Assembly: GCF_050107895.1 (NCBI RefSeq)
Contig: NZ_JBNILW010000005.1
Span: 1 to 40,000, forward strand
Direction of reading: 5' to 3'
DNA length: 40,000 bases
From: Corynebacterium halotolerans
GTDB lineage: Bacteria; Actinomycetota; Actinomycetes; Mycobacteriales; Mycobacteriaceae
The position numbers and the translations under genes were made by a program. Positions 1 through 40,000 of the stretch are shown one piece after another. Within the stretch, counting starts at the first letter, position 1. The number at the start of each line of letters is the position of its first letter. The notes beneath the pieces were generated by a model. It had not been told where the DNA came from. It was given only the letters and a program-made list of their open reading frames with translations, and ran no database searches.

Positions 1-75
1 GGTCAGGGAGGCGAAAACCTCGGTGATGAAGTCCGCGAGGTCATCATGAGTGGCGGTGGTATTGTTCCTGCTCAT
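1..75 (-). CDS. 5' end of an unidentified CDS running off the left edge (MSRNNTTATHDDLADFITEVFASLT...)
   Basis: ATG at 75 on the minus strand, open to the window edge. Only 25 codons are visible, with no clear SD and no recognisable domain. Confidence 0.2.
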   Translation of the reverse strand, partial: MSRNNTTATHDDLADFITEVFASLT

Positions 76-126
76 GATATGAATTTACGCCTCAGCTCAC
101 CTGCCCACAAGAGCTAACAAAGCACT

Positions 127-1144
127 ATTAGGTTGTGTTACGAAAGTCGTTTCAGCCAGTACCGGATAGTTGCTAGCTGAACAGTCGCTGCGAAGTGCAC
201 CGCTAACTTGTCGAAGCGCGTGGCGCATCCGCGGTGCTGTTTGATCCGGTTGATGCCCCGCTCTACGGCATTACGACGCTGGTAGGCTGCGGTATCGAAG
301 GCAGGGGGTCGGCCACCGGCTGATCCCCTGCGACGGCGGTGGGCGATCTGGTCCTTCGGCTGGGAGATCGTCGTGTGGATCCGCCTGGCCCGCAGCCAGG
401 CCCGGTTGGCCCGCGATGAGTAGGCCTTGTCTGCCAGCACGCGGTCGGGTCGTCGCCGCGGGCGGCCACGGTTGCCGGTAGGGACCCAGATCTTGTCTAA
501 CACCGGCACCATCTGCGGGCCATCTCCTGCCTGACCTGGGGTGATCACAAACGACATCACCCCGCAGTCGGCGTTGATCGCCACATGAATCTTCGTTGAC
601 CACCCGCCCCGCGACCGGCCGAAACCGTGATCGGCAGGCTCCCCTGGATGCCGGGTGGGACTGTCTTTCCGGGCGCCGGCGGCGTGGACATGGCCGCGGC
701 TGGTGGTGGAGTCGACGCTGACTTCCCAGGAGAGTTTTCCGACGTGGCTGGGCATGGGCGAGCAGCCGGGTGTGAATGGTCTCCCACACACCTGTCGCCT
801 GGAGACGAACGAAGAGGTCATAGGCCCGCCACCAGGGGCCATAGTGCTCATGGACATCCCGCCACGGGCAACCGGTACAGATCCTAAAGAAGATGCCGTC
901 GACCAGGGACCTTAAGTTCCAGGTGCGTGGTCGTCCCCTCCGTGATGGGGTGGGAAGCAATGGGGGGCGAGGAGATTCCATTCGGCGTCGGTGAGGTCCT
1001 GCCGTGCCGAGGGCGGTAGGGTTGGCAACGAGGGTTTCCTTGTGTGCGTTGATGATTAGACACCAACACCGTGCGCGGGGAAACCCTCGTTGCTGTTTAT
1101 GCCACGCCGGTCTCACTCACCGGATTTTCGTAACACGGCCTAAT
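127..1144 (-). mobile_element. IS5-family (IS427-like) insertion sequence, ~1 kb, decayed
   Basis: Terminal inverted repeats attaggttgtgttacgaaagt (127-147) and attttcgtaacacggcctaat (1124-1144), 18/21 complementary. They enclose a DDE transposase reading frame. Confidence 0.8.
138..1028 (-). pseudogene. IS5/IS427-type DDE transposase split over three frame segments
   Basis: Family motifs are spread over frames. The N-terminus DLTDAEWNLLAPHCFPPHHGG and the C-terminus GKLSWEVSVDST...HAAGARK...GRSRGGWSTKIHVAINADCGVMSFVITPGQAGDGPQMVPVLD...DKAYSS...NAVERGINRIKQHRGCATRFDKL share one frame. The middle segment GRPRTWNLRSLVDGIFFRICTGCPWRDV...GVWETIHTRLLAHAQ is in another. Shifts lie at a G-run near 930-940 and near 745-760. 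No ATG start; the only candidate is TTG at 1028. Confidence 0.75.
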
Positions 1145-1145
1145 C

Positions 1146-1547
1146 GAGAAGTCCCCGAAATCGCATGCTTCTCGCACAGTACTTTTCCCGGCCTTCCTCA
1201 GAGACGATCTTGAACACTCAATGAGGCACAAGGATCCTACCGACCTGGTGTTCACTACCGTTGAGGGGTATCCCATACGCAACGAGAACTTCCGAAGAAG
1301 AGTCTTCCTTGGTGCAGTAAAGGAAGCCGGCGAAATCCTCGGTACTCCGCTCCCGCCAGTCACCGTCCATGACCTGAGGCACACTGCGGCGTCCCTTGCC
1401 ATCTCCTCTGGGGCAAATATCAAAGTGATCCAGAGGATGCTTGGTCATGCTTCCGCCGACATGACGCTGGATGTGTACGGCCATCTCTACGAGTCAGATC
1501 TTGATTCGGTAGCCCAGAGGATGAATCAGCGGTTTAAGAGCGCATAG
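1146..1547 (+). pseudogene. C-terminal fragment of a tyrosine recombinase (phage integrase), truncated at the IS boundary
   Basis: The frame is open from the IS right end. It carries catalytic-domain motifs HDLRHTAASLAISSGANIKVIQRMLGHASADMTLDVYGHL (R, H-x-x-R, H, Y) and aligns with the C-terminal third of the intact integrase at 9799-10905. The N-terminal two thirds are absent. Confidence 0.85.
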
Positions 1548-1573
1548 TGTACCCAGAGTGTACTCACCAAAAA

Positions 1574-1611
1574 GTCAGCCCCACCTTCCGATAGCGGAAT
1601 GTGGGGCTGAC
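1574..1611. terminator. Strong hairpin with A5 upstream and a T-rich tract downstream
   Basis: Perfect 11-bp stem gtcagccccac / gtggggctgac with a 16-nt loop. On the minus strand it is followed by TTTTT. It sits just downstream of the displaced tRNA-Thr 3' fragment, so it is probably the original tRNA terminator. It could also terminate the integrase remnant on the plus strand. Confidence 0.5.
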
Positions 1612-1624
1612 CTGCTTCTTCATT

Positions 1625-1668
1625 GGAGCCGCCTGCGAGAATCGAACTCGCGACCTTCTCATTACGAG
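1625..1668. repeat. att site, distal copy: displaced 3' part of tRNA-Thr
   Basis: ggagccgcctgcgagaatcgaactcgcgaccttctcattacgag is identical to 11015-11058. Similarity resumes for 5 bp (agacg) after a 2-bp mismatch. Confidence 0.9.
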
Positions 1669-1944
1669 AAAGACGAATGAGGGCTACGCCGGGGCGAGTA
1701 GGTCATCTGCCAGCGGTTTAACTGTTTTCGAGGTTGGCTGAATATCGGCGGATTAGCGCGGGTGGTAGTCAAAAAGTAGTCACCCCCACGCGGGCGCGGG
1801 CGCGAGAGATGTCCAGAAAGTAACGGCGTTACAAAATGGACATCTCCCCCCGCGTGCGCGGGCGCGAGAGCACCCCGAAACCCTGAGCACCCCCGCGAAA
1901 AAATCGAGGATGAGACTTCACCGCCCCACCCCTCGAGCGCGAAA

Positions 1945-2409
1945 CTACGACGAATCATCGTCCTTGAACATGTTCACGTAATCCGCGACCATCGAATCCA
2001 CCTCAGCCTGCTCCGGGTCCACCACCTGACCATCACGCTTCAGCTCCACCCGCGCCTTACGCCGAGCCGTCTCAGTCGTGAGCAGATCACCCATCGCATT
2101 CCACACCGTCTCAAAATGCGCCGCCCGAATCGGCTGACCAGACTCCTCAGCGTCCTTCAGTAGCCGGCTCATCTGTTCGGCCACCAACTGCGCAGCAGCC
2201 CAGTCACTCGGCTCATAAGCCCCCACCTGACCAGACTGATTCAGCGACTTGTACCAATCCTTCGCCACCCTGTGCCAGTGACGCCGGGCCGGTGGCACCT
2301 TCACCACCCCGCGAGTCGGCAGGTGAATGACCTCCCCGCCCTGGTCGAGCGGCCGATCACGCTCACGATGGTCCACCTTCTGATGAATCGGCTTCCTACG
2401 AGCAGGCAT
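1945..2409 (-). CDS. Terminase small subunit (actinophage type)
   Basis: 154 aa with SD aggaggg upstream. The pattern RRHWHRVAKDWYKSLNQS...YEPSDWAAAQLVAE...TETARRKARVEL resembles actinomycete-phage TerS proteins. It lies next to the HNH and capsid genes. Motif-level call only. Confidence 0.55.
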   Translation of the reverse strand: MPARRKPIHQKVDHRERDRPLDQGGEVIHLPTRGVVKVPPARRHWHRVAKDWYKSLNQSGQVGAYEPSDWAAAQLVAEQMSRLLKDAEESGQPIRAAHFETVWNAMGDLLTTETARRKARVELKRDGQVVDPEQAEVDSMVADYVNMFKDDDSS

Positions 2410-2592
2410 TTAGCCCTCCTAAAATGTGTGGAACTTCACTGAAAATATGGCGATAAACCCAGCCTATAGACGGTTTCACACTGCCACCCCGCGACATATT
2501 GATTTACCGACTTTCCGCCGCACATTGTTTGACGAGTTGGGCAAAAGGTAGATCGAGGGACATAGCCCACCCCTATTGCACTGTTTTGCACT

Positions 2593-2895
2593 TCATATCA
2601 GCCCCGGGTGCTTCTGTACGGGCAGTTTGCGGCGTGCTGCGCGGCGCTTGTTGCCCCTCAGCTTCTCTTGCTCTGACTTCTCCTCGTGGTGCGGCGGGCA
2701 CAGCCATTGGACGTTGTGCAGGGTGTGTTCACCGCCCTCGGCGACGGGGATGATGTGGTCGAGCTCCAGGGCGCGGGGGTCGCCGCATACTGCGCAGTAT
2801 TTCGGTAGGCGCTTCTCGGCCTGTGCTTTGGTCTTGAACCACTCCGGTGGGCGCTTGCGTGGGCCTTGGGAAGACCAGGGCTTACGGTCGCTCAT
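2593..2895 (-). CDS. HNH endonuclease
   Basis: CAVCG...LELDHIIPVAEGGEHTLHNVQWLCPPHH is an HNH/zinc-finger core. ATG at 2895 is preceded by aggag; the track's start at 2937 has no SD. Confidence 0.85.
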   Translation of the reverse strand: MSDRKPWSSQGPRKRPPEWFKTKAQAEKRLPKYCAVCGDPRALELDHIIPVAEGGEHTLHNVQWLCPPHHEEKSEQEKLRGNKRRAARRKLPVQKHPGLI

Positions 2896-2982
2896 GCTGC
2901 TCCTATCTATGCCGAGACCCTGCGAACACTCACGCATTCACAGGGTCTTCGGGTCATGTCATGTCCAGGTTGAGGAGGGAAC

Positions 2983-3873
2983 CTAGGCTGCGGCGTCGAT
3001 GGTGATCTTGGTGACGGCTGCGGGCTCGATGCAGCCCATGCCGACGCGGGTGCTGGCGAGCAGGCCGGCGGTCATGCGCTCGAAGCCGGCGGTTCGGTCC
3101 AGGGTGAGGGTGGCGTTCTGCCGCATGGACACGACCAGGCGGTCGGCCGGGAGAGCCCAGATGATGTTGTCGGGGACTCGGCGGGTGGACAGTAGCGGCA
3201 CACCGGAGATGGTGTTGGAGCCCGGCGCGTCGTTGACGCCGAGGAGGTTCTCCTCACTGCCGGTTGCCTTCTTGAGCTTGGCGATGGCGGTCTTGGTGGC
3301 CGGCGACATGACGAAGCTGGTGACCTTGGTGTCGTGGTTCTCGGCGTGCTCGAGGGCGTCGAGGAAGGTGTCGGTGTTCGCCAGTCCGGTGGCGGTCATC
3401 TCATTGATTCCCTTGAGCTTGCCGACACCGTGGATGGGGTGCTTGCCGGCCGGGGAGAAGAATGCATCGTCAATGGTGCGGATGAGCTTGTTGACCAGTC
3501 CCTGACCGTAGATGTTGGTCACGTCGTGGGCCACGTCGTCCATGTGCTCCCACGGGACTTCACCGCGGGCTGCGAGCTTGTGGTGATCGAGGAGGAGGAA
3601 GCCGGCGTCCGGGGCGGCGTTGAGGGGGACTTCACCACCGGCGGGAACCCAGCCGGGTTCGCCGTCGCCGTCGTTGAGGATGAGTGGGATTTCCACTCGT
3701 GCGCCTGCGGTGGGGCGGAGGACGGTGCTGACCTGCATGGCGACGGACTGCTCGATGACGGGCTTGACGATCAGTTCGTTGACGGTGGTGGCGTCGAAGA
3801 ACTTGGAGCCCTTCGGGGTGCCGTCGTCGCTGCCACCGCCGAGTAGCTGTGCCTGGAAAATTTCGGAACTCAT
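2983..3873 (-). CDS. Major capsid protein, HK97-fold family
   Basis: 296 aa, with the size and sequence character of Phage_capsid (HK97-like) proteins lacking a delta domain. SD gaaagg. It follows a scaffold-like gene. Confidence 0.7.
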   Translation of the reverse strand: MSSEIFQAQLLGGGSDDGTPKGSKFFDATTVNELIVKPVIEQSVAMQVSTVLRPTAGARVEIPLILNDGDGEPGWVPAGGEVPLNAAPDAGFLLLDHHKLAARGEVPWEHMDDVAHDVTNIYGQGLVNKLIRTIDDAFFSPAGKHPIHGVGKLKGINEMTATGLANTDTFLDALEHAENHDTKVTSFVMSPATKTAIAKLKKATGSEENLLGVNDAPGSNTISGVPLLSTRRVPDNIIWALPADRLVVSMRQNATLTLDRTAGFERMTAGLLASTRVGMGCIEPAAVTKITIDAAA

Positions 3874-3888
3874 ATCTTTGCCTTTCTG

Positions 3889-4380
3889 CTAGTTGCTGTT
3901 GAGGAGGTCGCGGGACCAGCCGGTGGCGCCGCCGTTGTCGCGGGGCCGGCCGGTGCCGGGGGTCATGCTCTCCACCGGGCGTTGGGAAGCGACGGGGGCG
4001 GGCTGGGTTGCCTGCGCGAACTGTGCGAGCTTCTCGATGGTCGGGCCTACCTGCTCCGGAGTGGCACCGTCGAGGAGACCGCGGACAATCTCGTCGGCAG
4101 TGTCCGGTAGGCCGGACTGCTCGAACGCTTCCCGGTAGGCACCCTCCCAGGCGTGGACGGCGTTGAGGGCGCGGGACTCTGCGAGCTGTTGCTTAAGCTC
4201 GGCGACCTCCGGGGAGTCCTGCTCGTCGTCCTGGCCCTGTCCGGGTGTCTCATTAGGGTCCGGTGTCTCACCTGCCGACTGTTCCGGGGAGCCCGGCGCG
4301 GCCGGGGTGATGCCCTGGCCCTGCTCGGTGTCCTGGCCCTCGGCCTGCCACTCGGCGGCGTCGGTGTTCTGCTCGGCCAC
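3889..4380 (-). CDS. Putative capsid scaffolding protein
   Basis: 163 aa with an acidic, low-complexity N-terminal half and a helical middle region, immediately upstream of the MCP gene. GTG start with SD gggaggga. Called from position and composition only. Confidence 0.4.
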   Translation of the reverse strand: MAEQNTDAAEWQAEGQDTEQGQGITPAAPGSPEQSAGETPDPNETPGQGQDDEQDSPEVAELKQQLAESRALNAVHAWEGAYREAFEQSGLPDTADEIVRGLLDGATPEQVGPTIEKLAQFAQATQPAPVASQRPVESMTPGTGRPRDNGGATGWSRDLLNSN

Positions 4381-4382
4381 GG

Positions 4383-4700
4383 TTACTTCCCTCCCATGAC
4401 GTTCGCCGGGTGGACGTGCTCAATGCCGGTGAAGCCGGGCAGGGAGCTGGCGGGAACGACTTCGCCCTGTTGGTCCATCACCGCGGCGACTGCCTTGATC
4501 CGGCCGCTGCCGATTGCGAGACCGTCTTCCGCGGCCCACTCGGCCGGGTAGTCGGTGGGGCGCTGGACGTGCTCGACCATGAGCAGTGCGGTGACCGGGA
4601 TGGCGTCGCCGTTGCTGTAGTAGGCGACGCTGCCGGGGGTGGCTGCGGTCGCGCCGAGGACGGACCAGAAACCGTCGTGGTCTTCAAGATCGTGGGTCAC
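4383..4700 (-). CDS. Hypothetical protein (105 aa) of the satellite
   Basis: GTG at 4700 overlaps the upstream stop (GTGA) and has SD gaaagg. High third-position GC. No recognisable domain. Confidence 0.5.
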   Translation of the reverse strand: MTHDLEDHDGFWSVLGATAATPGSVAYYSNGDAIPVTALLMVEHVQRPTDYPAEWAAEDGLAIGSGRIKAVAAVMDQQGEVVPASSLPGFTGIEHVHPANVMGGK

Positions 4701-5062
4701 GTTGTTGCCTTTCTGTCTCGGAGGTCGGCGGGGAATAGCCACCGGCCGTTGTGCTTCCATCCGCCGTAGTCTGCTGCGTGGCGCTGGATGGTGCGGACGC
4801 TGACCCCGCGCTGTTGTGCGAGCTCCTCGGCCGTCATGGGTGAGTCTGCCGGGGAGCCCGGCGCGGCCTGTCGTTGTTGTCGTTGTGCCAGGGCGCGGGT
4901 GTCGTTGCTGGCGGTGGTCAGTTCGGTCAGTAGTTCGCGCTCATGAGTCCGCAGGGGAATGCCGACGCTGTTGTGGCGGCGGGCGCCGGCGGCGGCCAGG
5001 CGGTGCGCGGCGATCAGCGTGGCGCCGTGGAGGACGACCACCGGGACGGTGTAGACGATCAC
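4697..5062 (-). CDS. HTH DNA-binding protein with a hydrophobic N-terminus
   Basis: C-terminal MTAEELAQQRGVSVRTIQRHAADYGG looks like a helix-turn-helix. Overlaps both neighbouring genes. Confidence 0.5.
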   Translation of the reverse strand: MIVYTVPVVVLHGATLIAAHRLAAAGARRHNSVGIPLRTHERELLTELTTASNDTRALAQRQQRQAAPGSPADSPMTAEELAQQRGVSVRTIQRHAADYGGWKHNGRWLFPADLRDRKATT

Positions 5063-5256
5063 GCGGCGTCCCCCTCAAGTTTGTCCGCGACCTGATTGAT
5101 GAGCTCAATGGCGGCTGGTGTGCGGAGTTCAACGACGGTGCCGTTGCTGAGCGTGATCTTGATCTTGGGGCGGTTGCCGTCGCGGTAGCGGGAGACCTGG
5201 GCGGTGACGTCCTCCCACCGCTTCCGGTGCTTAACTGCTCTCGCTTTGATGATCAT
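5059..5256 (-). CDS. Hypothetical small protein (65 aa)
   Basis: ATG with SD gaaagg, and a stop overlapping the next start. No domain recognised. Confidence 0.45.
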   Translation of the reverse strand: MIIKARAVKHRKRWEDVTAQVSRYRDGNRPKIKITLSNGTVVELRTPAAIELINQVADKLEGDAA

Positions 5257-5332
5257 GCTGTTGCCTTTCGTGGTTAGCGGTTACCGGCCAGGTCGCCGAG
5301 GCGGACGTGGGTGAAGGGGTATCTCTTCGGGC

Positions 5333-7495
5333 TCATGCTGCGGTGTCCTTTACTGAGTTGAGTGTGTAGCGGCCTTTGTCGTCCCGGATGACGAGCCCGT
5401 CAGTGACGAGCTTGTCGAGGACGGCCGGCACCTGGTCTCGGTAGCGGGGAGTAACGGACTGTTCCACCGTCTTCATCCCCATGGGGTATTCGGCGTGGAG
5501 GGAACCGATGACCATGTCCTCGAGCTCGGTGTCACCGGAGAGCTTCGGCTGCCGGAAAGTAACTTCAGGAGGATATTTCGGGGAAGGTCCCGGCTCCTCC
5601 TTGTGTACGGGACCTTGGGACCTTGCCCCCTCGGGACCTTGATTTACGCCTGTGACCATTGAAGATCCCAAGATCCCGAGATCCCGCATGTGAGGACCTT
5701 TATTGTCTTCCGGGACCTTGGGTACCGGAGTGAACCCCAGATTCTTCGGTGTTGACTCCAGCTCCCACACCCATCCGGATTCAGCCTTGCGGGTAGCGAT
5801 ACCCCACTTGCCGCGATTGTTCTGAACCGTCTTCCATGAGTAGCCGGCTTCAGTAACTTCGCTCTTAATCTTCGCGGCCGGAGCCACCCCACCTTCGCCC
5901 TCGAGCAGGGCCAGGACGAAAGGCTTAACACCGCCGCCAGATTCACCGGCGAAACCCATTGAGGTATCGCGCAGAACCTCTCCCACCGTCCGGTCGGAAT
6001 CTCCCACCATCACGAAAGTTCCGAAGTCTCCGGCCTTCCCCTCGGCGTTGGTGATCTGCCGACTTTCAATCCGGTAGACCCATGCTGCCCCCTCGGTACC
6101 GATGGAGTTTTTCTCCTGACTCATGATCCGGTCGCCCTCTTCACTCTCCGGGTCCTTTGCGAAACCGAAGACAGCACGGGCGACTTCGCCGAACGCGGAT
6201 GATCCGTTGATACCGGCCACCACGTCACCATTGCCGGACTTGTTCAGGTGGGTAATGGCTATGACCACACCGTCAATGTCTTCAGCGAGTTGCGACCAGG
6301 GCTTGAGCTTGGCACGTACTTCATTGTTCTTGTACACGTCGGCATCAGTGCCCATGAACTCCATGAGCGGGTCAACGATGACCAGCTTCACGCCTTTAGA
6401 TTTCAGGCTTGCCGTGAGGTCTCGCATGTCCTTCTCGGGGACCAGGGCGACAACTTCCGTTTCCCCGTCCGGGGCGGTGAAGTTCACCTGAGGGTGAAGG
6501 ATCTTTCCCATGTCGGCCCCGGAAGCGACAAGGCTGGGGATGACGTTGTACTTCAGGGACTCTTCCCCGGCGATGTACGCGACAGAGTGCGGGGTGCCAG
6601 ACCAGCAGCCGGGGAGAATGCCGCGGCTGATCATCGCGGCGAAGTGGCGGCCAGCGGAAGACTTACCAGCACCCGGACGGCCAGCGAACAGGGCTACGGA
6701 GCCTACGGGGATAGCACCGTGGGGATTACCGTTGACTTCCGGCTCCCAGGCCCAAGTAGGCACATCCCAGTCCATGCCGGCGAAGGACTCGAGGGTGATG
6801 AACCGGCCCGGGGTGACCGTGGGGGCGGGGATCATCTCATCGAGTCCTCGGCCGGCGGCCACGTGGTCTGACAGGTCTTTCCCTGCGGCGACGTCCACCA
6901 CTTGAACCGACGCCGGGGACTCGGTAAGGGAGTCGAGGTAGGCCCGTACCTTCTCAGCCCGCTTATGGCCGGGCTGGTCGTTGTCCCGGACGATCACCAC
7001 ATCTCGGCCAGCAAGCACAGTCCAATCAGCCTTAGACGGACTGTTGTTGGATCCGCCGGACTGTGAGACCGCGGCAACCTCACACACGTTGATTGCGGTC
7101 AGAACATCGTTTTCCCCTTCGCAGATGTACACCGGCCCCGGCTGTGCGAGGGAGCCCACACCGAACAAGGACGTGCCCTGCTTGTTGCCGTCCTGGCGAA
7201 ACTTCTTCGCGACGCTACGGAACACGATCCGGCCGTCCGGGTAGTTGTAGGTCGAGCCTTTAGGATCATCGAACAAATCGCGGTGGGTCATGCCCAGGTG
7301 ATCGAGGACGTCTTCAACTTCCCCGTTGTGGCAGAACACCAAAACCCGGTCGCCGTTGTAGGTGACACTGGTGCCCTGGTCCCTCCCCGAATGTCCCGGT
7401 GTTTGGATGCTGGCTTGTTTGCCGGCGGTGGTTTCCCGGACGGTAAGGCCCTGGTCCTGCGCGGCTTGTATGAACCGCTCATAGGAGTTGGTCAT
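5333..7495 (-). CDS. Bifunctional primase/helicase-type replication protein (Toprim + RecA-like AAA_25 ATPase + C-terminal winged-helix-like domain)
   Basis: Toprim motifs VYICEGENDVLT and VIVRDNDQPG. Walker A FAGRPGAGKSS and Walker B KLVIVDPL, plus ITHLNKSG. SD gaaggtga. Confidence 0.8.
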   Translation of the reverse strand: MTNSYERFIQAAQDQGLTVRETTAGKQASIQTPGHSGRDQGTSVTYNGDRVLVFCHNGEVEDVLDHLGMTHRDLFDDPKGSTYNYPDGRIVFRSVAKKFRQDGNKQGTSLFGVGSLAQPGPVYICEGENDVLTAINVCEVAAVSQSGGSNNSPSKADWTVLAGRDVVIVRDNDQPGHKRAEKVRAYLDSLTESPASVQVVDVAAGKDLSDHVAAGRGLDEMIPAPTVTPGRFITLESFAGMDWDVPTWAWEPEVNGNPHGAIPVGSVALFAGRPGAGKSSAGRHFAAMISRGILPGCWSGTPHSVAYIAGEESLKYNVIPSLVASGADMGKILHPQVNFTAPDGETEVVALVPEKDMRDLTASLKSKGVKLVIVDPLMEFMGTDADVYKNNEVRAKLKPWSQLAEDIDGVVIAITHLNKSGNGDVVAGINGSSAFGEVARAVFGFAKDPESEEGDRIMSQEKNSIGTEGAAWVYRIESRQITNAEGKAGDFGTFVMVGDSDRTVGEVLRDTSMGFAGESGGGVKPFVLALLEGEGGVAPAAKIKSEVTEAGYSWKTVQNNRGKWGIATRKAESGWVWELESTPKNLGFTPVPKVPEDNKGPHMRDLGILGSSMVTGVNQGPEGARSQGPVHKEEPGPSPKYPPEVTFRQPKLSGDTELEDMVIGSLHAEYPMGMKTVEQSVTPRYRDQVPAVLDKLVTDGLVIRDDKGRYTLNSVKDTAA
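5584..5726. repeat. Iteron cluster (candidate origin of replication) inside the primase/helicase gene
   Basis: gggaccttg is exact at 5609, 5617, 5633 and 5712. There is an inverted copy aaggtccc at 5584-5591 and degenerate copies at 5694 and 5720. Three tandem agatccc units start at 5663, 5671 and 5679. Confidence 0.55.
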
Positions 7496-7778
7496 TCACC
7501 TTCGCCCTTCAATCATGATGTTTGTCTACTCATGCCGATCTCTCGGCCACCTGGTGGGCTAGGATGAAATTTGGTCTTCATCTGCCCTTCCATATCCCCG
7601 GCCAGCTGCCCCGCTGGTCGGGGATTCTCCCTTTTTCAGGAGTCGCGCCCTACTCCGGTCGTGAGCCGGTGGAGTCTGTCTCAGTAGGGCTGTCTCGATT
7701 AGAAGATGAGACGGTCTAGTAGGTCTTCGGCATCATGGATGAGTACGGCGTCGGCCTGGTCGAGCAGGTCAGAAATGG

Positions 7779-8243
7779 TCACAGGTCCACCTCCGGGCGC
7801 TCGGCGTGAAACCGGGCTTCCGCCTGCGCGTCGATCTGCTTGTACAGCTCGGTGTACTGGTCATCGAGGTCGGCTAGCTGGTCCCGGAACTCCTCTTCGA
7901 CTTCCGCAGTGATCTGACGTTTGACCGCTTCCCGCTGCTTCGCCCGCTTTTCCTCCCGAAGCTTCCGGGCTTCCTTGGACTGCGCGAGGACACACTCCTT
8001 ATTGATTCGCACCAGCCGGCTACCGTCGGCGTAGATCAATTGGGCGTCCTCGATCGGGATGATGAGGGTGATGTGATCCTCGATCTTGAGGTCAGTATCA
8101 GACCAGGTGCCGTAGGTATGCCCGGTGTTGTCCTTGGGGTAGCTCAGGTACGCTGTGGTGACAGAGTTGGTCTGAGAAATCTGCTCGTTGCCCTCGTTGC
8201 CGGTGGCACCCGGCGCGGGGGTCTTTTCGTTGATGGTGGTCAT
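7779..8243 (-). CDS. Hypothetical protein with a C-terminal charged coiled-coil-like region
   Basis: 154 aa with SD aggaga. KEARKLREEKRAKQREAVKRQITAEVEEEFRDQLADLDDQYTELYKQIDAQAEARF looks like a helical repeat. No known domain recognised. Confidence 0.55.
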   Translation of the reverse strand: MTTINEKTPAPGATGNEGNEQISQTNSVTTAYLSYPKDNTGHTYGTWSDTDLKIEDHITLIIPIEDAQLIYADGSRLVRINKECVLAQSKEARKLREEKRAKQREAVKRQITAEVEEEFRDQLADLDDQYTELYKQIDAQAEARFHAERPEVDL

Positions 8244-8245
8244 GG

Positions 8246-9007
8246 TTATGCGGTCTCCTTGTAGTCACGGGAAATCGGGTGGAAGGCCACGCCGTCGGGG
8301 TACAGGTCGTAGTGAACATCGGTGAACACCATGCGGTGCGTGCCGTTGTCCTGCGGTTCCAGGTGCGGTTCCTTCCGCACACCACTGGTGGGAACACCGT
8401 TGTCGTAGGAGCGGCGACGGTACGCGCCGTGCAAGGTGGCCTCGTGCTGGATGATGCGGGCGGCGGTCTCGAGCGCGGAGACGGCGTCGGACAGGTGCTC
8501 GGGAAGATCCTCGGTGTCGGTGATGGTGTCGGCGTACACGCCGTGGATGTCATCGACGGCCAGGTCGATCAAGCCGTTGACCGCACGGACGAGGTAGATC
8601 AGGGAATCCGTGGGAGTGTGCCCGGCGCGCTCGTCGTCCTCGTCGTTGAGGGTGGACGCGGGGACCAGGCGGCCGGCGGCGTCGAGGGCGCCAGGCACCG
8701 GCACCCCGTCGACGTAGATGTTCGGGACGGGAACCTCGTCGTCCTCGACGGTCTCGCGCACGTCGTGCCCGCAGGAACACAGGTAGTCGTCATCCTCGTC
8801 GTCGGCATAACCGACGGCGACGGCACCGCAGTTCGGACACTCCCAGCCGAAGTTGCCGCCGCCATCGACGGCCATGTCCTCGAGGTCAACGTCCGAGGTC
8901 TCGTCTGCGAGGTCGGCACCGCAGTTATCGCAGTAGAAGTTGTGCGGGCCGGTCAGGTCGTTGATGGTGTTGCAGCGGGGGCAAGTGGCGAAATCTACGG
9001 GCATCAT
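8246..9007 (-). CDS. Acidic protein with two zinc-ribbon-like Cys pairs
   Basis: CPRCN...CDNCG and CPNCG...CSCGH form two CxxC...CxxC units, followed by an acidic linker and an unassigned C-terminal domain. Confidence 0.55.
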   Translation of the reverse strand: MMPVDFATCPRCNTINDLTGPHNFYCDNCGADLADETSDVDLEDMAVDGGGNFGWECPNCGAVAVGYADDEDDDYLCSCGHDVRETVEDDEVPVPNIYVDGVPVPGALDAAGRLVPASTLNDEDDERAGHTPTDSLIYLVRAVNGLIDLAVDDIHGVYADTITDTEDLPEHLSDAVSALETAARIIQHEATLHGAYRRRSYDNGVPTSGVRKEPHLEPQDNGTHRMVFTDVHYDLYPDGVAFHPISRDYKETA

Positions 9008-9204
9008 GCGGAGACCTCCTCGTCGGTGCGGGTGCGGACCTGCGAGTCTTCCCAGGCCTTCACGTCATCCGGCCGGTAGAAAACTTTGCGGCCGATCTTG
9101 AAGAAGGCCGGCCCCTTCCCCTCGTAGCGTGCCTGCGCCCAGGTCTGGCGGGAGGTGCCCGGATACCGGGCGATCATGTCCTCAATGGTGAGCGGTGCGC
9201 TCAT
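9004..9204 (-). CDS. Excisionase/AlpA-like HTH DNA-binding protein
   Basis: 66 aa from the ATG at 9204 (SD agaggag). The pattern TIEDMIARYPGTSRQTWAQARYEGKGPAFFKIGRKVFYRPDDVKAWE resembles HTH_17/excisionase proteins. It is the first gene of the leftward operon, divergent from the repressor. Confidence 0.65.
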   Translation of the reverse strand: MSAPLTIEDMIARYPGTSRQTWAQARYEGKGPAFFKIGRKVFYRPDDVKAWEDSQVRTRTDEEVSA

Positions 9205-9353
9205 AGTTACTCCTCTTGGTCCGATACTGATCTTCATAAAGATCATCTTGATCGCTTCCAAGATCAGTTATACACCCTGTTTCAATATTGAGCAATATGA
9301 GCGTGCAATCTTCATCTTTGATCGCGTACCGTGAATGCATGGCAGGAAAGAAA
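9205..9353. promoter_or_regulatory. Divergent promoter/operator region of the satellite
   Basis: Palindrome tgatctt-cata-aagatca (9228-9245) and a further aagatcag at 9260-9267. catcttgatcgc (9244-9255) recurs as catctttgatcgc (9313-9325). The region is AT-rich. Confidence 0.55.
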
Positions 9354-9812
9354 ATGACCCTTGGCCCCACTGGTCAGGCCGTCCGAGACAACATTCAGCG
9401 GTTACGAGAAGCCCAACACCTGACTTTTGCGGAACTCTCACGGCGTCTTGAAGCTGTCGGAAACCCCATCCCACCCTTAGGGCTCCGACGAATTGAAGCC
9501 GGTGAACGCAAAGTTGACGTAGACGATCTAGCCGCCCTCGCCGTAGTCCTCGGAACCGTCCCGAACTACCTACTCATGCCCGCGACAAACACCGGCAACG
9601 AAGATGCAACGGTCACCGGCATGAAGACAGTGAGCGCTTTTGAGGTCTGGCAATGGCTGACTAAGGCAACAATTCCGGAGACCTATGCCGAGCCCTACGG
9701 ATCAGATCAAGCGCTTGAAAAATTAACTCGCTCCCTGCCTGCATGGCACCTAGATGCCCTTCTCGATGACATAAAGAAGTATTCGGAAGAACTATCTCGT
9801 GGCGACCATTGA
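9354..9812 (+). CDS. XRE-family (cI-like) HTH repressor
   Basis: The HTH_3-like segment VRDNIQRLREAQHLTFAELSRRLEAVGNPIPPLGLRRIEAGERKVDVDDLAALAVVLG. The start is taken at ATG 9354 (SD aggaaag). Starts at 9288 and 9339 are possible but overlap the operator repeats. Confidence 0.7.
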   Translation: MTLGPTGQAVRDNIQRLREAQHLTFAELSRRLEAVGNPIPPLGLRRIEAGERKVDVDDLAALAVVLGTVPNYLLMPATNTGNEDATVTGMKTVSAFEVWQWLTKATIPETYAEPYGSDQALEKLTRSLPAWHLDALLDDIKKYSEELSRGDH

Positions 9813-10905
9813 GCCGTACGAGACTAAGGCCGGCCGCCGGTACAAGGTCCAGTACCGCACCCCGGACCGCCGGCCGACGACTAAGCGGGGATTTAAGCGG
9901 AAGAAAGACGCCGAACTTTTTGCGGCCCAGGTCGAGACCTCGAAAGCGGACGGCACGTTCATCTCCCCCACCGCCGGGACGATCACCGTCTCCCAGCTGC
10001 ATCCTGCGTGGGAGCACGGGCAGAAACAGTTAGCCCCACGCTCTCGGCGCAACAATGCATCATCATGGAAGGTGCACGTACAGCCGAAGTGGGGCAACTG
10101 GCCCGTGGGGAAGATCACCACACCTGAGATCCGTAAATGGGTGGTCGAACTCCAAGAGTCCAAGGGGCGTGACACCGTGCTCCGGGCCGTGCATGTCCTC
10201 CGGTCCATCCTCGAGGTGGCCGTCGAGGAACGGAAGATCAAGACGAATCCGGCGGTCAAGATTCAGGTCAAGCGTGAGACCAGGGCGCGGCGACCGTATC
10301 TCACCGTCGCTCAGGTCGACGCCCTGGCGGACGGCATGGACGGGGACCAGTACCGCACGTTGATCTACGTGCTGGCCTACTGCGGGCCGCGGATCAATGA
10401 GGCCACCGCGCTCCTTGTCGAGGACTATGACCGGACGGCCCGCCGGCTATCCATCACTAAGGCGGTGAAGGGGCCGGGCGAGATTGGGCCGACGAAAACG
10501 TATGAGCAACGGCGCGTGCCGGTGCCGAAGTTCGTGGCGTCGATGATCGACGGGCTGGCGGACGGGCGGCCGCATGATGCCCCGCTGTTCACGTCCCCAG
10601 ACGGCCACAGGCTTGATGCTGACAACTATCGGGACCGGACCTTCAAGCCGGGGCTGAAAGACGCTCAGGCGGCATGGCAGGCAGCGAATGAGGACGGGCA
10701 GAGGTTACCGACGCTCACACCCCACGCCCTGCGGCACACGTGCGCCAGCCTGTCGATTAGCGCAGGGGCGAACGTCCTGGCGGTACAGAAACTGTTGGGC
10801 CATGAGTCAGCTGCGGTCACCCTGAACATCTACAGCGACTTGTTCCCGGACGATCTAGACGAGGTGGCCGACGCCCTGGACCAGCTTCACACACGCTCCC
10901 GATAG
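9799..10905 (+). CDS. int: Tyrosine recombinase / phage integrase
   Basis: The N-terminus IEPYETKAGRRYKVQYRTPD is typical of the actinobacterial integrase arm-binding domain. The catalytic region is HALRHTCASLSISAGANVLAVQKLLGHESAAVTLNIYSDL. GTG start, overlapping the repressor gene by 14 nt, next to tRNA-Thr. Confidence 0.9.
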   Translation: MATIEPYETKAGRRYKVQYRTPDRRPTTKRGFKRKKDAELFAAQVETSKADGTFISPTAGTITVSQLHPAWEHGQKQLAPRSRRNNASSWKVHVQPKWGNWPVGKITTPEIRKWVVELQESKGRDTVLRAVHVLRSILEVAVEERKIKTNPAVKIQVKRETRARRPYLTVAQVDALADGMDGDQYRTLIYVLAYCGPRINEATALLVEDYDRTARRLSITKAVKGPGEIGPTKTYEQRRVPVPKFVASMIDGLADGRPHDAPLFTSPDGHRLDADNYRDRTFKPGLKDAQAAWQAANEDGQRLPTLTPHALRHTCASLSISAGANVLAVQKLLGHESAAVTLNIYSDLFPDDLDEVADALDQLHTRSR

Positions 10906-11014
10906 CCGCGGGTTGAAGTCAAAATGTAGTCAAAACCGTGCGCGGTGGCCGTCGAGCCGTTGAAACGGAAACACCCCCTCACCCGTTGTTGCAGGTAAGG
11001 GGGCATTTCTGTGC

Positions 11015-11058
11015 GGAGCCGCCTGCGAGAATCGAACTCGCGACCTTCTCATTACGAG
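11015..11058. repeat. att site, proximal copy within tRNA-Thr
   Basis: Identical to 1625-1668. It covers tRNA positions 32-73 plus 2 nt, so the crossover lies in or next to the anticodon loop. Confidence 0.9.
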
Positions 11059-11089
11059 TGAGACGCTCTACCGACTGAGCTAAGGCGGC
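11017..11089 (-). tRNA. tRNA-Thr (anticodon CGT)
   Basis: Hand-folded 73-nt cloverleaf. Acceptor GCCGCCT/AGGCGGC, D arm GCTC-AGTCGGTA-GAGC, anticodon arm TCTCA-CTCGTAA-TGAGA, T arm GCGAG-TTCGATT-CTCGC. Confidence 0.95.
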
Positions 11090-11204
11090 GGGAATCGCCG
11101 CTGGAACCGCGGCATAATTACCAGATCTGGAGCTTACCTCAAGCCCTCATGCCGGAAAAAATCGCCCGCCCCCGAGCCCGCTGCTGAGCTGGTCGACGGC
11201 GCGA

Positions 11205-12479
11205 TCACGAGGCCTTGGCGGCCTTGCGGATCCGGCCGACCATGCCGTCGAAAGCGACTTTCGGCGGAACGTTCTGCCCCAGCTGTTCCCGACAGTGGGC
11301 GATGGCGTCCAGGCACTGCACCAGACCCGCCTCCGGAATCTTCTCAGCCAGGTCGGCGGCCAGACCCCGGTAGTCCGGGTGGGTCAGTTCCACGTCCGCT
11401 CCTACCGAAAGCATGAGCGCATCCCGGTAGAGGCTGGAAAAGTCCAGAAGGGACAGGTCGAGGATATCCCGTACCTGCCGGGTCTCCCGGAGTTTCTGCT
11501 GCTTCTCCAGGTCCTTGACCTGACCCTTGAGGCCACGTGCCAGCTTCTGCGTGCCCTTTCCCTTGCCGCCGGCCCCGAGGGAGGCCTCCAGCTTCTTCAG
11601 TTCGGTGTCGTTGATCTCGGAGAGTGCTTCCTTGGCCTGTTTCTTCACCGGGTCGACGAACTTGCTGACCGCCTGGAAAGCCTGGTCGCCGTGAAAGACC
11701 AGCTCGGCGAGGTTGAGGATCTCGGTGCGCCGTTTCTGCGCCTCCCGCGAATTGACCAGCTTCCGTGCCCGCCCGATGTGCCGTAGGGAGGCCGAGGCCG
11801 CCAGTTGGGCATCGGTCTCGGAGGCGTTCTCCTCCTCCACGAGGATCCGGGTGATCTCATCACGCGAGGGGGTCTTGACGTAGACGTGGCGGCAGCGCGA
11901 GCGCAGCGTCACGGAGAAGTCCTCGGGATCAGTGGACGGCGCGCACAGCACGATGATGGTGTGGGGTGGCGGCTCCTCCACCGTCTTGAGCAGTGAGTTG
12001 GCCGCCCCGTCAGAGAGGCGGTCAGCATCCTCGAGCACCACCACGCGCCAGGGGGAGACGGTGGGCATGCTCGCGGCGTCACGGATCAGCTGCTCCATCG
12101 ATTTCACGGAGATGGTCAGCTCCTGCGGCACGATGTGCACGACATCCGTGTGGGAATCGTTGAATACCGCGCGGCAGTCCTCGCAGCGCCCGCATCCGGG
12201 TTCCTCCGGGTCCGTGCACACCAGGGCAGCGGCCAGCGCGACGGCCGCGTTGGACCGTCCGGAGCCCGGCGGGCCCGTAAAAAGCCAGGAGTGGGTCATG
12301 GCACTGTCCTCGACCCCGTACTCCCGCGCCGGGACGCCGCGCACCCGGGCGCGGGCGGCGAACGCGGCGTCGATAAGCGATTTACGCACCGCGGGCAGGT
12401 CCGCGAGCCGTTCAGAGACACTTTCGGGACGGGATGGGGCACTCACGGCACTGAGTCTATCTGGGTATGGAGCCTGCAC
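11205..12479 (-). CDS. holB: DNA polymerase III subunit delta'
   Basis: Walker A LFTGPPGSGRSNAA, zinc module CGRCEDC, and VVVLEDADRLSDGAANSLLKTVEEPP. The start is uncertain: GTG at 12479 or 12446. Confidence 0.85.
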   Translation of the reverse strand: MQAPYPDRLSAVSAPSRPESVSERLADLPAVRKSLIDAAFAARARVRGVPAREYGVEDSAMTHSWLFTGPPGSGRSNAAVALAAALVCTDPEEPGCGRCEDCRAVFNDSHTDVVHIVPQELTISVKSMEQLIRDAASMPTVSPWRVVVLEDADRLSDGAANSLLKTVEEPPPHTIIVLCAPSTDPEDFSVTLRSRCRHVYVKTPSRDEITRILVEEENASETDAQLAASASLRHIGRARKLVNSREAQKRRTEILNLAELVFHGDQAFQAVSKFVDPVKKQAKEALSEINDTELKKLEASLGAGGKGKGTQKLARGLKGQVKDLEKQQKLRETRQVRDILDLSLLDFSSLYRDALMLSVGADVELTHPDYRGLAADLAEKIPEAGLVQCLDAIAHCREQLGQNVPPKVAFDGMVGRIRKAAKAS

Positions 12480-14032
12480 TGACAGAAGCCACTAAAGTGT
12501 TGGTCATGCGTCGACTGTGGAGAGCACTGAACTGGCTGTGGGGCACATCCTGGCCCCTGTACGCCGCTACCGTGCTCGGCTCCAATGTTCTCGGGGCGCT
12601 CGCGATCATGCTGTTCGTCCGCTGGTTCATCCCGATGCCGGAACTGGACAGCTTTGAGACGGACGTGCCGTACGTGACGGCGATCGGAATCGGCTATCTG
12701 ATCTTCGCGGTGCTCGTCGGTGCCGCGGTGACGTTCCTGATGTTCCGGCCGGTGCTGGACTGGCAGCGCCATCCGGACGAGCATGACCCGAACATGGTCC
12801 GCAACCTGGTGATGCGGATCCCCATGTACCAGGCCGCCGTGGCCGGCGTGGTCTGGTTGATCGGGCTGGCGATCGCGGCGTTCATCGCCATGTCCTTCTC
12901 CGGTCGATTAGCCCTGGTACTGGGCGTCGGCATCCTGTTGGCGGGGGCGGTGATGATGCTCATCACCTACCTGGAGGCCGAACGACTGGTCCGTCCGGTG
13001 GCTGCGGCTGCGCTGGCCCGCAGGTTCGAGGATTCCACCCTGGAACCACCCATCAAGCAGCGGTTGCGGCTGATCTGGATCATGACTTCCGCCATGCCGA
13101 TCATCGGCATTCTGCTGATGCTGCTGGGACAGCGTCTGGGATTCTTCAGTGATGACCCCTACGAGATCCTGCCCGGGATAACGGTGCTGGCCACCGCCGC
13201 CCTGCTCACCGGCTTCGTCGGCATCAGCTTCGCGATCATGAACGTGGTGGACCCGATCCACGAACTGCAGGACGCCATCAACCGGGTGCGCCGCGGGGAC
13301 TCCAACGCCCAGGTGGACATCTACGACGGCTCCGAGATCGGCGTGCTCCAGGCCGGCTTCAACGAGATGATGCGGGGGCTGAAGGAGCGCCAGCGGGTCC
13401 GCGACATCTTCGGCCGCTACGTGGGCACTGAGGTTGCCCAGCGGGCCCTGGAGGAACGTCCGACGCTGGGCGGCGAGGACCGCAAGGTGGCGGTGCTGTT
13501 CATCGACGTGATCGGCTCGACCACCTTCGCCGTCAACCACACACCGGAGGAAGTCGTCGAGGAACTGAACAAGTTCTTCAATCGCGTGGTGGACGTCGTG
13601 CACCGCAACAAGGGCATCATCAACAAGTTCCAGGGCGATGCCGCGCTCGCCGTCTTCGGTGCCCCGATCACCCTGGCCGACTCCACCTCCCATGCCCTCC
13701 AGGCCGCCCGCGAAATGCGGCAGGAGCTCAAGGACCTGGAGTTGCAGGCCGGCATCGGCGTGGCGGCCGGTCACGTGGTCGCCGGACACATCGGTGGCCA
13801 CGACCGGTTCGAGTACACCGTGATCGGCGACGCCGTGAACACCGCGGCCCGCCTGACCGACCTGTCCAAGGACACCCCGGGACGGGTGCTCACCAATGCC
13901 GCGACACTGCGCAGTGCCAATGAAGCTGAGCGCGCCCGCTGGACCGTGATGAAATCGGTCGAGCTCCGGGGCCGCGGCGAGATGACCCAGCTCGCCCGTC
14001 CGATCCGCCCCACTCTGGCGGACCGTTCCTGA
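12467..14032 (+). CDS. cyaB: Membrane-bound class III adenylate cyclase (TM + HAMP + cyclase domain)
   Basis: Several N-terminal TM helices, a HAMP-like segment (IHELQDAINRVRRGD...GVLQAGFNEMMRGL), and the cyclase motifs VAVLFIDVIGSTTFA, FQGDAALAVFGAP and YTVIGDAVNTAARL. The start probably lies downstream of 12467, for example ATG 12506. Confidence 0.85.
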   Translation: MEPALTEATKVLVMRRLWRALNWLWGTSWPLYAATVLGSNVLGALAIMLFVRWFIPMPELDSFETDVPYVTAIGIGYLIFAVLVGAAVTFLMFRPVLDWQRHPDEHDPNMVRNLVMRIPMYQAAVAGVVWLIGLAIAAFIAMSFSGRLALVLGVGILLAGAVMMLITYLEAERLVRPVAAAALARRFEDSTLEPPIKQRLRLIWIMTSAMPIIGILLMLLGQRLGFFSDDPYEILPGITVLATAALLTGFVGISFAIMNVVDPIHELQDAINRVRRGDSNAQVDIYDGSEIGVLQAGFNEMMRGLKERQRVRDIFGRYVGTEVAQRALEERPTLGGEDRKVAVLFIDVIGSTTFAVNHTPEEVVEELNKFFNRVVDVVHRNKGIINKFQGDAALAVFGAPITLADSTSHALQAAREMRQELKDLELQAGIGVAAGHVVAGHIGGHDRFEYTVIGDAVNTAARLTDLSKDTPGRVLTNAATLRSANEAERARWTVMKSVELRGRGEMTQLARPIRPTLADRS

Positions 14033-14295
14033 GGTTCGCTCCCGGTGCTCCTGCCCCACGTTTTCCGGTGCGACCTGCTGGCCCCGCGCCCAGAACGGGG
14101 CATCTTCAGCGGCGCCTGGGCTGGACCCCCAACAGCCCTGCCCGCAGCGGCAGCAATACTGTCGGGAATTATAGAAGGTATTAATTTCCTTAGAACAGAT
14201 GTGTCAGTGGGTGGCTGGTTTTTAATCTTTGATGTCCGGTGCTCTTTCTATTCTCAGGTTGTCTTTGATTCACCCAGCCCCGAGGAGCCGCACCC

Positions 14296-14961
14296 ATGCC
14301 CGCACCCCAGCCCCACCAGCATCCGCTCGACCCGAACACCCCGACCTCCCAGTTCCCGCCGACCACCCCGGGCCTGCCCACCGATCCCCGAGCGGCCCGC
14401 CCGAAGAAGAAGCACCGGCTCCTGAAGTGGGGTGGCGGTGCCCTCGGGGCCGTGATCGTGCTCAGCGTGGTAGCCAACATGGGCGGCGGGCCCAAGGATG
14501 AGATCACCACCGCAGCCAGCACCAGCGCCACCACCACGCAGACTGCCGCGGACTCCCCCAGCACCGAGCCGGCTGCGCCCCCGAGCCCGACCGTGACCGA
14601 GGTTGTCGCGGACTCCTCCAGCACCGACAGCGATGCGATTGCAGGTGCCGAAGCCGACGTACCCACCGAATACCGCTCCGCGCTGCGGGAGGCGAAATCC
14701 TACGACGCGATCATGAACATGTCCAAGGCAGGGCTCCACGACCAACTCACCTCAGAATATGGCGGACAGTTCTCCGCAGCGGCCGCGCAGTACGCGATCG
14801 ACAACGTCCAGGCCGACTGGAACGCCAACGCCCTGGCGTCGGCCCGCAGCTACCAGGACAACATGGACATGTCCCCCGCCGCGATCCACGACCAGCTGAC
14901 CTCCGAATACGGCGAGCAGTTCACCGTCGCCGAAGCGGACTACGCGCTCGCCAACCTGTGA
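14296..14961 (+). CDS. Membrane-anchored protein with two Ltp-like (host cell surface-exposed lipoprotein family) repeats
   Basis: Pro-rich N-terminus, one TM helix (GGGALGAVIVLSVVANMGGG) and an S/T/A/P linker. Two repeats follow: YRSALREAKSYDAIMNMSKAGLHDQLTSEYGGQFSAAAAQYAIDNV and ALASARSYQDNMDMSPAAIHDQLTSEYGEQFTVAEADYALANL. Confidence 0.65.
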   Translation: MPAPQPHQHPLDPNTPTSQFPPTTPGLPTDPRAARPKKKHRLLKWGGGALGAVIVLSVVANMGGGPKDEITTAASTSATTTQTAADSPSTEPAAPPSPTVTEVVADSSSTDSDAIAGAEADVPTEYRSALREAKSYDAIMNMSKAGLHDQLTSEYGGQFSAAAAQYAIDNVQADWNANALASARSYQDNMDMSPAAIHDQLTSEYGEQFTVAEADYALANL

Positions 14962-15705
14962 TCACCCCATCGCGTGCAGGCTGAAGGCCGCCAGAAAGCC
15001 GAGGGTCGCGATCAATCCGGCATACAGGGACGCCTTCTCGAAGGCCTCCGGGATCATCGTGTCGCAGATCATGGCGAGGATCGCACCCGCAGCCAGGGCA
15101 TTGACGAAGCCGAGTACGGCTGGCGACGCCCCGTCGAGAAGCAGGTAGCCGGCCAGGGCAGCAAGCCCGGAGACCACCGCCATCCCGCCCCAGATCCCCA
15201 AGACATATCCTGGCCCCCGGCCGGCGTTCTTCATTCCCGCCGTGCTGGACAGCCCCTCCGGAACGTTCGAGATGAACACTGCCGCCAGCATCGGGAGACT
15301 GAGACCGCCGCCGCCCACGAATCCCAGACCCAGGACCATGGACTCCGGAACGCCATCGATCAATGCCCCGATCGCGATCGCCACTCCGCCACCGGAATCC
15401 GAGGGCTGCTGCTTGCCGGAGCGTTTGCGGTGCCGGGCCCCGCGTCGCGCGAGAAGTAGGTTCAGCCCGACGTAGACGACGGCTCCCACCAAAAATCCCA
15501 GGGAGGTGGCGAGAAGACCACCCTGGCTGACAGCCTCCTCGACGAGTTCGAAGGACAGTGCGGAGATCAGCACCCCGGAGCCGAATGCCATCACCACCGC
15601 CACCACCCGCGACGGCACCCGGATGAACCAGGCGATGAGGGCGCCCAGCAGCAGGGCGGCACCACCGATCAGACCGGTGCCTCCAGCCAGCAGCCATTCC
15701 GGCAT
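14962..15705 (-). CDS. ZIP-family divalent metal (zinc) transporter
   Basis: Polytopic membrane protein with ZupT-like motifs GALIDGVPESMVLG, NVPEGLS and AAGAILAMICDTMIPEA. Confidence 0.75.
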   Translation of the reverse strand: MPEWLLAGGTGLIGGAALLLGALIAWFIRVPSRVVAVVMAFGSGVLISALSFELVEEAVSQGGLLATSLGFLVGAVVYVGLNLLLARRGARHRKRSGKQQPSDSGGGVAIAIGALIDGVPESMVLGLGFVGGGGLSLPMLAAVFISNVPEGLSSTAGMKNAGRGPGYVLGIWGGMAVVSGLAALAGYLLLDGASPAVLGFVNALAAGAILAMICDTMIPEAFEKASLYAGLIATLGFLAAFSLHAMG

Positions 15706-15964
15706 GTCATGCTCCCTTGACTATGGTGGACCCGATCATAGTACGCCCCCTGAGCTTCCATCGGCAGGCGGAAACTGCGGTTGACGGGAAGACGGTGCGA
15801 ACCGGGAAACCCGGCGTCCAGGACAGTACAGACGGCCCTCCTGGACCGCGGGATCCAGGGTCGTGGCCGATGGGGCAACCTGGCGGTGACCGGGCCCCTG
15901 ATACCGCTACCCTGACAACGGGGCGCCGGACAAACCGCCGTCCGGAAACCGGAAAGGGGCGGCG
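15706..15964 (+). promoter_or_regulatory. Highly structured 5' leader, candidate riboswitch (cobalamin-like core)
   Basis: gggaagacggtgcgaaccgg (15786-15805) resembles the conserved cobalamin-riboswitch core. gcaacctggcgg (15875-15886) is B12-box-like. An 8-bp long-range helix pairs ccatcggc (15758) with gccgatgg (15866). There are mutually exclusive pairings ccagga / tcctgga / tccagg. Confidence 0.3.
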
Positions 15965-16645
15965 ATGGAGAACACCAGGGGTCAGCCGCACCTGTTCCGT
16001 CGTTACCTGCTGCTCCTGGCGGGGCTGACGGTCATGGCCTTCGGGATCGCGTTCGCGGTGCGCAGTGATCTGGGGACCACCTCCATCTCAAGCCTGCCCT
16101 ATGTGCTCAGCCTGACCACGCCCCTGACTCTGGGCACCCACACCATCCTCATGAACGCGGCGTTCCTTCTCGCACAGGTGCTGATCCTACGACGCCGCTT
16201 TCCCCCGCTGCAGGTGCTCCAGCTTCCGGTGGTGCTGCTCTTCGGACTGCTCAACGACGTCGCGGTGTGGTTGCTGCGTGACCTCAGTTACTCGGCCTAC
16301 TGGCAGCAGTGGGTACTGGGCCTGATCGGTATCACCTGCGTGGGCATCGGCGTGGCCTGTTCGGTGACGTCGCAGACCGTCATGCTCTCCGGTGACGCCC
16401 TGGTCCTGACGATCACGAATGAGCTCACCCGGTGGCTCGGCGCCCGTCGGTATCTGGTCTTCGGTTACGCCAAGATGGTCTTTGACTCCCTGCTGGTGCT
16501 GAGCGCAGCTGTCCTATCGGCGATGGCCCTCCACGAACTCGTCGGCGTCCGGGAGGGGACCGTCGCCGCCGCCCTCCTGATCGGAATGGTGGCCAAGCAG
16601 GTGATTCCCCTGCTGAAACCACTCCAGCGACGGTGGCTCGACTGA
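15965..16645 (+). CDS. YczE/YitT-like (DUF6198-type) integral membrane protein
   Basis: The N-terminus LLLLAGLTVMAFGIAFAVRSDLGTTSISSLPYVLS is typical of this family. About six predicted TM helices. Confidence 0.6.
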   Translation: MENTRGQPHLFRRYLLLLAGLTVMAFGIAFAVRSDLGTTSISSLPYVLSLTTPLTLGTHTILMNAAFLLAQVLILRRRFPPLQVLQLPVVLLFGLLNDVAVWLLRDLSYSAYWQQWVLGLIGITCVGIGVACSVTSQTVMLSGDALVLTITNELTRWLGARRYLVFGYAKMVFDSLLVLSAAVLSAMALHELVGVREGTVAAALLIGMVAKQVIPLLKPLQRRWLD

Positions 16646-16768
16646 ACAACCATGTTTGCCGGAGCGGACCTGCGTGGGTAGTCTACGGATGAAGAACGCG
16701 AGCTCCGGGACGACCCGGCGCGATCACACCCCAGCGGGGACGGCCCCGGGATCAGGACCGTTGATCTC

Positions 16769-17923
16769 ATGTCATCTTCTGTGGCACCCTCCCCCGCCGT
16801 CCGGAGTTTTGTCACCCGCCCGGTGATCGCCCAGCTGGTGCTCGGCTGGGCTGCCTTCCTGCTGCTGAGTTTTTTCGCCGGCCAGCTCTCCGGTGAGCTG
16901 CCCACCCCGGTGATCTGGGGGCTACTGGCCGCCATCATCGCGGTGATCCTGGTCTGTGCCTTCGGCGTGATGGAACAGGCCGAGGGGCTGGCCCACCGGC
17001 TGGGTGACCCCTACGGCACCCTCGTGCTCACCCTGTCCGTCGTCGCGATCGAGGTCATCCTGATCTCCGCGGTGCTGCTCGGCCCCGGTGACCACACCAC
17101 CATCGCCCGCGATTCCGTCATGGCCGTGAGCATGATCATCCTGAACCTGGTGGTCGGGCTCGCGCTGCTCATCGGGGGCATGAAACACGGCGATATGGCG
17201 CACAACCGCACCGGCACCTCCGCTTATCTGGCGATGATCATCGTGCTGTCGTCGGTGGCCTTCGCCATGCCTGCCTTCCTGGGGCAGGACGGCGCCTTCA
17301 CCACCTTCCAGGAGGTTCCGATCATCACCCTGACGATCGCCATCTACGCCTTCTTCCTCTACCGGCAGATGGGCGCCCAACAGGCCGACTTCCAGGAGGT
17401 CGCTTATGTGGCGACCGCCGAGACCGGAGGCGACCAGCGGCCGCGAGTGACCCGGGTGATCGCCGAGCACCGCGTGGAGGTGTTCACCCGCATGGGGCTG
17501 CTATTGGCGATGGTGCTGCCGATTGTGCTGCTCAGCCACAACATGGCCGCGCTTCTCGACGTCGCCCTCGACCGGGTCGGTGCACCCGTTGCGCTGTCCG
17601 GCATCATCATCGCCGCGATCGTCTTCCTCCCGGAGACCATCACCACCATCCGGGCCGCTCTGACCAACGAGATCCAACGGGTGAGCAACCTGACCCACGG
17701 TGCCCTGGTGTCCACGGTGGGGCTGACCATCCCCTCGGTGCTGATCATCGCGATCCTGACCGATCAGCACGTGATCTTCGCGGAAAGCCCGACCAACCTG
17801 GCGCTGTTGCTGATCACCCTGCTGTTGTCGGTGGCGACCTTCGCCGGCAAAAAGGTCACGGCCATGCACGGCGCGGCGCACCTGATGGTGTTCGTGGTGT
17901 ACCTGCTCAGCGTGTTCTCCTGA
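16769..17923 (+). CDS. chaA: Calcium/proton (CaCA family) antiporter, ChaA-like
   Basis: The alpha-repeat-like motif GDPYGTLVLTLSVVAIEVILISAVLL recurs in the second half (IVFLPETITTIRAAL). About 11 TM helices. Confidence 0.7.
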   Translation: MSSSVAPSPAVRSFVTRPVIAQLVLGWAAFLLLSFFAGQLSGELPTPVIWGLLAAIIAVILVCAFGVMEQAEGLAHRLGDPYGTLVLTLSVVAIEVILISAVLLGPGDHTTIARDSVMAVSMIILNLVVGLALLIGGMKHGDMAHNRTGTSAYLAMIIVLSSVAFAMPAFLGQDGAFTTFQEVPIITLTIAIYAFFLYRQMGAQQADFQEVAYVATAETGGDQRPRVTRVIAEHRVEVFTRMGLLLAMVLPIVLLSHNMAALLDVALDRVGAPVALSGIIIAAIVFLPETITTIRAALTNEIQRVSNLTHGALVSTVGLTIPSVLIIAILTDQHVIFAESPTNLALLLITLLLSVATFAGKKVTAMHGAAHLMVFVVYLLSVFS

Positions 17924-17974
17924 AGTCCGGAGCTGCGGGAGTGGTCGCTGCCGTCGTGGCCCCGGGCGCGCCGT

Positions 17975-19357
17975 CTAGAAGAACAATGCCAGTAGCAGCG
18001 TGAGCCCCAGCGCCACCACCGAGGCCACTGAAATGCCGATGGTCACCGTCTTGAATGCCCCGCGGGTGGTCTGCCCCAGCAGGGACTGCAGTAGCCAGAA
18101 GGTGTTCGAGGTGACGTGCACCAGGAACATCGAACCGGCACCCGCCGCCAGGGCGATCAGCACCGGATCCAAGCCGATCTGGGCGGCGACCGGGGCCAGC
18201 AACCCCGCCGCCGTGATCGAGGAGATCACGATGGAACCGACCGCCACGTGCAGCACTGCGGCGATGGCCCACACCGTCAACAGGGGCACCGCCGAGTTGG
18301 CGGAGAAGAACTTGCCGAGGATGTCCCCCAGCCCCGACTGGGAGACCATCTCCGCCAGGGAGCCACCGGCACCGGTGAGGATCAGGATGAGGCCGGCCTC
18401 CCGGAAACCGTTGCCGAGTGCCTCTTCAGTGCCTGCGATGCCCAAGGCACGCCAGGCCAGCACGAAGGTGCCCAGTAGGCCGATGAGCAGTGCTACCACG
18501 GGTGTGGCCAGGAAGTCCATGACCGGGTGGCTGACCTCGGCGATCTCCAGCACAGCTCCGGTGGCCATCAACACCAGGGCAAGCAGCATCGGACTGAACA
18601 GCAGACCCAGCGGCAGCTCCCGCAGCGGCGCTTTCGTGCCGGTCTTCGTCGCCACGTCGCCCGCATCGTCCGGGACGGTCTCCGGCGGGGTGTCGGTTGC
18701 GGAACCAGCGGGGAAGGCCTCGTCCAGGTCGGGGTTCCAGAAGCCCCGGTCAAAGGCGAAGGACATGATGAGCTGGGTGATCACCATCGTGGCCACGCCG
18801 ACGAGCAGACCGAAAATCAGCATCTTGCCCAGGGAAATCCCCATGACCCCGGCGAGTGCCAGCGCGCCGACGCCCGGCACGACCAGCACCACCCCGACCT
18901 CAATGCCCAGTGCCATGGCGCTGGCCAGCTTCGCCCGGCCGTTCCTGCCCATGAAAGGCACCATGCGGCGGACCAACGGGGCGCTCATCACGAGCATGAC
19001 GTCCGGGAAGATGGACTGCAGCACGGTGCCGTGGGAAAGTGCGAGGGCGAACGGTACGCCCTTGGCCCCGAAAACACGCAGCAGGGAATTCACGAGACGG
19101 GTGATGGCCCCGGTGGCGTGCAGCAGAGCGCCGGTGAGCACTCCCCACGAGATCAACAGACCGACCTCGTAGAGGATGTCACCGAAACCACGCATCACCG
19201 TCTCGGTGGTTTCCTCCACTCCGAGCCCCGTCGTCAACCCGAGGGTCAGCGCCCCGATGACCAGGGAGATGGCCGGGTGGAGCCGACCTTTGAGAATGAG
19301 AAGCACGACGCCGAGAATGATCGCCGCTGTGAGGGTGAGGACCTGCCAATCCTGCAT
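17975..19357 (-). CDS. GntP-family (gluconate/organic acid:H+) permease
   Basis: 460-aa polytopic protein with a GntP-like N-terminus (ILGVVLLILKGRLHPAISLVIGALTLGL) and overall GntP architecture. Confidence 0.7.
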   Translation of the reverse strand: MQDWQVLTLTAAIILGVVLLILKGRLHPAISLVIGALTLGLTTGLGVEETTETVMRGFGDILYEVGLLISWGVLTGALLHATGAITRLVNSLLRVFGAKGVPFALALSHGTVLQSIFPDVMLVMSAPLVRRMVPFMGRNGRAKLASAMALGIEVGVVLVVPGVGALALAGVMGISLGKMLIFGLLVGVATMVITQLIMSFAFDRGFWNPDLDEAFPAGSATDTPPETVPDDAGDVATKTGTKAPLRELPLGLLFSPMLLALVLMATGAVLEIAEVSHPVMDFLATPVVALLIGLLGTFVLAWRALGIAGTEEALGNGFREAGLILILTGAGGSLAEMVSQSGLGDILGKFFSANSAVPLLTVWAIAAVLHVAVGSIVISSITAAGLLAPVAAQIGLDPVLIALAAGAGSMFLVHVTSNTFWLLQSLLGQTTRGAFKTVTIGISVASVVALGLTLLLALFF

Positions 19358-19550
19358 GAGCTGAGTGTCTGAGCTTTCCCGTGATATGGCCGCTACCTGC
19401 GGCCCCGTGGTCGGTCATCAGTCACGTCGGCGGGGGTGGTCCGACGGGATAGACGAGGACGGTACAAGACGATGCGCTCAGACTAGGCCACCGGGCAGGA
19501 AGCGCAGTGCTCGGGGTGGTGTAGCTCATCGGACGCGAGGCATCGGGCAG

Positions 19551-20165
19551 TTATTCCCCGGCTGTCGGATAGGGCTCTGCCCGCAGCAGTCGTGCCAGGT
19601 GGGCCGCATTGCGGGCCGCGCCGGCGGTGGTGGATGCGACGGGTGCCGGCACCTCGTCCAGGTCCTTGTAGTCGACGGACTGCATCGCCTCCCCCACCCA
19701 GTAGGTTCCACCCTGCGCGGGGATGGAGAACCCGATGTCACTGAGCGCCTGCGTCATGTCGGCGATGACCTTGTGTGCACCGTCCTCGTTACCCACCACG
19801 GCCACGATCGCGGCCTTGTCGTACATGATCGGCCGGCCCCGGTCATCGGTCTCGGCAAGATCGGCGTCGAGACGTTCGACCACCCGTTGGGCGATGCTGG
19901 CGGGATGGCCCATCCAGATCGGGGTGGCCAGCACCAGGATGTCGGCGGACAACACCCGCTGGCGTAACGCCGGCCAGTGGTCTCCCTGCCCCATGTCGAT
20001 CTGCACCCCGGGTTTGACGTCGTGGTCTGCGACGCGGACAGACGAGGTGGACACCCCGTGTTTCTCGAGCTCGGCCAGCACATGACTGGCCATCAACTCA
20101 CTGCTGGAGGGTGTCGGTGAAGGGTTGAGACTACAGACCAGGGCGACGGCGGACAGATCAGTCAT
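19551..20165 (-). CDS. NAD(P)H-dependent FMN reductase / flavodoxin-like oxidoreductase
   Basis: ATG at 20165 with SD gaggag. VALVCSLNPSP...SSSEL...ADILVLATPIWMGHP is typical of the FMN_red family. The upstream extension in the track (to 20441) is Arg/Pro-rich junk. Confidence 0.7.
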   Translation of the reverse strand: MTDLSAVALVCSLNPSPTPSSSELMASHVLAELEKHGVSTSSVRVADHDVKPGVQIDMGQGDHWPALRQRVLSADILVLATPIWMGHPASIAQRVVERLDADLAETDDRGRPIMYDKAAIVAVVGNEDGAHKVIADMTQALSDIGFSIPAQGGTYWVGEAMQSVDYKDLDEVPAPVASTTAGAARNAAHLARLLRAEPYPTAGE

Positions 20166-20479
20166 GACGGGGTTACTCCTCGGTAGCGGCCAGCGCCGGG
20201 AACAGCCCCTGCCGCGCTGGGAGGTCGGTTCTGTCGTTCCTGCTCCAGTGTGGCTGCTAGTCCCGCAGAAGCGCCACGAAAGCTCCGTGAACTGCGGAGA
20301 TGGCAGCGACTGGGGCGGGGCGGGGGCGTCAGCACGTCGCCGGTAACGGACTCTGCGTGAGTTCCGGGCGCTCGACTCCCACCGCCTGCCTGTGGATAAC
20401 CAGGTGCCTGCCTCCCGTTCTCCACAGGGTGAGCGGAGCACCGCTTTCCCTTCCCGCCCCGGGCTGGGATCCTTCCCCC

Positions 20480-20656
20480 ATGACCCCCACGGCTCTGTAC
20501 TCCCCGACGTTCCGGCACGGCATCGGGCTGCTGCTGCGTTCCCGCGATGGCTCCGTCACCGCGGTCCCGTACGCCCAGCGTCAGGAGCTGATCACCCGCT
20601 CCGCCGACCTGTCCCCCTTCGGAGAAGCCGGAGGACAGGGCACGTGGGTGGCTTGA
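20480..20656 (+). CDS. Possible small protein (58 aa, MTPTALYSPTFRHGIGLLLRSRDGSVTAVPYAQRQELITRSADLSPFGEAGGQGTWVA)
   Basis: Very high third-position GC, like the real genes here. No SD and no recognisable domain. Confidence 0.3.
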   Translation: MTPTALYSPTFRHGIGLLLRSRDGSVTAVPYAQRQELITRSADLSPFGEAGGQGTWVA

Positions 20657-20668
20657 GCGGGCACCGGC

Positions 20669-21409
20669 TCAACCGCGCATCAGGGCATCCACCAACAGCA
20701 GATGGCCGATCACGGCACTCACGGTGATGCCTGCGTCCAGCGCCTGACCTGCCACCCCCTGCCGTGGGCCGACCACCGCCCGCACCAGGGTCAGGCCCTC
20801 AGACGCCAGCACCAGGTTGGCTCCGTGATCCACCCCCTGTCGGGTGACCGGGCCATTCTGCAGGGCACGGTCCTCCGCCAGCGCGGAGGTCGTGGCGGCG
20901 AGCAGGCCCGCAGTGGCGGCTGCGGGAACCAGCGGCACCCCACCTTTTCGACGGTAAGCCGCTACTCCGACCCCGCTGACCCACACCACCAGCCGTGAAC
21001 CTGCGCTGACGCGCGAGAGCCGGGCACCGCGGCGCATCAGTGACGTGGCATACGCCAGGTGTTGGCCGGCCACCGCCGCGATCCCCAGTGCAGAAGGCTG
21101 GAACTGGGTGCGGCACTTTTCCGTCTCCCCCACCCAGCCGGCCCCCAATCCGGCGAGCAGAACCACCTTGTCCCGAGGAGCTCTGGTACTCCGCAGCACC
21201 GTTCCGGCCAGCAGCGGCGGCAGGATCAGCCGCAGTGGCGTCGACGCACACGACCTCCCCACACCACGGGCAATGCCTGCCGCCACTCCGGCAGCCAGGT
21301 AGCCGGCGCGCTCCGGTTCACCGCGGGCAGCGGTGACGGAGGCCAGCAGAGCCTCGGTACCCCGTTTCGTCCGGCTGAGGAACTCGCTGGCGATCCCGTG
21401 CCTGTTCAC
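20669..21409 (-). CDS. Hypothetical integral membrane protein, co-oriented directly downstream of topA
   Basis: Ala/Gly/Leu-rich and multi-TM. GTG start 9 nt after the topA stop. Family not recognised. Confidence 0.5.
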   Translation of the reverse strand: MNRHGIASEFLSRTKRGTEALLASVTAARGEPERAGYLAAGVAAGIARGVGRSCASTPLRLILPPLLAGTVLRSTRAPRDKVVLLAGLGAGWVGETEKCRTQFQPSALGIAAVAGQHLAYATSLMRRGARLSRVSAGSRLVVWVSGVGVAAYRRKGGVPLVPAAATAGLLAATTSALAEDRALQNGPVTRQGVDHGANLVLASEGLTLVRAVVGPRQGVAGQALDAGITVSAVIGHLLLVDALMRG

Positions 21410-21418
21410 ACCCGCCGC

Positions 21419-24400
21419 CTACTTCTTCCGGGTGCCCGCCTTGACCACACGCGTGGTGGTCTGCGGTGGCTTCTTGGCAGTGGTCTTCTTCGTGGTTTTC
21501 TTCGTGGTCTTCTTGGTCGTCTTCTTAGCCGTAGTTTTCTTGGTGGTTTTCTTGGCCGGCGACTTCGTGACCGTCTTCTTTGTGCCGCCATCGGCGGCTT
21601 CCTTGGCGCGACGCTCAGAGAGCAGTTCATTGGCGCGGGCGTCGGTGAGCTTCTCCGGCACATCCCCCTTGCGCAGCGAGGCGTTCGTGTCACCGTCGGT
21701 GACATAGGGGCCGAACCGGCCGTCCTTGACGGTCATCGGCTTACCGGAGACATCATTGTCGCCGAGCATCTTCAGCGGCGGTTTCGCGGCGGCGCGGCCG
21801 CGGCGCTTCGGCTCCGCGTAGATGCGCCGTGCTTCATCGAGGGTGATCGTGAAGATCTGTTCCTCATTCGCCAGGGACCGGGAGTCGGTGCCCTTCTTCA
21901 GGTAGGGACCGTAGCGCCCGTTCTGGGCCGTGATCATCTCATTGTCCGCGGGATCCATGCCCACCTCCCGGGGCAGCGACAGCAGCTGGAGGGCCTGCTC
22001 GAGGGTCACCTCCGCGGGTTGCATGCTCTCGAACAACGACGCCGTGGCCGGCTTGAGGGACTCCTCGATCAGCTGGTTGATCCGCTTTTCCTTCTGGCTG
22101 GCGGCGGTCTTGGTGTCCCAGTTCTTCTTTCGCTTGCCTTCCTCGGCGCGCTGCCGGTCCTCCGCCTCGCGCTCCGCGGCGACGACCTTCTCCGCCTCAG
22201 CGGCGGCGCGGTCCCGTTCATCCTCCCGCACCTGTTCGGTGACGTACGGCCCGTAGCGCCCCTCCTTGGCCACGACCATCCGGCCGTTGGCGGGGTTTTC
22301 CCCCAGCTCCCGCCCACCCTGCGGCGTGGCGAACAGCTTCTCGGCGATCTCCAGGGTCAGTTCATCGGGGGTGGTCGACTCGGAGAGGTTGGCGCGCTGG
22401 TACTCCGGCTCGCCGTCCTTCTCCCCCACCTTGCGCTCGATGTAGGGGCCGTAACGGCCGACACGGACGTTGACGGCGCGGCCCTCCTCGTCGTCGAAGA
22501 GGTGCAGCGAGTTCACCGCGCGGGCGTCGATGTGCTCCAGATTGTCGCCGATGAGGTTCTTCAGCCCGCCCTCCCTGGCGACGGACTCAGCCTTGGCGTC
22601 GGAGGCTTCGGCGTTGCCGAAGTAGAAGCCGGTCAGCCATTCGGTGCGGTCCTTGTCGCCGCTGGCGATAATGTCGAGTTCGTCCTCCATCGAGGAGGTG
22701 AAGTCGTAGTCCACCAGGTCCTCGAAGTTCTGCTCGAGCAGGCCGACCACTGCGAAGGCCACCCAGCTGGGCACTAGGGCGTTGCCCCGCGGCACGACAT
22801 AACCGCGGTCCTGGATCGTCTTGATGATCGACGCGTACGTCGACGGACGGCCGATACCCAGGTCCTCCATCTTCTTGACCAGGCTGGCCTCAGTGAACCG
22901 GGCCGGCGGGTTCGTCGAGTGGCCGGCCGCTTCCAGGTCGTTGACGCTCAGATCGTCACCCGTGCTCAGGGTGGGCAGCCGGTTCTCGGCGTTGTCGGCG
23001 ATGTCCCGACCGTCGGAACTACGGGTGGTCTCCACGTAGGCACGCAGAAAGCCGGGGAAGGTGATGGTGCGGCCCGTGGCGTTGAATTCCACGGTCTCGC
23101 CGGAGTTGGCGGTACCGGCGACGGTGACCTTCATCGAGGTGCCCTTGGCGTCCGACATCTGGGAGGCGACGGTGCGCTGCCAGATCAGTTCGTAGAGCTT
23201 GTACTCCTCCGCGTCGAGCTGTCCGTGGAGCTGACCCGGGGTTGCGAAGGTCTCGCCTGCGGGACGGATCGCCTCGTGCGCCTCCTGCGAGTTCTTCACC
23301 TTGCGGTCGTAACGGCGCGGCGAATCAGCGACGAAGGCCTGGCCGTAGAGCTCGAGCGCCTGATCCCGGGCCGCTTGGATGCCCGACGGGGACAGCGAGG
23401 TCGAGTCGGTACGCATATAGGTGATGTGGCCGTTTTCGTAGAGCCGCTGCGCGATGCGCATCGTACGCTCCGAGGTGAAGTGCAGTTTGCGGCCGGCCTC
23501 CTGCTGCAGGGTCGAGGTCATGAAGGGGGCGTAGGGGCGCCGGGTGTACGGCTTTTCCTCGACATTGGCGACGCTCATCGCCTCGCCCTGCAGGTTCGCC
23601 GCGAGCGTTTCCGCACGCTGCTTGTCCACGACCACCACATCGGCGGTCAGCTCTCCACGGTCGCTGAAATCGCGGCCCTGGGCGATGCGGCGACCGTCGA
23701 TAGTGGCCAGCTTCGCCTTGAAGGTCCGGGGGTTCTCCTGGTTCGCGGCAGTGTCGCCGGTGTCCAGCTCCGCGACGATGTCCCAGTACTCGGCGGAGAT
23801 GAACGCCATGCGCTCGCGTTCCCGTTCGACGATGACCCGGGTGGCCACGGACTGCACGCGGCCGGCGGAGAGCCGGGGCATGACCTTCTTCCACAGCACC
23901 GGGGAGATCTCATAACCGTAGAGCCGGTCGAGGATGCGCCGGGTCTCCTGGGCGTCCACCAGGCTCTGGTCGAGCTCACGGGTGTTCTCGGCGGCCTCCC
24001 TGATGGCGGATTCGGTGATCTCGTGGAAGACCATGCGCCGCACCGGAACCTTCGGATTGAGGACCTCCAGCAGGTGCCAGGCGATCGCCTCGCCCTCACG
24101 GTCGGGGTCTGTCGCGAGCAGGAGCTCATCGACCTGCTTCAGCTTCGCACGCAGGTCAGCGACTTTCTTCTTCTTGTCCGGGCTCACCACGTACAACGGC
24201 GAGAAGCCGTGGTCGGTGTCCACGCCGAGACGGGCCCAGGACTCTTTCTTGTACTTGGCCGGCACGTCCGCAGCACCTCGGGGCAGGTCACGGATATGGC
24301 CGACTGAGGCTTCAACGATGTAACTGTTCCCCAGGTAGCGCTGGATCTTCTTTGCCTTCGTCGCCGACTCCACGATCACAAGTCGTTTGACGTCGGTGCC

Positions 24401-24421
24401 GCTGCCCTTGTCTTCTGCCAC
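21419..24421 (-). CDS. topA: DNA topoisomerase I with a lysine-rich repetitive C-terminal tail
   Basis: Toprim start RLVIVESATKAKKIQRYLG and active-site region HITYMRTDS. 1000 aa. The C-terminal tail is KKTTKKTTAKKTTKKTTKKTTKKTTAKK. Confidence 0.95.
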   Translation of the reverse strand: MAEDKGSGTDVKRLVIVESATKAKKIQRYLGNSYIVEASVGHIRDLPRGAADVPAKYKKESWARLGVDTDHGFSPLYVVSPDKKKKVADLRAKLKQVDELLLATDPDREGEAIAWHLLEVLNPKVPVRRMVFHEITESAIREAAENTRELDQSLVDAQETRRILDRLYGYEISPVLWKKVMPRLSAGRVQSVATRVIVERERERMAFISAEYWDIVAELDTGDTAANQENPRTFKAKLATIDGRRIAQGRDFSDRGELTADVVVVDKQRAETLAANLQGEAMSVANVEEKPYTRRPYAPFMTSTLQQEAGRKLHFTSERTMRIAQRLYENGHITYMRTDSTSLSPSGIQAARDQALELYGQAFVADSPRRYDRKVKNSQEAHEAIRPAGETFATPGQLHGQLDAEEYKLYELIWQRTVASQMSDAKGTSMKVTVAGTANSGETVEFNATGRTITFPGFLRAYVETTRSSDGRDIADNAENRLPTLSTGDDLSVNDLEAAGHSTNPPARFTEASLVKKMEDLGIGRPSTYASIIKTIQDRGYVVPRGNALVPSWVAFAVVGLLEQNFEDLVDYDFTSSMEDELDIIASGDKDRTEWLTGFYFGNAEASDAKAESVAREGGLKNLIGDNLEHIDARAVNSLHLFDDEEGRAVNVRVGRYGPYIERKVGEKDGEPEYQRANLSESTTPDELTLEIAEKLFATPQGGRELGENPANGRMVVAKEGRYGPYVTEQVREDERDRAAAEAEKVVAAEREAEDRQRAEEGKRKKNWDTKTAASQKEKRINQLIEESLKPATASLFESMQPAEVTLEQALQLLSLPREVGMDPADNEMITAQNGRYGPYLKKGTDSRSLANEEQIFTITLDEARRIYAEPKRRGRAAAKPPLKMLGDNDVSGKPMTVKDGRFGPYVTDGDTNASLRKGDVPEKLTDARANELLSERRAKEAADGGTKKTVTKSPAKKTTKKTTAKKTTKKTTKKTTKKTTAKKPPQTTTRVVKAGTRKK
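21470..21559 (-). repeat. Tandem 12-bp coding repeats (KKTT units) in the topA 3' end
   Basis: cttcttNgtNgtN-type units are repeated about 7 times. Confidence 0.7.
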
Positions 24422-24694
24422 CGGGGTTACATCCCTCTCGTGTTACTGATTCTGCCTACGTGCTGGTGCTGGCAGTCCTTGAAACTGAAACTGGAAACAA
24501 TCTTGTCACCGAACGTTATCGCGATGACGTCATTTCAGCGAACACTACCCCACACGTCTTTCAGGAATACACCGTACACAGTATTTAATGGTTCTCCCCC
24601 GGAGAGGAACGGCATCCACTCCACCCCACTCCCCGCCACGGCCGCCCAGCGGAGCTGTTGCGGGACCATTAGAATCGTCCCGCAACAGCCAAAG

Positions 24695-25318
24695 ATGCGG
24701 AGGACGCAGGTGATCGACCAGCTCGTGTCGTGGGTCGAGACCCTCATGACAGCCGCAGCTTTCTACCCGGTGCTGTGGATCGTCGTCGTGATCGACAGTC
24801 TCTTCCCGCTGGTTCCGAGCGAAACGATCATCACCTTGGCGGGCGCCTGGTCGGGATCCCGGGGGACGCCGAGTCTGGTGCTGGTCGTGTTGGTCGCCGC
24901 CGCCGGCGCGATCGTCGGCGATAATCTCTGCTATTTCTTCGGCACCCGGCTGGTCGGCATCGTCCAGCGGATCCCCGGCAACTCCAAGCGGGGCAAGGCC
25001 CTGGAGTGGGGCCGGCGCAATCTCAACCGGCACGATGTCGCCACGATCATCATCGCCCGGTTCATCCCCTGGGCCCGGTGGTGTGTGACCATCATCCTGG
25101 GGTCCATCGGATACTCCTGGCGGCGTTTCTTCTTCTGGGACACCATCGGGGTGTTTCTCTGGGCCAGCCAGGCCACCGTGCTGGGATACCTGGGTGGCTG
25201 GCTGTTCCAGGATCAACCCCTGATCGGGTTGGTGGCAGGAGTCATCTTCGGCACGGCCTTCGGCCTGGTCCTGCAGAAGCTGTACCAGCGTTGGGAACGG
25301 CGGAGCGACCGTTCCTGA
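24695..25318 (+). CDS. DedA/VTT-domain membrane protein
   Basis: IDSLFPLVPSETIITLAGAW...GDNLCYFFG...IARFIPWARW are DedA-family motifs. The start is taken at ATG 24695; the track's start at 24440 lies in the AT-rich promoter region. Confidence 0.75.
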   Translation: MRRTQVIDQLVSWVETLMTAAAFYPVLWIVVVIDSLFPLVPSETIITLAGAWSGSRGTPSLVLVVLVAAAGAIVGDNLCYFFGTRLVGIVQRIPGNSKRGKALEWGRRNLNRHDVATIIIARFIPWARWCVTIILGSIGYSWRRFFFWDTIGVFLWASQATVLGYLGGWLFQDQPLIGLVAGVIFGTAFGLVLQKLYQRWERRSDRS

Positions 25319-25401
25319 ATCGGCCACGGGAGGGACCCTACCCCTGGTGAGACGCGCAGACGTGTCCTGACAGCATCCCTCGAATCCGTCCGCTGGAACG
25401 C

Positions 25402-25430
25402 AAAAAACACCGCCCACCGCTGGTGTGCGG
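25402..25430 (-). terminator. Rho-independent terminator of cspA
   Basis: On the minus strand, stem ccgcacacc/ggtgggcgg (one mismatch) is followed by TGTTTTTT, about 45 nt after the cspA stop. Confidence 0.55.
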
Positions 25431-25472
25431 GGACGGCGTTCTCGTCAGCTGAGTGGGCCGAAACCCACGAGA

Positions 25473-25676
25473 TTACAGCGCGCGGACCTGCTGGGCCTGC
25501 GGGCCCTTAGCGCCCTCGCCGATCTCGAACTCAACCTGCTGGTTCTCCTCGAGGGTGCGGAAGCCGCTGCCCTGGATCTCGGAGTAGTGGACGAAAACGT
25601 CGGCGGATCCATCCTCCGGAGCAATGAAGCCGAAGCCCTTCTCCGCGTTGAACCACTTCACAGTTCCCTGTGCCAT
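25473..25676 (-). CDS. cspA: Cold-shock protein (CspA family)
   Basis: [36 protein letters not shown] carries the RNP1/RNP2 motifs. 67 aa from the ATG at 25676. Confidence 0.95.
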
Positions 25677-25956
25677 TCTTCTTACCTTTACTTTCCTGGA
25701 GAGATAACGGCGAGACCGAATTGCTGGAATCACCGGGTCGGAATATCGGAACCCCCAGGTATCCCCCAACTATGCAGTTTCATGCACAGTGTGAGTTCAA
25801 CTGGGCGCCCGCGTCAACATCCCTTGCGAGCGCCTAGACACTGCGCGCAGAAACCGCGACCAAGGCTCAGTGTGTCACGTTTTCGCACGTCGCGATAGTC
25901 TTCAGCTAAAGTTTCCCGAAATACCGCTTCCAGGCCCACACAAAAAGGGGTGAAAT

Positions 25957-28398
25957 TTGGTGTCCAGCGCCCCTGCTTCCGGGCCAGATCCCACGGCCAC
26001 GCAACGTGCCACCGAAGCCTCGCGGCGCCCCGCCATCAACGCGCTGGGCGAGGAACTCAGCTCCGCCATCCGCCATCGGTTTTCCAGCTCTACCTGCACG
26101 TTTCACACCACCCTGCCCCCTCGTCCGGCCCGCTACGCTGACTGGCCCAGGTGGGTGCATCCCCCGTTGCGTCAGCACCTCGAGGACGAGGGGATCACCC
26201 GTCTATTCATCCATCAGGCAGCCTGCGCCAATTTGGCCCATCAAGGCACCAATGTGGTGTTGGCCACAGGTACCTCCTCGGGGAAGTCTCTGGGCTATCA
26301 GCTGCCCATCCTGTCCGATCTCGCCACCGACGGCACGGCCTGCGCTCTCTACCTGACACCGACAAAGGCGCTGGGGTCGGATCAGCTCGCCGCCGCGAGC
26401 CGACTGTGCCGGGAGGTACCCGGGCTGGGTGGCATCCACCCCGCCCCCTATGACGGCGACACCCCCACGGAGGCGCGGGCCGGCATCCGAGATAACGCGC
26501 GCCTGGTGTTTTCCACCCCGGACATGCTGCACGTGTCCGTGCTCGCCAACCATCAGCGGTGGGCACGGGTGCTCCGCCACCTGAAGTATCTGGTCATCGA
26601 CGAGTGCCACACCTACCGCGGGGTGTTCGGGGCAAATATCGCCCTCGTGCTCCGGCGGCTGCTGCGCATCGCCGAACATTACGGGGCCCGGCCCACCGTC
26701 ATCCTGGCGTCCGCCACCTCCAACGCGCCCGCGGACCACGCCCGGAACCTACTGGGCCAACCCGTCTCCGCGGTCACCGAGGACGGCGCTCCCACCGGAG
26801 CCCGCACCGTCATGCTGTGGGAGCCCGGTTTCCTTGAGGGCGTCGAAGGCGAAAACGGCGCCCCGGTGCGTCGGGCGGCCAGCACCGAGGCCGCTGACAT
26901 CATGGCCGCCATCGTCACCGCCGGAGCCCGCACCCTGACCTTCGTCCGGTCACGCAGACAAGCCGAGGTCGTGGCCATGCGCACGGCGGAGGAGCTGGCC
27001 CTGCTGGGGCGTCCCGATTTCGCTGACCGGGTGGCCTCCTACCGCGCGGGTTACCTGGCGGAGGACCGCCGTCGGCTGGAGCGGCAACTCGACGAAGGTG
27101 AACTGCTCGGAGTGGCCACCACCAACGCCCTGGAGCTGGGTATCGACGTCGGCGGGCTGGATGCGGTGGTCACCGCCGGGTTCCCCGGCACGGTGGCCTC
27201 GTTCTGGCAACAGGCCGGCCGGGCCGGGCGTCGCGGCCAGGGTTCCCTCGTGGTCATGATCGCCCGCGATGAGCCGATGGACACCTATCTGGTGCACCAT
27301 CCCGACGCCCTGCTGGGACGGCCCGTGGAAAGGACCGTGTTCAATCCCCGTAATCCCTACGTGCTGCGCGGCCACGTCTACTGCGCGGCGGTGGAGAAGC
27401 CGCTGAGCGAGGACGACGTCGCCGCCCTCGACGCCGCGGAGGTGGTCGCCGAACTCACGGAACTGGGTCTGCTGCGACGGCGGCCGCGCGGCTGGTTCGC
27501 CGTGGAACGGCCGAATGACAGCGACGACCTGCCCACCCCGGACACCGCGCACACCAGCGTCAGCCTGCGGGGCGGTTCGGGTGACGAGGTCATGATCGTG
27601 GACCTGACCGACGGCCGGCTGTTGGGCACCATCGACTCAGCGCGCGCAGCAGCCCAGGTACACCCCGGCGCGGTGTACCTCCACCAGGGCGAGTCCTTCG
27701 TCATCGACGAACTCGACTTCGAGGACCTGGTGGCTCTGGCACGCCCCGACATTCCGGAGTACACCACCTACGCGCGCAGTGAGACTGACATCCGGATGGT
27801 CTCGGATCCCGCACCGGAGGAGATCGCCAACCCCTCCCCCGGGCTGTGGGTGGCCAATGTGGACGTGGAGGTCACGGACCGGGTGACCGGGTATGTGGTC
27901 AAGCTGCCCGATGGCACCGTGCTGGAGTCGGTGCCGCTGCAGATGCCGCCGCAGACGCTGGTGACCAGAGCCGTGGCCTACACGATCGATCCGGCAGCAC
28001 TGACGGCCATGGGAATCCCTCCGGCGGATGTCCCCGGTGCGCTGCACGCCGCCGAACACGCCGCGATCGGGTTGCTGCCGCTGTTGGCCACCTGCGACCG
28101 GTGGGACATCGGCGGGGTCTCCACCGCACTCCACATCGACACCGCCCTGCCCACCGTCTTCGTCTATGACGGGCATCCGGGCGGTGCCGGCTTCGCTGAC
28201 ACCGGTTTCAGCAGGTTCCGGGAGTGGATCACCGCCACCTTTGAGACAGTGCGCTCCTGCGGTTGTGAATCCGGCTGCCCGTCCTGCGTGCAGTCACCCA
28301 AGTGCGGCAACGGCAACAACCCGCTGAACAAGTCCGGTGCCCTCAAGCTTCTGGGGGCCATGGTGACCATGCTCAGCGAGTTTCCCGAACCGTCCTGA
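25957..28398 (+). CDS. DEAD/DEAH-box helicase with C-terminal DUF1998 zinc module (MrfA/Rv3649-like)
   Basis: Motif I ATGTSSGKS, motif II VIDECH, SAT, and QQAGRAGRRG. The C-terminal cysteine cluster is CGCESGCPSCVQSPKCGNGNNPL. The start codon is uncertain. Confidence 0.85.
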   Translation: MVSSAPASGPDPTATQRATEASRRPAINALGEELSSAIRHRFSSSTCTFHTTLPPRPARYADWPRWVHPPLRQHLEDEGITRLFIHQAACANLAHQGTNVVLATGTSSGKSLGYQLPILSDLATDGTACALYLTPTKALGSDQLAAASRLCREVPGLGGIHPAPYDGDTPTEARAGIRDNARLVFSTPDMLHVSVLANHQRWARVLRHLKYLVIDECHTYRGVFGANIALVLRRLLRIAEHYGARPTVILASATSNAPADHARNLLGQPVSAVTEDGAPTGARTVMLWEPGFLEGVEGENGAPVRRAASTEAADIMAAIVTAGARTLTFVRSRRQAEVVAMRTAEELALLGRPDFADRVASYRAGYLAEDRRRLERQLDEGELLGVATTNALELGIDVGGLDAVVTAGFPGTVASFWQQAGRAGRRGQGSLVVMIARDEPMDTYLVHHPDALLGRPVERTVFNPRNPYVLRGHVYCAAVEKPLSEDDVAALDAAEVVAELTELGLLRRRPRGWFAVERPNDSDDLPTPDTAHTSVSLRGGSGDEVMIVDLTDGRLLGTIDSARAAAQVHPGAVYLHQGESFVIDELDFEDLVALARPDIPEYTTYARSETDIRMVSDPAPEEIANPSPGLWVANVDVEVTDRVTGYVVKLPDGTVLESVPLQMPPQTLVTRAVAYTIDPAALTAMGIPPADVPGALHAAEHAAIGLLPLLATCDRWDIGGVSTALHIDTALPTVFVYDGHPGGAGFADTGFSRFREWITATFETVRSCGCESGCPSCVQSPKCGNGNNPLNKSGALKLLGAMVTMLSEFPEPS

Positions 28399-28406
28399 GA
28401 CCGGTT

Positions 28407-28754
28407 TCAGAGTGGTCCGGCCTTCGCCTCCGCGCTGCGGCCGGTGACTGAGACCGTCACTGTCACATCAGGACCCGAAACCGCGCAGTCCACCAGTTGA
28501 GCCTGGTTCAGCACCGCGGTTTCCCCGGCAGCCGTACAGGCAGGATGACCGTACGCCCTGGCCCCGGCCCCGGCCACCGCCGCGAGATCAGCGGCCATTT
28601 GGGCACGATGCGTCGCCACGACCAGCGTGGTGGCAACCGCCACCACCCCGGCGAGGCTGACCAGAGCAATGATGATGCCCACCGAGACAACGGTGGCATA
28701 GCCCCGGTCCTCCCGCAGCACACCCGTCATACGCCCAAGCAGCCGCGGAATCAT
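28407..28754 (-). CDS. TadE-like pseudopilin (helicase/secretion-neighbourhood type, Rv3654c-like)
   Basis: N-terminal DRGYATVVSVGIIIALVSLAGVV prepilin-like hydrophobic segment. ATGA overlap with the upstream gene. Confidence 0.65.
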   Translation of the reverse strand: MIPRLLGRMTGVLREDRGYATVVSVGIIIALVSLAGVVAVATTLVVATHRAQMAADLAAVAGAGARAYGHPACTAAGETAVLNQAQLVDCAVSGPDVTVTVSVTGRSAEAKAGPL

Positions 28755-29119
28755 TCTCGGGCCTCCGGGGTCTCCACCGGGAAGACGGCGGTCGCCCGCA
28801 TGGTCCCGACCACCCCGGGAACTTCGGCGGTGGCGGTCACCAGGCCAGCTGAGGTGCTGAGCCGGATGTCTCCCCGCGGCGGGTGGTAGATGACCCCGAT
28901 GGCGTGGGAACGGGCAGCCGCTCCCGCGGCGTCGACGGCGGCTACCTGGGCTGCCAGCGTCGCAATCGCCGCGACCATGCCGGCACAGACGATCACCAGA
29001 CTCGTCAGGGCCAGTGCGGCCTCGACGGTGACCGAACCGCGATCATCGGCGAACAGGCCACGCCATTGACGGTGCTTCCGGAGCTGCATCAGTCTGTCCG
29101 GCCGCTCACGGGGTGTCAC
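28751..29119 (-). CDS. TadE-family minor pilin (Rv3655c-like)
   Basis: DDRGSVTVEAALALTSLVIVCAGMV motif. The start is either 29119 (GTG) or 29089 (ATG). Confidence 0.6.
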   Translation of the reverse strand: MTPRERPDRLMQLRKHRQWRGLFADDRGSVTVEAALALTSLVIVCAGMVAAIATLAAQVAAVDAAGAAARSHAIGVIYHPPRGDIRLSTSAGLVTATAEVPGVVGTMRATAVFPVETPEARE

Positions 29120-29321
29120 TCAGGGCATCGGTGATGATCGATTCAATGGCATCGACCACTGCGCCCCCGTTGATCACCGCATACAAGACAGCGGCCAGCG
29201 CTGCCGCGGCAAGCGACCCCATGGCGTACTCGACCGTGGACATCCCCTTGTCGTTGTGCAGGGGGACTACCGCAGTACGGCCACGGCGAAGAAGGTTGCT
29301 GGTCAGAATGGAAAGGTACAT
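29106..29321 (-). CDS. Flp-type pilin-like protein (DUF4244, Rv3656c-like)
   Basis: DKGMSTVEYAMGSLAAAALAAVLYAVI is a Flp-like processing motif plus hydrophobic helix. SD aggaga. Confidence 0.65.
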   Translation of the reverse strand: MYLSILTSNLLRRGRTAVVPLHNDKGMSTVEYAMGSLAAAALAAVLYAVINGGAVVDAIESIITDALSDTP

Positions 29322-29424
29322 GATGGTCTCCTTGTTGAGAAGTAGGGTGTGAGGAGTTTTTCTGTTGCGGCGGAAAACGTCCGCCGTGACGTGTCGAAGG
29401 GACAGAAGGGACAGCTCCCACGAA

Positions 29425-30096
29425 CTAGCCGAGCAGCTCCAGTCCCAGGCTGATCACGACCGGGGCCAGGCCCAGGACGATGAAACCGGGAAGAAAGCAG
29501 ACGGCTAGCGGTAGAGCAATGTAGACCCCGGCGCGTTCAGCTGCGGCGTGTGCGCTGTCGGTTGCCTCGGTACGCAATGTGTCAGCGACACGTTCGCAAC
29601 CGGTGGCGATCGCCGCTCCTGAGCGGTGGGACAGCCGGGTGATGCCAGATAGCTCCGCCAGCCCGGGAACCCCGTTCATCCGGTGCCAGGCCCGCGCCGG
29701 GTCCACACCGACCGCCAATAGCCTGGCGACATCGCTCCACGCTCCGGCTGACTCATCTGACGTGCTCCCGGCCACTGCCCCCGCAGCAGTACCCGGGGAC
29801 AGTCCGGCCCGCACACAGGCAGCGAACAAGGCGATGTCGGCGGCCACGGCCAGCCGGTCGATCCGGCCGCCTCCGCTGCTCAGCGCTGAGGGCCAGATGC
29901 GCCCCAGCCATCGGCACAGCCGGGTCCCGGCACCGCCACGGCCGGGGCCGTCGCGGGGTCGTTTGGGTCCGTCGGAGACGGCGACCCCATCTTCCCCGAG
30001 GGCTCTTCCGGCGGGGGCGGGCGGGACGATCATGAGAGCCATGGACAACAGGACCAGGGTGGCGGGACTGAACAGCAACGACAACAGCTCCTTCAT
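29425..30096 (-). CDS. TadC-like type II secretion system F-domain membrane protein
   Basis: Polytopic, in the tad gene order. ATG 30096 overlaps the upstream stop (ATGA). Confidence 0.6.
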   Translation of the reverse strand: MKELLSLLFSPATLVLLSMALMIVPPAPAGRALGEDGVAVSDGPKRPRDGPGRGGAGTRLCRWLGRIWPSALSSGGGRIDRLAVAADIALFAACVRAGLSPGTAAGAVAGSTSDESAGAWSDVARLLAVGVDPARAWHRMNGVPGLAELSGITRLSHRSGAAIATGCERVADTLRTEATDSAHAAAERAGVYIALPLAVCFLPGFIVLGLAPVVISLGLELLG

Positions 30097-30893
30097 CGGG
30101 TGGCTCCCGTGATGATCCGGCGGGACCAGAGAAACCCACTGCAACTCAGCCCCACCCCGAGAACCAACAGCATCCCGCCCAGTCCGCCACCGAAGAGCAA
30201 CCCCAATGGATCCGCCCCCATTGCCGTTCCCATCAGGATCCCGGCGACCGGCAGCAGGGTGAGCACGACGGCTGTGGCCTGTGGTCCCTGCAGCGACGCG
30301 CTGGTGGCGGCCCGATGCCGGGCGCGGGTGTCTAAGCGGGACTGTGCCTGCTCGATCAACGGAGTCAGGGGGATCCCATGGTGTTCAGCAGTGCGCCACA
30401 ACTGGGCGGTGTCGGCCAGCTCCGGAGCGGAGTCTGCTGCATCAAGGAGCACCTCGGCGCCCGCACCACCAGCCTGGGTGCGGGCGGCAGTGACCTCGAC
30501 GAGGCGTCGGAACTCAGTCGGTGCCTCCTCCGTCACGGCTGCGGCCGCTGCCCCCAGAGCCTGTGGCATGCCCGTCCCGGCACGGAGTTCACCGAGCAGG
30601 TGGCCGAGAAACGCCGCAGTAGCGGTGGATCGTCTGCGGGCGAGCTGATCATTGCGCAACTGTCGGAGCGTGACTACCGCAGTGCTAACTGCGATCCCAC
30701 CGGCCAACGCGGTGCTGAGCTGACCGTGCAACAGAAAGATCAGGCCAGCCAACCCAGCAGTGAGAACGAACAAGGTCATGCTCACCGGGGAGCGGCGCAG
30801 CTGTCGGCCGGGGGCACCGCCGGAAACGAGACGGCCTGCCGGACGGGGCCCGGGCAAGGCGAAGCTGAGCGCAAGCAGAAGCAACGGAATCAT
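30093..30893 (-). CDS. TadB-like type II secretion system F-domain membrane protein
   Basis: Polytopic, directly downstream of the ATPase, with an ATGA overlap. Confidence 0.6.
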   Translation of the reverse strand: MIPLLLLALSFALPGPRPAGRLVSGGAPGRQLRRSPVSMTLFVLTAGLAGLIFLLHGQLSTALAGGIAVSTAVVTLRQLRNDQLARRRSTATAAFLGHLLGELRAGTGMPQALGAAAAAVTEEAPTEFRRLVEVTAARTQAGGAGAEVLLDAADSAPELADTAQLWRTAEHHGIPLTPLIEQAQSRLDTRARHRAATSASLQGPQATAVVLTLLPVAGILMGTAMGADPLGLLFGGGLGGMLLVLGVGLSCSGFLWSRRIITGATR

Positions 30894-32029
30894 GAGCTGA
30901 CCCGCCTGCGAAAATCCTCGAACCCGGGGCGGGAGCCGTGATCAGCATCCCAGATCACCGAGACCTCCACCGGGTTTCCGTGGAGCAGGCCGAGCTGGTG
31001 GAGCTGTCGGCCCTGAGCGGTCCGCCGCATACCGAGCACCACCTTCACCGCCGCCGCGAGCTGGGAGTGCAGGGCATGCCGGTCCAGTCCGCCGAGCGCG
31101 GCCAGCGCCTCCATACGGGCCGGAATCTCCTGCAGGGAATTCGCGTGCACGGTCCCCGCGCCACCATCGTGACCGGTGTTGAGCGCCGCCAGGAGATCCA
31201 CCACCTCCCCACCGCGGATCTCGCCCACCACGATCCGATCGGGACGCATCCGCAGGGCCTGCCGCAGCAGGTCTGCCAGGGAGATCGCGCCCCTACCCTC
31301 AATGTTGCTGGAGCGGGCCACCAGCGACACCACATGCGGATGAATGGGTTGCAGCTCCGCGGTGTCTTCAATGCACAGGATCCGCTCGTGTCCGGGAACC
31401 GCCGCCAAGAGGGCAGCAAGCAGGGTGGTTTTTCCGGTACCGGTTCCGCCTGTAACCAGAAAGGCTATGCGCCGGGACACCATAATCTGCAGCAGTTCCG
31501 CCAGCTCGCAGCTCAACGTGCCGGACTCCACCAATTGCTCCAGGGTGGTCACCGCCTGCCGCAGTACCCGCAGGCTCAGGCAGGTTCCCCCGTCCGCCGG
31601 AGGACTCAGGAGTGCGTGAATACGGATCTGACTACCGTCAGAGCGCCGGAGTCTCCCGTCGGCGAAGGGCTGGGCATCATCGAGCCGGCCACCGCAGGCC
31701 ACCACCAGCCGGGTGGCCAACCGCCGCACATCTGCGTCAGCATCAAAGCGCAGGTCCGCCTGCTCCAGTCCCTGGCCCCTGTCAAACCAGACCTGTTCCG
31801 GCCCATTGACCACGATGTCCGTGACTCCGTCCAACAGGAGAAGCGGCTCCAGCGGACCGATGCCTGTGGAATCGTGCCGTAACTTGCGCAAGATCGCGAG
31901 TACGTCGACATCACTGATCACCCCGGCTTCCTCGCGCACGATGCGGGCAGTGGCAGCGGCATCCGGACGGTCCGTCTCCTCGACCATGCGGCGCTGGATC
32001 TTCTCCAGCAGTTCTGTGTCAGTCGCCAT
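30890..32029 (-). CDS. tadA: TadA/CpaF-family secretion ATPase
   Basis: Walker A VTGGTGTGKTTLL, Walker B-like ILCIEDTAEL, VGEIRG, and His box TGHDGGAGTVHANS. Confidence 0.85.
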   Translation of the reverse strand: MATDTELLEKIQRRMVEETDRPDAAATARIVREEAGVISDVDVLAILRKLRHDSTGIGPLEPLLLLDGVTDIVVNGPEQVWFDRGQGLEQADLRFDADADVRRLATRLVVACGGRLDDAQPFADGRLRRSDGSQIRIHALLSPPADGGTCLSLRVLRQAVTTLEQLVESGTLSCELAELLQIMVSRRIAFLVTGGTGTGKTTLLAALLAAVPGHERILCIEDTAELQPIHPHVVSLVARSSNIEGRGAISLADLLRQALRMRPDRIVVGEIRGGEVVDLLAALNTGHDGGAGTVHANSLQEIPARMEALAALGGLDRHALHSQLAAAVKVVLGMRRTAQGRQLHQLGLLHGNPVEVSVIWDADHGSRPGFEDFRRRVSS

Positions 32030-33099
32030 TACGCTGCACTCCCGACGGCGGCGGAACGGGTTTCCGCAAGCACCGCCTGCGCCGCCACCAGCAGGGGCTT
32101 GGGCAGGTTGTGGGGCAGTCCCAGCATCTCGATCTGCTTGGGCAGCCGCGCGACGGTACCGATTTCGGCGATGACCTCACTCCGGGTGATCTTCTCGATA
32201 TCTGCCGGGGACAGCCCCGACCAGCCGCGATGGCGAACCACCAGAAGAGTCTCAACCTGCCGTGCCCGCCATCGGTTTATCGCCTGCGCCGCCGCCGCGA
32301 CGGGACGCACCTCCGCAGGCACCAGCAGAACCAGACGGTCGCAGTGCTCGACCACATCCTCAGTGAGGTTCCCGCCAGGCAGATCCACCACGCACAGACC
32401 TGCCGCGGCCCGGAAACTGCGCAACGCCGCCCCGAGTTCTGCCGCTGATAGGCGGTAGGGATCGGGCACAGTCGCACGGGCGCCCGTCAGTACAGCGATC
32501 TGGTCACTGGTGGTGGGAAGCGCTGCCCGTAGGTCCTCGGCTGAGACGGCCCCCGTGCCGAAACGCAGGTCGGGCCACCGGGCTCCCGTCGCGTCCTCCA
32601 ACCCGAGCAGCAGGTCCAAGCCACCAGCGGAGGGATCAGCATCAATGAGAGCGGGGGTACGTCCGGCCCCTGCGGCCCGAACCAGGGTTGCAGCGAAGGT
32701 GCTGGTACCTGCCCCGCCGGCGGCGCCGGCCACGCCGACCACCTCTCCCCCACCCGCAAGGGGAGATCCCTCTCGTCCGAGTAATTTCAAGAGCTCTGCG
32801 GCCTGAGCCGGGATCACCAGTGCCTGTTCGGCCTGGGCCTCCAGGGCCGCCTGCCAATCCACAGGGCCGGGATCAGCCACGAGAAAATAGACCTGTCGCC
32901 GTCGGGGAAGCCCCGCAACCGTGGCAGCTCCTTCCGCATCAATGAGTACCGCGTCAACCCGAGAATGATGACGGGCGATCTCTCCGGGGTCGGTGGTGTC
33001 GATGACCCGCCTCCCAGTGGCGGCGGCGACGTGGAGTGCCTCCGGGTGGAGCACCGGATCAGCGACGGCTACGAGGATGGTGGCAGTTTCCGAGGTCAT
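32029..33099 (-). CDS. Ssd/TadZ (CpaE-like, MinD/ParA-related) protein
   Basis: Deviant Walker A GVAGAAGGAGTSTFAATL. It is the first gene of the tad cluster. ATG 33099; its stop overlaps the tadA start (TAATG). Confidence 0.7.
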   Translation of the reverse strand: MTSETATILVAVADPVLHPEALHVAAATGRRVIDTTDPGEIARHHSRVDAVLIDAEGAATVAGLPRRRQVYFLVADPGPVDWQAALEAQAEQALVIPAQAAELLKLLGREGSPLAGGGEVVGVAGAAGGAGTSTFAATLVRAAGAGRTPALIDADPSAGGLDLLLGLEDATGARWPDLRFGTGAVSAEDLRAALPTTSDQIAVLTGARATVPDPYRLSAAELGAALRSFRAAAGLCVVDLPGGNLTEDVVEHCDRLVLLVPAEVRPVAAAAQAINRWRARQVETLLVVRHRGWSGLSPADIEKITRSEVIAEIGTVARLPKQIEMLGLPHNLPKPLLVAAQAVLAETRSAAVGSAA

Positions 33100-33259
33100 G
33101 CCCCACACCCTCGTAGTCTGACGCAATTCCGACAATCACCCGGCCAGCAGACTGTGGATAAACCCGAAAGTTGTAGACCCATCATCACCCAGCTGTGGAC
33201 AAACTTCAGCTCCGTGTCGCGGAGACGCTCCAAATCGGTGAAGATGGGGAGGCCCGGGC

Positions 33260-33360
33260 ATAAAAGGACGGCCCGCGCCTCGGGGGGGGTGTGCGCGGGC
33301 CGTCTAACCCGGCCTCGGGGGGCGAGCCGGGGCAGGCCACACTGTATATCGGGGCCTTGC
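33260..33360 (-). ncRNA. 6C: 6C RNA (two hairpins with C-rich loops)
   Basis: On the minus strand, hairpin 1 (33308-33332) has loop GCCCCCC. Hairpin 2 has a perfect 12-bp stem gacggcccgcgc (33267-33304) and a loop containing C8, followed by CTTTTAT. A candidate promoter is TTGTCA-17 nt-AATAAT (33396-33368). It lies between ssd and the HAD hydrolase, where 6C/B11 is found in corynebacteria and mycobacteria. Confidence 0.7.
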
Positions 33361-33608
33361 AAGCAGCATTATTGCACACCGCAGGTGCCTTGACAATACT
33401 TTTCGCACAAAATTTCGTATCCGTTTTCGGCCGCCGGTCAGTGACCGGCACACGGCGTCCCACCGATCGAAGAGTGGACACCCACCCAGGACTCCCTGTA
33501 GCCGCAGGACTCTACGTCGCCCCATAAGTTGTTACCGCTTCGTAACGTCTCGTCGATGAGCCGAGATAATCCCATTGAAGACCCTGACCCTGCAAAAGGC
33601 GGAACCCG

Positions 33609-34532
33609 ATGGAACGGCAACTGAAGATCGTGAGCAACAGTAATCACAATTTTCACAACAGTCCCTATGCGGCCGCAGCTTCCCGCACTAGACTGACCGA
33701 CGTGAACGCCCAGCACCACCCCGAAGAACCCGCCACCCCGCCTCAGGTGGCCGCCTTCTTCGACCTGGACAAAACCGTCATCGCCACATCTTCAGCCCAT
33801 GCTTTCGGCCGGGAGTTCCTGCACAACGGTCTGATCTCCGCCAGTGAGGCGATCGAACTCTACCTGGCCAAGGCCTCGTTCATGCTGGGCGGCCACTCCG
33901 GTGAGCAGATGGACACCTCCCGGGATCAGTTGGCCGACATGGTGGCCGGTTGGGACGTTGCCCAGGTGCGGGAGATCGCCTCCCAGGCGCTGCACACCGT
34001 GGTCACCCCGACGATCTACGCCGAGGCCCGGGAGTTGATCGAATCGCACCGGGCCGCCGGACACGACGTCATCATCATCTCCGCGTCTGCCACCCTGTTG
34101 GTCGAGTTGATCGCCGCGGAGTTAGGGGTGGACACCGTCGTCGGCACCGAGCTGGCGGTTCTGGACGGCAAGTTCACTGGTGAGGTCAGCTTCTACTGCA
34201 AGGGACCGGCCAAGGCGGAGGCTATGCGTCGGCTCGCCGCAGAACACGGCTACGACCTCACGGCCAGCTACGCCTACTCCGATTCGGCCACCGACATCCC
34301 CATGCTGGAGACTGTCGGTAATCCCGCGGCAGTCAATCCGGACCGGCAGATGAAGAAGAGCGCCCTGGAAAACAGCTGGGACATTCTCTCCTTCCGGAAT
34401 CCGGTGCCCCTCTTCCAGCCGCCGACCGCTCGTGAGGTCACGATCGGCACGAGCGTGCTGGCCGGCCTGGCGGCGGTCACCGTCGGCGGCCTGTGGTGGG
34501 CCAAGCGCGCCACCAGCCGTGGCTCTGCTTAA
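33609..34532 (+). CDS. HAD-IB family hydrolase (SerB-like phosphatase) with a C-terminal membrane anchor
   Basis: Motif I AAFFDLDKTVI, motif II IIISAS, and motif III/IV YCKGPAK...YSDSATDIPML. The true start may be GTG 33702. Confidence 0.75.
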   Translation: MERQLKIVSNSNHNFHNSPYAAAASRTRLTDVNAQHHPEEPATPPQVAAFFDLDKTVIATSSAHAFGREFLHNGLISASEAIELYLAKASFMLGGHSGEQMDTSRDQLADMVAGWDVAQVREIASQALHTVVTPTIYAEARELIESHRAAGHDVIIISASATLLVELIAAELGVDTVVGTELAVLDGKFTGEVSFYCKGPAKAEAMRRLAAEHGYDLTASYAYSDSATDIPMLETVGNPAAVNPDRQMKKSALENSWDILSFRNPVPLFQPPTAREVTIGTSVLAGLAAVTVGGLWWAKRATSRGSA

Positions 34533-35039
34533 CAGGTTCCCCCTGCCCTGCAACACCCACCGACTATCCGAAGCCGTATAGCCGCAGGCGAATACCTACT
34601 GCGTCGACCCGGCCGTCGGCGACGAGACCGCCGATCGCATCGGGGCCACGGAACAGGACGTCGACGCCCCGTCCCCGGCAGCTGAGCGCCTGCCCCACCG
34701 ACGGGTTGGAAGGCCTGTCGATGGGCGCGGTAGCAGATACCGAGATCCCCAGTCGCGGCCTGCCCCGGGCGGCACCGATGTCCCGGAACCTCTCGGGACC
34801 ACCAGCACCCCGGGCACACCGGCCGGAAAACGGCGTCAGCGGATCAGGGCGGAAGCGGTCACTTCCAGCTCCATCAACTAGGCTGGTGCTCAGGAAACCA
34901 TCAACTAAACGGGTCGTCGGACACGCACGCACGTCAATTCCGTGGCACCATTGGGGATATTGATGTCCCAGACTGATGTCCACGACGTCAGTGCGCCCAA
35001 CCCCGGTCCTATCTGTCGACCCCTGGAGGAAAGAACATC

Positions 35040-35546
35040 GTGAGCAATCAGAACGGCCTTTTTACCGACGGCACCGAGGATTTCTCCGCCAAGGTCAATT
35101 CGATTCCGTTGAACGACGTTGATACCCGTGCCGCGGGGCAGGGTTCGGTCGGCAACCTGGTCAGCGATGCCACCGCGCAGATGTCCAGTCTGTTCCGCGC
35201 AGAGCTTGAGCTGGCCAAGACAGAGCTCGCTGGCGAGGCGAAGAAGGGCGCGATCGGCGGCGGTCTGTTCGGCGTCGCCGGCGTGATTGCGTTGTACAGC
35301 TCCTTCTTCTTTTTCTTCTTCGTCGCCGCCCTGCTGTCGATCTGGCTGGAGCCGTGGGCGTCATTCCTGATCGTGTTCCTGGTGATGGTCGTCCTCGCCG
35401 GGGCCCTGGCCCTGTTCGGCTGGCGCAAGGTGAAGAAGATCGGGGCCCCCAAGAGAACAATTGACTCCGTCAATGAGCTCAAGAGCCTGGTTCCCGGCAA
35501 GGCCACCAAGAAGCTGGAAGCCCGTGACCGGGGAATGTTCAGCTAA
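35040..35546 (+). CDS. Holin-X / DUF1469-like small membrane protein
   Basis: Amphipathic LFRAELELAKTELAGEAKK followed by two TM helices. GTG start with SD ggagga. Confidence 0.5.
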   Translation: MSNQNGLFTDGTEDFSAKVNSIPLNDVDTRAAGQGSVGNLVSDATAQMSSLFRAELELAKTELAGEAKKGAIGGGLFGVAGVIALYSSFFFFFFVAALLSIWLEPWASFLIVFLVMVVLAGALALFGWRKVKKIGAPKRTIDSVNELKSLVPGKATKKLEARDRGMFS

Positions 35547-35634
35547 CCCTGCCATCACCCGTTGCCGTCCCGCTGCGCCGCCAAGCTGTACCACTCGGCC
35601 CCGGGGCGGTTTTTCATAGCTCAGGAGTCCGCCC

Positions 35635-36588
35635 GTGCCGTTTGCCCCCGTCCGCAGTAGCCGCCTTTTCCGGAGTGACCTCTCCCCGTCAGTCGTCGCC
35701 CTGGACGGCCCGTTCCGGCACGAACACATCCACACCAGGGGAATTCGGCTCCATGCGGTAACCGCCGGCGACCCGGCGAATCCGTTGTTGCTGCTCCTGC
35801 ACGGCTCCTTCGCAGGATGGTTCGATTACCGGGAGGTCATCGCGCCCCTCGCAGCCGCCGGGTACCACGTGGCGGCGGTGGACGCCCGCGGCTACGGCAT
35901 GTCCGATAAGCCTCCGTCCAGTTACGGCTACGACATCCGCAATGCGGTAGGTGACGTCTCGGGGTTGATCCGGGCGCTCGGCCACGGCTCAGCGGTGGTC
36001 GTCGGCAGCGACACGGGCGGGTCTGTCGCGTGGACCCTGGCAACCAGTGAACCGGAGCGGGTCCGCGCCCTGGTGGCGGTGGCCGCAGCTCACCCGGTGG
36101 ACCTGCGCCGCGCGATCGCCAGTCGCCCCTGGCTGTACCCGTGGTTGCTCACGCGCAGCCTGCTGTGCCGCCTGCCGTCCGCCGGCATCAAGCGGCTGCA
36201 GCGCTGGGCGCCAGCGATGTACCGGCGGCAACTTCGGCTGAACACCACCAGCTCCTACCACCGGAGCACGCACTTCCGGGAGGAGATCAATCTGCGGGTG
36301 ACGGCCGCGGGGATCAGCAGCACCGGGCCAGCCGTCGTCCGCAACAACCGGCTGCTACTGACCTCGCTGCCCCTGGCCTGGTTGCGGGAACAGGTGGTGG
36401 CACCGACCCTCCTGCTCTACCAGGAGCACGGCGCCTGGCCGCATCTGGCCCGCCGCTCCCGCGACCGCGTGACAGCTGGAGTCACGGTCGAGCAGGTGGC
36501 GGTACCGCACGCCCGCAATCTCCCCCACCTGGAGAATCCGACGGGCTTCGTGACCACTGTCCTGGACTTCCTGGCCCGGGAGGCGTGA
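35635..36588 (+). CDS. Alpha/beta-fold hydrolase (epoxide-hydrolase-like)
   Basis: LLLLHGSFAGWFDYR...VDARGYGMSDKP...VVVGSDTGGSVAW is a nucleophile-elbow region with Asp. GTG start with SD aggag. Confidence 0.7.
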   Translation: MPFAPVRSSRLFRSDLSPSVVALDGPFRHEHIHTRGIRLHAVTAGDPANPLLLLLHGSFAGWFDYREVIAPLAAAGYHVAAVDARGYGMSDKPPSSYGYDIRNAVGDVSGLIRALGHGSAVVVGSDTGGSVAWTLATSEPERVRALVAVAAAHPVDLRRAIASRPWLYPWLLTRSLLCRLPSAGIKRLQRWAPAMYRRQLRLNTTSSYHRSTHFREEINLRVTAAGISSTGPAVVRNNRLLLTSLPLAWLREQVVAPTLLLYQEHGAWPHLARRSRDRVTAGVTVEQVAVPHARNLPHLENPTGFVTTVLDFLAREA

Positions 36589-36642
36589 GAGCCCTGGACG
36601 GGGACGCCCTGCGGCGTCGTTACACATCCCCGGGTCGGGTAC

Positions 36643-37836
36643 TCAGCGCACCACGCACGACTGGGTGTCCACTGGTTCGGTCAACTCGGTGATGTCGCCG
36701 ACCTGCTCGAGCACCTCATCCGCCGTCAGCGCGTAGCCGGTGTCGGAGGAGTCCACGGAAGCGCCGAAGATCATGCCCAGCACATCCCCCTCCGCATCCG
36801 TCATCGGTCCACCGGAATTACCCTGTCGGATTGCCCCGCGGATGGTGTAGGCGTCACGTTCCACTCGGCCTTCCGCATAGATGTCCGGTCCCGCGATGGT
36901 GATCTGATCCCGGATGCGCGCCGGCGCGGCCTCGAAGGGGCTGGATTCCGGGAATCCCATGACGATGGCGTCATCGCCGGTGTCAGCGGGCTGTTCCGCC
37001 CAGTCCAGGGACGGCAGATCCAGACCCGGGCTGTGGAGCACGGCGATATCGATCTCAGGGTTGTAGTAGACCACCTCGGCCTCCCGCAGCCCCAGGACAG
37101 TGTCCAGGCGCACGCTCTCCGTGCCGGCGACCACATGAGCGTTGGTGAGCACGTAGTCGGATTCTGTGACGAAACCGGTGCCCATCAGCCGACGGCTGCA
37201 GACGCGGGCGTCACCCAGCACGTGCACCACCGACGGTCGCATCTGATCCACCAGCTCCCGATTGGCGACGTCGATCCGCGGGGCCTCCACGTCCGGGGAG
37301 GCGCTCTGCTGGAAGGGCGATCCGATCAACGGGATCTCGGAATCGTTGAGCAGCGCGGAGATCTGGGTCGGCACCTGATTCAGCTGGGACGGAGTCACCC
37401 GGTCCACGTAGCCCAGGATCGTGGAGTTGCGGATGCCGTCACCGATCGCGCCGCCGACACCGGAGGCCAGGGGCAGAGCCACCAACCAGGCAACCAGCAG
37501 CGTCACCAGGCCCTGAAACACGGCTCCGATGCCGGAATCGATCTTCATCGAGGACCGGAAACGCATCCGGTCCCGTAATGTCGTGCCGATCATTCCCCCC
37601 ACCAGGTTGCCGACACCCACCAGCAGGATGATCGTGACCAGTGCCAGGAGAACGCGCAGCGGAGTTGATTCCGCCAGCTGCATCACCAGCGGGGCCAGCG
37701 CCGCACCACAGATGAGTCCGGCCACCACGCCGATGGTGCTGAGCACGGAGGAGAACGCCCCGGCGCGCCAGCCACTGAACATCGCCAAGACGACAGCGAG
37801 CACCAGAATTGCGTCGACAATCAGACTCGCAGTCAC
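36643..37836 (-). CDS. marP: MarP-family membrane serine protease (CvpA domain + trypsin-like domain)
   Basis: Four N-terminal TM helices, then the catalytic motifs TNAHVV, D, and GNSGGP. Confidence 0.85.
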   Translation of the reverse strand: MTASLIVDAILVLAVVLAMFSGWRAGAFSSVLSTIGVVAGLICGAALAPLVMQLAESTPLRVLLALVTIILLVGVGNLVGGMIGTTLRDRMRFRSSMKIDSGIGAVFQGLVTLLVAWLVALPLASGVGGAIGDGIRNSTILGYVDRVTPSQLNQVPTQISALLNDSEIPLIGSPFQQSASPDVEAPRIDVANRELVDQMRPSVVHVLGDARVCSRRLMGTGFVTESDYVLTNAHVVAGTESVRLDTVLGLREAEVVYYNPEIDIAVLHSPGLDLPSLDWAEQPADTGDDAIVMGFPESSPFEAAPARIRDQITIAGPDIYAEGRVERDAYTIRGAIRQGNSGGPMTDAEGDVLGMIFGASVDSSDTGYALTADEVLEQVGDITELTEPVDTQSCVVR

Positions 37837-37877
37837 ACGGTGCTCCAGTTCGGGTTCGGAAAGTGAGGGAATTTCAC

Positions 37878-38627
37878 CTATTTAGGACTTTCATTATTGC
37901 GTGAGGAGGCCAGGGCAGTGCGCAGATCCACGGCCGTGTCGCGGTCCCAGGGTTCCTCCCAGCCAGCATGGTGCAGCACCGCGGACAACAGGCCGCCGGT
38001 GAATCCCCAGACCACATAACCGTTGACCTTGAACGCCGGACCCCGCCACGTCCCCCATTGCACCATCATGCGGTTGGCGGGGTCGATCAGCTCGAAGACC
38101 GGGACGGGGAAGACCTCATCGGCTTCCGCCGGGCTGACCACGGCTACCGGAGACGGAGAATGCCAGTGCCCGAGAATCGGATGCACGGGGTATCCGGAGG
38201 CCCGGATGTGCACCTCCTCCAGCTCCGCGACGGGAGTCAGTGTCTGGCGGTCCAACCCTGTTTCCTCCCAGGCCTCCCGCAACGCGCAGTCCACCGTGTT
38301 GCGGTCGGTGGCGTCGACGCGGCCGCCCGGGAATGCGATCTGCCCGGAGTGCGAACGCATCCTGGGCGAGCGGTGGGTCAGCAGCACCGCGGCGTCGTTG
38401 GGCAGCTCCAAGGAAGTTTCCGCCCCGGAAAAGAGCATCAGCACCGCAGCCCGGCGATTCTGGTCGACGCGGGTGGACCGGTGTAGTTCACCGGTGCGTA
38501 GACCGCTGCTGAAACGTCCGGCGTCAATGCTCTCCAGTAGCTTCCCCATCCACAGGGGGGCCTTTTCCGGGCTGAGAGCGATATTTTCTCCGGGCTGGTC
38601 GGGCTCGAATCCGCCTGGCAGGGTCAC
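37878..38627 (-). CDS. Nudix hydrolase (CoA pyrophosphatase-like)
   Basis: Nudix box GQIAFPGGRVDATDRNTVDCALREAWEETGL. Confidence 0.8.
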   Translation of the reverse strand: MTLPGGFEPDQPGENIALSPEKAPLWMGKLLESIDAGRFSSGLRTGELHRSTRVDQNRRAAVLMLFSGAETSLELPNDAAVLLTHRSPRMRSHSGQIAFPGGRVDATDRNTVDCALREAWEETGLDRQTLTPVAELEEVHIRASGYPVHPILGHWHSPSPVAVVSPAEADEVFPVPVFELIDPANRMMVQWGTWRGPAFKVNGYVVWGFTGGLLSAVLHHAGWEEPWDRDTAVDLRTALASSRNNESPK

Positions 38628-39244
38628 GCGACCGCCTCCGATACCGCGGCTTCCAGTTCCGCAACCGTTTTAAAGGGCTGCGGGAACATCGCCACCTGTT
38701 CACCGTCGACGACGACCAGGGTGATGGGCACGACCGCCGGCAGCCCGAGCGTCCCGGCGAAGAGATTGTCATTGTCCTGGTAGCTGGGCAGTGCCACGTC
38801 CAGGTCCTCCAGCAGGGCGATCCCGTTGTCCGGGTGGGCGTCGGCGTGAACTCCCACGACGTCATATTCCGGATGGGCGTCCGCGAACTCCTCGAGAATC
38901 GGCAGCTCGTCCCGGCACGGCCCACACCACCACGCCCAGAGGTTCACGACGCTGGCCTCCGTGCCCGCCGGCTGCGTGTCCGCGGCGGTGGCACCGTTGC
39001 CCCCGCCCAGACAGGGCAGATCCACCCCGGCGACCCCGCTCGCACGACAGTCTGGGCGGTCCGCCCCGGCCACTGGTGCAGCAGACGGTTCCGGAGCCGA
39101 CTCCGGTGCCGGTGACGGCGTCGTGGAGGCAGGCGGCGAAGCAGCATCCTCGTTGACGCTGCGCAGCATCGCCGGTACGGCCAGCACCACGAGGAGGGTC
39201 ACCACGACGACACCGACCGCGTACCACTTCATGCTGGATCTCAT
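38624..39244 (-). CDS. TlpA/ResA-like membrane-anchored thiol:disulfide oxidoreductase
   Basis: N-terminal TM helix and thioredoxin motif WAWWCGPCRDELP. Confidence 0.8.
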   Translation of the reverse strand: MRSSMKWYAVGVVVVTLLVVLAVPAMLRSVNEDAASPPASTTPSPAPESAPEPSAAPVAGADRPDCRASGVAGVDLPCLGGGNGATAADTQPAGTEASVVNLWAWWCGPCRDELPILEEFADAHPEYDVVGVHADAHPDNGIALLEDLDVALPSYQDNDNLFAGTLGLPAVVPITLVVVDGEQVAMFPQPFKTVAELEAAVSEAVA

Positions 39245-39247
39245 GTC

Positions 39248-40000
39248 TCACACTCCAGCTAAGTCCAGGAGATGCTCCCGGGTGTCGCCCTTGACCAGCT
39301 CAGCGGCCGTCATCGGATCCACGGGGCCGGCGACTCCGAAGGACGGGCAGTCCGCGGCCAGGAAGCAGGCCCCACAGGCGGCCTTCCGGCTGTGGCAGAC
39401 GCGCCGTCCGTGGAAGATCATCCGGTGGGAGAACATCGTCCACTCCGGTTTCTCGATCAGGTCGGCGATGGCGAACTCCACCTTCACCGGATCGGTCTGG
39501 TCACTGAGCATCAGACGGCTGACCAGGCGGCCGAAGTGGGTGTCCACGGTGAGTCCCGGGATGTCGAAGGCATTGCCGCGGACGACGTGTGCGGTCTTCC
39601 GTCCGACTCCCGGCAGGCTCACCAGATCATCCAGCTCCCGCGGAATCTCACCGCCGAAATCCGTGACCAGCCGCTGCCCCATCGCGATCAGGTTGCGCGC
39701 CTTCGCCCGGTAGAAGCCGGTGGGACGAATGTATTCCTCCAGCTCCGCCTGGCGCGCGGTGGCGTATGCGTCGGCGGTGGGAAAGCGGGCGAACAACGCC
39801 GGCGTAACCTGGTTGACTCGCACATCAGTGCACTGGGCGGACAGGACCGTGGCCACGGTCAACTCAAGCGGGTTGGAGAAGTCCAGTTCGCAGTGGGCGT
39901 CCGGATGTCCGACGGCCAGGGTGCGGTTGATCCGGCGGGCGCGCCGTTTTCGACCGAGGTAGGTCTCTTTCCCCTTGGCGGCGAGGTGAGACCCGATCCG
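39248..40000 (-). CDS. nth: Endonuclease III, 5' end beyond the window
   Basis: HhH-GPD motif [15 protein letters not shown] and 4Fe-4S cluster [17 protein letters not shown]. The frame stays open upstream of the track's TTG (…[48 protein letters not shown]) to position 40000. Confidence 0.9.

Follow-up and report, generated by a model that had tools for sequence, protein, structure and literature searches.

A 9.4-kb island in a tRNA-Thr gene of Corynebacterium halotolerans is a probable helper-dependent satellite of Poushou/Juicebox-like bacteriophages

Corynebacterium halotolerans contains an island of about 9.4 kb that is integrated in a tRNA-Thr gene and flanked by exact 44-bp repeats. 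With a probability of about three in four, we consider it an integrated, helper-dependent PICI-type satellite, specialised on a siphovirus that packages from cos and resembles bacteriophages Poushou and Juicebox. The island is strain-specific, and all of its proteins were singletons at 90% identity.

All positions refer to the 40-kb stretch of DNA analysed (the window). The left attachment core (attL, 1625..1668) is identical to the 44 nt at the 3' end of an intact tRNA-Thr(CGT) gene, which ARAGORN placed on the minus strand at 11015..11089 and whose positions 11015-11058 constitute the attR core. Rfam also recognised a tRNA at 11017-11089 (74.6 bits). The repeat begins in the anticodon loop and extends through the 3' end, comprising tRNA positions 32-73 and 2 further nt, and the similarity runs on to 51 nt at 96%. 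Both programs and the sequence identity agree with the preliminary description of this DNA, which had reported exact 44-bp repeats and had assigned the right one to positions 32-73 of tRNA-Thr. Besides this att pair, no other long repeat was found in the first 14 kb and, as a consequence, chance does not explain it. The repeats lie 9390 bp apart from start to start and enclose 9346 bp with a G+C content of 62.1%, against 66.0% in the rest of the window. This DNA is 89% coding and contains 13-14 intact genes with intact catalytic motifs; the same 14 genes were predicted independently on a Logan contig, matching the approximately 14 packed genes first proposed. A Logan contig of 9406 bp was considered as a circular form of the island and rejected, its ends reflecting a break of the k-mer graph at the repeats. 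Two 25-nt direct repeats (1784-1808 and 1846-1870) surround a 41-bp palindrome (1806-1846), with 2 matches found against 0.07 expected by chance, and the whole stretch (1784..1870) is a candidate for Int/Xis arm sites or for an origin. Left of attL, the remnant of a second, decayed element, with an integrase fragment cut at an IS, adjoins the island. This remnant had been overlooked before, as had the link to a Poushou/Juicebox helper and the candidate cos presented below.

The tyrosine integrase (368 aa; 9799..10905, plus strand) has an arm-binding domain (PF00589, 4.5e-18; Phage_int_M; Arm-DNA-bind_4), and the HxxR...Y residues were seen in its sequence. On the same strand, a candidate repressor of the XRE family, of 152-174 aa, is encoded at 9288..9812 (HTH_31, HTH_3; phrog_11503, 1e-25). 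A palindrome with 20-nt arms in the divergent control region (9226..9268) is a candidate operator. The genes of the minus strand start with an Xis/AlpA-like HTH_17 protein of 66-85 aa (9004..9261; PF12728, 4.7e-6; phrog_66, excisionase/regulator, 8e-6) and two orphans, one of 253 aa (8246..9007), in which N-terminal zinc ribbons are suggested by sub-threshold DZR and zinc-ribbon matches only, and another of 154 aa (7779..8243). They are followed by a primase-helicase of 720 aa (5333..7495) with Toprim_2 and AAA_25 domains (phrog_10729, 7e-72; phrog_239, 2e-31), whose Walker A motif (GAGKS) and Toprim E/DxD residues are all preserved. Downstream, also on the minus strand, are a 65-aa ORF (5059..5256), an HTH protein of 121 aa located ahead of the capsid module (4697..5062; weak HTH_11 and HTH_17 matches), and a small protein of 105-125 aa with a YP.EW motif (4383..4760). 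The latter gave no match in Pfam and PHROG searches and is conserved at the same position in three of the sister islands described below (L005, L013 and L014). The 121-aa HTH protein is 37% identical to the product of the same-position gene in L005 and is a candidate late-operon regulator.

The capsid module consists of two genes of the minus strand. The first (3889..4380) encodes a short scaffolding-protein homologue of 163 aa, which aligns with the C-terminal half of Poushou gp7 (33% identity over 104 aa, pairwise E 6e-7). This homology bears out the scaffold-like gene of the preliminary description, and the gene in the scaffold position of the C. argentoratense island also matches gp7. The second (2983..3873) encodes a homologue of HK97-fold major capsid proteins (MCP) of 296 aa without delta domain (PF05065, 2.9e-18; phrog_10, 2e-20). 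Its AlphaFold model had a pLDDT of 89.3, and the top Foldseek match was HK97 Head II (E 6e-15, TM 0.72/0.81). The model shows the whole HK97 fold at mature length, and a dedicated scaffold gene accompanies the capsid gene. This MCP, of the PF05065 type, is only remotely related to those of Poushou and Juicebox (PF25209). It is 26% identical (E 1e-14) to the MCP of the EPIP satellite WillG, and the island shares its MCP lineage with the isolated EPIPs.

Beyond the capsid gene, the minus strand encodes an HNH endonuclease of 100-114 aa (2593..2937; PF01844, 1.8e-9; phrog_333, 9e-25) and a small terminase subunit (TerS) of 154 aa (1945..2409; PF25673 Terminase_7, 1.4e-28). Just past the TerS stop codon, a terminator-like hairpin with a T-run (1907..1932, minus strand) closes the long minus-strand operon. 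TerS is 37-41% identical to gp2 of Poushou and gp2 of Juicebox, and HNH shares 52% identity with Poushou gp54, whose gene immediately precedes cos in that bacteriophage. In Poushou the order is HNH, genome end and start, gp1, TerS and TerL, with HNH and TerS on opposite sides of cos, and in the island HNH, spacer and TerS follow the same order. A candidate cos was located in the 184-bp HNH-TerS spacer (2519..2579, minus strand), with the GGGGTGGG box at 2573 and a predicted cut at about 2525. It was the best match of the window, although a weak one (E=0.014), to an nhmmer profile built solely from the end-start junctions of Poushou and Juicebox, in both of which the GGGGTGGG motif stands 48 nt before the genome end. 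The site of the island was not recovered with a second profile of 5 sequences. Altogether, Pfam and PHROG profiles reproduced all the assignments made earlier for int, XRE, the Xis-like protein, primase/helicase, MCP, HNH and TerS, and those of MCP and TerS stood up to sensitive searches, MCP by both profile and fold and TerS by profile.

No island ORF had a Pfam or PHROG match to portal, large terminase (TerL), protease, connector, tail, lysis or holin families, and the remaining orphan ORFs are of 65-253 aa. When all Poushou and Juicebox ORFs were compared by tblastn with the 40-kb window, TerS and HNH were matched and nothing else. The family scans and tblastn thus support the earlier statement that portal, TerL, protease, connector, tail and lysis genes are missing. 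A helper was not found in the window, the rest of which is core chromosome, and none of the phage records had DNA in common with the island.

Sister islands were found in other actinobacteria, every one of them equally lean and none with portal, TerL or tail genes. That of C. argentoratense (L005) sits at tRNA-Leu and contains int, a replication initiator, an HTH protein, a small ORF, the scaffold-like gene, MCP and cos, together with a gene 66% identical to Poushou gp1. In an MCP-pattern scan of 185,579 species representatives, C. argentoratense was the sole match. In the metagenomic islands L006-L011, int, XRE and HTH_17 are joined by a replicase that varies between islands, small ORFs, a gene of scaffold size, MCP and a gene for 141 aa, and two others (L013 and L014) carry HTH, small ORFs, MCP and cos. 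The profile made from the phage junctions alone detected cos in L005 (1.5e-8), L014 (8e-6) and L013 (1.3e-5), in each case directly 3' of the capsid gene. Packaging varies within this set, some islands having a copied cos alone and others the full HNH-cos-TerS cassette.

These relatives bear on the idea that the island is a decayed prophage, one that ceased to function as a unit after losing its TerL, portal, tail and lysis genes. The integrase, the tRNA target and the phage-like genes would fit this, and a truly decayed element, that with the IS-cut integrase fragment, adjoins the island. However, the 13-14 genes are intact, the att cores exact and the coding density 89%, and no trace of decayed tail, lysis, portal or TerL genes was found. 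Moreover, the order scaffold, MCP, HNH, cos and TerS is not what a deletion would leave of the phage order TerS, TerL, portal, scaffold and MCP, and the same lean set is seen in independent relatives whose integrases, replicases and att sites differ. We consider decay very improbable. The proposal of a helper-dependent satellite with PICI layout, rather than a deletion remnant, stands, as none of the homologous islands found has a portal, TerL or tail gene.

Within the satellite reading, the function of the capsid genes admits more than one interpretation. Tentatively, the island and its relatives may constitute a distinct actinobacterial class between PICIs and cf-PICIs, with a small shell made wholly of a private MCP lineage and a private scaffold around a portal stolen from the helper; some members, including this island, would have a full HNH-cos-TerS cassette working with stolen TerL. 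Such a shell would have to take a foreign portal, and we know of no characterised system in which a satellite MCP shell does so. The same satellite could instead act by size redirection or interference, its capsid homologue, perhaps with the scaffold, as CpmB, co-assembling with or perturbing the helper capsid protein to give small heads that exclude the helper genome, in the manner of SaPIbov5 Ccm. The island is without a portal, and a packaging-competent procapsid normally requires one for its nucleation. In addition, its scaffold shares the C-terminal half with the scaffold of a helper-type bacteriophage, and that half is usually the part of scaffolding proteins that binds the capsid protein. 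SaPIbov5 itself, a cos satellite, provides the precedent: its HK97-fold Ccm gives rise to small capsids and blocks the phage at least 10^6-fold, and is unable to replace the phage capsid protein (PMC5052747). Since a capsid homologue of a cos satellite can be size-redirecting or interfering, the earlier claim that the island supplies its own shell went beyond the evidence. Nevertheless, the MCP lineage of the satellites is kept in islands that otherwise differ greatly and is distant from the MCP family of Poushou and Juicebox, which makes mixed lattices harder to picture. The completeness of the modelled HK97 fold, its pairing with a dedicated scaffold gene, and the small particles made by EPIPs with the same MCP-scaffold pair (PMC12822802), also argue against redirection, which we regard as possible but somewhat doubtful.

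The island is comparable to PICIs in general, whose median is 9.5 kb and 15 proteins (PMC10085698). Among the PICI components, it has integrase and att, a primase-replicase, capsid morphogenesis genes (MCP and scaffold) and TerS. The regulation module (alpA/merR/stl) is matched in layout by the XRE HTH_31 gene divergent from the HTH_17 gene, and tail, holin, portal and head-tail connector genes are lacking, as in PICIs. The five-component layout and order, the size class and the tRNA integration are thus shared with PICIs defined by SatelliteFinder, including phiRv1/phiRv2-like and "integrase + MCP" candidates. In phiRv1 and phiRv2 the capsid gene is accompanied by a prohead protease gene. The island differs from PICIs in its separate scaffold and delta-less MCP, its HNH, its phage-like HNH-cos-TerS arrangement and its host genus, Corynebacterium, in which our literature search found no described satellite. 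Mycobacterial PICIs have hosts of the same order (PMC10085698; PMC10654092). SatelliteFinder detected PICI variants, phiRv1 and phiRv2 among them, in 66% of mycobacterial genomes (PMC10085698), and the candidate Mycobacterium PICIs reported in 2023 have integrase and MCP by definition and, in some cases, terminase and scaffold genes (PMC10654092). Islands with integrase and capsid genes have therefore been described before in Mycobacterium, related satellites of 11 kb have been isolated, and it was an overstatement that such elements are barely documented in Corynebacteriales (PMC10085698, PMC10654092, PMC12822802).

Those isolated satellites, the EPIPs of Mycolicibacterium aichiense, have a related MCP and small capsids by electron microscopy (PMC12822802). 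WillG and others, of about 11 kb (bioRxiv 2025.12.02.691453), share with the island the homologous MCP with a scaffold-sized gene directly upstream, TerS at one end, capsid genes in the other arm, and the lack of portal and TerL. Unlike the island, they encode an integrase of the serine type and a tape-measure protein as well as a head-to-tail adaptor and stopper, and they have neither HNH nor a recognisable primase-helicase; no homologue of the WillG tape-measure, adaptor or stopper genes was found in the island. Cos-type SaPIs such as SaPIbov5 are likewise small integrative satellites of HNH-dependent cos phages with an HK97-fold capsid homologue. SaPIbov5 copies the cos of its helper, as do L005, L013 and L014 with their helper-type cos (PMC5052747). 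However, it encodes neither TerS nor HNH and relies on those of the helper, and its Ccm has its own N-terminal delta-like domain, whereas the island encodes TerS, HNH and a separate scaffold. Capsid-forming PICIs (cf-PICIs) such as EcCIEDL933 and EcCI2 encode MCP, HNH and TerS and take tails from the helper, but their 9-11 core components also include TerL, portal, protease and head-tail adaptor/connector, all absent from the island. Finally, the Streptomyces satellites MiniFlayer, MulchRoom and Ando are also actinobacterial, with their own capsid and scaffold genes; they possess TerL and portal and no primase/replication module, the opposite of the island (PMC10690885, PMC13587820).

The gene content suggests the following cycle. 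The XRE-type repressor would silence the long minus-strand operon until a helper, infecting or induced, lifts repression. Int and the HTH_17 Xis-like protein would then excise the island by recombination between the 44-bp tRNA-Thr cores, and the Toprim-AAA_25 primase-helicase would replicate the 9.39-kb circle. Late genes would provide the short scaffold and the delta-less HK97 capsid protein, which may jointly set a small head. The HNH and TerS of the island, with the helper large terminase, would recognise and cut the island cos in the HNH-TerS spacer, and portal, TerL, connectors, tail and lysis functions would come from the helper. Alternatively, the island could be packaged cos to cos as multimers in helper-sized heads, with its capsid and scaffold genes used otherwise, for instance in interference only. 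A tetramer of 9.39-kb units would measure 37.6 kb, or some 93% of the Poushou genome (40.35 kb), and the concatemer-packaging PICMIs and VEIMEs (cited in PMC12822802) are precedents. This seems improbable, as it leaves unexplained the scaffold and MCP pair kept in all relatives, and the related EPIPs show small capsids.

If confirmed, the satellite reading would make this the first satellite-helper system in Corynebacterium, a genus with industrial and pathogenic species. The helper is predictable, namely cos phages of the Poushou/Juicebox type, of which isolates exist for C. vitaeruminis and C. xerosis. The sister islands, from a copied cos to the full HNH-cos-TerS, offer a natural series for the acquisition of packaging specificity. 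If confirmed, a scaffold and a capsid protein without portal, protease and TerL may suffice for an own small particle, and this minimal head gene set bears on the relation and evolution of the PICI, cf-PICI and "satellite phage" strategies.

The window contained a single tRNA gene, tRNA-Thr(CGT), which was located by ARAGORN at 11015-11089 on the minus strand and matched by Rfam at 11017-11089 with 74.6 bits. Within the first 14 kb, a repeat search gave only one direct repeat of any length, 1625-1675 versus 11015-11065 (51 nt, 96%). The first 44 nt are identical in the two copies, and the right copy covers tRNA-Thr from its anticodon loop onwards up to the 3' end. Thus, the 44-bp repeats and their overlap with tRNA-Thr, read by eye in the preliminary description, were borne out. 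The repeat starts are 9390 bp apart, and the inter-repeat segment of 9346 bp is 89% coding with a G+C content of 62.1%, compared with 66.0% for the remaining window. Outside the island the window is core chromosome (holB, adenylate cyclase, topA, a MrfA-type helicase and a Tad ATPase), and no helper prophage was found within its 40 kb. The island was also recovered as a separate Logan contig of 9406 bp (SRR32601064), which corresponds to window positions 1639-11044. This contig was rejected as a circular form of the island, since it exceeds the inter-repeat segment by 30 nt at either end and such ends are expected from the break of a k=31 graph at 44-bp repeats. Between the terminator of TerS and attL, positions 1784-1870 carry two 25-nt direct repeats (CCCCACGCGGGCGCGGGCGCGAGAG; 2 matches versus 0.07 expected by chance) flanking a 41-bp near-palindrome, and these may serve as arm sites for Int/Xis or as an origin.

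Pfam and PHROG matches reproduced all the gene assignments that had been made by eye. The XRE regulator (9288-9812; HTH_31/HTH_3; phrog_11503, 1e-25) and the tyrosine integrase (9799-10905; PF00589 plus an arm-binding domain) are on the plus strand, and on the minus strand are the Xis-like HTH_17 gene (9004-9261; PF12728; phrog_66), the 720-aa primase-helicase (5333-7495; Toprim_2 and AAA_25; phrog_10729, 7e-72), the major capsid protein, MCP (2983-3873; PF05065, 2.9e-18; phrog_10), HNH (2593-2937; PF01844; phrog_333, 9e-25) and TerS (1945-2409; PF25673 Terminase_7, 1.4e-28). The other ORFs of the island are orphans of 65-253 aa and, when all the ORFs of the Corynebacterium cos phages Poushou and Juicebox were compared with the whole window by tblastn, TerS and HNH were the sole matches. 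Therefore, the island contains no portal, TerL, protease, connector, tail or lysis gene, as had been proposed; none was found by family searches or by tblastn with the phage ORFs. An independent gene call on the Logan contig gave the same 14 genes. Two further ORFs, of 51 aa (2436-2591) and 98 aa (1662-1958), had no matches, were missing from that call and were rejected as genes. A small protein with a YP.EW motif and no family match is encoded at 4383-4760, and also at 9087-9431 in the sister island of C. argentoratense (L005) and at 787-1044 in a metagenomic one (L013); in Corynebacterium-type islands its gene was always directly upstream of the scaffold/MCP genes.

The best solved match of the AlphaFold model of the MCP (mean pLDDT 89.3) was the mature HK97 head (E 6e-15, TM 0.72/0.81). 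The protein has the mature length and lacks a delta domain, in keeping with a scaffold encoded by a gene of its own. The 163-aa scaffold-like protein gave no family match, and it aligned with the C-terminal half of gp7, the annotated scaffolding protein of Poushou (33% identity over 104 aa, pairwise E 6e-7). For the HK97-fold protein, encapsulin and GTA, both of them among the fold matches, were also considered and were rejected on the context of int/att, TerS, HNH and scaffold. The MCP family of the island (PF05065) is remote from that of Poushou and Juicebox (PF25209; profile E=0.045, 15% identity), which argues against mixed lattices and also leaves the incorporation of a helper portal without explanation. 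The cos SaPI SaPIbov5 carries a copy of the cos site of its helper and Ccm, a HK97-fold capsid homologue that gives small capsids and blocks the phage, whose own capsid protein is not replaceable by Ccm (PMC5052747). The island MCP may build the complete shell, with a portal from the helper, or may have a Ccm-like role.

The packaging genes point to Poushou and Juicebox as the helper type. TerS of the island is 37-41% identical to gp2 of both phages, and its HNH protein is 52% identical to Poushou gp54. In Poushou, the order is HNH (gp54), the genome end and start (cos), gp1, TerS (gp2), TerL and portal, and Juicebox is arranged likewise. In the island, HNH and TerS are separated by a 184-bp spacer, and the cassette is of this type but lacks gp1 and TerL. 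HNH-dependent cos packaging was reportedly established by Kala et al. and Quiles-Puchalt et al. in HK97-like and staphylococcal cos phages. The deposited right ends of Poushou and Juicebox are both preceded, at a distance of exactly 48 nt, by GGG(G)TGGGG, and a TGTACGGGTT box is located about 15 nt inside their left ends. Together these look like a conserved cos architecture, which is shared by the islands. GGGGTGGG was located at 2573 in the HNH-TerS spacer of the island. With a profile from the two phage junctions only, the best nhmmer match in the window was a weak one at 2579-2519 on the minus strand (E=0.014), and a second profile from five sequences (two phages and three islands) did not recover this site. 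Because of both results, the spacer is considered to hold a candidate cos site only. A second GGGGTGGGG box, at 1932, was rejected as cos because it forms the stem of the terminator-like hairpin that follows TerS.

The preliminary description had proposed that relatives always carrying portal, TerL and tail genes would make the element a deletion remnant. This search was run, and no such relatives appeared: all the recovered genomic contexts of the MCP family were lean islands, and TerL, portal or tail genes were found in none of the sister-island contexts. Therefore, the lean gene set is a conserved state and not a deletion. The sister island in C. argentoratense SXC4 (NZ_JAKETN010000002.1) encodes a tyrosine integrase, HTH proteins, a replication-initiator protein (phrog_2447) and a further HTH protein, 37% identical to the 121-aa HTH protein of the window, and has a small ORF. 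Its 153-aa protein also matches Poushou gp7, and its MCP is 44% identical to that of the window. Neither HNH nor TerS was found in this island. Within 10944-11823, a non-coding stretch matches the cos profile of the Poushou and Juicebox ends (E=1.5e-8), and the next gene encodes a protein with 66% identity to gp1 of Poushou, which is Prim-Pol-like. The island is bounded by an intact tRNA-Leu (11944-12020) and, on the left, by a diverged tRNA-Leu 3' half (3641-3677) that shares 11 identical nt with it and no more. The left half shows compensatory T-stem changes (GTCGG/CCGAC versus GTGAG/CTCAC). In the metagenomic islands L013 and L014, an HTH gene, small ORFs and the MCP gene are followed by a cos match at about 1e-5. 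The metagenomic islands L006-L011 adjoin actinobacterial core genes and carry int, XRE, HTH_17, an 81-aa ORF, a replicase of one of three different types per island, small ORFs, a scaffold-sized gene, MCP and a 141-aa gene. The island in L006 is followed, at 9180-11458, by genes for a 594-aa HerA/FtsK-like ATPase and a 165-aa protein, as are those in L007, L008 and L010; this pair may represent cargo or form a defence system.

The island proteins (MGD7002120-MGD7002132; the MCP is WP_426822867) are annotated in a single C. halotolerans draft assembly, and in a clustering of approximately 15 billion proteins at 90% identity each of them forms a singleton. When one genome per species (185,579 species) was scanned with a peptide pattern of the MCP, which the island itself satisfies, the C. 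argentoratense locus alone was returned, and because of this we infer that the island is missing from the representative genome of C. halotolerans. The family to which the MCP belongs is a small one: of 1.84 billion representatives, 476 clusters matched at E<=1e-3 and 9 at E<=1e-30, nearly all of them with 270-300 aa. A word-indexed protein search with the MCP gave at least 3-8 relatives among the matches listed. No match was obtained with the MCP alignment in viral_contigs and metagenome_contigs or with the TerS scan of viral_contigs. In addition, 50,697 phage records were searched by tblastn with the window MCP, with no match at 1e-5 and noise alone at E=1. No description of a satellite in Corynebacterium was found in the literature searches.

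The layout of the island matches that defined for PICIs in SatelliteFinder, namely integrase, regulator, primase-replicase, capsid-morphogenesis gene and TerS, with tail, holin, portal and connector genes barred (PMC10085698). PICIs have a median of 9.5 kb and 15 proteins, and their variants, including phiRv1 and phiRv2, are present in 66% of mycobacterial genomes (PMC10085698). The island is not a cf-PICI, whose definition needs TerL, portal and adaptor/connector genes, and its pattern is the opposite of that in the Streptomyces satellites MiniFlayer, MulchRoom and Ando, which have TerL and portal and lack a primase. Candidate PICIs of Mycobacterium with integrase and MCP, some also with terminase and scaffold genes, were described by Glickman et al. 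(PMC10654092). Furthermore, tblastn with a relative of the MCP retrieved 12 records, each about 11 kb long and with the label 'Mycolicibacterium phage', which are the EPIP satellites isolated in 2025. EPIPs encode TerS, adaptor, stopper, serine integrase, scaffold, MCP and a tape-measure gene, and their small capsids were seen by EM (PMC12822802); the MCP of one of them, WillG, is 26% identical to that of the window (E 1e-14). As Corynebacterium shares its order with Mycobacterium and both groups of elements had already been described (PMC10654092; PMC12822802), the novelty is smaller than first claimed.

At the left of the island, positions 1141-1547 (plus strand) encode a C-terminal fragment of a second tyrosine integrase, 42% identical to the island Int. 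The two integrases are oriented alike and lie about equally far from the 44-bp core. An earlier element in this tRNA-Thr probably left the fragment behind, and the locus would then be a tandem site. An IS5-family insertion sequence occupies 131-1140, with inverted repeats GGTTGTGTTACGAAAGTC and GGCCGTGTTACGAAAATC and a transposase split over two frames (DUF4096 and DDE_Tnp_1). No matching target duplication was found for it and the truncated integrase lies immediately next to it; together these features suggest an IS-associated deletion.

The initial reading of the island as a satellite is well supported by its gene content and its lean relatives, and a PICI-type cycle, every step of which we infer, is the most likely account. 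The XRE-type repressor would silence the operon until relief by the helper, a palindrome with 20-nt arms at 9226-9268, in the divergent control region, being the candidate operator. Int and Xis would release the island by recombination between the 44-bp cores, the primase-helicase would replicate the excised circle, and the long minus-strand operon would then be expressed up to the hairpin at 1907-1932. A less probable alternative is the packaging of the island as a tetramer into helper-sized heads, since 4 x 9.39 kb corresponds to about 93% of the Poushou genome. In the PICI-type cycle, HNH, TerS and cos would confer packaging specificity with the TerL of the helper, and the scaffold and MCP would set the small head size.
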